Position numbers and translations under genes: made by a program. Below, piece after piece: positions 1 to 43,157 of a stretch of 43,157 bases of DNA. The DNA lies in sequence record MK373793.1; one strand, written 5' to 3'. Source of the DNA: Escherichia phage vB_EcoS_MM01. The number at the start of each line of letters is the position of its first letter. Position 1 is the first letter of the stretch. The notes under the pieces were generated by a model. That model saw only the letters and a program-made list of their open reading frames with translations, made no database searches and was not told where the DNA came from.

Positions 1-261
1 TTAACTCTTCCTTTATATGCAAATGTGAAACGGGTGATTCGCTTTTTCTTGTGCTGCATTTGATGGAAAAAGTCAATAGGTGAGAGAAAGAAAACAAGCA
101 ATTTACGCAACTTTTTGCAAATTAATCTCCCGCTGCAGTTTACACGTAAATCGCGTAGGGCGATGTATGCCAATTGGTTCCGCGGGTTTTTGGAGACGCC
201 TATTACGTACATTTACGTTTTAGTTACGCTAGAAATCCCTTATATATAAACAGCTTAGATT

Positions 262-279
262 TATTATTATTATTATTAT
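262..279. repeat. (ATT)6 microsatellite in AT-rich non-coding left end
   Basis: ttattattattattatta run read directly; no convincing ORF overlaps. Confidence 0.6.
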
Positions 280-391
280 ATATCTATGTAACTGGCGTAA
301 CAGATCATTGCGGGAGTGTCGATATGTTTTCATGTTCCGCGCGCGATTTATATAAATAAGGGGTATTGGGGTGCTATGGGCTAGGATTTTA

Positions 392-409
392 GGCATACAC
401 GGCATACAC
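392..409 (+). repeat. tandem direct repeat ggcatacac x2
   Basis: ggcatacacggcatacac read directly in non-coding leader. Confidence 0.5.
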
Positions 410-485
410 ACAAACTACAGCCTATCAATACTGGGCTAATTGATAGTTAAGCGTAAAAGTATAGAATATTTACACCAAATTATAT

Positions 486-514
486 TTGACTACGTGTAAA
501 TGCAGATGTATTAT
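486..514 (+). promoter_or_regulatory. sigma70-like promoter (TTGACT - 17 nt - TATTAT)
   Basis: near-consensus -35 and -10 hexamers with 17-nt spacer immediately upstream of first early ORF. Confidence 0.5.
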
Positions 515-544
515 GAACTCACTTTAAACGGGAGGAGAAAAGAA

Positions 545-1048
545 GTGAACGAAACTAAGACGCTGGGCGAAGTGATTCGCGAGATGGTAAAGATGGCCCT
601 GAAGTCTGAAGACAAGACATTCAGAGCTCCATTAGAGCACATAACTGAACTTGTGCTGGGGAAGGATTGTCGAGATGAGTTTGGGACGCTGCCAAGGCTT
701 GAGCAACTAAAAAGCTCTTACGTATATAACACTACGGCACGAATGGAAGAGCTGCGCGAAGCTGGGCTGAAAGCAACTCACAGCATTGAGTCTATAGATT
801 ATATGAATGACTTCGGGACTGGCTATATAAAAGGAGAGCCGGAGCTAGTAATTACACTTAAGCCAGGCACCACAAACATAGGCACTCGCAAAAAGGCAGT
901 CGAGCAAACAAAGATCGTAGCTATCGAAGAGTTCAAATCTAAGCTGCTTAAGTTCTCACCTAGCACAATTGAACTTGAAGGTGAGATGTTAGAAGGTGCA
1001 CTGTATGCAATAAATGCTTATCGCGAAATGATTAAGGAGATGAACTAA
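545..1048 (+). CDS. hypothetical early protein
   Basis: ORF-track frame 500..1048; GTG at 545 is 9 nt after GGAGG, whereas ATG at 500 lies inside the promoter spacer; no recognisable motif. Confidence 0.5.
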   Translation: MNETKTLGEVIREMVKMALKSEDKTFRAPLEHITELVLGKDCRDEFGTLPRLEQLKSSYVYNTTARMEELREAGLKATHSIESIDYMNDFGTGYIKGEPELVITLKPGTTNIGTRKKAVEQTKIVAIEEFKSKLLKFSPSTIELEGEMLEGALYAINAYREMIKEMN

Positions 1049-1332
1049 TGAGTTTCAACTATGAGGAATATTTAAAAGAGGTTCATGACTCAATGACTGA
1101 AGAGCAGAAGGCCAATATCGCCAGAATCAAAAGAACCATTGATGAGAACAACAGAATGCTTGAAGCTGAATATAATAAAGCGAATCCTCGATACAATGGA
1201 AAGACGGTTGATGAGTATATCCTTAGTAATTGCGTTAACAAGCCGTGGCATGAAAAGCACACTCGCGCTGAATGGGAAGAAGCTATGGAGTTGTGGCAGC
1301 TAATGAAGAAGCTAAATAAACTGGTAAAATAG
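1048..1332 (+). CDS. hypothetical protein (94 aa)
   Basis: ORF track; ATGA overlap with upstream gene; stop TAG is part of junction motif A. Confidence 0.5.
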   Translation: MSFNYEEYLKEVHDSMTEEQKANIARIKRTIDENNRMLEAEYNKANPRYNGKTVDEYILSNCVNKPWHEKHTRAEWEEAMELWQLMKKLNKLVK

Positions 1333-1347
1333 CACTTTTTGTTAAAA
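1328..1347 (+). repeat. junction motif A copy (aatagcactttttgttaaaa)
   Basis: contains TAG stop of ORF 1048..1332; hairpin ctccc-agtga-gggag; motif B atcgaaacga at 1379-1388; ATG 1403. Confidence 0.6.
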
Positions 1348-1402
1348 CTCCAGTGAGGGAGTTTGGCATAATAGCTTTATCGAAACGAGAGAGGGATTCA
1401 AG

Positions 1403-1483
1403 ATGTACTATGACGTTATCGCTGTTTGCTTGGTTGCCATTGTTGCTATCGTTGCCATTGTTAAGATTACGGAGAAGAAGTAA
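1403..1483 (+). CDS. small hydrophobic peptide (26 aa, MYYDVIAVCLVAIVAIVAIVKITEKK)
   Basis: short ORF read manually downstream of motif A/B unit; single predicted TM stretch. Confidence 0.3.
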   Translation: MYYDVIAVCLVAIVAIVAIVKITEKK

Positions 1484-1614
1484 TGCATACTCAATTTATG
1501 ATGGATGATGTTTTATATGAAGCAATGCCGTGGCTAATCTGGTCCCTGGGATTTATGATTGTGTATATGATTGCATCATTCGCGGATGACGCTAAAGAGG
1601 AAATTAAAGAATGA
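1483..1614 (+). CDS. small membrane protein (43 aa)
   Basis: read manually; TAATG overlap upstream and ATGA overlap with next gene; hydrophobic core WLIWSLGFMIVYMIA. Confidence 0.3.
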   Translation: MHTQFMMDDVLYEAMPWLIWSLGFMIVYMIASFADDAKEEIKE

Positions 1615-1868
1615 TTACTATCAACCTGTCAGAGAAAGACGCGGCGCTGCTAAAGAGTATCATCATGAAACCAATGTACTCCACACTATCGTTCGAGCAG
1701 ATGCGCGTAGTTAAAGAGGTCGGTGCGCAGATTAATAATCAGCAGTTCGATGTTAGTGACTTCGAGAACTCTCGCCAGTACGAGTCGCTAAGTGTAAACT
1801 CCGCATACCTGCACAATTGGGATAAGGCGACAAAGAATTGGAGATTCGATAAGGAGTTCAATAAATGA
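1611..1868 (+). CDS. hypothetical protein (85 aa)
   Basis: ORF track; translational coupling with neighbours. Confidence 0.5.
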   Translation: MITINLSEKDAALLKSIIMKPMYSTLSFEQMRVVKEVGAQINNQQFDVSDFENSRQYESLSVNSAYLHNWDKATKNWRFDKEFNK

Positions 1869-2290
1869 TTTACATCCACACTTACTACACTGGAAAGTTT
1901 AACAGCGTTAAGCATGTTCGCGTGCATTATAGCTACGAGAGTGCAAAGGCTCAGCATTTGGTTCTAGGTGGTGACATTAAGCAATACGGAGAGATAGCGC
2001 GAATTGGTAAACAATTACCTGATCAATCAGGCATAATTGCTACATTTACAACGAGATTGGGCGGAGAAATGAAAATCAAAATTACAAACGTGAACCACAG
2101 GCCAGAAGAAGGCTTAATGACACTAGAGGAATGTGGATTTAAGGTTGGTGACGTTGTTGACGTTGTTGACGTTGCTGGGGTTTACATGGATGGTCGAGTT
2201 TACATTCTTGTGACTCGTGCAAACGATGGGGTATCTGTTGGCAGCGCGGTTGTTTTGGGTGAGAATGAGTACGAGGTGATTGAAGAATGA
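1865..2290 (+). CDS. hypothetical protein (141 aa)
   Basis: ORF track; contains coding tandem repeat VGDVVDVVDV (gacgttgtt x3). Confidence 0.5.
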   Translation: MIYIHTYYTGKFNSVKHVRVHYSYESAKAQHLVLGGDIKQYGEIARIGKQLPDQSGIIATFTTRLGGEMKIKITNVNHRPEEGLMTLEECGFKVGDVVDVVDVAGVYMDGRVYILVTRANDGVSVGSAVVLGENEYEVIEE

Positions 2291-2466
2291 AATTCAGACA
2301 AAGTGACCCAAAGCTACAGGCCAATCACTTTGATGGCTACGCAACATTCATCATTGCACAGGCTTGCGGAATGCGCGAAGACCCACAGGTTCACACCATT
2401 CACATGACCGAAGAGCAGGCTAGAGAGTTAGCTTACGAAATTCTAGAGCAATTGAATCGAATTTAA
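2287..2466 (+). CDS. hypothetical protein (59 aa)
   Basis: read manually; ATGA overlap with upstream stop. Confidence 0.4.
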   Translation: MKFRQSDPKLQANHFDGYATFIIAQACGMREDPQVHTIHMTEEQARELAYEILEQLNRI

Positions 2467-2515
2467 CGCGTCTAGAACGAATTCTAACGAACGATAATTT
2501 AAGCGGGGTGATTTC

Positions 2516-2677
2516 ATGATTAAGATCATTTATACTGGTGACGATGATGATTTGGCGCTAATTCGGTTTGGCGATGTGCTATTCGCAAAGTTGAATGAGG
2601 ATGGAGATTGCTACATTGTAAAAAACAAGAATGGCGAGGATATTTACCTTTCAAGAGACGAGGTCATGATTTGCTAA
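2516..2677 (+). CDS. hypothetical protein (53 aa)
   Basis: read manually; purine-rich RBS upstream; TAATG overlap with next gene. Confidence 0.35.
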   Translation: MIKIIYTGDDDDLALIRFGDVLFAKLNEDGDCYIVKNKNGEDIYLSRDEVMIC

Positions 2678-2814
2678 TGGATAACTACGAATTACCAAGC
2701 CAGTGGGCTAAGAGAATGATGGATGGCGCTAAGACTGGCGAAGAGGCTATGCAGTACTTTGAACTGATGAATCTATGGAAGGAGCGGGAAGATAAAAATA
2801 GCACGAATAGCTAA
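2677..2814 (+). CDS. hypothetical protein (45 aa; C-terminus NSTNS encoded by motif A)
   Basis: internal ATG of track ORF 2608..2814 (track start is TTG); coupled to upstream stop. Confidence 0.4.
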   Translation: MDNYELPSQWAKRMMDGAKTGEEAMQYFELMNLWKEREDKNSTNS

Positions 2815-2816
2815 AA
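2797..2816 (+). repeat. junction motif A copy (aatagcacgaatagctaaaa)
   Basis: member of 13-copy family AATAGCAC-N4-TTG(C/T)TAAA; motif-B-like tatcaaaacaacgagag follows before ATG 2872. Confidence 0.6.
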
Positions 2817-2871
2817 GCATTCGCCAGGGACGGCATATAATTACCTTATCAAAACAACGAGAGATTGAGAG

Positions 2872-3111
2872 ATGTTCGGATTATCAGAAGCGCACTTCAA
2901 CGCAGTAAAACGCCAGGCGGCAAAGCTAAATGACGAGTACAGCAAGTTATCGCCAAAGCAGCGTAAGGATGACAAGCAAGTTGCAGCATTGATTTCTAAG
3001 ATGTGGGAGCCAGTTTTCACAATTATTAGCCGAGACCGATTTGTGTGGACTAGCGGTTATCTTAAGGGTCGTGTTGGTCATGATGAGAATGGTCAATCGT
3101 TGTACGAATAG
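2872..3111 (+). CDS. hypothetical protein (79 aa)
   Basis: ORF track; preceded by motif A/B unit. Confidence 0.5.
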   Translation: MFGLSEAHFNAVKRQAAKLNDEYSKLSPKQRKDDKQVAALISKMWEPVFTIISRDRFVWTSGYLKGRVGHDENGQSLYE

Positions 3112-3388
3112 ATTGGATTGTTAAAAAAGAGCTTGCATCACTGATTGGAAGTATCTAATATTAATCACGTAGACAGACGAGACCACTAAGTGGTAACGGC
3201 GCACGGAGCGCAACTACTAAGTCCGTAGCTCATTAGGTAGCGTATGCGGCAAATCACTTCCCATTATGAGCTTTATTCTCTTAGGGACTTGTAAGACCTA
3301 GCGCAAATAGTCAATCAAATCGGTCGTAACAAGCGACGCTGGAGCCGTAACCAGCAATCTTCATCTAGCAAGCCTAGCTAAAGATTAT

Positions 3389-3463
3389 GCTCTGTTAGCT
3401 TAATGGAAAAAGCCGCAGCCTTCTAAGCTGTTGATGGTGGTTCGACTCCACCACGGAGCGCCA
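3389..3463 (+). tRNA. tRNA-Arg (anticodon UCU)
   Basis: manual cloverleaf: 7-bp acceptor stem GCTCTGT/ACGGAGC (one G-U), D stem GCTT/AAGC, anticodon stem GCAGC/GCTGT with loop CTTCTAA (U33, UCU, A37), T arm GGTGG-TTCGACT-CCACC, discriminator G, encoded CCA. Confidence 0.85.
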
Positions 3464-3482
3464 AATTAAAGGAGCCCTATCA

Positions 3483-3665
3483 ATGTGGGACGTTAAGTTA
3501 TCAATCAGATTAATGGGCCGTAGTTGCAAGAATTGCACTCAAGAATACATCGCGTCAGTTGCCGCAATCAGCGCTGAGGATGCGGTAGCGAAAGTAAAAG
3601 AGATGTCGGGCGCTGACCCTGACACTCACAAATTCCTAGTAGCTTACGTTCGTGAGCGAAAGTAA
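3483..3665 (+). CDS. hypothetical protein (60 aa)
   Basis: ORF track; AGGAG-like RBS right after the tRNA. Confidence 0.45.
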   Translation: MWDVKLSIRLMGRSCKNCTQEYIASVAAISAEDAVAKVKEMSGADPDTHKFLVAYVRERK

Positions 3666-3709
3666 AAAGTGTTATACCCTCGTTTAATTTTCATCTCTCT
3701 CGTTGTTTT

Positions 3710-3733
3710 AGCCCTCGCTTGAGGGCTTTTTTT
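3710..3733 (+). terminator. rho-independent terminator
   Basis: GC hairpin gccctc-gctt-gagggc followed by T7 run. Confidence 0.6.
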
Positions 3734-3744
3734 CGTCTGCAATA

Positions 3745-3753
3745 TGCTATAAT
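3745..3753 (+). promoter_or_regulatory. extended -10 promoter element (TGcTATAAT)
   Basis: TGnTATAAT 24 nt upstream of terS start; no good -35. Confidence 0.35.
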
Positions 3754-3776
3754 CTGGAATCAACAAAGGAGGATTT

Positions 3777-4283
3777 ATGAGCAAAGCAGCATTAAAGCTA
3801 GGCGAGGGCAACTTCAAGACTCTGTATAACAAGAAGTACGGCGATATCGCAATGGTGGCAGTTAACCGCAAATATACGCCTGAAGAGGTGTTTGATTTCG
3901 CGGTGAGATACTTTACCTGGGCTGAGGGTGAATCAATTAAAGCAATTGAGACGGCGGCATTCCAGGGTGTGGTTAGTGAAAACCTTATCCATAAGCCTAG
4001 AGTTTTTACCTTAACAGGCCTGGCTTTGTTTATGGGCGTCAAGATAGGTAGCTTTGCTCGTTGGCGTTCTGAGCCAGGTTACTCTGACGTCATGGAGTTT
4101 ATTGACAACGTAATATACGAGCAGAAGTATCAGCTAGGCGTTTCTGGTATCATCAACTCCACGATTGTTGGCAAGGAACTTGGAATTGATAAGCCGCAGG
4201 AGATCACCATTAGCAACAACTCCACTGCCAACGACGTTGATAGCATGAAGGCAGCGCTGGAATCTGTGATTGGTAAGCTGTAA
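3777..4283 (+). CDS. terS: terminase small subunit (putative)
   Basis: 168-aa ORF immediately upstream of terL with strong AGGAGG RBS; assignment by position. Confidence 0.5.
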   Translation: MSKAALKLGEGNFKTLYNKKYGDIAMVAVNRKYTPEEVFDFAVRYFTWAEGESIKAIETAAFQGVVSENLIHKPRVFTLTGLALFMGVKIGSFARWRSEPGYSDVMEFIDNVIYEQKYQLGVSGIINSTIVGKELGIDKPQEITISNNSTANDVDSMKAALESVIGKL

Positions 4284-4392
4284 AAATATGAGGGTATAAC
4301 ATGATTATTTGCACATTTCTTGGTTGGTGGATGATGACCAAGAACCTTAACGCAGGTCTGCTATATATAGCCATTAATCTGGGGGTTTCTCA

Positions 4393-5958
4393 ATGTCTTT
4401 AGTATGGGAAGAAATGACCATTCAGGAGAAGATGGCGGTTAAGGCTATATCAGAACACAGCTTCGAGGGATTCCTTAGGTGCTGGTTCCAGATTACTCAA
4501 GGCGAGCGGTATATCCCGAACTGGCATCACAAGTATTTGTGCAGAATCATTGACGAGATTATCGCTGGAGAGCGCAAGGACACCATTATCAATATAGCAC
4601 CTGGTAGCGGGAAGACAGAGATCGCATCAATACATTTCCCAGCCTACTCAATGGTTAAATTGAAGAAGGTAAGGAACCTTAACATCTCCTTTGCCGACTC
4701 CCTGGTTAAGCGTAACTCTAAGCGAGTTCGAGACCTTATCAAGTCGGCAGAATTTCAGGCGCTATGGCCTTGCAAGTTTGGAACATGCAAAGATGATGAA
4801 CTTCAGGTTCTTGATGAGAGTGGCAAGGTTAGATTTGAGTCAATATCAAAGGCGGCTGGGGGTCAGATTACTGGTGCGCGTGGTGGCTATATAACTGAAA
4901 AATATAGCGGTGCTGTGCTATTAGATGATTTTGACAAACCCGCAGATATGCTTTCACCAGTTTATCGAGCCAATAATCACGTAATGCTGAAAAACACCAT
5001 TCGCTCTCGTCGCGCTAGCTCAGTAAAAGGTAAGGCCACGCCAATCATTTCTATACAGCAGCGCCTGCACGTTAATGACTCAACATGGTTCATGATGGAA
5101 GGAGGGATGGGTATCGACTTTGATTTGATTAAGATACCTGCATTGGTAACTGAGGATTACATCGACACGCTACCTGACTGGATTAAAGAGCAATTTGCAG
5201 AGGATGTACTAAGCAGCGAATACATTGAGCGAGATGGAGTAAAGTACTACAGCTACTTTCCTAAAAAGGAGTCAGTAAGCGACCTGGTTGCGATGTGGGA
5301 TAGTGACTCTTACACTTTCCTTAGTCAATATCAGCAGGAACCTGTAGCGCTAGGTGGCAACCTCATTAACGTGGATTGGTTCCAGCGCATTAGCGACACG
5401 TTCAGACCTCCTGCTAAGTACGATTATCGATTCATAACTTGCGATACAGCTATGACTACAAAAAGTTATAGTGACTTCTCTGTACTTCAGCTGTGGGGAT
5501 ATAAAGATGCTAAGATTTACCTTATAGACCAGCGTCGCGGCAAATGGGAAGCACCAGAGTTGGAGGCAGAACTACTGGACTTCGAGAAGAAATCAAGGGC
5601 AACCAGTCAATCAGATGGCATCCTTCGAAAGATTATCGTCGAGAAGAAAGCATCTGGTATCGGCCTAATTCAATCAGCGAGTCGAGTTATGCGCACACCA
5701 GTAGAGCCTTACACACCGGATAAAGACAAGTTGACAAGGGTAATGAGTGCGCTGCCACAGATTAAGGCTGGTAACGTAGTTCTTCCTGAGTCTGCGACAT
5801 GGTTAAGCGGATTACTTACTGAGATTGCGGCATTTACCGCTGACGATTCTCATAAACATGATGACCAAATTGACTGTCTAACAATGGCGGTAAACCTGGT
5901 ACTTAACATTGTGGACGATCCCAAGTCTCGACTAATGCGCATAGCGGGAATTAAATAG
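4393..5958 (+). CDS. terL: terminase large subunit
   Basis: 521 aa; Walker A PGSGKTE, Walker-B-like VLLDDFD, C-terminal nuclease-like acidic residues. Confidence 0.85.
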   Translation: MSLVWEEMTIQEKMAVKAISEHSFEGFLRCWFQITQGERYIPNWHHKYLCRIIDEIIAGERKDTIINIAPGSGKTEIASIHFPAYSMVKLKKVRNLNISFADSLVKRNSKRVRDLIKSAEFQALWPCKFGTCKDDELQVLDESGKVRFESISKAAGGQITGARGGYITEKYSGAVLLDDFDKPADMLSPVYRANNHVMLKNTIRSRRASSVKGKATPIISIQQRLHVNDSTWFMMEGGMGIDFDLIKIPALVTEDYIDTLPDWIKEQFAEDVLSSEYIERDGVKYYSYFPKKESVSDLVAMWDSDSYTFLSQYQQEPVALGGNLINVDWFQRISDTFRPPAKYDYRFITCDTAMTTKSYSDFSVLQLWGYKDAKIYLIDQRRGKWEAPELEAELLDFEKKSRATSQSDGILRKIIVEKKASGIGLIQSASRVMRTPVEPYTPDKDKLTRVMSALPQIKAGNVVLPESATWLSGLLTEIAAFTADDSHKHDDQIDCLTMAVNLVLNIVDDPKSRLMRIAGIK

Positions 5959-5970
5959 CCGTGATAAACT

Positions 5971-5992
5971 AGCCCCTACATGGGGCTTTTTA
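5971..5992 (+). terminator. rho-independent terminator
   Basis: agcccc-taca-tggggc hairpin then T run. Confidence 0.5.
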
Positions 5993-6005
5993 TTGGAGAA
6001 ATGCA

Positions 6006-7274
6006 ATGGTAAAAACAGACAGCTACGCCAATATCTTTCTTGGCGGTAGTGATGGCAGTGAGATTTACGGGAGTTTAAATAACCAGACGCCTTCAATGCT
6101 GGCTTCTCTTTATGCTGATAATGCGCTGGTTCGTCGAATTATTGACACAATCCCAGAAACAGCACTAGCGGCAGGATTCCACATTGATGGTATTGATGAC
6201 GAGCCTGCATTCTGGTCGCGCTGGGATGGTTTGGAAATGACGAAGAACATTAACGATGCATGGTCATGGGCCAGATTGTTTGGTGGTTCCGCAATTGTTG
6301 CTATCGTTAAGGACAATAGAGCGCTAACAAGTCCGGTCAGAGAAGGTGCCGAACTTGAAACGGTTCGCGTTTACGACCGCACGCAAGTAAAAGTACAGAC
6401 CCGCGAAGAGAATCCACGCAACCCACGTTTTGGCAAGCCACTGACCTATCGCATTACCACTAACGAAAGCGATATGTTCTATGACGTTCATTATAGCCGG
6501 ATTCACATCATCGATGGCGAGAGAGTGCCTAACGCAATGCGCCGACAAAATGATGGGTGGGGCCGCAGTGTGCTTTCCAGTGATATTCTCGACTCGATTA
6601 AGGATTACACCAACTGCGAGCGACTTGCTACACAATTACTGAGACGCAAGCAGCAGGCTGTGTGGAAGGCGAAGGGTCTGGCTGAGTTGTGCGATGATAG
6701 CGAAGGGTTTGGTGCTGCAAGATTGAGACTGGCACAGGTTGACAACAATAGCGGCGTAGGTCAAGCAATTGGTATTGATGCCGAATCTGAAGAGTACAGC
6801 GTTCTTAACTCAGATATTGGCGGTATTGATGCGTTCCTGGATAAGAAGTTTGACAGAATCGTTGCGCTGAGCGGCATTCATGAAATCATCCTGAAGAACA
6901 AGAACGTCGGTGGCGTATCATCTAGCCAGAACACAGCGCTTGAGACATTCCATAAGTTGATTGACCGTAAGCGCAATTCTGAACTACTGCCTATTCTTGA
7001 GTTCCTAATCCCGTTCATCGTAAACGCGGAAGAGTGGTCAGTTGAGTTTAACCCGTTGGCACAGGAATCAAGTAAGGATAAAGCAGAAGTTCTGGAAAAG
7101 AACGTAAACAGCATTGCCGCACTAATTGCAGCCGGAGCTATGGATACGAACGAAGCACGTGACACACTACGCACTATCGCACCAGAGATTAAGATTGGTG
7201 ATAATGATATTCAGGCCGAGGAATCGGAGTTAATTACAGAGACAGAGGTTGTTAATGAAGAAATTGCGATATGA
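6006..7274 (+). CDS. portal protein (putative)
   Basis: 422-aa ORF directly after terL; canonical gene order. Confidence 0.65.
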   Translation: MVKTDSYANIFLGGSDGSEIYGSLNNQTPSMLASLYADNALVRRIIDTIPETALAAGFHIDGIDDEPAFWSRWDGLEMTKNINDAWSWARLFGGSAIVAIVKDNRALTSPVREGAELETVRVYDRTQVKVQTREENPRNPRFGKPLTYRITTNESDMFYDVHYSRIHIIDGERVPNAMRRQNDGWGRSVLSSDILDSIKDYTNCERLATQLLRRKQQAVWKAKGLAELCDDSEGFGAARLRLAQVDNNSGVGQAIGIDAESEEYSVLNSDIGGIDAFLDKKFDRIVALSGIHEIILKNKNVGGVSSSQNTALETFHKLIDRKRNSELLPILEFLIPFIVNAEEWSVEFNPLAQESSKDKAEVLEKNVNSIAALIAAGAMDTNEARDTLRTIAPEIKIGDNDIQAEESELITETEVVNEEIAI

Positions 7275-8364
7275 CAGTGCGAAGGTGAAAGCCAGATTTG
7301 ATGAAAACGGCTTTCTGGTTGATACCCCGATTGTTGCGCGTGTCGGGGTGCAAACCTACTACCTTCCAGACGGCACAGAACGAAGAGAATTTAGACCAGC
7401 CTCAGAGGTATTTAAACCTGATTCTCTAGCAAGTTATCAGGGCAAGCCAATTACCTTAGGTCATGTGTTTGTTAACTCTGAGAATGCCAAAGAGGTAGTT
7501 GTTGGTGCGGTATCTGGGTCAGCTATGCGTGAGGACTCGAATGTCATTGTTCCTCTAACTGTTTACGACAAGGAATCCATCGAGAAGGCGAAATCCGGTA
7601 TTGCTGGTGAGTTATCTGTAGGCTACTCAACTGTTGATATTGATTCGAAGGGGTGGGGTAGCAATGAAACTGGCGAGTATAAGTTGGACGGAGAATACCA
7701 ATCACAGGACGAAATCCCTTCTGATTGGGTTAGATTCGACGCTCTGCAAACTGAAATCAAAGTAAATCACGTCGCACTTGTCTATCAAGGCCGCGCGGGA
7801 GTAGCCAAACTTAATTTTGACGCTCAGCAGGAAAACCCGTATACTGACAGCGTTGATTCTATTAAAGAGGACGTAAAAGAAATGGTTAAGATTAAACTCG
7901 ACGGCGCTCAGGAGTTTGAAATTGCTCCCGAAGTCGCCGCTCACATTGAAGCAGTTAAAGCTGACTCCGCAAAAGAAAAGGCAAAAGCTGATGCACTGGA
8001 AGCTGAGCGTGATGCGCTTAAAGCTAAAGTTGATGCAATGCCATCAGAAATCGAGAAAGCAGTTGCTAAGGCGAAAGCTGACGCAGACGCGCTCGCAGCT
8101 TTGGTTGCTGTTGCTGCTGAAGCTGGCGTTAAAGCTGATGGTCTGGATGCTAAAGGCATTAAAGTAGCTTACGTTAAAGAAGTCTCTGGCCTGGATGTTT
8201 CTGAGAAATCTGACGCGTATATTGATGCAGCGTTCGACATTGCCAAAGAATCTGATAAAATGGCTGAAGTTCGCAAGGCTACCGCAGCCTCTGATAAATC
8301 TGACAGCAAAGACGAAGTTAAGGTTTTGAACCCGCGCGCTCGTCTGGCTAAAATTAAAAAATAA
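7255..8364 (+). CDS. head scaffolding / prohead maturation protein
   Basis: internal ATG of track ORF 7249 (track start TTG); C-terminal third is Ala/Lys/Glu-rich coiled-coil typical of scaffolds. Confidence 0.5.
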   Translation: MKKLRYDSAKVKARFDENGFLVDTPIVARVGVQTYYLPDGTERREFRPASEVFKPDSLASYQGKPITLGHVFVNSENAKEVVVGAVSGSAMREDSNVIVPLTVYDKESIEKAKSGIAGELSVGYSTVDIDSKGWGSNETGEYKLDGEYQSQDEIPSDWVRFDALQTEIKVNHVALVYQGRAGVAKLNFDAQQENPYTDSVDSIKEDVKEMVKIKLDGAQEFEIAPEVAAHIEAVKADSAKEKAKADALEAERDALKAKVDAMPSEIEKAVAKAKADADALAALVAVAAEAGVKADGLDAKGIKVAYVKEVSGLDVSEKSDAYIDAAFDIAKESDKMAEVRKATAASDKSDSKDEVKVLNPRARLAKIKK

Positions 8365-8374
8365 GGAGTCCTAA

Positions 8375-8872
8375 ATGGCAATTCGTTCCGTAGCTCTGGC
8401 AGGCATGGTAGCTGATACTTCCCTGTATAATATTGATGGTGCTTGCGTAGTTGGTGGCTCTGCTGCAATTCCGGTTGGCACAGTAGTAACCGTTAGCCCT
8501 GATCCATTAATCGATGGTCACAAGGTTGTTATTGCTGGCGCATCCGCTACTCTCCCTGCTTATGGTGTGGTTGTTAAATCTCATTATGAAACTCCTGACG
8601 GTACCGCTAAAACTCAGGAAGCAGTTAACGTAATGACAAACGGCAGAATCTGGGCAAGAACAAACCTTTCTGCAAAGCCAACTTTCGGTAGCGCTGTTTT
8701 CGTCAATAGTTCTGGTCTTATTGTAGCTGGCCCAGCAAGTGACACCGTTTTCGATACTGGCTTTACCTTCGCTGGTGGTTTTGCTACTGCATACACCGCT
8801 AGTGCAAACCCAATCAAGCAAGATGAGTCTGTTGATGGCAACATCGTAGAGATTCAGGTTAAGCAGAAATAA
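8375..8872 (+). CDS. head-associated structural protein (decoration-like, putative)
   Basis: 165-aa Gly/Ala/Val-rich ORF between scaffold and capsid genes; function by position only. Confidence 0.35.
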   Translation: MAIRSVALAGMVADTSLYNIDGACVVGGSAAIPVGTVVTVSPDPLIDGHKVVIAGASATLPAYGVVVKSHYETPDGTAKTQEAVNVMTNGRIWARTNLSAKPTFGSAVFVNSSGLIVAGPASDTVFDTGFTFAGGFATAYTASANPIKQDESVDGNIVEIQVKQK

Positions 8873-8875
8873 AAA

Positions 8876-8896
8876 CAGGCCCTTAGGGGCCTTTTT
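8876..8896 (+). terminator. rho-independent terminator
   Basis: aggccc-ttag-gggcct hairpin plus T run. Confidence 0.6.
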
Positions 8897-8910
8897 AGTG
8901 AGGTTATTTT

Positions 8911-9471
8911 ATGTTATTCGAAAAAGAAGTAGAAGTTGCGAACCTTGGTTATAATTCTGGTAATTCCCTTATTGATCAGGTTAATGAAGAATTATCAAAT
9001 CTTGTTGATTCAGGTTATAAATTTACATACAACTTCAGAAATGAATTGGATATTTCCTATTGGGAGATTGGTAATCAAAAGACAGGTCTAGTTGAATTAT
9101 CTGGTTTGGCAGTTAGGCATTTAGGGCTTTCAAAGAACGGTTTTAATGAGTTATCAGAGATTAAGATTTTCTCTTTTGAGTATGGCGTTGATTACTCTAC
9201 TGATGATGATATTGCTCGCATTACTGATGAAATTTTCGACAAAAAAGGGTACGTGCCATTATCTAGCAAGCTATTCAGTGCTACCATAGTTGATGAGTCA
9301 AACAAAACAAAACGCTCAGTATTGGAAGGTGGAAAGTATGTAACATACTATTCACCATCATACAAAAGAATTTTTATGTTGATAGCTGGGAAGCCAAAAA
9401 CAAAAGAACTAGAAACCAAAAAATCTGGATGGGCTTTGGTTAAGTATGAAGAAGTAGAAGCGCCAGAGTAA
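8911..9471 (+). CDS. orphan moron protein (186 aa), AT-rich
   Basis: ORF track; strong RBS; visibly lower GC than flanking head genes; bracketed by two terminators. Confidence 0.55.
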   Translation: MLFEKEVEVANLGYNSGNSLIDQVNEELSNLVDSGYKFTYNFRNELDISYWEIGNQKTGLVELSGLAVRHLGLSKNGFNELSEIKIFSFEYGVDYSTDDDIARITDEIFDKKGYVPLSSKLFSATIVDESNKTKRSVLEGGKYVTYYSPSYKRIFMLIAGKPKTKELETKKSGWALVKYEEVEAPE

Positions 9472-9476
9472 AATCA

Positions 9477-9499
9477 AACCTCCTTCGGGAGGTTTTTTA
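9477..9499 (+). terminator. rho-independent terminator
   Basis: acctcc-ttcg-ggaggt hairpin plus T6. Confidence 0.65.
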
Positions 9500-9554
9500 T
9501 TGCTAATTATCTGATACAATCATTAGGACTATTAAACAATATGGAGTAAATGAA

Positions 9555-11096
9555 ATGGCTTTAGAATTTAGGCAAATCCTTGCTGGTAACACAGCATCAC
9601 TTAGCCGTAAGGTGCTAGAGGCAATTGCGGAAGGTTGGCAGCCATTTGATAGAGTCCTGACCGGTACTGGATCTAATACCATTGGCATGGTTGTAGCCAA
9701 GGGAACCAATGCAGACATTACCGATTTCATGGTTCTTACTGCCACCAGTCGTCAAAAGCTAATTGATAGAGTAAACGATATCACTCACGAAGGTTGGGAG
9801 GTGTTTGGCGAACCGTCATCTGAGTCAAATCAGTTTGCAGTTGCGTTAACTAAAGGATTTCAGGGTACATCCGGTAGAGATGGAATGGCTGGCCCACAAG
9901 GTCCGCAAGGTCCGCGCGGAGAGGTTGGCCCAGAAGGTCCGCAGGGTCCAAAAGGTGACGATGGTACGCCTGGTGAAAAGGGTGAGCGTGGCGCTGTAGG
10001 TCCGCAAGGACCAATTGGCCCACAGGGCATTCAAGGTCCGCAAGGAATTCAAGGTCCAGCTGGCTTAAAGGGTGATAAGGGCGATAGGGGTGATGTTGGA
10101 CCGCAAGGGACGCAAGGATTAAAAGGTGATACTGGCGAGAAAGGAGACCCTGGCGAAGTCGGGCCTGCTGGTTTAACATTCCGTGGGCAATGGGTTCCTA
10201 GCACTGGTTATACAAAAGATGACACTGTAGTTTACGGCGGCTCAACCTACTTCGCAGTTAGCAACATTGCAGAAGATGAGGAACCTGGAGTATCACCTCT
10301 GTGGGTTGTTCTTGCCGCTCAGGGTACGAAAGGTGATAAGGGTGATAAGGGTGACCCTGGTGATATCGGTCCTCAAGGTGAAAAAGGAGAAACAGGACAG
10401 CAGGGCCCAAGAGGGGTTCAGGGGCAACAAGGTATTCAAGGTTTACCAGGCGAACAGGGGCCAAAAGGTGATCAAGGATTGCAAGGAATTACTGGACCAG
10501 CCGGTCCTCAAGGACCAAAAGGTGACACTGGACCTCAGGGTATTCAAGGTCCACAAGGGATTAGAGGGGTTGCTGGAGCGGTAGGACCACAAGGACCACA
10601 GGGAGAGAGGGGCGAAAAGGGCGATAAAGGAGAAAAAGGCGAAACTGGCGCAACCGGCCCACAGGGTCCAGCAGGTCAAAATAATACAAACAATCCAGTT
10701 TATACAACTCAACTTACCGTATCGACAAGCTACTCAGCTATAGCTATACCAAACAACCCTGGCATCTCTTTTTCAGTCAGAAGGGTTGGGAATAACATTG
10801 AGTACTCTTTTGTAGGCAACTCAATTGCAGGAAGGTATTTTGATGTTGAGGTTGTAAACTTTCCATCTGCTGACGTAGTTAAGAGATATCAGTCAAACCA
10901 CACAATTGCAGGAACTAGCAGGTATGTTGTAGGTGATCCTGCTGGTTATACTGGTGGTGGATATAAAAGAATTCAATTCTCAGCTAGAGATTGGGGAGAT
11001 AAAAACATTATAATGATTGATGTTTTTCACCTTCAGCGCCCAGCTGATACTAGTTTTAACATCGCAATTAGGATTGAGACATTCAAGCTGCCATAA
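9555..11096 (+). CDS. collagen-like repeat protein (putative head or tail fibre)
   Basis: 513 aa; two long Gly-X-Y blocks (approx. aa 107-196 and 248-360) flanking a globular insert, plus non-collagenous N- and C-terminal domains. Confidence 0.8.
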
Positions 11097-11174
11097 CATT
11101 AACGCCCGCCATTGCGCGGGCTTAAAACTCGTGTATAATGAACTCGTAAACTTGTTAACTAAAAGGATGATAAA

Positions 11175-12122
11175 ATGGCTATTAAGTTAGACGCCGAACA
11201 GGCTAAAATCACGGCTCACCTCGAGCAAATGGGCGTCGAAAAGGCTGATGCGGCTGGTATTTGGACCGTCAAGCAGCTTACCGAAACCCTCAAGCGTAAC
11301 TACGAGAAAGAATACCCGGATAACTCCGTTGTTAATATCTTCCCTGTAAGTAACGAAATCCCAAGTCACGCAAAATACTTTGAATACCCGGAATTCGATG
11401 GCGTAGGTATCGCTCAGATTATCGCTGATTACTCTGATGACCTGCCGCTGGTTGATGCTTTCATGACTGAGAAGCAAGGCAAAGTTTTCCGCTTCGGTAA
11501 CGCCTTCCTGGTGTCCGTTGATGAAATCAAAGCTGGTGCTGCAACTGGTCAGCCTCTGCAATCCCGCAAACAGGCTCTGGCATTTGAGGCTCACGACAAC
11601 CTGTTGGATAAACTTGTTTGGCAAGGTTCTACGCCTCATGGCATTACCAGCGTATTCAACGCGCCTAACGTAAACCAGATTACTGCTAATGCTAGTGGCT
11701 GGACTGATGCCAAGAACGCGGTTGATGACATTACCTCAATGATTGATGCTGTTGAAATCGCTACCCAGGGCATTCACCATGTAACTGACATCATTCTTCC
11801 GGCATCCGCTCGTCGAGTAATGCAGGGTCTGGTTGCTGGGACTACCATTAGTTACGGTGAACTGTTTACTCGTAACAACCCTGGCCTTACCATTCGTTAC
11901 CTTCAGTTCCTGGATAACTACGATGGCTCAGGCGGTAAGGCGGCTCTGGCATTTGAGAAAGATCCTTTGAACCTCAGCATTGAGATTCCGGAAGCGACCA
12001 ATGTACTCCCTGGTCAACCGAAGGATTTGCACTTCAAGTACCCAGTCACCTCTAAGTCTACTGGTCTGGTTATCTACCGACCGCTGACTGTATCTGTACT
12101 GAAAGGCATTACCTACCCTTAA
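11175..12122 (+). CDS. major capsid protein (putative)
   Basis: 315-aa ORF following scaffold in the head module; strong RBS; followed by strong terminator. Confidence 0.6.
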   Translation: MAIKLDAEQAKITAHLEQMGVEKADAAGIWTVKQLTETLKRNYEKEYPDNSVVNIFPVSNEIPSHAKYFEYPEFDGVGIAQIIADYSDDLPLVDAFMTEKQGKVFRFGNAFLVSVDEIKAGAATGQPLQSRKQALAFEAHDNLLDKLVWQGSTPHGITSVFNAPNVNQITANASGWTDAKNAVDDITSMIDAVEIATQGIHHVTDIILPASARRVMQGLVAGTTISYGELFTRNNPGLTIRYLQFLDNYDGSGGKAALAFEKDPLNLSIEIPEATNVLPGQPKDLHFKYPVTSKSTGLVIYRPLTVSVLKGITYP

Positions 12123-12128
12123 TAAATC

Positions 12129-12150
12129 GCCCTCTTCGGAGGGCTTTTTT
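12129..12150 (+). terminator. rho-independent terminator
   Basis: gccctc-ttcg-gagggc hairpin plus T6. Confidence 0.65.
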
Positions 12151-12214
12151 ACGCCTGTACGAAACCAAAACGATAGGTTATAATCACCACTAACAGATAA
12201 CAAAGGAGATTAAA

Positions 12215-12460
12215 ATGATTCGTTTAGAACACACGGGCGCTTGCTTTATCATGATTGATGGTAAGGGTTATGTTCCAGGTGATTTTATTGAAACTGAAGT
12301 TCTTAGCGCTGGCATCAAGCAGCTTATCGCCGAAGGTCGACTAGCAATTGCTGATGACCCTAAAGAATCTAAAAAGATTGCTGAAGAGATTGCTAGCAAA
12401 CGTAAGCGCAAAGAACCAAAAACCATCTCCGAAGCCGAGACTGGTAACGAGTACAAATAG
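12215..12460 (+). CDS. hypothetical protein (81 aa)
   Basis: ORF track; AGGAG RBS. Confidence 0.45.
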   Translation: MIRLEHTGACFIMIDGKGYVPGDFIETEVLSAGIKQLIAEGRLAIADDPKESKKIAEEIASKRKRKEPKTISEAETGNEYK

Positions 12461-12467
12461 TAAACAT

Positions 12468-12489
12468 GGGCGCTTCGGCGTCCTTTTTT
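12468..12489 (+). terminator. rho-independent terminator
   Basis: gggcgc-ttcg-gcgtcc hairpin plus T6. Confidence 0.55.
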
Positions 12490-12503
12490 GTATGGGGTAA
12501 ATT

Positions 12504-12905
12504 ATGAATGAACAAGTTATCGCCTTTATGCGCTCGCTGGTTCCGGCATTATCTGCCGTCCCTGATGAGACAATTGATGTGTGGGTCGATTTGGCACGCC
12601 TCTATGTATGTGAGAGTAAGTTTGGTATTGACTCAGATCGCGCTGTGGGCCTTTATGCGCTTCACTTAATGCTTTCTGATGGTGCTTTCAAGGCTTCTGG
12701 TGAGTCACTTGATTCTTATGGTAAGAGAATGGCTAGCTACTCTTTATCTGGGGAGTTTTCTATTAGTTACGACACCCAATCAGCAGCATCTGGCGACTTA
12801 TCATCTTCTCAATTCGGTAGAATGTATAAAGCGTTACTGCGGAAGAAAGGTGGTGGATTTGGGCTTATTACTTCCGCTGGTGGCGGTGGGTGTGGTTGCC
12901 GATGA
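12504..12905 (+). CDS. head-tail connector / adaptor (putative)
   Basis: 133 aa; first of four translationally coupled small genes between capsid and major tail genes. Confidence 0.4.
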   Translation: MNEQVIAFMRSLVPALSAVPDETIDVWVDLARLYVCESKFGIDSDRAVGLYALHLMLSDGAFKASGESLDSYGKRMASYSLSGEFSISYDTQSAASGDLSSSQFGRMYKALLRKKGGGFGLITSAGGGGCGCR

Positions 12906-13273
12906 ACTACGCAGATATTGAAGCAATTAACCGAGCTGGCGTTAACTTCTTCAGTGATGCTGGCGGTGTTTACACCATTACTACTGGTGCTGGTTATGTG
13001 GAGGTAATCAACGGCATAGAGGTCGATGTTCCTGCGCAAACTTTCCAACTAAAGGGTCTTGTGCGTGAGATTAAGAACCGTGATATTGACGGTGATTTCA
13101 TCCAATTTGGTGACAAGCGTGGAATCTTTACGGCAGAAGTGGAGATCAAACAAGGTTATCAAATTACTGTTGATGGTGAGGTTTTTGTTGTAGTAGACCC
13201 AAGGCCAGTAAAGCCAACCACTACGCTTGTTGGGTATCGTCCAATTCTCCGCAGGGTGGCAACTTATGGCTAA
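12902..13273 (+). CDS. head-tail joining protein (putative)
   Basis: ATG at 12902 overlapping upstream stop (track start 12890 is GTG); position. Confidence 0.4.
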   Translation: MNYADIEAINRAGVNFFSDAGGVYTITTGAGYVEVINGIEVDVPAQTFQLKGLVREIKNRDIDGDFIQFGDKRGIFTAEVEIKQGYQITVDGEVFVVVDPRPVKPTTTLVGYRPILRRVATYG

Positions 13274-13703
13274 AGAAATTGGAAACGTAGTAACTTTCGA
13301 GAAATCTATTGCTGACTGGATTGATAGAGCAGATGATAAGTTTTCTGATGTTGTGTCTGGTACGGTAATTAGGGCAACTAACGCTATTGTTGACCTTTCT
13401 CCTGTTGATACTGGCAGGTTCAAGGCTAACTGGCAGGTAACTGCCAACGCTCCAGCAGCGCAATCACTAAATGATTACGACCAGCTAGGAGGGGAAACCA
13501 AATCGGCACTTGCAAGGCAAGCTAGAGCGGTAGCAAGAAGCAAGGCAACTAAAGTGATCTACATTACCAACAGGCTTGATTATGCTGCTGAGCTTGAGTA
13601 TGGCGCATCAAATCAGGCGCCTTCTGGTGTTTTGGGTGTTGTTCGGGCAAGACTTGGAAGATACTTTGAAGAGTCAGTTGCTGAAGCAAGGAGTAAAAGC
13701 TAA
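13266..13703 (+). CDS. neck / tail-completion protein (putative)
   Basis: ATG at 13266 (internal to track ORF 13227) coupled to upstream stop; position. Confidence 0.45.
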   Translation: MAKEIGNVVTFEKSIADWIDRADDKFSDVVSGTVIRATNAIVDLSPVDTGRFKANWQVTANAPAAQSLNDYDQLGGETKSALARQARAVARSKATKVIYITNRLDYAAELEYGASNQAPSGVLGVVRARLGRYFEESVAEARSKS

Positions 13704-14104
13704 TGCAATATGAATTATCTTTAGCGGCAAGAAAGTTTGTTAACGATATTTTAGTTAATAATATCCCTTTCAGGTATCCAGTTGCATGGGAGAATGTTAA
13801 ATTCACTCCCCCATCCGAAGGCTCAATGTGGATTAAGTATGACTACACTGAGGTTGACTCTGTAACTTACGGACTAAGCAGAAAATGCAAGTATTACGTA
13901 GGAATGGTTCAGTTATCAATCTTCTTCTCACCAGGTACTGGAGTAAACAAGGCTCGGCAACTAGCTAATCAATTGGCAGAATCTATCATTGATGGTACAA
14001 TGCTTGAAATTGGATATGTTTATGAGGGTGGGGTTGTTAACCCGGTAATCAAATCTCAATCAGGCTGGTTCATCCCAGTTAGGTTTTATGTTCGTCTAGA
14101 CTAA
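13703..14104 (+). CDS. tail terminator-like protein (putative)
   Basis: 133 aa directly upstream of major tail protein gene. Confidence 0.4.
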   Translation: MQYELSLAARKFVNDILVNNIPFRYPVAWENVKFTPPSEGSMWIKYDYTEVDSVTYGLSRKCKYYVGMVQLSIFFSPGTGVNKARQLANQLAESIIDGTMLEIGYVYEGGVVNPVIKSQSGWFIPVRFYVRLD

Positions 14105-14113
14105 ATTAACTTA

Positions 14114-14788
14114 TTGAATTGGAGGTGTATTATTGCTCATTTATCAAATGGCACGCAGGTCTTCGTAGAAGGCTCTCGCGGAGCTGTAATTGACGTAACT
14201 GCAATTTCTAACGCAGTTACCCCTGTTTTAACTGTATCTGATGCGTCCGGCCTGGTTGTTGGTGACTATCTTCTGTTTACCGCTTCAGCTTCCACGCTAC
14301 TTGCTGACAAGCAAGTTCGAGTAACGGCAATCACTGGCACTTCAGTAACTGTTGAAGGTATTGATACCTCTAGTACTACAAAGTTCCCAGCTGGTTTAAC
14401 TGGTGAAGTTGTCAAGATTACTTCCTGGTTCGAAGTTCCTTGCGTTCAGGATGTATCTACTGATGGTGGCGAACAGCAATTCGTTAACTTCCAGTGTCTT
14501 TCTGACGACCGTGAACAGCAGATTCCTACTTATAAGTCTGCGGTAACGAATACCTTCACCTTTGCTCATGAGTACACTAACCCGGTTTATCCGGTTCTGC
14601 GTAACTACGATGAGTCAGGTCAGGTTGTTGCGATTCGTCTGTTCGTCCCTCGCGCACAGGAAATGCGTTTACAGTCCGGCACTATCGCTTTCAACGACAC
14701 GCCAACCATTGGCGTTAACGAAATCGAAACCGTATCAATTGCTGTATCCATTCGTGGTCGACTGTCCTCGGTTGCTGCTGAAGTCTAA
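14114..14788 (+). CDS. major tail protein
   Basis: 224 aa before chaperone and tape-measure genes; start uncertain (track TTG 14114; GGAGGTG RBS at 14121-14127 suggests in-frame ATT at 14129/14132). Confidence 0.6.
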   Translation: MNWRCIIAHLSNGTQVFVEGSRGAVIDVTAISNAVTPVLTVSDASGLVVGDYLLFTASASTLLADKQVRVTAITGTSVTVEGIDTSSTTKFPAGLTGEVVKITSWFEVPCVQDVSTDGGEQQFVNFQCLSDDREQQIPTYKSAVTNTFTFAHEYTNPVYPVLRNYDESGQVVAIRLFVPRAQEMRLQSGTIAFNDTPTIGVNEIETVSIAVSIRGRLSSVAAEV

Positions 14789-14792
14789 AAAC

Positions 14793-14816
14793 AAACCCTC
14801 TTCGGAGGGTTTTTTA
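14793..14816 (+). terminator. rho-independent terminator
   Basis: ccctc-ttcg-gaggg hairpin plus T6. Confidence 0.65.
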
Positions 14817-14819
14817 TTG

Positions 14820-14839
14820 CATAGCACTTTTTGCTAAAG
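14820..14839 (+). repeat. junction motif A copy (catagcactttttgctaaag)
   Basis: motif A followed by motif B atcgaaacga at 14871-14880 and ATG 14898. Confidence 0.6.
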
Positions 14840-14897
14840 CATAAATCAAAACATACTGTATAGTTACTTCATCGAAACGAAATAAAGGAATTAAGAA

Positions 14898-15284
14898 ATG
14901 AAAGTAATCATCGCAATTATGGCAACCCTGTTACTTGCTGGTTGCAACACAGACAAGGTTAAGACACTTAATGTTGATCTGACCTCAAATGAATGCAAGA
15001 ACATCGTATACAGCGCGACTGTTAACAATGAATCATTTACTCGGCTTTCATTCAAGCACCCGGAACTTAAAGAAGCTGTTATGTATGTGTCCCACATTGA
15101 GTGCACGAAATCTGTTAACAATTTTACACGTGGTGTTGTAATTGAACGCACTACAACATTGGCAAAGGTATCAAAGCCTAGTGACGCCTCAATTGAGATG
15201 GTTTATACTAAGCTATACAATTTAGAAGGTTTCGCTAAGGAAGTTGGCGAGAAGCTGGCTTACTCACGCGTTGTTATAAAATAA
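14898..15284 (+). CDS. lipoprotein (moron in tail module)
   Basis: N-terminal signal peptide with lipobox LLAGC; AT-rich; own motif A/B unit upstream. Confidence 0.7.
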   Translation: MKVIIAIMATLLLAGCNTDKVKTLNVDLTSNECKNIVYSATVNNESFTRLSFKHPELKEAVMYVSHIECTKSVNNFTRGVVIERTTTLAKVSKPSDASIEMVYTKLYNLEGFAKEVGEKLAYSRVVIK

Positions 15285-15302
15285 AACAGAGGATAAAACG
15301 AG

Positions 15303-15617
15303 ATGGCAAAGTTCAAACTTTCACTGGCAGCACTCCCTGACTTCAAGCTACCAGTAAAATTTAAGCTGGCTAACGACCAGGAAGTAGAAGTTATCTTTAC
15401 TGTCAAGCACAAGAAGACTTCTGAGCTTCAGGAGCTTTTACAGAAAGAAGAATTAAGCACTAAAGAACTAATCACGGCAATCGCATCTGATTGGGACCTT
15501 GAGGAAGAATTTAACGAAGATAACGTAAACGAGTTCGCAGACCTATTCCCTGCCTCAACGGTTGCGCTGACTACCGCTTATATGCAGGCGCTTGCTGGTC
15601 AGCGAGTAAAAAACTAA
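15303..15617 (+). CDS. tail assembly chaperone (lambda gpG-like)
   Basis: 104-aa ORF immediately upstream of tape measure gene; ends in slippery heptamer. Confidence 0.6.
   Translation: MAKFKLSLAALPDFKLPVKFKLANDQEVEVIFTVKHKKTSELQELLQKEELSTKELITAIASDWDLEEEFNEDNVNEFADLFPASTVALTTAYMQALAGQRVKN
15608..15614 (+). promoter_or_regulatory. -1 programmed ribosomal frameshift slippery site A_AAA_AAC
   Basis: heptamer AAAAAAC spans the last two sense codons of the G-like ORF; the -1 frame is open from 15614 into ORF 15626..15937. Confidence 0.55.
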
Positions 15618-15625
15618 AACGAGCG

Positions 15626-15937
15626 GTGTATCTACAGTACCAGTCAGAGCCAACTGATGCCGAACTGGAAGCTATTGGGATGCGCCGCTCTGATTACGAA
15701 GACGAAGAGCCTGAAGTTTTAAACTTCGACGAAAACATGATGAAAGCGTGGGACATTTATTGTTCAATGGCTACGCAGTGGAGAGTTGGAGCTAACGGAG
15801 CTACAGGGCTTGATTACAACGTGCTAAATTTCCTCTTTAGAGTGTATAATGTTTCTGAAGAAGAATTGGTGCTCAGCGATTTACGCATCCTTGAAGCTAA
15901 GGCTCTTGAGATGATGGATAACCTGAGAAAAAAATAA
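15626..15937 (+). CDS. frameshift extension of tail chaperone (gpT-like part of G-T fusion)
   Basis: -1 frame ORF contiguous with slippery site; conserved G/GT architecture upstream of tape measure. Confidence 0.55.
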   Translation: MYLQYQSEPTDAELEAIGMRRSDYEDEEPEVLNFDENMMKAWDIYCSMATQWRVGANGATGLDYNVLNFLFRVYNVSEEELVLSDLRILEAKALEMMDNLRKK

Positions 15938-15957
15938 CCCGCTTCGGCGGGTTTTCT
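15937..15957 (+). terminator. rho-independent terminator (leaky)
   Basis: cccgc-ttcg-gcggg hairpin plus TTTTCT. Confidence 0.5.
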
Positions 15958-15972
15958 ATTATGGAGGCTTAG

Positions 15973-18741
15973 ATGGCAACAAATGAATTAGCCGGAATCA
16001 CACTAGCCGTAGATGTCTCGCAGGTAGACAGGGGAACGCAGTCACTACAGAAGTTTAGGCAGGCTAACCAACAGGCCGCTTCCGGCATTAGTGAATTCGT
16101 CAACGCTGAGCAGGTTGCTAAAAACCAGGCGAGAGATACCGCGCGAGCACTTGCTGAGCAACAGGCCTCACTGGCTAAGCTGCAAACAGCCATTGATCCA
16201 ACCGCGGCAAAGTTCCGTAAACTCCAAGAGGCGGCGGTAGGTCTTGATAAGGCGTTCGCGGCTGGCGTAGTTCCTGATGAGGAGTTTTTCCGATTAGGTG
16301 AGGCGCTTGAAACGCAGAATGCAAAGCTAGCTCGCTCACGTGCGGCATTAACCGAAGAGGGTAGAGCGGCAGCGCAGGAAGCAAAGGATAAGTCAAAGGC
16401 AAAGGCTGAGGCAGATAGATTCATTGCATCACTGCAACGCCAGGCTCAAGCTGCAACATTGACGCGCGAGGAATATCTTAAGCTACAGGCGGCCCAGCTT
16501 GGCGTATCAGCGCAGGCTACACCATTAATTAACCAGATTGGCACTGCAACCCAGAGAACCGTTGAGAATCTTGGCAGGCAAGCCGCAGCATTCCAGAAGT
16601 CCGGTCTAAGCGCTGGTCAGTACAAGAATGCCATTAGTCAGCTACCAGCGCAGATTACTGACATTGGGACTTCATTGGCTGGCGGTATTCCTATCTGGTT
16701 AATTGCAATACAGCAGGGTGGTCAGATTAAGGATAGTTTCGGCGGCATCGCCAATACGGCGCGATTCCTGCTTTCTTACCTTACGCCACTAACCGCCGCC
16801 GCCGGTCTTCTTGGTGCTGGTTTCGCTTATGCAGCTGTTAGCATATACAAAAGCGAGGCCGCAATAAAGGAAGCGAGAAAGGCTATTGAGGATACACTTG
16901 GAGTTACAGGTGAATCCGCAAGAAAGCTAAGCATTAGTATTGCAAGGATCGCCGAGGCTTCAGACAAGACAGCTGAGGATATTACAAAGGCGTTCGTTTC
17001 AACAAGAGACGGAGCTCAGGAAGCAATCCTGAAACTCATTGATGTTGGTGTTAGCTACGAAGATGCAAGGGAGCTTGTTGAGAGATACAAAGACTCTTCA
17101 AACTTCACTCAGGTTAACGCTGAGATTGAAAAACACAGACTTGAAGCCGCAAAGATTAAAGATAGCTGGTTCGAGAACGCTAAGGCAGTTAGCTACTACA
17201 ATGATGTTGCGGTGCAAGGTCTAGTTAATTCGCCACTAACAAACGTTGCGGCAAGAAACAGCGCTGCAATTCAGGAGTTCGCAAGCCTTCTCGAGCAAGA
17301 TGTAAACAAAGCTCTAATTGATGGGAATAGATACGTTGCTGAGCAGGTTGATTTAATTGGTAAAGAGTACCTTGCACTTGACCGCGTGGCTGGTGCGGAG
17401 AAATCCCTTGCCGATGCAAGAAAGCAAGCTGCGGCTATTGCAAGAAGCGGTAATGCTGAAGCCATAGCTCAGGCTAATAGAGTAATTCAGCTTCGCCAGC
17501 GTGAACTTGATGAAGCCAAGAAGGCCGAAGCAGAGAGAAATAAGCCAGCCAAAACCAAAGCACCAAAGGAAGCCAGAGACCTTACCATAAATTACGAGTC
17601 AGGAGTTCTTGCGCTGGAGGCTCAATTAAGGCTGCTTAAGGATGTTGGGGGCCAGACAAAGGCGATAAGTACTGAGCGGAGGAAGCTACTTGAGGAAGAG
17701 GCTAAGTTTGCAATCCTTGAGGAGCGTCAGGCTGCTGGGACAATCGGCAGAGAGCAAGCAAGGCTTCTTCTTGAGAAAGATAAAGTTCTCGAGTTAGCCA
17801 GACAGAAGGCAGAGTTAGGCGATCAGATTGTTTTGCAGGAGAGAGCCAATAAGTTAGCCGAAGACAATAGGAAGAAGACTCTTCAGATTAACAACGAGGC
17901 AAATAACATTGATTTGGGTGCTGGTTTGTCATCTCGTGAACAGCAGAGGGCGAGAGAAATCCAGGCGCTTCAGTCCAATCAGGTTAATGCTGGCGGCGCT
18001 ATTGATGACGTAGATTTTACACAACTTCTAGAAGCAAGGCGTAACTTTTATGCTCAGGAAGATGCGCTACGTGAAAACTGGCTTGCTGGCGTGAATCAAT
18101 CCTTTGCCAATTGGGCTGAGAGCGCGACGGATGCCTTCTCAATTGCTGGAAGTTTAACCACAACCGTATTTGAGGGCATTACAGACCAGATTACCAACCT
18201 TGTAACCACTGGCGAAACAAACTTCAGGGAGTTTACTGTTAGCATCCTTAAGCAGATTGCTAAGATTGCAACCCAACTTCTTATTGTTAAGGCTATTGAG
18301 TCTAGCTTGAGTAGCTTTGGTGGTACTGGTGGCGCGATTGGCTCTATAGCATCTGCGATTGGTGGTGGATTTGCTAATGGTGGTTACACTGGCAGTGGCG
18401 GGAAATATCAACCAGCAGGCACGGTTCACAAAGGCGAGTTTGTATTCACAAAAGAAGCAACAAGCCGCATTGGTGTTAAAAACCTTTATGCACTAATGAA
18501 AGGCTATGCAAATGGCGGCGCTGTTGGTGGCTCTTCAGGATATGCAAATGGCGGCTTGGTTTCTGGTGGTTCAGATGTTAATGTTAGCGGCATTACTGTT
18601 AACGTTAATGGTGGAATTGGAAGCGACCCAGAACAGGCCAAGGCGCTGCAAAATGGCGTCAAGGCAATTGTAGCTGAAGAGATTTCTCAGTCCTTCCAGC
18701 AGGGTGGCCGTGCTTATCAGTACCTTAGAGGTTTTAACTAA
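15973..18741 (+). CDS. tail tape measure protein
   Basis: 922 aa, long Ala/Gln/Lys-rich helical region, Gly-rich C-terminus, position after G/GT. Confidence 0.8.
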   Translation: MATNELAGITLAVDVSQVDRGTQSLQKFRQANQQAASGISEFVNAEQVAKNQARDTARALAEQQASLAKLQTAIDPTAAKFRKLQEAAVGLDKAFAAGVVPDEEFFRLGEALETQNAKLARSRAALTEEGRAAAQEAKDKSKAKAEADRFIASLQRQAQAATLTREEYLKLQAAQLGVSAQATPLINQIGTATQRTVENLGRQAAAFQKSGLSAGQYKNAISQLPAQITDIGTSLAGGIPIWLIAIQQGGQIKDSFGGIANTARFLLSYLTPLTAAAGLLGAGFAYAAVSIYKSEAAIKEARKAIEDTLGVTGESARKLSISIARIAEASDKTAEDITKAFVSTRDGAQEAILKLIDVGVSYEDARELVERYKDSSNFTQVNAEIEKHRLEAAKIKDSWFENAKAVSYYNDVAVQGLVNSPLTNVAARNSAAIQEFASLLEQDVNKALIDGNRYVAEQVDLIGKEYLALDRVAGAEKSLADARKQAAAIARSGNAEAIAQANRVIQLRQRELDEAKKAEAERNKPAKTKAPKEARDLTINYESGVLALEAQLRLLKDVGGQTKAISTERRKLLEEEAKFAILEERQAAGTIGREQARLLLEKDKVLELARQKAELGDQIVLQERANKLAEDNRKKTLQINNEANNIDLGAGLSSREQQRAREIQALQSNQVNAGGAIDDVDFTQLLEARRNFYAQEDALRENWLAGVNQSFANWAESATDAFSIAGSLTTTVFEGITDQITNLVTTGETNFREFTVSILKQIAKIATQLLIVKAIESSLSSFGGTGGAIGSIASAIGGGFANGGYTGSGGKYQPAGTVHKGEFVFTKEATSRIGVKNLYALMKGYANGGAVGGSSGYANGGLVSGGSDVNVSGITVNVNGGIGSDPEQAKALQNGVKAIVAEEISQSFQQGGRAYQYLRGFN

Positions 18742-18771
18742 TTAACGGGGCTTCGGCCCCTAAGGATTTTT

Positions 18772-19122
18772 ATGGCTATTGATACATTTAATTACTGCAC
18801 TCAAATCCAGAATGGGGGCGGTTCATTCTCTAACACAAACAACGTGCGAATTGTTAGCTTCGGGAATGGTTTCGAGCAAAGAGGAACTGGGGGCTATCGA
18901 AGCAATAAGCGCAGCTACCAGATGACCTATACAAACAAGAACTGGCGTGAGGTTATGGATTTCTGTTTCAATCACATCATCACACCATTCTTCTGGAAAA
19001 CACCGCAAGGCGATACTTCTATGTTTGTTATTCAGCAGGATAGCATTTCAGTTACGCCATTAAGTAGCGAAGTTCAAACTGTAAACATGCAATTCGTGGA
19101 AGTCTTTAGCTCAATGCGTTAA
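18772..19122 (+). CDS. minor tail protein (lambda gpM-like)
   Basis: 116 aa directly after tape measure; first of M-L-K-I-J order. Confidence 0.65.
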   Translation: MAIDTFNYCTQIQNGGGSFSNTNNVRIVSFGNGFEQRGTGGYRSNKRSYQMTYTNKNWREVMDFCFNHIITPFFWKTPQGDTSMFVIQQDSISVTPLSSEVQTVNMQFVEVFSSMR

Positions 19123-19126
19123 ACTA

Positions 19127-19149
19127 AGCCCCTATACGGGGCTTTTTTT
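19127..19149 (+). terminator. rho-independent terminator
   Basis: gcccc-tatac-ggggc hairpin plus T7. Confidence 0.65.
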
Positions 19150-19194
19150 ATATGATACATTGTATTTCATAACTAATTTCACAACGAGAAATTT

Positions 19195-19719
19195 ATGGAA
19201 GAAATGCGTAGAGTTTGCAAGAAGTGCGGGGTAGAGAAGATTCATTCAGAGTTCGCAAAGCATAAGCAGTGCATGTTTGGTATAACTCATGAATGTAGAG
19301 TTTGTGCACTTAAGAGGTCTCAATACAGAACGCCAGATAAGCTGGCAATGAAATCAGAATACGACAAGAGAAGATATGAGAGAAGTTCAAAAAGGCAGAA
19401 AATAGATAGGGAATCTGACCCAGCGAAATACAAACTTTCAACATACAAAAGCTTTGATAAAAAGAGAGGTCTCAATTCTGACATAGACTACGAATTTGTT
19501 CTAAATGCAATAGATTCACCTTGCTTTTATTGCGGATTAAAAGATAAGCAAAATGTTGGGTTAGATAGAATTGAAAACTCAATTGGTCACATGAAGTCAA
19601 ACGTAGTTCCGTGTTGCTCATTATGTAACATGACAAGGGGTGATAGATTTACTCATGAGGATTTTAAAGAGTTTATAGCACCTTCAATAGCTAAATTTAG
19701 AGAGGCAAATAAATGCTAA
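19195..19719 (+). CDS. HNH endonuclease (free-standing, putative homing endonuclease)
   Basis: Cys-rich zinc motifs CKKCG...CRVC and HNH core CFYCG...GLDRIEN...GH...CCSLCN; AT-rich; inserted between M-like and L-like tail genes. Confidence 0.7.
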   Translation: MEEMRRVCKKCGVEKIHSEFAKHKQCMFGITHECRVCALKRSQYRTPDKLAMKSEYDKRRYERSSKRQKIDRESDPAKYKLSTYKSFDKKRGLNSDIDYEFVLNAIDSPCFYCGLKDKQNVGLDRIENSIGHMKSNVVPCCSLCNMTRGDRFTHEDFKEFIAPSIAKFREANKC

Positions 19720-20468
19720 GTGCAAAATTTGAGAATCAGCTACAATCTTTATTTCCTGGAGAGGTGGTAACATTGATTCAGGTTGATGGTACATCATTTG
19801 GTGCAAATATATTTAACTTCCACAATGAGAACATTTCATACACACCTGAAGAAATTATGATTTCCCAAATGAACGGAGAACCACTACCAGAGAAGACCAT
19901 CACATTTCGTGGTGAAGAGTATGGGCCTAGACCTTTTGGTATCTCGGGTATCAATATGACTTCTGACGGTAAAGCAAATAAGGTGACACTAACCGTTTCA
20001 AACGTAGATCAGCGCATTAGTGCACTTATCCGCACTTACAATGGATTGGTAAAGGCTAAGGTTACCATCTGGATTACTACACGCGATAACATTAATGAAG
20101 ACGGAAGTATTGCTGATGGGGACTATCGCCGATTTGTTTACTTCATTGAGCGCCCCAAACAGGTTGACTACAAGACTGCCTCGTTTGAGCTAAGTAGCCC
20201 AATTGATATGGACGGTATTTACATCCCTGCCAGACTTGTTCAGTCTGTTTGCTACTGGGCTTCAAGGGGCTGGTATCGCAGCGGGAATGGTTGTGCTTAT
20301 GCTGGTAATAGATACTTCAATAAGGATGATGAGCCAGTGTCAGACCCATCATTAGACTTCTGCGCCGGAACGGTAAACAGTTGCAAAATTAGATTTGGTG
20401 CTAACAATCAATTGGATTTCGGTGGTTGTGCGGCAGCAAGTCTTCAAGCTAAAGCCAATCAGAGCTAA
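19713..20468 (+). CDS. minor tail protein (lambda gpL-like)
   Basis: 251 aa; C-terminal four-Cys cluster (CYWASRGW...C...C...C) as in gpL Fe-S proteins. Confidence 0.7.
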   Translation: MLSAKFENQLQSLFPGEVVTLIQVDGTSFGANIFNFHNENISYTPEEIMISQMNGEPLPEKTITFRGEEYGPRPFGISGINMTSDGKANKVTLTVSNVDQRISALIRTYNGLVKAKVTIWITTRDNINEDGSIADGDYRRFVYFIERPKQVDYKTASFELSSPIDMDGIYIPARLVQSVCYWASRGWYRSGNGCAYAGNRYFNKDDEPVSDPSLDFCAGTVNSCKIRFGANNQLDFGGCAAASLQAKANQS

Positions 20469-20481
20469 AGAGGATTTATCA

Positions 20482-21240
20482 ATGTTAACACCGAAAGTTA
20501 AACTGCAAATCTTCCAGCACGCAAAGGAAGTTTACCCGCATGAATGCTGCGGGGTTGTTACACAAAAGGGTCGTGCGCAGAAGTATCACAGAATCACAAA
20601 CACAAGCAAAGACCCTGAAAATGAGTTTGTACTCGATTCAAACGAGTATTCTGATATTGCATTTGGATTATCTGATAACGAGTCAATTGTTTACGTGGTT
20701 CACTCACATACTGGTGATGGCGCAACAACAAGGCCTAGCCCTGCGGATATCTGTAGCTGCAACGAGTGCGAGATTCCTTACGTTATCGTAAGCATCCCAG
20801 AAGGAGACATGAGAACCCTTGAACCTTCAACCATGCCACTGATTGGTCGCCCATGGGGTTTAGGTAGCTTTGATTGCTGGGAGTTAGTTATGGCTTTCCA
20901 CAAGAAATACGGCGTCAAACTGAATGACTATCGAGTTAATTACCCGTGGTGGGAGAAGAAGTACGGCGAAAATATCTATGATGACAACTGGATTAAGGAA
21001 GGTTTTGAGCTGGTAAAAACTTCTGATATTCCTGTTGGCTCAATGATTATGATGCAGGCGCAAAGCGATGTTACAAACCACGCAGGAATATACATTGGCA
21101 ATAACAGATTCATCCACCACCTCTATGGTAAAATGAGTTCTGTTGATATCTACTCCGATTACTGGCGCGAGCGCACAGTGCGAATTGTTCGCCATAAGGA
21201 TTTACCAGAGGATGTAAGTTATGACCCAGAAACTGATTGA
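20482..21240 (+). CDS. tail assembly protein (lambda gpK-like; MPN/JAMM + NlpC/P60-like)
   Basis: ECCG and HSHTGDG...SPAD JAMM-like motif near N-terminus; ATG 20482 inside track ORF 20395. Confidence 0.75.
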   Translation: MLTPKVKLQIFQHAKEVYPHECCGVVTQKGRAQKYHRITNTSKDPENEFVLDSNEYSDIAFGLSDNESIVYVVHSHTGDGATTRPSPADICSCNECEIPYVIVSIPEGDMRTLEPSTMPLIGRPWGLGSFDCWELVMAFHKKYGVKLNDYRVNYPWWEKKYGENIYDDNWIKEGFELVKTSDIPVGSMIMMQAQSDVTNHAGIYIGNNRFIHHLYGKMSSVDIYSDYWRERTVRIVRHKDLPEDVSYDPETD

Positions 21241-21793
21241 TATTAAGTTAGGCCTGTCTATAGGTAGAAGGTTTGGCAAGGTTCACCAAATGGCGGTGAG
21301 CAGCGTGCCCGAAGCAATGCGAGCACTATGTTCACAGATCCCTGCCTTCAAGGAGTTCATGAATAGCCATGTGGGGCAAAACACCAGATATGCTATTTTT
21401 GTGGATGGTAAAAATGTGAACGAGCATCGAATCGAAGATTTCAACGCCGTTCAGGAGATACGAATCTTACCAATTCCTCGGGGCCGTAAGTCTGGCGGGT
21501 TATTTCAGACAATTTTAGGCGCCGCTCTTATTACTGTTGGTATCTTCACTGGGCAAGTTTACTTGATTGGTGCTGGTGTTTCTCTGGCTGCTGGTGGTAT
21601 TGCTCAGCTGCTTTCACCTCAAGCTACTGGGTTGAAAGACCAAAGCAACCAGACGAGCAATAGAGCATCTTACGCATTCGGCTCTGCCGTGAACACGGTA
21701 GCTGCTGGTTATCCTGTTTGCCTTCCGTATGGTTATCGAACAGTTGGTGGGTCGGTATTTTCGGCCGGCAGTTATGCAGAAGACAATGCTTAA
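21221..21793 (+). CDS. tail assembly protein (lambda gpI-like)
   Basis: 190 aa between K-like and J-like genes; hydrophobic Gly-rich C-terminal half. Confidence 0.6.
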   Translation: MTQKLIDIKLGLSIGRRFGKVHQMAVSSVPEAMRALCSQIPAFKEFMNSHVGQNTRYAIFVDGKNVNEHRIEDFNAVQEIRILPIPRGRKSGGLFQTILGAALITVGIFTGQVYLIGAGVSLAAGGIAQLLSPQATGLKDQSNQTSNRASYAFGSAVNTVAAGYPVCLPYGYRTVGGSVFSAGSYAEDNA

Positions 21794-21799
21794 ATATCA

Positions 21800-21824
21800 T
21801 ACCCGCCTAGTGCGGGTTTTTTAT
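21800..21824 (+). terminator. rho-independent terminator
   Basis: acccgc-ctagt-gcgggt hairpin plus T6. Confidence 0.55.
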
Positions 21825-21873
21825 TTAGTGTAGAATGGCACAAATGATCAAAACAAACATGAGGCTTTATGAT

Positions 21874-24800
21874 ATGGCTGAAGAGATTAAGATTTATGGC
21901 GCTAAGGGTGGTAGCCAGAAGCAACACCAACCAGTAGAGCAGGAAGACAACCTTATTTCGGTGAACAAGGTTAAGGTATTGCTTGCCGTTGCTGATGGTG
22001 AGGTTGACCCTAATTTCTCCATGAAGGATTTATACCTTGCTGATGTGCCTGTTCAGAACCAGGATAACAGCTACAACTATGAAGGAGTTCGGGCAGAATT
22101 TCGCTCTGGGACTCAGTATCAGGATTACATTGCTGGGCTTGATGGTGCTAACTCAGAGATTCAGGCATCTCGTGAAATCACAAATGATACGCCTTACATC
22201 ATTGCGGTTAATAACAGTCAGCTTTCAGCAATTCGAGTTAAACTATTTTGGCCTCGACTAGTTAAACAGGAAAGCAATGGAGACCTGAATGGTACAACTT
22301 GCGAGTACGCAATTGACTTGTCTGTTAATGGTGGAGCATATCAGGAATACACTCGCGGAGTTGCAAACGGGAAGACAACAACTGGTTACGACCGTAGTAT
22401 CCGTGTAAACCTTCCGGCTGAATTTGATAGCGCGCTAGTTAGAATTCGGAAGATTACGCCTGATTCAACAATTAGCACTCTGGTTAATGGAATGCAGATT
22501 ACAACCTATCAGGAAGTGATTGACGCTAAATTCCGCTATCCGCTTACGGCTCTGGTTTACGTTGAGTTTGGCTCTGACCTGTTCCCTAATGGCATCCCGA
22601 CAATCTCTATCAAGAAGAGATGGAAACTTATTCAGGTTCCAACGAACTATAATCCAGAGACAAGAACTTATAGCGGCACATGGAATGGTCTATTTAAAAT
22701 GGCTTGGTCAAATAACCCTGCGTGGGTTCTTTATGACTTAGTAACAAACCGCCGCTATGGTCTTGACCAGCGAGAGTTGGGTGTAGAGATTGATAAGTGG
22801 GGTCTATACGAAGCCGCGCAATTCTGTGACCAGATGGTGCCGGATGGGAAAGGTGGAATGGAGCCGCGTTACCTGTGCGATATGGTTGTGCAGAATAAAG
22901 TTGAGGCCTACACGCTAATTCGTGATATCTGTTCAATATTCCGTGGCCTGACTTTCTATGATGGCGAAAAGATTGGTATCGTGGTTGATAAACCGCGAAA
23001 CCCGTCTTACATCTTCACTAATGATAACGTTGTAAACGGATTATTCAGCCGCACCTTTGCCAGTGATAAGAGTCTTTACACCACGGCAAACGTTCAGTTT
23101 GATGATGTTGAGAACAACTATCAGCAGGATGTTGAGCCAGTTTTTGAACTCGAGGCTACTCGCCGCTTTGGTTTTAACCCTGTTGATTTAACTGCTATTG
23201 GCTGTACTCGAAGAAGCGAAGCAAACAGGCGCGGTAGGTGGCTTCTAAAAACAAATCTGAGAAGCGAAACTATCAGCTTCACTACCGGACTGGAAGGCAT
23301 GATTCCGATGATTGGCGAGGTTATTGCGGTTAATGACGCAGCATGGTCTAGCAACTATCAATTAAACCTTTCTGGTCGAATCGAATCAGTGCAGGGGTTG
23401 CAGGTTTTTACCCCGTTTAAAGTTGACGCAGCACCTGGTGATAGAATCCTGCTTAACAAGCCTGACGGAAGCCCAGAGGCAAGAACCATTGCCAGCGTTT
23501 CGGAAGATGGTAGAACAATCAACCTTAACACTGCTTTCAGTTTTGTGGCTCAGCCGGATACTGTTTTCGCAATCGATAAGAACAACCTCGCGCTTCAGCA
23601 GTATGTGGTGACCGGGATTCAAAAAGCAGACACTGATGGTCAGGACTCATTTCAATATACGATTACTGCTGTAGAGTACGACCAGAACAAATACGATGAG
23701 ATTGACTACGGCGTTAACATCATTGACCGCCCAACATCAATTGTAGAGCCTGACAGATTATCGCCACCAGAAAACCTGACCGTGTCAAGCTACAGCAAGA
23801 TTGTTCAGGGATTGTCGGTTGAGACAATGGTTATTGGCTGGGATAAGGCGCCATACGCTAAAACATACAATGTTCAGTGGAGAAAAGAGAATGGTAACTG
23901 GATTAACGTACCCAGAACAGCTAGCACAGAAGTTGATATCGAGGGCATTTACGCAGGAATCTATGACGTTAGGGTTCGCAGCGTATCAGATACTGAAAAC
24001 GTGTCTGCATGGTCTGGTATTGTAACAAGAAGCCTTACTGGAAAGATTGGTAAGCCACCAAAGCTGCAGGTTATAACGGCGACTGATGACGAAGTTTTCG
24101 GAATTAGAGTTAAGTGGGGCTTTGCAGATGGTAGTGGCGACACTGCATACACAGAGCTTCAGCAGGTAGAGGACAATGGCGATGGCACATACAATCCAGA
24201 CAATGCAAGTTTACTTACTTTGGTTCCGTATCCTCAATATGAATATTGGCACTCTCCAATACAACCGGGTAAGGTTATTTGGTATAGGGCAAGAATCATA
24301 GACAGAATCGGAAACACTTCTGATTGGACTGATTTTGTTAGAGGTATGAGTACTGACGATGCGCAAAAGATAGCTGAGTACATTAAGGTTGATATAGAGC
24401 AGTCTGAAGGTTTTAAATACCTACAGCAGAATGCAATTGAGAAAAACCAGGACATTCAGAATCAAGCTGAGGCAATTATCGAGAACGCGTTGGCTAATGA
24501 TGGTGATGTTCGAAGAATGACAAAGGAGAATGGCAAACGTAAGGCTGAATATGTTCAGGCGGTTAATCTTATAGCTAATGAAACTGAGGCGCGTGTAGAG
24601 GCTCTCACGCAGCTTAAAGCGCAGATAGATGACGAGGTTGTGGCGTCAATTAGTGAAGTTCAGACAGCGCTAGCCACAGAGACCGAAGCAAGGACTACAG
24701 CTGACACAGCATTATCTGCAAGATTGGGTGATAATGAAGCAGCTCTAAACCAGAAGCTAGACGCTTTCTCTAATGCTACATCAACTGGCGTACAGTACGG

Positions 24801-25230
24801 AATAAGCCTTGGTCTTAAATACAATGGACAGACCTATTCATCTGGCATGAGTATGGAGCTAGTTGGCACTGGTGGAAATGTTCGCAGTCAGTTCATATTT
24901 GACGCAAACAGATTCGCCATAAGTAATGGCATTGGTTCTGGTTCCGGTCAGTGGCAATTGCCTTTCGTTGTCGAGAATGGGAGCGTAATCATCCAAAGCG
25001 CAGTTATCGGCGATGGTTCAATCAGTAACGCGAAGATTGGTAACTTTATTCAGTCAAACAATTACGTGGCTAACACTACCGGTTGGAGACTTGATAAAGG
25101 TGGCACATTCGAGAATAACGGGTCAACACCTGGTGAAGGTAGAATGAAGCAGACTAACCAAACAATTTCTGTAGCAGATGCAAATGGAAGGCTTCGTGTT
25201 CAGATTGGTCGTTTAACTGGAGTATACTAA
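21874..25230 (+). CDS. central tail fibre / host specificity protein (lambda gpJ-like)
   Basis: N-terminus GAKGGSQKQHQP...LISVNKVKVLLAVADGEVD and internal TPDSTISTL...YPLTALVYVEF match the lambda J pattern; start chosen at ATG 21874 with GAGG RBS (track 21835). Confidence 0.85.
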   Translation: MAEEIKIYGAKGGSQKQHQPVEQEDNLISVNKVKVLLAVADGEVDPNFSMKDLYLADVPVQNQDNSYNYEGVRAEFRSGTQYQDYIAGLDGANSEIQASREITNDTPYIIAVNNSQLSAIRVKLFWPRLVKQESNGDLNGTTCEYAIDLSVNGGAYQEYTRGVANGKTTTGYDRSIRVNLPAEFDSALVRIRKITPDSTISTLVNGMQITTYQEVIDAKFRYPLTALVYVEFGSDLFPNGIPTISIKKRWKLIQVPTNYNPETRTYSGTWNGLFKMAWSNNPAWVLYDLVTNRRYGLDQRELGVEIDKWGLYEAAQFCDQMVPDGKGGMEPRYLCDMVVQNKVEAYTLIRDICSIFRGLTFYDGEKIGIVVDKPRNPSYIFTNDNVVNGLFSRTFASDKSLYTTANVQFDDVENNYQQDVEPVFELEATRRFGFNPVDLTAIGCTRRSEANRRGRWLLKTNLRSETISFTTGLEGMIPMIGEVIAVNDAAWSSNYQLNLSGRIESVQGLQVFTPFKVDAAPGDRILLNKPDGSPEARTIASVSEDGRTINLNTAFSFVAQPDTVFAIDKNNLALQQYVVTGIQKADTDGQDSFQYTITAVEYDQNKYDEIDYGVNIIDRPTSIVEPDRLSPPENLTVSSYSKIVQGLSVETMVIGWDKAPYAKTYNVQWRKENGNWINVPRTASTEVDIEGIYAGIYDVRVRSVSDTENVSAWSGIVTRSLTGKIGKPPKLQVITATDDEVFGIRVKWGFADGSGDTAYTELQQVEDNGDGTYNPDNASLLTLVPYPQYEYWHSPIQPGKVIWYRARIIDRIGNTSDWTDFVRGMSTDDAQKIAEYIKVDIEQSEGFKYLQQNAIEKNQDIQNQAEAIIENALANDGDVRRMTKENGKRKAEYVQAVNLIANETEARVEALTQLKAQIDDEVVASISEVQTALATETEARTTADTALSARLGDNEAALNQKLDAFSNATSTGVQYGISLGLKYNGQTYSSGMSMELVGTGGNVRSQFIFDANRFAISNGIGSGSGQWQLPFVVENGSVIIQSAVIGDGSISNAKIGNFIQSNNYVANTTGWRLDKGGTFENNGSTPGEGRMKQTNQTISVADANGRLRVQIGRLTGVY

Positions 25231-25277
25231 GTGATAGAATTGGCAAATGGATTTGCCTACTTCAATTGGAGATAATT

Positions 25278-25583
25278 ATGGCTGAGTATGGAATTGCAAC
25301 ATATGATGCAAATGGTAATTACAATAACTACGGGATTAAGCCGGTTACGGTTGTCGCGGTTGTTGATTTAGCGGCAGGTCAAACTTCCGGATCATACACA
25401 TACACAATACCTAGCGGTTATAAGGTTGGGTACTTTATAACGTTAGATGAGGGGGCAGTTAATAATGGCAGGTACATAGTGGCGAGTGGTAACTCTATAA
25501 CCATTGTTCCGGGAAATGCTGCCGCAGATGGTTACTACCCAGCGACTAAGTGTAAAATGGTAGTTTATTTGGAGAAAGTATAA
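25278..25583 (+). CDS. small tail-tip associated protein (paralogue 1)
   Basis: ATG 25278 with GGAG RBS (track start 25266 is TTG); N-terminus MAEYGIATYDANGN resembles next gene. Confidence 0.45.
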   Translation: MAEYGIATYDANGNYNNYGIKPVTVVAVVDLAAGQTSGSYTYTIPSGYKVGYFITLDEGAVNNGRYIVASGNSITIVPGNAAADGYYPATKCKMVVYLEKV

Positions 25584-26254
25584 TGGCAGATTATGGCGCG
25601 ATAATTGATGTTAACGGAAACCCATTCATCACCCCCGCTTCAACTCCTTTTTGTCTTTACCGAAAGTATACTTTTCAGTCTTCGGGTGATTCTGCGGCGC
25701 ACAGTGTAACTCAATACTTACCTTTCAATTCAAGCTATCCAGTTAGCGTTTTCATTAAAACAAGCGCGCCAGGACAAGGTGTGGCAGTGATAGCATACAA
25801 CATAACAGAAGGTCCAAACGCAGGAACAATATATATAAATGGCACAAACTATGCGGGTCAATCATTCACATTGACGGCCTATGTTTTCGCTATATTCCCG
25901 CAAAATCTGCCAGATTGGGGAATGGCGATATGGGATGCGAAAGGCGATCTTGTACTGACCAACGAGAGCAAGGTGCTAAGCGACCTTTTTACTGTTAATG
26001 GAAGAGGTATAGATATTGACTCAACTTATCAAGGCAGCGTTGCGGTTTGCCCAGCGGCACTTGGCGCCCTTAACGTTTACCAGGTCCAGAATGGACAGCA
26101 AATAATAAGGTCCGCTACTGCTGGCGTTTCCTGTAGGTACAATGGATCAACAACAAGAATAAATGCAGTTCCATTGATAAACGGAACGCAGGCGTCAGGA
26201 GGAACAACCAACGGAGCAAGGGTTACGGCAATTTATACAGCAGCATACGACTAA
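25583..26254 (+). CDS. small tail-tip associated protein (paralogue 2)
   Basis: 223 aa, N-terminus MADYGAIIDVNGNP; ATGA-coupled to previous gene. Confidence 0.45.
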   Translation: MADYGAIIDVNGNPFITPASTPFCLYRKYTFQSSGDSAAHSVTQYLPFNSSYPVSVFIKTSAPGQGVAVIAYNITEGPNAGTIYINGTNYAGQSFTLTAYVFAIFPQNLPDWGMAIWDAKGDLVLTNESKVLSDLFTVNGRGIDIDSTYQGSVAVCPAALGALNVYQVQNGQQIIRSATAGVSCRYNGSTTRINAVPLINGTQASGGTTNGARVTAIYTAAYD

Positions 26255-26279
26255 AGCCCCTTCCGGGGCTTTTCATTTA

Positions 26280-26501
26280 TCAACCTCCACAATCGTGGTC
26301 TTTGAAATTCCGGTCAGAGACGTACTGAAATGAGAATGGATATCCAGCCCTAAGTAAAAGCTCCTCACCGCGTTTCTGCGTACCAAAAATATAAACCGAG
26401 TAATTCATCCCGCCTGACTCATAAACAGCCGTACAAGTGCGTTCTGGCATCGTAGAGCACCCACCTAACACCATTGCCGCGATAACGATTAATTTTTTCA
26501 T
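26280..26501 (-). CDS. lipoprotein (superinfection-exclusion candidate)
   Basis: internal ATG of track ORF 26280..26555 gives MKKLIVIAAMVLGGC lipobox; AGGTGA RBS. Confidence 0.65.
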   Translation of the reverse strand: MKKLIVIAAMVLGGCSTMPERTCTAVYESGGMNYSVYIFGTQKRGEELLLRAGYPFSFQYVSDRNFKDHDCGG

Positions 26502-26511
26502 CTTATTCACC

Positions 26512-26616
26512 TTAGAACCCTTTAAAGTTGGAAGCCAGAAGAAGAACCCAAACAAAGAAACCAGTTACAGCAGCGCCGAAGGTGAAGGCCATTACGTTGG
26601 TTGCGAAGTTAGTCAT
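26512..26616 (-). CDS. small membrane peptide (34 aa)
   Basis: MTNFATNVMAFTFGAAVTGFFVWVLLLASNFKGF; preceded on minus strand by motif A/B unit. Confidence 0.4.
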   Translation of the reverse strand: MTNFATNVMAFTFGAAVTGFFVWVLLLASNFKGF

Positions 26617-26681
26617 TTTTGAATCCTTAGTAAGTATTTTTCGTTTCGATGGAGTAATAGTACCGCATCCTTGCGGATTGT

Positions 26682-26701
26682 CTTTAGCAATTCGTGCTAT
26701 T
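26682..26701 (-). repeat. junction motif A copy (aatagcacgaattgctaaag on minus strand)
   Basis: supplies stop codon of upstream methyltransferase-like ORF; motif B at 26641-26650. Confidence 0.6.
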
Positions 26702-27340
26702 CGCCAAGAATACAGCTCTTGCAAATCCACGAGGTGTAAGACTGCGAATTACCTTCGTCTTCTTGCTCTTGCCACCGAGTTTCTTATATTGGTCAGAGAA
26801 ACCATCATTAACATCAACAGGAAGCAACTCAGGCCACTTAAATCCATTACCAGACCAAATGCACGTCTTCTTAGGGTATGCGTCCCTTGACTTTATTAGG
26901 TCGCTAAAAAACGGGTGTAAATCATCTTCAGGCAAGTATCCACCAAACTCGTAAGGGTGGAATGTGTTATCAGGCTTTCGCCACAGAGATGACAGTACAC
27001 TGATTGGATTCTCAATCATATAAGGCACGCCGTACTTCTCAGCCAGGTTAAAAGCAACCTTGCAAGTTTCTGCCGCTTCAGTCTGGAAGTTTGGGTTAGC
27101 TTGGCGCTTACGTTCAAAATGCCTTGACCCACTCACAGCCAAATCAGTGCATGGTGGGAAAGCCAATATGAAATCAGGTTTCACATCAAAATCGAAGTTT
27201 GCATCAATCCATGCGTTAACGTACTTAATGTTATCGTGCTCAACCTTCGCATTCAAATCGCCGTAACTACCGTGGTCAGACTCGTCAAAGTTGAAGCAGT
27301 AACAAGTGTGACCAGCCTCAGCCCTAGTTAGCGCAGCAGA
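26684..27340 (-). pseudogene. cytosine-C5 DNA methyltransferase-like ORF, apparently 5'-truncated
   Basis: PDFILAFPPCTDLAVSG resembles C5-MTase motif IV (PC dipeptide) and MIENP the ENV motif, but no FxGxG motif I; frame open to 27340 with no ATG/GTG, only TTG at 27256. Confidence 0.45.
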
Positions 27341-27359
27341 CTATGACAAGGTTGTCGCA

Positions 27360-27866
27360 ATGCGCGAGGTTCTTTGCAACATTCCGGCTTATGATAGTAT
27401 TGTTAACAGCGAAACGGCTCAGAAGGAGTTATCAATCTTTGGTGAGATTCTCGGTGTTGGTGTAAAGATTCGAATTGACCACGTTGACGTTGTTGATGGA
27501 GTTGTTCATATCACAGATTATAAGACCACAGCAGACGCAAGCCCTGAAGGGTTCGGTAAATCAGCTTTCTCTCATGGATACTTGGCTAAAATGGCATTGC
27601 AGCGCGATCTGTTTGTAAAAGCATTTAACGAGAAGAGGAAGGTAGTCGTTGGTCTTATGGCACAAGAAAAAACTGAACCTTACTTACCCATGAAGTACAC
27701 GCTAACAGATGATCAGCTTCGTATTGGCAGATTGCAGTATCTTGAAGCCCTAGCTACATACAAGAAATGCAAGGAGCTTGATATATGGCCTGGTTACTCA
27801 AATGGGATTACAGAGCAAGAGCTAGTTATCCCTGATTGGGCAACTAAGCAGTATAAAGAAATTTAA
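27360..27866 (+). CDS. PD-(D/E)xK exonuclease (lambda Exo/YqaJ-like), possibly N-terminally truncated
   Basis: catalytic-core-like IDHVDVVDG...ITDYKT near N-terminus; frame opens only at 27312. Confidence 0.55.
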   Translation: MREVLCNIPAYDSIVNSETAQKELSIFGEILGVGVKIRIDHVDVVDGVVHITDYKTTADASPEGFGKSAFSHGYLAKMALQRDLFVKAFNEKRKVVVGLMAQEKTEPYLPMKYTLTDDQLRIGRLQYLEALATYKKCKELDIWPGYSNGITEQELVIPDWATKQYKEI

Positions 27867-27885
27867 ATAGCACGAATTGCTAAAA
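27866..27885 (+). repeat. junction motif A copy (aatagcacgaattgctaaaa)
   Basis: starts in the TAA stop of the exonuclease; motif-B variant catcaacaacgaacgagg precedes Erf ATG. Confidence 0.6.
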
Positions 27886-27939
27886 CAAAAAGGGATAGCT
27901 GAGGTATAGTTATCCCATCAACAACGAACGAGGTTAAAG

Positions 27940-28590
27940 ATGCAAATTTCAGAATCATGCAAGTCAATTTTAAATGCACTACACACTGCAAAAGCAATGT
28001 TTGCAAAGGCTGAGCGATCTAAGCAGAACTCGCACCTTAAAAACAAATACGCTACACTTGAAGACGTATTGGCGGCTGTCGAGCCTGGTTTAGATGAGTG
28101 TGGCTTGGTGATGTTCCAAAGCGTTCTTGATGATGAACAAACTAATCGCATGAAGGTTGAGACGAAGCTATTCCATGCAGAGTCAGGCGAATGGGTTAGC
28201 TTCTTAATGATTGTCCCAATCAGCAAGAATGACGCTCAAGGTTACGGCTCTGCGCTTACATATGCTCGACGTTACGGCATTACAGCGGCTTTAGGTCTTA
28301 GTCAGGCAGATGACGATGGTAATCTAGCTGCGAAGGGTGTTAAAGACTTTAAGCGCGAGCTTGAGAAGTGCAATACTCTTGATGAGCTTCGTGGCGTATG
28401 GAAAGAAGCCAAGCAATCACTTGATGCGGCTGGTTGGAAGGTTTTCGAGCCACACATTATCGAGCGCAAAGCAGAGATTGAAGCGAATGCAATGACGGGC
28501 TTTAACCCAGCAACACCTAAGAAAGTTGCAGAAAAAAGTAGTACTCAAGAAAAAGTTGAAGTAGAATCTCAACAAATCGACACATTTTAA
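27940..28590 (+). CDS. Erf-family single-strand annealing protein
   Basis: 216 aa; GSALTYARRYG-type segment; between exonuclease and SSB. Confidence 0.6.
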   Translation: MQISESCKSILNALHTAKAMFAKAERSKQNSHLKNKYATLEDVLAAVEPGLDECGLVMFQSVLDDEQTNRMKVETKLFHAESGEWVSFLMIVPISKNDAQGYGSALTYARRYGITAALGLSQADDDGNLAAKGVKDFKRELEKCNTLDELRGVWKEAKQSLDAAGWKVFEPHIIERKAEIEANAMTGFNPATPKKVAEKSSTQEKVEVESQQIDTF

Positions 28591-28630
28591 ATTAAACGGG
28601 GCTTCGGCCCCAATTAAAGAGAGATAAAAA

Positions 28631-29056
28631 ATGCACGTAATTACTGGTCAGATTCGCCGCGCTCCATTCACAAAAGAAGGTCAAAATGCAAATGGTAACT
28701 GGAAGATGTTTGCAATCGATCTCTCTGAAAGTTTTAAAAACAAAGACGGTCAGCGAGAGTACACATCATATCGCGCAGTTTTCTTTGCCAAAGAGTCAAT
28801 GTTAGATTGGTATAACGAGGCATTTCAGGAAGGTAAGATTGTTAGCGTTAGCGCAGAGAGCTTGTCTGTTGATGTTCGGGATAAAGATGGTAAGACTTAC
28901 GTGACTGTTAATATGAACAACCCTCGACTTGAGTTTAGTCAGCGTGGTGATTCACAACCGCAGCAAAATAATAGACAGCAGCAACAACAGAATCAACAAC
29001 AGCAAAGGCAACAACCACAGCAACAACAGCAATTTAATGACGATATACCATTCTAA
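28631..29056 (+). CDS. ssb: single-stranded DNA-binding protein
   Basis: Gln-rich linker and C-terminal acidic tip FNDDIPF, like bacterial SSB DDDIPF. Confidence 0.7.
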   Translation: MHVITGQIRRAPFTKEGQNANGNWKMFAIDLSESFKNKDGQREYTSYRAVFFAKESMLDWYNEAFQEGKIVSVSAESLSVDVRDKDGKTYVTVNMNNPRLEFSQRGDSQPQQNNRQQQQQNQQQQRQQPQQQQQFNDDIPF

Positions 29057-29059
29057 AGA

Positions 29060-29085
29060 TAAAGCCCCTTTCGGGGCTTTTTTTA
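29060..29085. terminator. bidirectional rho-independent terminator
   Basis: agcccc-tttc-ggggct hairpin with A run before and T run after, between convergent ssb and tail fibre genes. Confidence 0.6.
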
Positions 29086-30603
29086 TCACATATTTACACG
29101 AACGGAAACAAAAGAATCTTTTGGTATGTCTATTGGGTCACCATCACTATATCCATCAATCTTGTTTGATGCGAAAGCTGGAGAGACTTCATGAACTCTG
29201 TGGTATGTCTTTAATTTTATTGACCCGTCCTCATTAACAGAGTAATCAATCCATATTCTTGGTTGCTTGTTTATGTCAACTGGAACCTCAAAGCCTCCAT
29301 CAACACCACCCCAGGCGGCGTCGGAGTTAAGGCCTGTGCATCCAGATATCAAATAAACACCTTCAGAAATCCTCTCAACCTCACACCCCTCTGCTTCTGA
29401 GCTAATTTCAAAACTACCATCACCAAAAACCTTAACTATTGGTGAGGCTATCTTAATAAATCCATTTGAGTCGACCGTTGTATTTAAATCTCTTACGAAA
29501 AAATCCCTCCAGTCTGTTAGTCTAGCTGGATTATCGAATCTCTGCCTAAATCTGGGTGCGCCCTCTGTTATTGTTGAGAATCCAATTTGACTGTAATTAC
29601 CTGAAAGACCATTCTCTGCTATTGTCATTACCTCAGCGTAAGGGTATGGAGCGCCATTACCTCCCGGATAAGGTGATGAGTCTGAGGAGTAAAAACCAAT
29701 GCCACTCCTCATTGGCGTCGATCCATAAGCCACCGTTGCTGGATGCTTTGTATACATAGAGTTGATGTTATTTGATGCTTCAACATCTGTTGTAGCCCCA
29801 GTTCCACCACTGATTAAAGGTAAGGCAATTCTTTCTTGGGATGGATTGTAAAAGTAACCCCAGTCGGCCTCCCCAACGAAAAATTTATAATTACCACTAC
29901 CAGAGTCGACGTATGTTGTTTCCTGGCCCTGTTCAAACCTTGAAACTAAATTATTAACCTCTGCTTTTGAATAAACCTCAATATTTGTCCTTGCTAGTGG
30001 TTTGTCTAAGATATCCGATAAAGCCCTGTCAACTCTTAGGAGGTTTGATGCATTAACAGATGCCGCGCTATCAGCTGCCTCTGCTGCTGAAGCTGCTGCT
30101 GCATTACTGTCAGATAATGCACTTGCTGCGCTTGCAGCTGCTGCATCTTTATCGGCAGAAACAATAGCCCTATCAGCTGAAACCTGGGCAGCATCAGTAG
30201 CTACTTGCTGAAATTGAGCGTTTACTGTATTTATGCTTTGCTGAAATTCATCAGCATCAAAGTCATTAAAAGCATCTACAGCGGATGCAACTTCAGTTTC
30301 ACGTGACTGATAGTAACGAAGGGTTTCTGCAACATCCTGAGCCAAACCCTGAACAGTAATTCCATCGTGAGCAAGAATCGCGTAACCAGTGCCAGCCGGA
30401 ACAGTTTCAGAATTAGGGTTATAAACATTAATCTGCGTATCGCTGATAATCTCTGAGATGGTGTAAATTTTTACTGGTTCAGTTTTAAATACAATGGTGG
30501 CGCCTACGCGAATCAGTGTAAGAGGCGCCTTCCATGATGTCCCTACGCCAGTAACCTCGCCATTTGCAGCTAGTGAAGCTGTTCCTAAGTCATAAATTGC
30601 CAT
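29086..30603 (-). CDS. tail fibre protein (putative)
   Basis: 505 aa; Ala/Ser-rich central segment and Gly/Ser-rich C-terminal domain; assignment by composition. Confidence 0.45.
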   Translation of the reverse strand: MAIYDLGTASLAANGEVTGVGTSWKAPLTLIRVGATIVFKTEPVKIYTISEIISDTQINVYNPNSETVPAGTGYAILAHDGITVQGLAQDVAETLRYYQSRETEVASAVDAFNDFDADEFQQSINTVNAQFQQVATDAAQVSADRAIVSADKDAAAASAASALSDSNAAAASAAEAADSAASVNASNLLRVDRALSDILDKPLARTNIEVYSKAEVNNLVSRFEQGQETTYVDSGSGNYKFFVGEADWGYFYNPSQERIALPLISGGTGATTDVEASNNINSMYTKHPATVAYGSTPMRSGIGFYSSDSSPYPGGNGAPYPYAEVMTIAENGLSGNYSQIGFSTITEGAPRFRQRFDNPARLTDWRDFFVRDLNTTVDSNGFIKIASPIVKVFGDGSFEISSEAEGCEVERISEGVYLISGCTGLNSDAAWGGVDGGFEVPVDINKQPRIWIDYSVNEDGSIKLKTYHRVHEVSPAFASNKIDGYSDGDPIDIPKDSFVSVRVNM

Positions 30604-30625
30604 TATGTAAAGCCCTCATTTTTAA

Positions 30626-30644
30626 AATAGCACATTTTGTTAAG
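30626..30644 (+). repeat. junction motif A copy, orphan (aatagcacattttgttaag)
   Basis: plus-oriented between two minus-strand genes; no motif B or plus-strand gene downstream. Confidence 0.5.
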
Positions 30645-30667
30645 TTGCATTGTATCATCTTTCAGGT

Positions 30668-30690
30668 ATAAAAAAACCTCCCGAAGGAGG
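30668..30690 (-). terminator. rho-independent terminator of minus-strand replication operon
   Basis: cctcc-cgaa-ggagg hairpin; A7 on plus strand equals T7 on minus. Confidence 0.6.
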
Positions 30691-31620
30691 TTAGCTATTC
30701 AATAAATCACTTGCCTTATATATCCGCTTCCTTACCCCTGACTTGAATGAGTGCTCATCATTAGGGATTACCACATCAATATTACGATCATCAGCAACGG
30801 CGAGTAAATCGAGAGAATGACGAGCGCATGCAATACGTAACTTGGAGTCTTTGAGCGCGTAAGCAACCATTTCCATGTTGTAACTGGAGTGGCAAACAAG
30901 TACACAGCGGTTCCCAGTAGCAATGTGAACGCGATAGCCGTCAATGAAATTATCGACAAGATAAGCGTACTCATCATCCTTAAAGGAACCAATAACAGCC
31001 ACAGACTGACGAGTATAATCTTTTGCAGCATAACTAACATCTCCTTCCTCATTGATAAACATTACATTACACATTTCTTCTGATATGCCGTCACTATAAG
31101 CCATAAAGCACGGGGCAGCATGAATTAATTCGCCGGACTTCGTCTTGCCAACATCAAACCCAAACTCGCTATAAATACCCTCGTATGTACTGAGTGGGGT
31201 TAACTCTACTCTTTCTGTCCTTTCCATTATCTCTAAGCATCTTTCATGGTCAATCTGGGCGCCCATTTTGTATGGTGATGTCCTTGATGCTCTTTTGTTT
31301 GCTTTTGCAACAATCTCAACAGGAACCAGATTTAACCAGTCACCAAGCGTATCTATTGTTTCGCTATAACTCATTCCTGAGCACTTCATGACCCAACCAA
31401 CACCAGAATCATTGCCGCACTGGTTGCATATTGCTGCACCGTTGCCTTTTTCCTGACCTAGCTCATCCGTGAATCGAAACCTATCACGACCTCCGCAGTT
31501 TGGGCATGGACCATGCTTCTTGCTAAGATTTTCTCTGGTCCATCCTAAATGAGACAGGTATAACTCACCCCACATCCCTTTCATTTTAGCTATCACTTCA
31601 TTTTTATCATGATGATTCAT
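30691..31620 (-). CDS. DNA primase (zinc-ribbon + TOPRIM-like, putative)
   Basis: CPNCGG...C..C zinc-binding cluster near N-terminus; ATG 31620 with GGAGG RBS inside track ORF. Confidence 0.5.
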   Translation of the reverse strand: MNHHDKNEVIAKMKGMWGELYLSHLGWTRENLSKKHGPCPNCGGRDRFRFTDELGQEKGNGAAICNQCGNDSGVGWVMKCSGMSYSETIDTLGDWLNLVPVEIVAKANKRASRTSPYKMGAQIDHERCLEIMERTERVELTPLSTYEGIYSEFGFDVGKTKSGELIHAAPCFMAYSDGISEEMCNVMFINEEGDVSYAAKDYTRQSVAVIGSFKDDEYAYLVDNFIDGYRVHIATGNRCVLVCHSSYNMEMVAYALKDSKLRIACARHSLDLLAVADDRNIDVVIPNDEHSFKSGVRKRIYKASDLLNS

Positions 31621-31675
31621 ATACACCTCCATAAACAATAAAGGCACTATACATAATGCACAGTGCCATTGCTTA

Positions 31676-32182
31676 TCAAATCGTGCTGTTTTGCTCTGAC
31701 TCTCTCTTTTTCTTATTCTCTTCCTTAATCTTGCGCCATGATCTAGCAGGTGGTTTTTTTGCTAAATCCTCCTTCTTAACAACTCTAAGCATTTCTCGAC
31801 GGTCGCAACGCAATGTTAGTGGCTTACCGTTGCTATCAAATCGCAGATCAGGACGAATGAAGCTAGCTCTATATCCTTCGCCTGTACGCTTGTACTTTCC
31901 GTGCAGCTTCTGCGCGCCTTTCGCTGAGATCATTCCGCGCTTACACCACTCAGAAACTACTGCATGAGTCACATTGGCGGCTTTTGCTAGCTTCGATTTA
32001 CCGCCGTAGAAGTTAAGAACTATCTCAAGCCTTGCGCGTAAACTTGCTCGCACTTCATCCTTCAAAGTGTAGTAGCCATAAGGTCGACTACGTTCTTTCT
32101 TATCTTCGCCTCGCTGGGTTCCGTTATTTCCATTTAATGTACGCTTGTCCACTTCACCAGTTGATTCCGCGATTCTCGTCAT
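31676..32182 (-). CDS. HTH DNA-binding protein (Cro/YdaS-like, putative regulator)
   Basis: GGKSKLAKAANVTHAVVSEWCKRGMIS helix-turn-helix-like segment; basic termini. Confidence 0.45.
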   Translation of the reverse strand: MTRIAESTGEVDKRTLNGNNGTQRGEDKKERSRPYGYYTLKDEVRASLRARLEIVLNFYGGKSKLAKAANVTHAVVSEWCKRGMISAKGAQKLHGKYKRTGEGYRASFIRPDLRFDSNGKPLTLRCDRREMLRVVKKEDLAKKPPARSWRKIKEENKKKRESEQNSTI

Positions 32183-32193
32183 TATTAATCTCC

Positions 32194-32213
32194 AATAGCA
32201 CTTTTTGTTAAAA
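32194..32213 (+). repeat. junction motif A copy (aatagcactttttgttaaaa)
   Basis: in divergent intergenic region 12 nt from HTH gene start and about 70 nt upstream of helicase ATG. Confidence 0.6.
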
Positions 32214-32282
32214 GTCGTTTTGATTTAGTGTTAGTATTGTACCCAACAAAACGCTACAACACAAATTAATAGGGCTTAACAA

Positions 32283-34277
32283 ATGCTTCCCGTAGAAAAA
32301 CTTGTTGCTAACTTTGATAAGAATCGACTTGCAGAGATTAAGCGTGACTACTCATTTGGTGAGATAACTCCTTACGATTTTCAATGCGTGACATTTGATG
32401 CAATTGGCAAAGCAATTGGAAAGTACGAGGCGCCATTTATAGCTGACCTTTCCGTTTCTGCCGGTAAAACAATAATTCTAGCTATGATTGGTAAGCGAAT
32501 GGAGCAGCTTGGTCTTCCTTACATGGTCCTGTCTCGCCAGTCAGAAATAGTTTCGCAAGATAGCGAAGAGCTTCGCAATTTCGGTATCCGTAATAGCGTC
32601 TATTGCGCTGGCCTTAACGTTAAATCTGTTTACTACCCAACGATAGTGGCAAGTGAAGGAACCGCAGCCAATGGCTTGTTTAAGGGTCTTGGTGACTATG
32701 TTCCGGCAGTTATCGCCATAGATGAATGTCACATGGTGGATCATATGGATATAGTTGAGGCAGAAGAGAACGAAGAAACGTTTGAGCAAATGAGCACCGC
32801 AAAAGGTGAAATGGTTTCCAAAGATGGTGAATACACGGGGTTAACTGGTACAGGCCGCTCACAGTACACATTAATCATAACTGAGATGAAAAGGCGTTGC
32901 CGTGAGAAATACAAGCGCGAACTACGTATCTTTGGACTTACTGGTAGCCCATACCGTGATAACAATCATATCGTGGTAAGTAATCCTAATATTCGAGGAT
33001 TTTGGCGCAAGACGGTTATGCAAGTGCCAACCAATTACCTTGTTGACTTGGGGTTTGTTGTCCCAACAGTTTACGGAGAGGTTGGTGATTTGGGTTATGA
33101 CCTTGCTGAGTTTACACCAGATGGCTCTGATGGGGTTAAAGACTTCACAAAGAAAGACTTGAATGCAATGGAGGAGAAGATTCACCAAAGCCAATCTATG
33201 ACACAAAAGATTATGCAGTTTGCAGCTAAGTTCATGGAGACAAGGAACGCAGCACTTGTTACTTGTTCTGGCAAGCGTCATTGCGAAGAGGCGGCGGCTG
33301 CCCTTCCTGAAGGTGTAACCTGGGCTATAGTAACAGACTCCACAGGAGAGAAAAAACGCCGTGAGATTCTAGCTGATGCATCTGAGGGTAAGTATAAATT
33401 CATTTTCCAGATTGGATGCCTCACAACCGGCGTAAATGTCCCGCCGTGGGATACGTCAATAATTCTTAGGAAGGTTGGCAGCATCACATTGCTTATTCAG
33501 CTTCTGGGTCGTGGTATGCGCATTCTTAAGAAGAAGCATAAAGAAATGGGTATGGTTAAAGATGACCACGTGGTATTAGACTTCGCTGGCACTCTCGATG
33601 ACATGGCAGAATTATACTTTGACCCAATCATAGAAGAGGTTCAGGACCAGAAATTCAAGTCTTCTCGTAAGGGTGGGGAAGAGCCAAGAGTATGCCCAGC
33701 TTGCAGCTATGAGAACTCACCATTTGCTCGTAGATGTAATAATGTTATAGATGGAAAAAGATGTGAGCACTTCTTTCAGTTCCGCACTTGTGATGACATT
33801 GAGGATCCTCAGACAAAGGTTATATTAAAGAAAGGATGCGGTGAGAAAAACGACATTGCTGCTAAAAACTGTAGATGCTGTGGCGAGATGTTGATTGACC
33901 CAAACGCCAAACTTTCAGGAAAGATGTATCGTCAAGGGGATTGGTTGCGAGTTTACAGATTTAGCATTGGTCTAACTAAAAACCAAACTGGCATAGTCGC
34001 CCGTTATGAAATCATGGCGCACAGTGGTCAGAGGTTCATTGCATATGAAACATTCTTCCCAGAGAGTGACCATCGCGTTTGCTCTGTTAAGTGGAAGGCA
34101 TTTTGTCAGACTCACATACAGAACAAAGCAGAGGCATTTAGAATTGGCCGCTTGCGTAATGCGAAAATGATCATGACCAACGCCAGCCAGTTCCGTGAGC
34201 CAATGCGAGTGACACACAGAAAAAACCAAAAAGGTCAGGACATCATAGCCAATAAATCTTTTACTATGGAGGATTGA
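32283..34277 (+). CDS. SF2 DNA helicase (DEAH/DECH box)
   Basis: Walker A SAGKT, motif II IAIDECHMV, C-terminal Cys-rich zinc-finger-like cluster. Confidence 0.7.
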   Translation: MLPVEKLVANFDKNRLAEIKRDYSFGEITPYDFQCVTFDAIGKAIGKYEAPFIADLSVSAGKTIILAMIGKRMEQLGLPYMVLSRQSEIVSQDSEELRNFGIRNSVYCAGLNVKSVYYPTIVASEGTAANGLFKGLGDYVPAVIAIDECHMVDHMDIVEAEENEETFEQMSTAKGEMVSKDGEYTGLTGTGRSQYTLIITEMKRRCREKYKRELRIFGLTGSPYRDNNHIVVSNPNIRGFWRKTVMQVPTNYLVDLGFVVPTVYGEVGDLGYDLAEFTPDGSDGVKDFTKKDLNAMEEKIHQSQSMTQKIMQFAAKFMETRNAALVTCSGKRHCEEAAAALPEGVTWAIVTDSTGEKKRREILADASEGKYKFIFQIGCLTTGVNVPPWDTSIILRKVGSITLLIQLLGRGMRILKKKHKEMGMVKDDHVVLDFAGTLDDMAELYFDPIIEEVQDQKFKSSRKGGEEPRVCPACSYENSPFARRCNNVIDGKRCEHFFQFRTCDDIEDPQTKVILKKGCGEKNDIAAKNCRCCGEMLIDPNAKLSGKMYRQGDWLRVYRFSIGLTKNQTGIVARYEIMAHSGQRFIAYETFFPESDHRVCSVKWKAFCQTHIQNKAEAFRIGRLRNAKMIMTNASQFREPMRVTHRKNQKGQDIIANKSFTMED

Positions 34278-34278
34278 A

Positions 34279-34698
34279 GTGAAGATTACAGATAAAGAAG
34301 ATTACATTGAGTTTTACCCAGGCGCTGTAAAGTCATGCCCAAAGGAGGATGACGAACAGATCTTTTGCTCTGATTGGGTTAAGTATCATTATCCGCAGAT
34401 TGTTTACTGGCATACAGTTAATGAAGGTATGAAATCAATTGGGTCAGCAAGGAAGGATGCAGCCAAGGGTTTGCTTAAGGGTGTATCAGATTGCTTATTC
34501 CTGATACCCGAATCGCTGCGTGGCAAGTACCCTTTCGGAGCTATAGAGTTAAAGAGAGCTGGCAAGACCCAGGCTAGTCCAGTCAGCGATGAACAAAGGT
34601 CTTTCCTTAAAAGCGTAAGAGAATCAGGCGGCTTCGCAGGTGTCGCATACGGGCGCGAAGGTTTTCTTGCAGCATTCAAAGAAATGATTTCAAAATAG
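34279..34698 (+). CDS. VRR-NUC domain nuclease (putative)
   Basis: 139 aa; PD-(D/E)xK-like DCLFL...GAIELK; GTG start coupled to helicase stop. Confidence 0.5.
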   Translation: MKITDKEDYIEFYPGAVKSCPKEDDEQIFCSDWVKYHYPQIVYWHTVNEGMKSIGSARKDAAKGLLKGVSDCLFLIPESLRGKYPFGAIELKRAGKTQASPVSDEQRSFLKSVRESGGFAGVAYGREGFLAAFKEMISK

Positions 34699-34713
34699 CA
34701 CTAATTGCTAAAG
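34694..34713 (+). repeat. junction motif A copy (aatagcactaattgctaaag)
   Basis: TAG stop of VRR-NUC gene lies within motif; motif B at 34745-34754; ATG 34777. Confidence 0.6.
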
Positions 34714-34776
34714 ACGTTTCGATGGGTTGGTGTATTATCTATTCATCGAAACGAAACACACAAAGAGAGAAAGAAA

Positions 34777-34971
34777 ATGGCTACTATCTTTACTGGTAAA
34801 ATCTACGAATCACGCAAGACTGGTTACGAATATGAATTGGTAATCACTGAAGAAGGTTATGTTCTTGATGATGGTGATGGTTACGCATTCGAAGTTAGCC
34901 CTAGCTATAAAGATGATTTAGAAACTGTTAAAAACGCATTTGGCGAGAAATTTGATGAGGTATCAGAATAA
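34777..34971 (+). CDS. hypothetical protein (64 aa)
   Basis: internal ATG of track ORF 34705, placed by motif B and RBS. Confidence 0.45.
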   Translation: MATIFTGKIYESRKTGYEYELVITEEGYVLDDGDGYAFEVSPSYKDDLETVKNAFGEKFDEVSE

Positions 34972-35192
34972 TGGCAATTTTTACTTTTGAAAATCAATGG
35001 GAAGTGTTCAAGTTAATGGTAGTTCAGGAGTTAGATAGGTCTGGCTACAAAGGAGATATGTGGTATTTGGCTGAATGCCTTGATATGAGCTTTGAAGAGG
35101 ATTACCTGAACACGGATGTCGAAACATGGCGTGACCGTGTGGTTGCAGACATCGCAGAAATGAAAAAAGATTGCCCGGAGGATTTCGAATAA
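34971..35192 (+). CDS. hypothetical protein (73 aa)
   Basis: ORF track; coupled. Confidence 0.45.
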   Translation: MAIFTFENQWEVFKLMVVQELDRSGYKGDMWYLAECLDMSFEEDYLNTDVETWRDRVVADIAEMKKDCPEDFE

Positions 35193-35317
35193 TGAAAATT
35201 GTAGACAAAGAGATGTTCGAGATTGCACAGGTTTACGCAAGTGACGCTGTTAAGACTGGCTCAGAGTATTGCTGGATGTGTGCTAGAGAATACTTAAAAA
35301 TGGCTTACGGCCTATGA
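35192..35317 (+). CDS. hypothetical small protein (41 aa)
   Basis: read manually; TAATG overlap upstream, ATGA overlap downstream. Confidence 0.3.
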   Translation: MKIVDKEMFEIAQVYASDAVKTGSEYCWMCAREYLKMAYGL

Positions 35318-35556
35318 TAGTTGAAACCGGACGCGCCGCAGTTTGGGCGCACTGTGGAGAGGCGGGATTGCAAGATGACATCAAGAAAATATCTAAATAC
35401 TTCGATATTCAAGAAATCAGCGTTGTGTACGGCGGTAAATTTTCATATATACAAGATCGTCCAAGGAAATATGTAAGAGTTAAGCCTGGTGTGAGTATTG
35501 ATGTTAACGATTTCCTGAAATCTCAGGGATGCAAATTTAAGATAACCAAGGGTTAA
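35314..35556 (+). CDS. hypothetical protein (80 aa)
   Basis: ORF track. Confidence 0.45.
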   Translation: MIVETGRAAVWAHCGEAGLQDDIKKISKYFDIQEISVVYGGKFSYIQDRPRKYVRVKPGVSIDVNDFLKSQGCKFKITKG

Positions 35557-35558
35557 AT

Positions 35559-35810
35559 ATGTTGGGTTTATATTTTCAGCCAGAGCATTACGATTTAGTG
35601 TATGGGCAAAGTGGGGCGAAGTTTAGAGCGATACCTATTTCTGATTGGTTTCCTCCTGACTATCTTGATGTTAACGCAAAAACTAAAGATGGAAAGTGGG
35701 TTCAGATTTACTACTCGCCAGCTTGCGGCAACCTTTGCATGACTGACTTGGACCAGAAATTAGCAATTAGTGCGGAAATGATTGATTACTGGTTAAAAGA
35801 AGTTGAATGA
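35559..35810 (+). CDS. hypothetical protein (83 aa)
   Basis: ORF track. Confidence 0.45.
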   Translation: MLGLYFQPEHYDLVYGQSGAKFRAIPISDWFPPDYLDVNAKTKDGKWVQIYYSPACGNLCMTDLDQKLAISAEMIDYWLKEVE

Positions 35811-35881
35811 GAGCACTAACACTAGTAGCATTAGCACCACTGTTTAGCTTTACTATCTTATACTTTATCGTAATGAATTAA
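35807..35881 (+). CDS. very small hydrophobic peptide (24 aa)
   Basis: read manually; ATGA overlap; could be non-coding. Confidence 0.25.
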   Translation: MRALTLVALAPLFSFTILYFIVMN

Positions 35882-35891
35882 GGAACTTAAA

Positions 35892-37028
35892 ATGGCAACT
35901 GCAAAAATTACCAACGAAGAGCTGCGCGAAGAGCTGGCGAACGGTATGACTAACAAAGCAATCGCAGAGAAGTACGGTATGAATATTCGCAATGTTGAGT
36001 TGCGTCGTAGTAAATTGGCAAAGAGTGGAGAATTGCACGGAAACCCAGGCATCAAAAAGCTAGTTCCTGACGGTTATATGGTTAAGGGAACATCAACGAT
36101 GATTGATGCCGAAGGTAACGAAAAGATTCGCTGGGTTAAAACATCCGTAGATAATGAGCGCCTTGAGGTTTTAATGGAGCAGGCTCGAGAGGCATTTTGC
36201 TCAGAGTTGCCAAAGGCTATTCCATCTGAATCACCGAATGTTAACTTTGATGATAACACACTTGCGATGTATCCAGTTTTTGATTTACACATTGGAGCAA
36301 TGGCACACAAACACGAGTGCGGCGAAAACTACGACACAGCAACAGCCGAGAAAGTAATGAATGGATTCTTTGATTACGCTGTTGATAAGGCGCCAAACTC
36401 TAAGAATGCTGTATTGGTATTGGGTGGCGATTTCCTGCATTACGATTCACTTGAGGCAAAAACACCAGCTTCAGGGCATATCTTAGATAGCGACAGTCGT
36501 TATGCAAAAATTGTTTATGTTGCAATCCGGTCAGTACGTCGTGCAATTTCTCGAATGATGGGGAAGCACCAGAATATCGACATTAAAGTTATAAGCGGAA
36601 ACCATGATGAAGCGGGAATGGTTTGGTTGCGTGCGGCGCTGGCTGCATTTTATGAAGATGAGCCGCGTGTAAGCGTTGACGTTAGCCCTGCCGCTATGAT
36701 GATGACCAGCTTTGGAAGCACGCTTATTGGTTATACTCATGGGCACCAGATGCGTAAAGCTGATACAAGACTGACTGTTATGGCAACTGATTTCCGTAAG
36801 TTGTTTGGGCAAAGTGAGTATGTTTATACACATAGTGGCCATTGGCACTCACAGAAAATTACAGAGACGAATCTTGGTATTGATGAAGTTCACGGCCAGC
36901 TAGGTAGCCCAGATGCGTACTCGGCAAATGGCGGCTGGCGCTCTCAGCGTCAAGCGGCAGTAATCGTTTATCATAAGGAATTTGGCGAGGTTGGTCGCTT
37001 CATCTGTCGCCCAAAAATGTTTAGCTAA
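35892..37028 (+). CDS. calcineurin-like metallophosphoesterase with N-terminal HTH-like domain
   Basis: motifs DLHIG, GGDFLHYD, GNHDE, GHWH in order; N-terminal TNKAIAEKYGMNIRNVELRR resembles an HTH. Confidence 0.65.
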   Translation: MATAKITNEELREELANGMTNKAIAEKYGMNIRNVELRRSKLAKSGELHGNPGIKKLVPDGYMVKGTSTMIDAEGNEKIRWVKTSVDNERLEVLMEQAREAFCSELPKAIPSESPNVNFDDNTLAMYPVFDLHIGAMAHKHECGENYDTATAEKVMNGFFDYAVDKAPNSKNAVLVLGGDFLHYDSLEAKTPASGHILDSDSRYAKIVYVAIRSVRRAISRMMGKHQNIDIKVISGNHDEAGMVWLRAALAAFYEDEPRVSVDVSPAAMMMTSFGSTLIGYTHGHQMRKADTRLTVMATDFRKLFGQSEYVYTHSGHWHSQKITETNLGIDEVHGQLGSPDAYSANGGWRSQRQAAVIVYHKEFGEVGRFICRPKMFS

Positions 37029-37046
37029 TAGCACTTTTTGTTAAAA
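37027..37046 (+). repeat. junction motif A copy (aatagcactttttgttaaaa)
   Basis: begins right after TAA stop; hairpin acccac-gaaa-gtgggt; motif B 37078-37087; ATG 37100. Confidence 0.6.
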
Positions 37047-37099
37047 CGATACCCACGAAAGTGGGTATTATTGTTTTATCGAAACGAGAGGAGATAGAA

Positions 37100-37588
37100 A
37101 TGAATTGGCATGAATTTTTCATATACGATAATGGAACTTTGTTTTGGAAGGTGAAGCCTTCAAGAAGTGTCTTGGTTGGCAGCGTTGCTGGTGGCTTGCA
37201 CTCCGCTGGATATGTTGACTTAAGGTTAAATAAAAAAGCATACTTGTGCCATAGAATTATTTGGGAGATGCATAACGGGATAATACCAGAAGGTATGGAG
37301 ATTGATCATATAAATCACATTAGGGATGACAACAGAATTGAGAATTTGCGACTTGTGAGCAGGCTAGAAAACCATAGAAACAGATCAAAACCAAAAAACA
37401 ATAAAAGCGGATTTACTGGAGTGAGGCAAACGAATAGTGGTAAGTGGACATCTTACATATGCTTAAGGGATGAAAATAACAAGAGGTATATAAAAACATT
37501 ATATTACGGAGATTCTTTTGATTGCGCTGTATCTGCAAGAGTCGAGGCTGTGAAAGGCTTTGGGTTTCATGATAATCACGGGGAGTAA
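37100..37588 (+). CDS. HNH endonuclease with AP2-like DNA-binding domain
   Basis: IDHINHIRDDNRIENLRLVSRLENHRN plus C-terminal GFTGVRQ...GKWTSYI. Confidence 0.65.
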   Translation: MNWHEFFIYDNGTLFWKVKPSRSVLVGSVAGGLHSAGYVDLRLNKKAYLCHRIIWEMHNGIIPEGMEIDHINHIRDDNRIENLRLVSRLENHRNRSKPKNNKSGFTGVRQTNSGKWTSYICLRDENNKRYIKTLYYGDSFDCAVSARVEAVKGFGFHDNHGE

Positions 37589-37594
37589 GAAGGA

Positions 37595-37858
37595 ATGACT
37601 AGAGAGAAATATAACAGAGAAATCATTGGCCTGAATGGCGAAACTGCAATCGTGGACGTATATCGAGTTCTTTCGGCTTTTAATGTGCAAAACCCAATGG
37701 CACAGCACGCAATCAAAAAGCTCCTTTGTGCAGGGTTAAGAGGCCACAAAGACTTAAACGAGGATGTTGATGACATTATCGATTCATTGCAGAAAATGAA
37801 AACCTTCTTAGGTCAGCAGCAAATAGCACAAATTGCTAAAGACAATAATCAAAAGTAA
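37595..37858 (+). CDS. hypothetical protein (87 aa)
   Basis: ORF track; embeds a motif A copy in its C-terminal codons. Confidence 0.45.
   Translation: MTREKYNREIIGLNGETAIVDVYRVLSAFNVQNPMAQHAIKKLLCAGLRGHKDLNEDVDDIIDSLQKMKTFLGQQQIAQIAKDNNQK
37822..37841 (+). repeat. junction motif A copy embedded in coding sequence (aatagcacaaattgctaaag)
   Basis: encodes QIAQIAK; motif B at 37873-37882 precedes next gene. Confidence 0.55.
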
Positions 37859-37892
37859 GTTAATATAACCACATCGAAACGAGATAAACCAA

Positions 37893-38096
37893 ATGAACGA
37901 GAGAGATAAAATGACTAACGTAACACTGAAATGCACATCAAACACTTCTAAGTCCCTGGATTTCGTAGTAGGAAATACTTATGAGGCAGTTGACCGCAAG
38001 GACTCGATGTTTGAGGTGATCAGCGAGAAAGGTTGGTGTTTGATTATGCCGCTGGATGGGCACTTCGTTAAGTTTGGGGTAACAAAACAGAAATAA
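37893..38096 (+). CDS. hypothetical protein (67 aa)
   Basis: ORF track. Confidence 0.45.
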   Translation: MNERDKMTNVTLKCTSNTSKSLDFVVGNTYEAVDRKDSMFEVISEKGWCLIMPLDGHFVKFGVTKQK

Positions 38097-38124
38097 TATA
38101 GCAATATAAAACATAGATATGCGT

Positions 38125-38153
38125 AGGGGTGGCCTTTTGGCTGCCCCTTTTTT
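38125..38153 (+). terminator. rho-independent terminator
   Basis: aggggtggcc-tttt-ggctgcccct imperfect hairpin plus T run. Confidence 0.5.
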
Positions 38154-38228
38154 CGTTCAAATCTTATGTAGTTAAGGTTAGTATTTAGACATTATGTTTA
38201 ACTATTGACAATTTAATGAGGTTTTATT

Positions 38229-38444
38229 ATGCGCGATGTAATTAACGCCGCTACTGCTCTTTCTGGCGGCTCTTCCTTGACTGGAGCTGCTACTGGGCAG
38301 CTTGTTGTTGCTGTTATTGGTCTTATTTTTCTTATTGCATTTGGTTTGTTTGGTGCCTGGCTTAAGTGGAAGGATAGTAAAGCAATTCGCCGCGCGCTAG
38401 AGTCTGGAGACTTGCAGACAGCGTTAAAGCTGAGAGCTAAGTAA
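38229..38444 (+). CDS. holin (possibly pinholin)
   Basis: 71 aa, Gly/Ala-rich hydrophobic segments, charged C-terminus, directly upstream of endolysin. Confidence 0.5.
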   Translation: MRDVINAATALSGGSSLTGAATGQLVVAVIGLIFLIAFGLFGAWLKWKDSKAIRRALESGDLQTALKLRAK

Positions 38445-38935
38445 TGAGTACGCAAAGGGTAGTGATAGGCGTACTAACTGCGGGTGCTATAGGTATAGCC
38501 GCCCCTCTTATCGAAAAGGTGGAGGGTGTAGAGTACAAGCCTTATAAGGACATCGCTGGAATTTGGACTGTTTGCAGTGGTATTACTGGTCCTGATGTCA
38601 TCATTGGTAAAACATATACCAAATCAGAGTGCAGGAAATTGTTAACCAAGCACATAGCAATACACGGGAAATATGTTGAAGATGCCATTAAAGTTCCAGT
38701 ACATCCAAACACTCGAGCGGCGCTAATTAGCTTTAGCTACAATGTTGGCGGCAATGCAATGAGGAAGTCTACAGCTGTAAGGCTAATTAACAACGGAAAG
38801 ATTGAGCAGGGGTGTAAGGCGCTGAGTCTTTGGAATAAAGCCACCATTAACGGCAAGAAGGTTGTCGTTAAGGGGCTTGTTAATCGCAGGAATGAGGAGA
38901 TCAAGCTATGCTTAAGCGGCTTGCAGGGTTATTGA
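38444..38935 (+). CDS. SAR endolysin (lysozyme, phage 21 R-like)
   Basis: N-terminal Gly/Ala-rich signal-anchor VVIGVLTAGAIGIAAPLI then EGVEYKPYKDIAGIWTVCSGITG with Glu/Asp/Thr catalytic triad. Confidence 0.8.
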   Translation: MSTQRVVIGVLTAGAIGIAAPLIEKVEGVEYKPYKDIAGIWTVCSGITGPDVIIGKTYTKSECRKLLTKHIAIHGKYVEDAIKVPVHPNTRAALISFSYNVGGNAMRKSTAVRLINNGKIEQGCKALSLWNKATINGKKVVVKGLVNRRNEEIKLCLSGLQGY

Positions 38936-39297
38936 TGTTCGCGGCCTTATCTGGATGCTCGGCAACTGATGCGCTGACCGGGCTAATTGGCAGTAAGCCA
39001 GAAGTCACGGCACAGGTTGGTGCGGCTAACAATAAGGTTGGCGTTGGTGCTTCAGTTAGTAGCGACTCTAGCAACTCATCAGAGGCCACAGTAAGAGATT
39101 CAAAGGTTGGTAGCCTTGATAGCTCTAGCGGTAAAAAGACCTCTGACAATTCGATTAAGGCATCTACAATCACTGCAGAAAAGATTGAAATTACCAATAA
39201 CGAATCATCCGCGCTTCCGTGGATTGGAACAGGAGCTATGGGTCTGCTGGTTTTAATTCTCCTGGCCTTAATCTTAAGACGTAAAAAAGCCTCCTAA
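38908..39297 (+). CDS. unimolecular spanin (lipoprotein with C-terminal TMD)
   Basis: lipobox LSGC at N-terminus and C-terminal TM helix GLLVLILLALIL followed by RRKKAS. Confidence 0.6.
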   Translation: MLKRLAGLLMFAALSGCSATDALTGLIGSKPEVTAQVGAANNKVGVGASVSSDSSNSSEATVRDSKVGSLDSSSGKKTSDNSIKASTITAEKIEITNNESSALPWIGTGAMGLLVLILLALILRRKKAS

Positions 39298-39311
39298 TGG
39301 AGGCTGTATTT
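39283..39311. terminator. bidirectional rho-independent terminator
   Basis: gcctcc-taat-ggaggc hairpin between A run and T run, separating convergent operons. Confidence 0.5.
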
Positions 39312-39578
39312 TTAGATTTTACCTTCCTGCATAAGACCTTCAACTAAAGTCATGCAATATCTTGCTGGCTTCCATTTCTCGAGCGCTTTCTCAGCACCAT
39401 TCTCAGTCTTGTATGATTTGATGCTTGGTACCTTAGTCATGCTAACTCCACCGCCATATCCATAATCGATCTCTTCAACAACCCAAAACAAACCATCAAT
39501 TTCTTTAACTAAGAGTCGTTTAAAAGCAAGGTTGCCAGTTTCTTCGTTTTTGTAGCGCTTCAGGTAACGTACAGTCAT
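39312..39578 (-). CDS. hypothetical protein (88 aa)
   Basis: internal ATG of track ORF 39312..39650, placed by motif A/B unit. Confidence 0.45.
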   Translation of the reverse strand: MTVRYLKRYKNEETGNLAFKRLLVKEIDGLFWVVEEIDYGYGGGVSMTKVPSIKSYKTENGAEKALEKWKPARYCMTLVEGLMQEGKI

Positions 39579-39641
39579 TTTTGATTTCCTTTTGTGTGTC
39601 TCTTTTCGATGAATTAAGAATAGCAAAAGCCCATGATGGGC

Positions 39642-39661
39642 TTTTAACAAAAAGTGCTATT
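39642..39661 (-). repeat. junction motif A copy (aatagcactttttgttaaaa on minus strand)
   Basis: follows TAA stop of upstream gene; hairpin gcccat-catgggc; motif-B variant catcgaaaaga. Confidence 0.6.
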
Positions 39662-40005
39662 TAAGAGAATAACTCGTCGTCAGTCATCATTCCTATGCTC
39701 ATCATCTCTTTTATATACTTGCTGCCATACCCGCTCAGTGCTTCGAAGCTAAACTCAAACGGCCTTTTCAGACTCCCCTTGCTAACAAACTCACCACACT
39801 TACCATCAATATATCCAGCGCTTAACATCTTAGCGCAGAACTCCTTTGAAGCTGCACTACAAAACTCTCTGTGCGACAAGCCTGCCGCCTTGCTGAATCT
39901 CTCTGAATCCTTGTGCTTGTATATGAATCGCGCCAAATGCTGACGCGTGAAGTAAGAATACGACTCACAAAATCTGTATACATCGAGAAGAAACATCTTA
40001 ATCAC
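39661..40005 (-). CDS. hypothetical protein (114 aa)
   Basis: ORF track; GTG start overlapping upstream stop. Confidence 0.45.
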   Translation of the reverse strand: MIKMFLLDVYRFCESYSYFTRQHLARFIYKHKDSERFSKAAGLSHREFCSAASKEFCAKMLSAGYIDGKCGEFVSKGSLKRPFEFSFEALSGYGSKYIKEMMSIGMMTDDELFS

Positions 40006-41585
40006 CCTATTACACGTGGATTAACATAAACACGGTCATCAATCATGCAAACATAGTTACGCTCTTCAAGCATCGGGATTAAGTGGTCCTTAATCTTCGT
40101 CATTACGCCAGCCTGAGCCTCGAATGGCTTAACCTTACGAGCAGCCTCATACAACGCACGAAGGCTAACGAAACCTTTACCAGCCTTACCCATCTTCAGA
40201 GCCAGGTCGATAAGTTTATTCATCTCGGCGTTATCACCAGCATGACCAGCGGCATTGGCAGAAGATAAATATGTTTTGCTTAACTCGTTAAACATTAAAA
40301 CTGCTTCTTGCATTGTTTCAAGTTCAATCTCGCGTGACTTCTGAGGATTACTACCTTCTTCAGATACCCAATTGCGAACAGTATGAAGAACCGAGGCTAT
40401 GCGGATTGCCTGCTTGTCAAACTTACCAAGTGCGCCACGCAGCATTGTATGACTATACTTACCACCATCACGTAAGTGCGGCTCCATATCCTGGCGAGCA
40501 CGGTTTAAATAACGCATAGCCGAATCGCTAATGGTCAGTTTAACATCGACTTCACTCATGATATTGTGAATTAGCTTAAAGTAAGTTGCCTTAAGCGCTC
40601 CATCAATAGGCTCATAAGTTGAACGACCCTCATCATCAACAAAAACACGTTCACCTAAGAATGATTTCTCACGAACAAGCAAAAAACGCTCTGATACACC
40701 GATACCGCGAGCACCAGCATTCATGATTGCGTTGATTGTCTCATCCTGTGCAATTACAGAGATACAACCCAACGCAGTAAAAGACATGTTGTTTTCAGCG
40801 TTAGCACGAGCAATAGAAACATCACCAGAGTCCCACGCCTTAAGAACCAGTTCACTGTTTGTCTTTTTGCTTCCGTCACCATAAGTCATGCCTAATAATG
40901 AGTTTACAGAAGTTGCTTCATCCGATATTACAGCAAAGTTACCTTGACGGAAGTTAATTCGCGCAAGACCTTCAGGAGTTGTGTCAGATACAGGAAAAAC
41001 CACATCACATAACTTCTCCAGCTTCTCCTCAAGATTCTCCTTATCTTCAAACAATCTGGCCATTTCCGAAGGTGATTGCTCCTGCTTCATTTCTTTAGCG
41101 AGAGCAGAGAGTTTCGCCATAATCTTTTTACGTTCACGCTTGCGCTCTTCGTTGATTCTGTCTCGTTCAGCAATCATTGGCGCAGTTGCCAGGCTGTTAA
41201 TTGCTGATTTACCGGTTGAAGGCGGCTGGCTTGTAACAACATAAAGCGCGGTTGGCTGAGTTGTTCCGTGATACTCAACAGTAAAGCGACCCAGCATTGC
41301 AGAAGATACGCAGCCGAGAAAATGCATATAAGCAGAAGAAGCCGGGAACTGTACTGAGCGGGCGATGTTAGCCGATAGCTTACCTACCACATCAAAATCA
41401 TTTCCAAGACTGATTACAGGATACTTATCATTACAATTCTCAACCTCTACAGGGTCTTTCCAGAATGACTGAGCGTATCGCATACCGTTCGCTTTAATTG
41501 CCACACGAAGCGGTGAAATGCCTTGCTGCTGCGCAATAGCCATAACCTGGTCGACACTCAACTTGCTGGATTCGAACTCAAACAT
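40002..41585 (-). CDS. P-loop NTPase (replication-associated ATPase, DUF3987-like?)
   Basis: Walker A QPPSTGKSA and Walker-B-like AVISDEA; start at MFEFESS inside track ORF. Confidence 0.5.
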   Translation of the reverse strand: MFEFESSKLSVDQVMAIAQQQGISPLRVAIKANGMRYAQSFWKDPVEVENCNDKYPVISLGNDFDVVGKLSANIARSVQFPASSAYMHFLGCVSSAMLGRFTVEYHGTTQPTALYVVTSQPPSTGKSAINSLATAPMIAERDRINEERKRERKKIMAKLSALAKEMKQEQSPSEMARLFEDKENLEEKLEKLCDVVFPVSDTTPEGLARINFRQGNFAVISDEATSVNSLLGMTYGDGSKKTNSELVLKAWDSGDVSIARANAENNMSFTALGCISVIAQDETINAIMNAGARGIGVSERFLLVREKSFLGERVFVDDEGRSTYEPIDGALKATYFKLIHNIMSEVDVKLTISDSAMRYLNRARQDMEPHLRDGGKYSHTMLRGALGKFDKQAIRIASVLHTVRNWVSEEGSNPQKSREIELETMQEAVLMFNELSKTYLSSANAAGHAGDNAEMNKLIDLALKMGKAGKGFVSLRALYEAARKVKPFEAQAGVMTKIKDHLIPMLEERNYVCMIDDRVYVNPRVIG

Positions 41586-41658
41586 CTTAATACTCCATCT
41601 CGTTAATATGCGGGCATTATATAACACCCGCTCAGATATGCTTTAACTTTTAGTGCTG

Positions 41659-42012
41659 TTATAGGTATTGCGCTTCGAATTTGTAAGTTTCGCAGAGCGT
41701 CTTAAATCCAACCTCTTCATCTCGATAAAGCTGCCAGGCATTGCCTTCTTTGTCATAAATGTAACCAGCATTCTGACCCAAACCAGAGTGCATATTCACC
41801 TGGAAGCGCTTACCCTCAGTGAAAACTTTAGCAACGCCGCTCTTGTGATTAACCTTTGTACAATACAGAGTCTTAGTTTTAATGTATTTTCCGCGCTCCG
41901 TAAGGTTCTGCCATTTGCCGTTAACCTTGATTTGTTCCACACCATCTTTAACGCGAGCTTTGAATAAATCATTGTCGCTTGAAATCCAGTTTTTACTAAT
42001 TGTAGTAGTCAT
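41659..42012 (-). CDS. hypothetical protein (117 aa)
   Basis: internal ATG of track ORF 41659..42039, coupled to upstream stop. Confidence 0.45.
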   Translation of the reverse strand: MTTTISKNWISSDNDLFKARVKDGVEQIKVNGKWQNLTERGKYIKTKTLYCTKVNHKSGVAKVFTEGKRFQVNMHSGLGQNAGYIYDKEGNAWQLYRDEEVGFKTLCETYKFEAQYL

Positions 42013-42014
42013 TA

Positions 42015-42176
42015 TTAAGCTCTCTCTTTCGTTTTCCACATGAATTTGTTTGGCGCTGACTTACGCACGATGCGCACAACAATCTTATCTGTCTTTTGTA
42101 CCAAGCCGTAAATCTTACCGTCAAGTGATGCTCGGTACACTGCTTCTTCCATCGCGTCGTAAAAGTTGTCGAACAT
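42015..42176 (-). CDS. hypothetical small protein (53 aa)
   Basis: read manually (MFDNFYDAMEEAVYRASLDGK...); preceded by motif A/B unit. Confidence 0.35.
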   Translation of the reverse strand: MFDNFYDAMEEAVYRASLDGKIYGLVQKTDKIVVRIVRKSAPNKFMWKTKERA

Positions 42177-42227
42177 TTTTTATCTCCCGTCTCGATGAAA
42201 AGATAATACCGCATATCGCATAAATGC

Positions 42228-42247
42228 TTTTAGCAATTCGTGCTATT
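42228..42247 (-). repeat. junction motif A copy (aatagcacgaattgctaaaa on minus strand)
   Basis: encodes C-terminal NSTNC* of upstream small gene; motif-B variant catcgagacg at 42188-42197. Confidence 0.6.
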
Positions 42248-42391
42248 GCGAGCTTTTTCTATCGCCTTAAGCATTATCTCGTGACTTTCTAACAAATCCT
42301 CTCGAAACCAGTCGCCGCAAGGCCAACCTTTCCCGCTATAAGCAGCCACAGTGTCAATGTCGTAATAATTGATTTCTGATGGTAGCAACAT
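42230..42391 (-). CDS. hypothetical small protein (53 aa, C-terminus ARNSTNC)
   Basis: read manually; ends inside motif A. Confidence 0.35.
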   Translation of the reverse strand: MLLPSEINYYDIDTVAAYSGKGWPCGDWFREDLLESHEIMLKAIEKARNSTNC

Positions 42392-42394
42392 ATT

Positions 42395-42595
42395 TTAAAC
42401 CTCTTTGAACTTAGCTATACCAAGAACCACCCAGTTACCCAGGGATTTCACAGCCATAAAGCCGCCACCCTTAAACTTTTCACGATTACCGTAAATTAGC
42501 AGCTCGCCGCTCTTTAACTCTTCGAACTGGTATTCTGCGCCTTTCTCGAAGCAATCATTGTAGCCATTGATAACGCCAGTGCACTTTAGTTTCAT
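42395..42595 (-). CDS. hypothetical protein (66 aa)
   Basis: ORF track; GAGGA RBS. Confidence 0.4.
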   Translation of the reverse strand: MKLKCTGVINGYNDCFEKGAEYQFEELKSGELLIYGNREKFKGGGFMAVKSLGNWVVLGIAKFKEV

Positions 42596-42605
42596 ATCTT
42601 AGTCC

Positions 42606-42782
42606 TCAAAAAGGTATGCAATGATTGCAGCCTTCACCATTGCAACAGAAATCTTCATCCTCTGACTGGAAATGTCTGGCAAGATTAATGTCAATCTTTC
42701 CCTTAACAACCATCTCAGTATAGTCCTCGTTAAGCCCAATCAGAGCGCATTCATGGCGTATCTCTTCTTTATTTATCTTCAT
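42606..42782 (-). CDS. hypothetical Cys-rich small protein (58 aa)
   Basis: read manually; C-terminal CCNGEGCNHC cluster; overlaps upstream gene by 14 nt. Confidence 0.35.
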   Translation of the reverse strand: MKINKEEIRHECALIGLNEDYTEMVVKGKIDINLARHFQSEDEDFCCNGEGCNHCIPF

Positions 42783-43050
42783 GCTTTTTCATCTCGTTAA
42801 TGAAACATTGAACAACAAGCAGCTTGTCTTCGTTATGAATCGGCGACTCTTTAAGGGCATCAATCACCGCGTTAAGAGGAGCTCCGTCATGGAAGAACTC
42901 CTGACCCAGGCTACAGAACTGTGCGCTTGTAGGGTAAGCAATCTGGTTAACAGTGGTCGTCATCGTGTCAGCGCTTGCCTTTGCGAAGCCAATTCCAGAT
43001 GCCAGAATTGCTGCTGCGTATACTGCTGTGATTAACTTTTTCATATCCAT
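42769..43050 (-). CDS. secreted/periplasmic protein with signal peptide
   Basis: N-terminus MKKLITAVYAAAILASGIGFAKA typical Sec signal; preceded by motif A/B unit. Confidence 0.5.
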   Translation of the reverse strand: MDMKKLITAVYAAAILASGIGFAKASADTMTTTVNQIAYPTSAQFCSLGQEFFHDGAPLNAVIDALKESPIHNEDKLLVVQCFINEMKKHEDK

Positions 43051-43097
43051 CTCCTCGTTGTTGATGTGTTAACTATAGCCACATAGATTCAATATGT

Positions 43098-43117
43098 CTT
43101 TAGCAAAAAGTGCTATT
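43098..43117 (-). repeat. junction motif A copy (aatagcactttttgctaaag on minus strand)
   Basis: motif-B variant catcaacaacgaggag lies between it and ATG 43050. Confidence 0.6.
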
Positions 43118-43157
43118 TCTCAGATTGGCGATAATCACTGGTATCACAAAGGTATCA
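43103..43157 (-). CDS. 3' end of a gene running off the window edge (partial; ...RNSTFC*)
   Basis: only one minus frame is open to the window edge; stop TAA lies inside motif A. Confidence 0.25.

Follow-up and report, generated by a model that had tools for sequence, protein, structure and literature searches.

Direct repeats of 21 nt have been described in phage TLS, where they conform to the consensus aaATAGCACnnnTTGnTAAAA, are oriented with transcription and lie about 76 nt upstream of start codons (PMC11447400). Such repeats have also been noted in T1, Rtp and Rogue1; a stoperator, an enhancer or an UP element have been raised as possible functions of the TLS repeat, and the question was left open (PMC11447400). 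In E. coli, the micF promoter carries a marbox, ACAGCACTGAATGTCAAAAC, which is centred at -41.5 and followed after 18 bp by the hexamer TAGAAT, and Rob contacts the G at -47 and the A at -45. Literature searches for the exact motif, for marbox together with bacteriophage, and for Drexlerviridae together with MarA returned nothing relevant beyond the TLS paper.

In this study, we analysed a stretch of 43,157 nucleotides from Escherichia phage vB_EcoS_MM01 (MK373793.1; hereafter the window), a T1-like (Rtp/ACG-M12-like) coliphage whose sequence, for the greater part of the window, shows 82-87% identity to ACG-M12, ECH1, Rtp and other Braunvirinae (Drexlerviridae). One copy of the repeat, referred to here as motif A, lies within the 3' end of an 87-codon gene. 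Taken as a whole, the evidence makes it likely that this motif serves as upstream box in a promoter of the sigma-70 type, which overlaps the tail of the gene; the box most probably works as a class II marbox. The features of the region are as follows.

37028-37047, + strand: preceding box of a putative promoter, ATAGCACTTTTTGTTAAAAC, followed after 18 bp by TATTAT, with ATCGAAACGA at 37078
37595-37858, + strand: 87-codon gene, a real gene with no function assigned, counterpart of the C-terminal domain of phrog_2452
37822-37841, + strand: motif A, AATAGCACAAATTGCTAAAG, a T1-like 21-nt direct repeat, taken as 37823-37842 (ATAGCACAAATTGCTAAAGA) when read as the marbox-like upstream box of the next gene's putative promoter
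37823-37858, + strand: C-terminal extension IAQIAKDNNQK and stop codon, encoded by the putative promoter (from homologue ends, contigs and reading frames)
37843-37860, + strand: 18-bp spacer from box to -10, holding codons 83-87 and the stop, with no hairpin, unlike many other copies
37861-37866, + strand: putative -10 hexamer TAATAT, where the column consensus is TATAaT
37873-37882, + strand: motif B, ATCGAAACGA, a putative conserved transcript start, with the start placed by geometry only at A37873, which is preceded by C
37911-38096, + strand: DUF7244 gene (probable start), counterpart of T1 gp14 (Pfam PF23896, E = 3e-26)
38125-38148, + strand: terminator-like hairpin and T run, which would close a one-gene transcription unit

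Seven copies of motif A with at most three mismatches were found in the window, against 0.02 expected, and looser patterns gave about 13-14 copies, all co-oriented with the genes. The focal copy, caAATAGCACAAATTGCTAAAG, fits the TLS direct-repeat consensus, with 13 such copies in the window; it is on the strand of its flanking genes, 71 nt upstream of the ATG at 37893 and 89 nt upstream of the ATG at 37911.

The product of the 87-codon gene gave 754 tblastn matches in the phage collection, with homology mainly over residues 5-71, and matched phrog_2452 in PHROG (E = 8e-33). An alignment with homologues, of which the protein database yielded 45, contained 20 invariant columns. Megablast of positions 36900-38300 against phages returned no matches, and blastn and tblastn were needed for this region. 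The possibility that the 87-residue protein is a remnant of ACG-M12 gp15, or of the SU57 'ATPase' at the same position, was ruled out, as BLASTP found no similarity.

The reading frame 37595-37858 is open across motif A, with codons 76-82 (CAA ATA GCA CAA ATT GCT AAA) encoding QIAQIAK, followed by DNNQK and then TAA at 37856-37858. A preliminary description of this DNA had placed a motif A copy at 37822-37841, embedded in this frame, and AATAGCACAAATTGCTAAAG was indeed present there, within codons 76-83 and in the sole frame of the motif that is free of stops; the other two frames are closed by TAG at motif bases 3-5 and by TAA at bases 16-18. The codon before the tail is CAA (Q76, 37820-37822), while other frame-2 junctions carry TAA at that position.

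The proposal that the gene had been extended over an ancestral junction element was borne out by the shorter homologues, which end just before the box or at the stops of the box. The closest of these, in IMM-001 and P0010-P0012 (74-76 aa), end in ...LEQTK or ...LGQTK, in alignment with the last codon preceding the box of the window. The TAG of the box is the stop of the homologues in phiEB49, JK06 and vB_EcoS-2006IV, and the homologue in Sf12, which ends in ...NSTNC*, stops at the TAA of the box. In an alignment of seven phages, AATAGCA marks a sharp onset of sequence homology. The same tail, (Q/K)IA(Q/R/L)IAKDNNQK or a close variant, was found in nine metagenomic relatives of 76-93% identity, and the layout was identical in the six contigs examined of these nine. 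A tail conserved without the nucleotide motif, which would have pointed to coincidence, was looked for among the homologues and none was found; the link between motif and tail is therefore not coincidental.

Stop codon use at other boxes places the focal junction in context. Among the upstream genes of three genomes, 11 stop at the TAG of the box, 8 at the TAA of the box and 10 at an abutting TAA, so that 29 of the 34 boxes with an upstream gene supply or directly abut the stop codon of that gene; four of the remaining genes stop earlier, and one, at the focal copy only, reads through. Among the tail-bearing relatives, variable third codon positions numbered 0 of 6 in the box, 10 of 16 in the part upstream of it (Fisher p = 0.012 for box against upstream) and 4 of 5 in the spacer; the three variable columns inside the box are all second codon positions. 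Selection across this stretch acts on the DNA and not on the peptide: with synonymous sites frozen in the box and variable around it, the box has a function as DNA despite being translated here. On comparison of the sequences, the tail IAQIAKDNNQK appears to be a tolerated by-product of read-through. Two relatives of the lineage carry single changes at consensus positions of the embedded copy (GAAC for GCAC, and TTGATAAA), and the focal embedded copy may thus be under weaker constraint.

Each motif A copy lies 18 bp upstream of a TATAAT-like hexamer, with CA/TCGAAACGA (motif B) 7 nt further on. Alignment of 50 sites from the window, ACG-M12 and Rtp gave AAATAGCAC, three variable W-rich bases, TTGCTAAA, a variable stretch of 19-20 nt and TATAaT, then a gap of 6 nt and CATCgAAACga. 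Of the 48 boxes from three genomes, 36 are followed at exactly 18 bp by a -10-like hexamer, for which the background rate is 2.1% per position; the same was seen at 7 of 10 boxes in T1 and 12 of 16 in one further contig. Motif B had been placed at 37873-37882, and ATCGAAACGA is present at these positions; with up to one mismatch it occurs 10 times in the window, against 2.15 expected. TTGCTA was considered as a -35 hexamer and ruled out, being 22 bp from the -10. The focal promoter was not called by a consensus sigma-70 scan, which is consistent with a promoter without a usable -35. Since the searchable literature holds no transcription-start, transcriptome or expression data for T1-like phages, we infer the promoter activity and the +1 position of the box promoters. 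The preceding box promoter (37028-37047) probably drives both an HNH endonuclease gene and the 87-codon gene.

The start codon of the downstream gene had been given as 37893. An ATG is present there, but a second ATG in the same frame, at 37911, is the more likely candidate for the conserved start: alignments show no ATG at the equivalent of 37893 in ACG-M12, SU57 and two metagenomic contigs, and in the longer, 67-residue version the match to Pfam DUF7244 starts only at residue 10. From these alignments, the DUF7244 gene probably starts at 37911. If the boxes are indeed marbox promoters, this would improve the annotation of promoters and start codons in such genomes, as here for the starts of the DUF7244 and DUF3987 genes.

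Two published marbox consensus strings, AYnGCACnnWnnRYYAAAYn (AYNGCACNNWNNRYYAAAY) and gcannwwntgnnaaa (GCANNWWNTGNNAAA), both checked against the literature, were compared with the window. Exact matches to GCANNWWNTGNNAAA numbered 11 (1.08 expected), each of which is a motif A copy; AYNGCACNNWNNRYYAAAY with at most one mismatch gave 15 matches (1.03 expected), 13 of which are motif A. The focal box ATAGCACAAATTGCTAAAGA has no mismatch to GCANNWWNTGNNAAA and one to AYNGCACNNWNNRYYAAAY, at the Y of position 19, where micF differs as well, and it has 15 of 20 bases in common with the micF marbox, which also has the same geometry relative to its -10. Its GCAC...TAAA reads toward the downstream gene, and the box would span -50 to -31 if +1 is the putative start at 37873. 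A weight matrix built from phage sites only gave consensus-like top matches in forward orientation upstream of micF, fumC, inaA and nfo, and in reverse orientation at marRAB, where the comparison of the matrix-found E. coli boxes with published sources covered micF and mar only; no convincing box was found by this matrix at the sodA promoter. The distance from the matrix-found box to a -10-like hexamer is 18 bp at micF, inaA and nfo and 17 bp at fumC. The phage box is more conserved than marbox recognition needs, at ATA of positions 1-3 and TT of positions 11-12.

A tblastn search of the window with MarA, SoxS and the N-terminus of Rob (approximate query sequences) gave only noise, and a Pfam scan of 20 ORFs of the window found no AraC-type or HTH_18 domain. 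With no phage-encoded protein of the MarA type found in the window, host MarA, SoxS or Rob would be the likeliest activators. The same architecture was found in two unrelated enteric podoviruses, Murrayvirus IME_EC2 and Hungariovirus C130_2, as well as in Lw1 and RB16, which are T4-like. IME_EC2 and C130_2 have no regulator in common with the window; they do have a T1-like replication module in common with it, so that the common boxes could partly reflect transfer of this module. The hosts of the relatives are Enterobacterales, with one record, 95% identical to C130_2, naming Stutzerimonas. Without stress, most of the Rob in the cell is sequestered and little MarA or SoxS is present, a difficulty for the host-activator reading given that the phage multiplies rapidly in ordinary broth.

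Other readings of the motif were weighed against that of a class II marbox. The preliminary description had also suggested that the true stop lies upstream and that the annotated C-terminus is spurious. The protein would then end before the motif, and sequencing error, frameshifting or a stop that went unrecognised would account for the extension. Homology to most relatives does end near residues 71-76, and a single C-to-T change at 37820 would restore TAA, as at the other frame-2 junctions; the frame, however, contains no stop before 37856, the open frame and tail recur in independent assemblies from at least six samples, and gene callers give products of 87-88 residues on the relatives' contigs. 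With nine relatives sharing the tail, this suggestion has to be abandoned as exceedingly improbable. That the element is no promoter at all, but a repressor-binding stoperator, a processing or termination signal, or merely a recombination joint between mosaic modules, is in our view very improbable. Stoperators are mentioned by the TLS authors (PMC11447400), homology between phages begins at the box, and hairpins are enriched in the spacers (36% of sites, against 10% of shuffles). The -10 consensus at a fixed 18 bp, the conserved CA start context and the ribosome-binding site and ATG that follow speak for a promoter instead, and the virulence of the phage also counts against this reading. The abrupt onset of homology and the spacer hairpins suggest that the boxes may serve as module boundaries, a role which fits the promoter reading and does not replace it.

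If the element is a promoter, the box could be read by something other than a MarA-type protein. A dimeric helix-turn-helix regulator encoded by the phage might use motif A as its operator, formed by the inverted repeat TAGCA-N5-TGCTA centred near -42, comparable to lambda cI at PRM, and the candidate would be a Cro/CI-type protein (31679-32182, minus strand; phrog_2856, T1 gp23 / Rtp52). In copies of the TTGCTA class the box is a 5-bp inverted repeat with its arms one helical turn apart; the regulator gene, annotated in T1, Rtp and ACG-M12, is divergent from the helicase gene, and a box lies 12 nt from its start codon. Against this, TTGTTA breaks the repeat in about one third of copies, conservation is asymmetric (AATAGCAC on the left, TTGYTAAA on the right), IME_EC2 and C130_2 have no homologue of the regulator despite the same box and 18-bp spacing, and the copies are nearly all that the published marbox consensus, itself asymmetric, picks out, which leaves such an operator unlikely. 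A palindromic box recognised by a dimeric CRP-, FNR- or cI-type activator of class II was downgraded on the asymmetry, the TTGTTA class and the lack of the phage regulator in IME_EC2 and C130_2. An enhancer that needs no activator, resembling an UP element and read by RNA polymerase itself through the alpha C-terminal domain or sigma, would make the likeness to a marbox incidental. UP elements contain TTTT-N3-AAA, and TTTT-N3-AAA occurs in copies of the TTT class; the flanks are A/T-rich, the box would lie at -50 to -31, and the phage grows well without activator-inducing stress. The option was also raised by the TLS authors (PMC11447400). It is quite unlikely here, as the invariant positions contain G/C (GCAC, TG), the box reaches into the -35 region, every specified position of gcannwwntgnnaaa is matched, and the spacing to the -10 equals that of micF, inaA and nfo.

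Under the preferred reading as a class II marbox promoter, the box at 37823-37842 would be followed by the 18-bp spacer, TAATAT at 37861-37866 and a start at A37873 of CA/TCGAAACGA, and transcription of the DUF7244 gene, which probably starts at 37911, would run from this promoter to the terminator of 38125-38148. A monomeric activator of the MarA/SoxS/Rob type, with two helix-turn-helix motifs, may bind to GCAC, at about -47 to -44, and to TAAA, at about -36 to -33, and replace the -35 contact; as at micF, it may recruit RNA polymerase through the alpha C-terminal domain and region 4 of sigma. The box normally also ends the upstream gene, with TAG and TAA in two frames and the third usually preceded by TAA. 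In the window and a small lineage of relatives, the 87-codon gene enters the box in the open frame, with CAA at the position that TAA takes in other such junctions, and it therefore reads on for 11 codons, IAQIAKDNNQK, through the box into the spacer.

The overlap alone is ordinary, as promoters over the 3' end of a preceding gene are common in compact phage genomes; its value is that of a clean natural experiment, with synonymous sites fixed in the box and variable on either side. The proposed marbox identity of the box is the larger point, and the match would explain a T1-like repeat without known function. It is possible, if still a little short of probable, that the T1-like 21-nt repeats in general are class II marboxes and that most promoters of T1-like phages are run by host MarA, SoxS or Rob, likewise those of Murrayvirus and Hungariovirus and a few cassettes of RB16 and Lw1. 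If true, expression of the phage genes would be coupled to the mar/sox/rob state of the host. The activators that increase intrinsic antibiotic resistance would then be needed by a large phage group, to which many candidates for therapy against E. coli and Klebsiella belong. This would bear on phage-antibiotic combinations and on the effects of salicylate, bile salts or oxidants on phage yield.

Several known systems resemble this arrangement. As in T4 middle promoters, an activator box would replace the -35 contact upstream of a good -10, many times in one lytic genome; in T4, the phage's own MotA, with AsiA, reads the MotA box, whose centre is near -30, whereas the box here is centred near -41 with no evident phage activator. 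The PeSL cassettes of T4-type phages are said, in work by Arbiol et al. from 2010, to be repeated promoter units at the borders of mosaic modules, reportedly plain sigma-70 early promoters with a small stem-loop between an upstream element and the -10; the sequence here is different. The likeness to the TLS repeats extends to the consensus, the three classes of central triplet, the orientation with transcription, the position tens of bases upstream of starts and the many copies per genome, a few of the TLS copies lying wholly within genes; the fixed -10 hexamer, the conserved transcript start, the built-in stops and the marbox match are not described in the TLS paper (PMC11447400). Compared with E. 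coli marboxes, the phage boxes are on a virulent genome, in about 14-21 copies that are much closer to one another, and have invariant extra bases that double as stop codons. With the class II marbox promoters of micF, fumC, inaA and nfo they have in common an asymmetric 20-bp box with GCAC and YAAA in forward orientation, which overlaps a poor -35, has its centre near -41 and is separated from the -10 by 18 bp.

The copy of motif A, a repeated element of about 20 nt, at 37822-37841 (AATAGCACAAATTGCTAAAG) lies within coding sequence, as stated in the preliminary description, and ORF 37595-37858 is open across it, giving a product of 87 residues with the C-terminal end ...GQQQIAQIAKDNNQK. Two of the three frames of motif A are closed (AAT AGC ACn AAT TGC TAA, and the TAG at bases 3-5); the third, ATA GCA CAA ATT GCT AAA, is the frame used by this ORF. 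At up to three mismatches, seven copies were found in the window against 0.02 expected, and looser patterns gave about 13, all oriented like the adjacent genes, a number far above chance. Motif B, ATCGAAACGA, follows at 37873-37882 as described and is overrepresented in the window (10 matches against 2.15 expected). The start codon proposed at 37893 held up in part: an in-frame ATG is present there, but only the second ATG, at 37911 and preceded by GAGAGAGA, is conserved in relatives. Gene callers disagree on the start of this DUF7244 gene among related contigs (products of 57-67 residues).

Features of the focal junction
37823-37842, plus strand: box, ATAGCACAAATTGCTAAAGA
37843-37860, plus strand: spacer of 18 bp
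37861-37866, plus strand: -10 hexamer, TAATAT
37873, plus strand: +1, the A after a C, placed from the geometry
37911, plus strand: ATG, probable start codon of the DUF7244 gene
38125-38148, plus strand: terminator, hairpin and T run

Motif A is a member of a repeat family known from earlier work on T1-like phages: when phage TLS was re-annotated in 2024, a 21-nt direct repeat, aaATAGCACnnnTTGnTAAAA, was reported in 21 copies (18 intergenic), oriented with transcription about 76 nt upstream of start codons, divided into classes A, T and G by the central triplet, and present also in T1, Rtp and Rogue1; stoperators, enhancer sites and UP elements were suggested, and function was listed among the open questions (PMC11447400). 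The motif A copies of the window match this description, including the three classes.

The same copies fit the marbox, the E. coli binding site of MarA, SoxS and Rob, published as AYnGCACnnWnnRYYAAAY(n) and gcannwwntgnnaaa. In the window, GCANNWWNTGNNAAA matched exactly at 11 sites (1.08 expected), all 11 being motif A, and AYNGCACNNWNNRYYAAAY with up to one mismatch at 15 sites (1.03 expected), of which 13 were motif A. No published link between marboxes and phage promoters or T1-like repeats was found.

In an alignment of 50 sites taken from the window, ACG-M12 and Rtp, the box is near-invariant except for three central A/T-rich bases; it is followed by a variable stretch and by a hexamer whose base frequencies (T 0.72, A 0.82, T 0.82, A 0.62, A 0.48, T 0.90) are those of a classic -10. 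Six bases beyond the hexamer stands C-A-T-C-g-A-A-A-C-g-a, succeeded by purine-rich ribosome-binding sequences and ATG. When 48 boxes were collected by the E. coli marbox consensus alone and then examined for spacing, a -10-like hexamer lay exactly 18 bp past the 20-mer in 36 (background 2.1 % per position), and the same spacing was seen in T1 (7/10 boxes) and in a TLS-size contig (12/16). No usable -35 hexamer was present at 17 bp; TTGCTA was ruled out as a -35 since it lies 22 bp from the -10, too distant. For T1-like phages, neither transcriptome data nor mapped start sites were found in the literature. The focal element is very probably a promoter.

Several other features of these sites were observed. 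About the first ten bases of the transcript, CA/TCGAAACGA, show conservation between promoters of the window (e.g. at 1379, 14871, 26641 on the minus strand, 34745 and 37078; focal 37873-37882) and across T1-like phages, C130_2 and Lw1, not in IME_EC2; initiation context, RNA stability or translation are possible roles. The 18-bp spacer often holds a small G+C-rich hairpin (37048-37069; 39634-39652, minus strand; 1344-1363; 26670-26683, minus strand); among 44 sites, 36 % have predicted folding energies of -4 kcal/mol or below, compared with 10 % of shuffles. A number of these hairpins lead into a T stretch like terminators, so that terminator and promoter are apparently nested; the focal spacer lacks a hairpin because it is coding. 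A further marbox-like site at 41640-41659 (minus strand), ACAGCACTAAAAGTTAAAG, found by the E. coli consensus only and one of the two AYNGCACNNWNNRYYAAAY matches outside motif A, has a perfect TATAAT 18 bp downstream and is probably another promoter; its predicted start falls within the GTG (41627) listed as the first codon of the DUF3987 gene, which therefore probably begins further downstream. In the window, ACG-M12 and Rtp alike, the first bases of the large tail gene (21835-21853, plus strand), ATG GCA CAA ATG ATC AAA A, fit the marbox consensus at one mismatch; no -10 hexamer follows at 18 bp, and the match is probably a chance product of the coding sequence. The plus-strand box at 30627-30646 separates the tail-fibre gene from the primase gene in a stretch of minus-strand genes and adjoins a hairpin that resembles the terminator of the primase gene. 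Possible readings of this copy, which is kept in all three genomes (32098 in ACG-M12, 33762 in Rtp) and has no -10 hexamer at the 18-bp distance, are a class I-like box in reverse orientation, an antisense promoter and a decoy.

The ORF encodes a real protein of 87 residues: 754 tblastn matches were obtained in phages, with homology chiefly over residues 5-71, and 20 columns were invariant among 24 aligned homologues. The protein aligns with the C-terminal part of phrog_2452 (positions 151-225 of 235) and, among longer PHROG profiles, including phrog_17613 (annotated 'ATPase'), only with the last 75 or so positions, and is therefore a free-standing C-terminal domain; the homologue names 'ATPase' and 'phosphodiesterase' look unfounded.

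The ends of the homologues are instructive. Those of IMM-001 and P0010-P0012 (74-76 aa) terminate with ...LEQTK or ...LGQTK, the final residue aligning with the last pre-box codon of the window; IMM-001 and P0010 have a different genomic context and no box 3' of the gene. In phiEB49 (gp69), JK06 (JK_43) and vB_EcoS-2006IV the gene stop is the TAG of a box, and Sf12 gp69 enters the box in the other closed frame to end in ...INSTNC* at its TAA; the upstream genes of SU57 and ACG-M12, which are unrelated, likewise end in ...NSTNC*. In a seven-phage alignment, similarity begins abruptly at AATAGCA and continues past the -10 to the transcript start, indicating that the box is older and fixed and that the reading frame entering it is variable.

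Stop-codon use was then counted over the 48 boxes of the three genomes, 34 of which are preceded by a gene in the same orientation.

Position of the upstream gene stop at 34 boxes
TAG of the box: 11 boxes
TAA of the box: 8 boxes
TAA abutting the box: 10 boxes
Earlier, before the box: 4 boxes
Read through the box: 1 box, the focal copy

The two built-in stop codons thus serve 19/34 upstream genes. The codon before ATA is CAA in the focal copy and TAA at the five other same-frame junctions. Two invariant bases exceed what a marbox needs, the A completing TAG and the T starting TAA; we infer that the box is conserved beyond that need because these bases double as stop codons, and that this dual use explains the tight 'junction element' of the preliminary description.

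The read-through tail, the last 11 codons (IAQIAKDNNQK), persists in relatives: (Q/K)IA(Q/R/L)IAKDNNQK or close variants occur in nine metagenomic proteins of 76-93 % identity. All six contigs read share an 87-88-codon gene followed by the DUF7244 gene, most with a T1-type holin gene next; the upstream neighbour is an HNH endonuclease in 3/6, as in the window, and a protein of about 376 residues without a Pfam match in the other 3/6. When these contigs were aligned with the window as DNA, third positions varied in 10/16 codons before the box, 0/6 inside it and 4/5 after it (before versus inside, Fisher one-sided p = 0.012). All three variable columns in the box fall at the second position of a codon. 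The variable position of the box itself accounts for one of them (Q, R or L), and each of the other two is due to one change in one contig (GCAC to GAAC and, in a different contig, GCT to GAT). This pattern fits selection on a DNA site, the opposite of selection on protein.

Two explanations had been offered, extension of the gene over an ancestral junction element or a spurious C-terminus. The spurious C-terminus is rejected, as nine relatives carry the tail and the six contigs share the gene. The refuting case named in the preliminary description, a homologue conserving the tail in the absence of the nucleotide motif, was looked for and not found. Extension over a pre-existing element is upheld by the fixed box and by the homologues that stop before or at it. 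The last 11 codons of the gene are promoter DNA, and such an overlap is ordinary though rare (1/34 junctions in three genomes).

The window is a T1-like coliphage of the Rtp/ACG-M12 group (Drexlerviridae, Braunvirinae), with 82-87 % identity to its relatives across most of its length (Megablast); the segment 37319-38300 has no DNA-level counterpart in the closest ones. The place of the 87-codon gene is taken in ACG-M12 and SU57 by genes for a polynucleotide kinase and for a product annotated 'ATPase', and in Rtp a gp14-like gene lies directly 3' of the exonuclease gene, so that at this position a variable slot precedes a conserved promoter. Elsewhere (region 26280-27866), the exonuclease VIII gene, set against those of ACG-M12 and Rtp, apparently retains just the C-terminal PDDEXK part (27360-27866; DUF3799 positions 95-227 of 233), and the space beside the remainder is filled by a methyltransferase-like ORF (26684-27256, minus strand) whose stop is the TAA of a box.

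An activator could come from the phage or the host. No tblastn match to MarA, SoxS or Rob was found in the window with approximate query sequences, nor any Pfam match to an AraC-type domain in the 20 window ORFs scanned; the sole evident regulator, of Cro/CI type (phrog_2856), is encoded divergently from the helicase gene. A viral-contig scan with ATAGCACNNNTTGCTAAA matched mainly T1-sized contigs (5-12 copies each), and also Enterobacteria phage IME_EC2 (Murrayvirus), Escherichia phage C130_2 (Hungariovirus) and the T4-like phages Lw1 and RB16. These T4-like phages have two copies near dda and dexA, one with a terminator between box and -10. The arrangement of box, 18 bp and TATAGT recurs in the two podovirus genera, where 5/7 boxes of IME_EC2 and 6/8 of C130_2 have a -10-like hexamer at 18 bp. 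Both phages have only replication/recombination genes in common with the window and lack the phrog_2856 regulator, which speaks for a factor of the enterobacterial hosts that they share. As caveats, both podoviruses have a T1-like replication module in common with the window, Stutzerimonas is the recorded host of a phage 95 % identical to C130_2, and Rob is reportedly sequestered for the most part when inducers are absent. Judged from sequence, action of MarA, SoxS or Rob on the box may be put at about an even chance.

A by-product of the focal case is a specific, testable identity for the T1-like repeat, that of a putative class II marbox promoter. A weight matrix built from 54 phage sites only was scanned over E. 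coli regulatory regions; no convincing box was found for sodA, and the top matches were as follows.

Top matches of the phage-derived matrix in E. coli
micF, ACAGCACTGAATGTCAAAAC, forward: TAGAAT at 18 bp
fumC, ATGGCACGAAAGACCAAACA, no consensus mismatches, forward: -10-like hexamer at 17 bp
inaA, ACGACACGTTTCATTAAGAT, forward: TATAGT at 18 bp
nfo, ATCGCATAAACCACTACATC, forward: TATCAT at 18 bp
marRAB, ATGCCACGTTTTGCTAAATC, reverse: no -10-like hexamer

Agreement with published sources was compared for micF and mar only; fumC, inaA and nfo we take to be class II marbox promoters. In this class the box is forward and overlaps the -35. The mar box shares 16/19 compared bases with the phage T-class box. 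The micF box is centred at -41.5, with GCAC as A site and CAAA as B site, and Rob contacts G -47 and A -45; the phage GCAC lies at -47 to -44 from the inferred +1. The E. coli micF promoter, ACAGCACTGAATGTCAAAAC followed by 18 bp and TAGAAT, has 15/20 box bases in common with the focal box and is alike in orientation and spacing.

Follow-up and report, generated by a model that had tools for sequence, protein, structure and literature searches.

Gene content and layout of the lysis locus

Three tightly packed genes, all on the + strand, form a lysis cassette in the stretch of DNA analysed here (43,157 nt in total, hereafter the window), as judged from the open reading frame list and the sequence (Table 1). 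One base is shared by the holin and endolysin genes (TAATG), and 28 nt are shared by the endolysin and spanin genes. A motif of the Shine-Dalgarno type was seen for each reading frame. Each of the three products matches profiles of its own kind: the 71-aa protein matches PHROG 2877 (holin, E 4e-34, profile search), the 163-aa protein matches Pfam PF00959 (Phage_lysozyme, E 2e-37) as well as PHROG 7 (endolysin, E 9e-53), and the 129-aa protein matches PHROG 1804 (Rz-like spanin, E 2.7e-46, covering 126 of its 129 residues). With Pfam and PHROG E-values far beyond chance, chance open reading frames were rejected for all three lysis genes. An earlier note on this DNA had placed a cassette of holin, endolysin and spanin at 38229-39297, and three reading frames that match these profiles were found at exactly these coordinates.

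Table 1. Genes and regulatory features in and around the lysis cassette (positions refer to the window).
Feature	Position	Strand	Details
DUF7244 SH3-like small protein	37893-38096	+	Pfam PF23896, E 3e-26
Intrinsic terminator	38125-38148	+	Strong; 10-bp stem, 7 GC pairs, then TTTTTT
Putative sigma-70-type promoter	38156-38184	+	-35-like TTCAAA, 17-nt spacer, -10-like TAGTAT
Conserved ATTGACAA element in leader	38204-38211	+	17 nt before holin ATG
Holin gene	38229-38444	+	71 aa; RBS GAGG at 38218-38221
Predicted SAR endolysin gene, GH24 lysozyme	38444-38935	+	163 aa
Predicted unimolecular spanin gene	38908-39297	+	129 aa; RBS GAGGAG at 38892-38897
Bidirectional intrinsic terminator	39288-39305	both	Spanin stop codon in loop

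A megablast search with the first 25 kb returned the Escherichia siphophages ECH1, ACG-M12, CEB_EC3a and Rtp, with ~83-85% identity and a query coverage of 66-74%, and the genome is therefore that of a Rtp/Braunvirinae-like siphophage of the T1-like Drexlerviridae. The gene order round the cassette is the same in T1 and in eight other Drexlerviridae loci from several subfamilies, and runs from a DNA repair exonuclease, a HNH endonuclease and small ORFs through holin, endolysin and spanin to a terminator, a converging small gene and a helicase. The gp13-gp12-gp11 cassette of T1 shares with the present one the three families, their order, the flanking synteny and the downstream terminator. At the protein level, all three products are orthologues of their T1 counterparts: T1 gp13, which has the same length as the holin, is 51% identical to it in a gap-free alignment of all 71 residues (E 5e-24), while T1 gp12 is 46% identical to the endolysin (E 5e-47) and T1 gp11 38% identical to the spanin (E 2e-23), with the lipobox LSGC in both.

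The nearest GenBank relatives are ECH1, JulesPiccard, TR3 and Rtp (Braunvirinae/Rtp-like), which have the same gene overlaps; the 28-nt overlap of the endolysin and spanin genes recurs in ECH1 and JulesPiccard, but in T1 these genes share only 1 nt. The spanin of ECH1 is 88% identical to the one described here, and among the Braunvirinae/Rtp-like relatives the endolysin reaches 73-75% and the holin 66-69% identity, the holin being noticeably more diverged than the endolysin and the spanin. Among deposited phages, the closest holin has 69% identity, the closest endolysins have 73-75% and the closest spanin has 90%. A holin of 99% identity in the same locus layout was found only on an unannotated 47-kb Logan contig.

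Flanking elements and the upstream gene

The gene upstream of the cassette encodes a small SH3-like protein of the DUF7244 family, which probably begins at the ATG of position 37911, after GAGAGAG. T1 gp14 matches the same family (PF23896, E 9e-29). Neither a signal peptide nor a TMD was found in the DUF7244 protein. A module of exonuclease, SH3 protein, holin, endolysin and spanin has been described, and a recent proposal is that the standalone SH3 protein assists lysis in Drexlerviridae as an auxiliary component (PMC13164509). The DUF7244 protein is a shell component beside Drexlerviridae lysis modules and corresponds to the standalone SH3 of that study. A terminator lies between its gene and the holin gene.

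This terminator (38125-38148) closes the upstream transcription unit. When the region upstream of the holin (132 nt) was compared among nine phages of the same layout, a hairpin followed by a T-run was found at the same place in all nine Drexlerviridae, with differing stem sequences (alignment read by eye). A promoter scan from the upstream terminator to the holin gave no site at threshold. The TTCAAA/TAGTAT pair, which agrees with the consensus in 8 of 12 positions and falls under the scan threshold, is the putative promoter of the cassette; a TAnnAT hexamer, here TAGTAT at 38179-38184, is invariant across the nine aligned phages. Further downstream in the leader, TTGAC stands shortly 5' of the ribosome binding site in six of the nine phages, and the full ATTGACAA element is present here and in three others. 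In a scan of the whole window, ATTGACAA was repeated no more often than expected by chance. The holin leader showed no significant fold (z +0.79), and RNAalifold found nothing on the upstream intergenic alignment, because the terminators are out of register in it. On the other side of the cassette, the bidirectional terminator at 39288-39305 ends both the cassette and a converging minus-strand unit. In T1, a terminator is annotated at the same place after the spanin gene.

The endolysin resembles R of phage 21

Among structures in the PDB, phmmer related the endolysin to RrrD of E. coli DLP12 (4ZPU, E 9e-37) and to R of phage 21 (R21, 3HDE, E 2e-35). Both alignments begin at query residue 4 and therefore include the SAR region of R21, endolysin residues 4-23 being paired with R21 residues 6-25. 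Identity to the R21 catalytic domain is 48% (BLASTP). With phage 21 R and RrrD (3HDE, 3HDF, 4ZPU) the endolysin shares the GH24 fold family, a Cys-free Gly/Ala-rich N-terminal SAR domain and the E-8-D-5-T triad, which is represented by E27/D36/T42 and is invariant in nine orthologues; the linker from the SAR domain to the catalytic Glu, in contrast, is six residues shorter here than in R21 and RrrD. The holin and the spanin of phage 21 are unrelated to those of the present cassette.

The N-terminus of the endolysin reads MSTQR, followed by VVIGVLTAGAIGIAAPLI. The candidate SAR segment after R5, V6-I23, consists of 18 uncharged residues of marginal hydrophobicity (KD 2.33, Hessa sum +0.98, 44% Gly/Ala/Ser/Thr), for which the R21 SAR comparator gives KD 2.27, a Hessa sum of +0.26 and 61% Gly/Ala/Ser/Thr. 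The values are close to those of the SAR domains of R21 and P1 Lyz. No Cys precedes the catalytic Glu in any of the nine endolysin orthologues. A disulfide-caged endolysin of the P1 Lyz type was rejected, as the SAR domain is Cys-free and Asp takes the place of Cys as the middle catalytic residue; these same features therefore assign the protein to the R21 type.

The spanin carries two membrane signals

The N-terminus of the 129-aa protein (MLKRLAGLLMFAALSGC) contains the lipobox LSGC with Cys17, the sole Cys of the protein, and Ser at the +2 position. LSGC is also the lipobox of T1 gp11, and unimolecular spanins (u-spanins) have been reported to be without periplasmic cysteines (PMC6139136). 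T1 gp11 has a Cys inside its TMD, which the spanin described here does not. A strong TMD spans residues 105-123 (Hessa sum -2.8, KD 2.47) and is followed by a RRKKAS tail, leaving residues 18-104 as the periplasmic domain. Across nine phages, the spanin alignment has 22 invariant columns.

An AlphaFold2 (AF2) model computed from the alignment of nine sequences bears out the terminal helices and places one at residues 104-128, with an average pLDDT of 90 over residues 111-120. The mean pLDDT of the model is 53.8, and residues 16-77 lie below 50. Within this low-scoring part of the periplasmic domain, a short helix (19-27) and no strands were predicted, while the periplasmic domain of the u-spanin family has been reported to consist of a short helix followed by beta elements. 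With residues 16-77 at pLDDT <50, this beta-rich character was not reproduced by the model.

Alternative readings of the endolysin and the spanin

For both proteins a more conventional reading has to be considered. The endolysin N-terminus might be an ordinary cleavable Sec signal peptide, so that an active soluble enzyme would be secreted and its activity controlled otherwise. Small-x-small combinations do exist, for example G17-I18-A19 before A20, and the hydrophobicity of the segment overlaps that of signal peptides such as those of OmpA and MalE. Against this, all small-x-small sites fall within the hydrophobic core without any of them being conserved in the nine orthologues, the uncharged stretch of 18 residues continues to three residues before Glu27 with no polar c-region after it, and the region lines up with the SAR domain still present in the full-length crystal structure of R21 (3HDE). 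As neither a c-region nor a conserved small-x-small site is present, a signal anchor is favoured, and we regard cleavage as highly improbable. The reading supported by our analysis is that of a R21-type SAR endolysin, predicted to stay uncleaved and to be released from the membrane on depolarisation. The 129-aa protein, in turn, could be one half of a two-component spanin whose partner is encoded elsewhere or embedded in another frame. Many databases label it as a Rz-like spanin, and it matches the NCBIfam spanin2 model weakly (E 4e-4; 20 bits, where the cut-off is 80). But a single protein here bears both an outer-membrane lipoprotein signal and an inner-membrane TMD, and T1 gp11, the founding unimolecular spanin, complements the RzRz1 defect of lambda on its own (PMC6139136). 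An embedded o-spanin was rejected after all start codons in the six frames had been scanned, as no other ORF with a lipobox overlapped 38229-39400; the only other lipoprotein candidate in the whole window (14898-15284) belongs to the tail module and is a homologue of Rtp34. We thus consider a two-component system to be extremely improbable, and the identification as a T1 gp11-type u-spanin, as predicted from homology and topology signals, to be supported.

These results bear out what the earlier note had proposed for the two proteins, namely an N-terminal SAR domain (here placed at residues 6-23) and a phage-21-R-like catalytic region in the endolysin, and in the last gene a lipobox together with a C-terminal TM helix, read as u-spanin rather than two-component architecture. 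On the two points that it said would refute it, and in the comparison it had named, the picture was the same: a cleavable signal peptide was disfavoured as far as this can be read from sequence, no embedded o-spanin gene was found in any frame of the cassette, and the comparison with T1 gp11-type spanins returned a clear homologue with the same lipobox.

The holin and the pinholin question

According to its sequence, the holin belongs to the T1 holin family (PF27028), outside the S21 family. The model PF27028 (Phage_T1_holin) is recorded for a 99%-identical protein (P0001); the copy of Pfam that was searched did not include it, and no model of that copy or of NCBIfam matched the holin. A search of a large database returned six proteins. 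The holin is filed under the T1 family rather than S21 because it has no similarity to S21, only a two-residue link between its hydrophobic segments and no dual start. Comparison with S21-68 gave no BLASTP alignment and a hhalign probability of 0.2%. A dual-start antiholin motif was not found in the holin gene, since an in-frame TGA is located at 38217-38219 and the start codon encodes the only Met of the protein.

The single strong TMD of the holin comprises residues 25-45 (Hessa sum -3.3), and the C-terminal tail, with a net charge of +5, should be cytoplasmic. The TMD is preceded by a segment of a different kind, residues 4-23 (VINAATALSGGSSLTGAATG; 74% Gly/Ala/Ser/Thr, KD 0.85, Hessa sum +6.9), with values that are very similar to those of S21-68 TMD1 (63%, 0.64 and +6.4, respectively; the S21 comparator sequence is a 100% match to the phage 21 record OL657228). 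Few parts of the family are as well conserved as this N-terminal segment: A7, T9, G14, G23 and Q24 are invariant in 14 of 14 sequences, A8 is found in 13 of 14, and G13 is invariant across nine phage loci. G23-Q24 forms the two-residue link to the TMD. The AF2 model of the holin (14 sequences) is one continuous helix from residue 2 to 58, of low confidence (mean pLDDT 69 for the model, 55-58 for the continuous helix) and carrying no topology information. Overall, the protein is like S21-68 in its small size (71 vs 68 aa), its pairing with a SAR endolysin, and its layout, with a first segment of weak hydrophobicity that is rich in Gly/Ala/Ser/Thr, a stronger TMD next and a basic tail at the C-terminus. 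It is unlike S21-68 in that homology is not detectable and that it has neither a periplasmic loop between the segments nor a dual-start antiholin.

We posit that the holin probably works like a pinholin. The strongest rival is that it is a single-TMD holin (N-out, C-in) or a canonical large-hole holin that is simply paired with a SAR endolysin, whose gene it adjoins and overlaps. SAR endolysins are not known to need pinholins, and in P1 the LydA holin is paired with the SAR endolysin Lyz. More generally, holin, endolysin and spanin types combine freely according to Kongari et al. (PMC6139136). The topology features point the same way, as there is one strong TMD, KD stays below 1.0 in every 19-residue window that has its centre in the N-terminal segment, the AF2 model shows a continuous helix and not a hairpin, and the GenBank record of T1 describes its holin with a single transmembrane domain; the absence of S21 similarity adds to this. 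What speaks against it is the N-terminal segment itself, which is like S21 TMD1 in hydrophobicity and in Gly/Ala/Ser/Thr content and is conserved to a degree that would be hard to explain in a passive periplasmic tail. Specialist annotators have moreover placed T1-like holins in the class II pinholins (PMC4559738, PMC4319613, PMC11447400; also PMC6139136 and PMC13164509), and according to Kongari et al. a pinholin and a SAR endolysin are the cassette partners of every T1 gp11 family member but two (PMC6139136). In the accessible literature we found no experimental hole-size test of any T1-family holin. Taken together, we consider a non-pinholin rather unlikely and retain a pinholin-like function as the probable one. 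The earlier suggestion that the holin is probably a pinholin is upheld as a prediction: it agrees with the published annotation of T1-like phages, whereas the lack of S21 similarity, the one strong TMD and the missing dual start count against it.

A related reading, which we hold to be unlikely, is that the T1 holin family (PF27028) constitutes a mechanistically distinct class and not a true S21-like pinholin; it might then be a SAR-type timer that evolved independently, or else a holin that makes large holes. The features that would mark such a class are the single strong TMD, the almost invariant Gly/Ala/Ser/Thr-rich AAT..GG...AATGQ segment that abuts it with no loop, the lack of an antiholin start and the lack of homology to S21. 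If this were true, the textbook pinholin label in hundreds of Drexlerviridae annotations would be wrong.

Proposed lysis route

The gene order, the homologies, the motifs and the hydrophobic features of topology observed here indicate with high confidence a conserved T1-like lysis module (Drexlerviridae, Rtp/Braunvirinae-like) that most likely uses the pinholin/SAR endolysin/u-spanin route. The dynamics of this route are modelled on R21 and T1 gp11, and the small holes of the holin are a prediction. The three genes would be transcribed between the two intrinsic terminators and be translationally coupled. The endolysin would be exported by Sec via its weakly hydrophobic SAR domain and remain inactive and tethered to the inner membrane. 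The spanin would be lipidated at Cys17 and, as Ser at +2 is not a retention (Lol-avoidance) signal, its lipid anchor would go to the outer membrane, while the C-terminal helix would remain in the inner membrane. With the lipid in one membrane and the helix in the other, one polypeptide would consequently span the periplasm through the murein mesh. The holin may then accumulate and trigger, with collapse of the membrane potential, upon which the SAR domain would exit the bilayer and the lysozyme refold around E27/D36/T42 and degrade the murein. The spanin, freed in this way, would finally fuse or disrupt the two membranes.

Significance and distribution of the families

The cassette is the usual T1-type module, correctly identified, and as a finding it is ordinary, since such modules have already been described for T1-like phages. 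This cassette type is known from the T1 genome paper onwards and from the surveys of spanins, and T1-like cassettes have been described as consisting of pinholin, SAR endolysin and u-spanin (PMC6139136, PMC4559738, PMC4319613, PMC11447400, PMC13164509). The value of the analysis lies mostly in correct annotation, in that the parts of the cassette can be named with confidence. The pinholin label, which is carried by a T1 holin family of more than 800 phage records, rests on prediction.

Homologues of the holin were found in 819 phage records and homologues of the spanin in 1096, the latter amounting to ~2% of 50,697 records. The core of exonuclease, holin, endolysin and spanin has been reported in 508 of 522 Drexlerviridae (PMC13164509). 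The earlier note had called this lysis type known but uncommon; known it is, and uncommon is a relative term for a spanin family of the frequency given above. Members of the spanin family are also found in Klebsiella podophages, where the gene order is different.

Divergence and mobility of the spanin gene

The lysis cassette diverges unevenly from its nearest deposited phages, with the holin and endolysin (38229-38935) being farther removed than the spanin. The spanin (38908-39297) reaches 88-90% identity, to phage ECH1; the best holin match stands at about 69%, and that of the endolysin at 73-75%. This disparity hints at a possible mosaic exchange inside the lysis module. Unimolecular spanins of the T1 gp11 family are also present in Klebsiella podophages of the Autographiviridae, and one of about 50% identity to the window spanin is encoded at 1801-2205 of the examined locus of Klebsiella phage KPV811 (Drulisvirus). 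The gene order differs from that of the window, in that the KPV811 spanin follows two small ORFs and precedes a lysozyme. The occurrence of this spanin in Klebsiella podophages with a different gene order indicates that its gene has moved between phage families on its own, apart from the T1 holin and endolysin.

Genes and signals around the lysis cassette

The region preceding the holin (38097-38228) shares its layout with the equivalent regions of eight other Drexlerviridae (nine phages aligned). A terminator hairpin whose stem sequences are not conserved is followed by a -10-like TAnnAT hexamer, invariant in all nine, and then by TTGAC about 17-25 nt 5' of the holin ATG (six of the nine phages). 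The latter element reads ATTGACAA in the window and three other phages and lies in the presumed holin leader; no RNA structure was predicted at it, and further copies across the window did not exceed chance.

Directly upstream of the holin lies a gene for a DUF7244 SH3-like protein (see table), and a strong terminator stands between this gene and the lysis cassette. Such proteins have been hypothesized to act as cell-wall-binding helpers (PMC13164509). The protein has neither a signal peptide nor a transmembrane domain, and if the holin forms pinholes only, a cytoplasmic SH3 protein would have no obvious path to the murein, which sits awkwardly with the helper hypothesis.

Features outside the lysis cassette
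Feature	Coordinates	Strand	Remarks
Predicted lipoprotein, 128 aa	14898-15284	+	strict lipobox, MKVIIAIMATLLLAGC, Cys16
HNH_3 endonuclease gene	37061-37588	+	
87-aa ORF	37595-37858	+	partial PHROG matches (2452; 17613 'ATPase')
DUF7244 SH3-like small protein	37893-38096, likely start 37911	+	Pfam E 3e-26

The 87-aa ORF aligns with only the C-terminal ~75 positions of its PHROG profiles (235-250 positions). Relatives carry a 185-193-aa ATPase/dNMP-kinase gene in this place, often together with a polynucleotide kinase gene, whereas in the window the HNH_3 gene fills that space. Both observations suggest that the ORF may be a truncated remnant adjoining a homing endonuclease. The arrangement is identical in a Logan contig whose holin is 99% identical.

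Besides the spanin, the predicted lipoprotein, located within the tail-gene region, is the sole strict-lipobox ORF in the window. Except for the lipid-attachment site motif, it matched no PHROG or Pfam family. It occurs in just five phage records and shares 89% identity with Rtp34 of phage Rtp.
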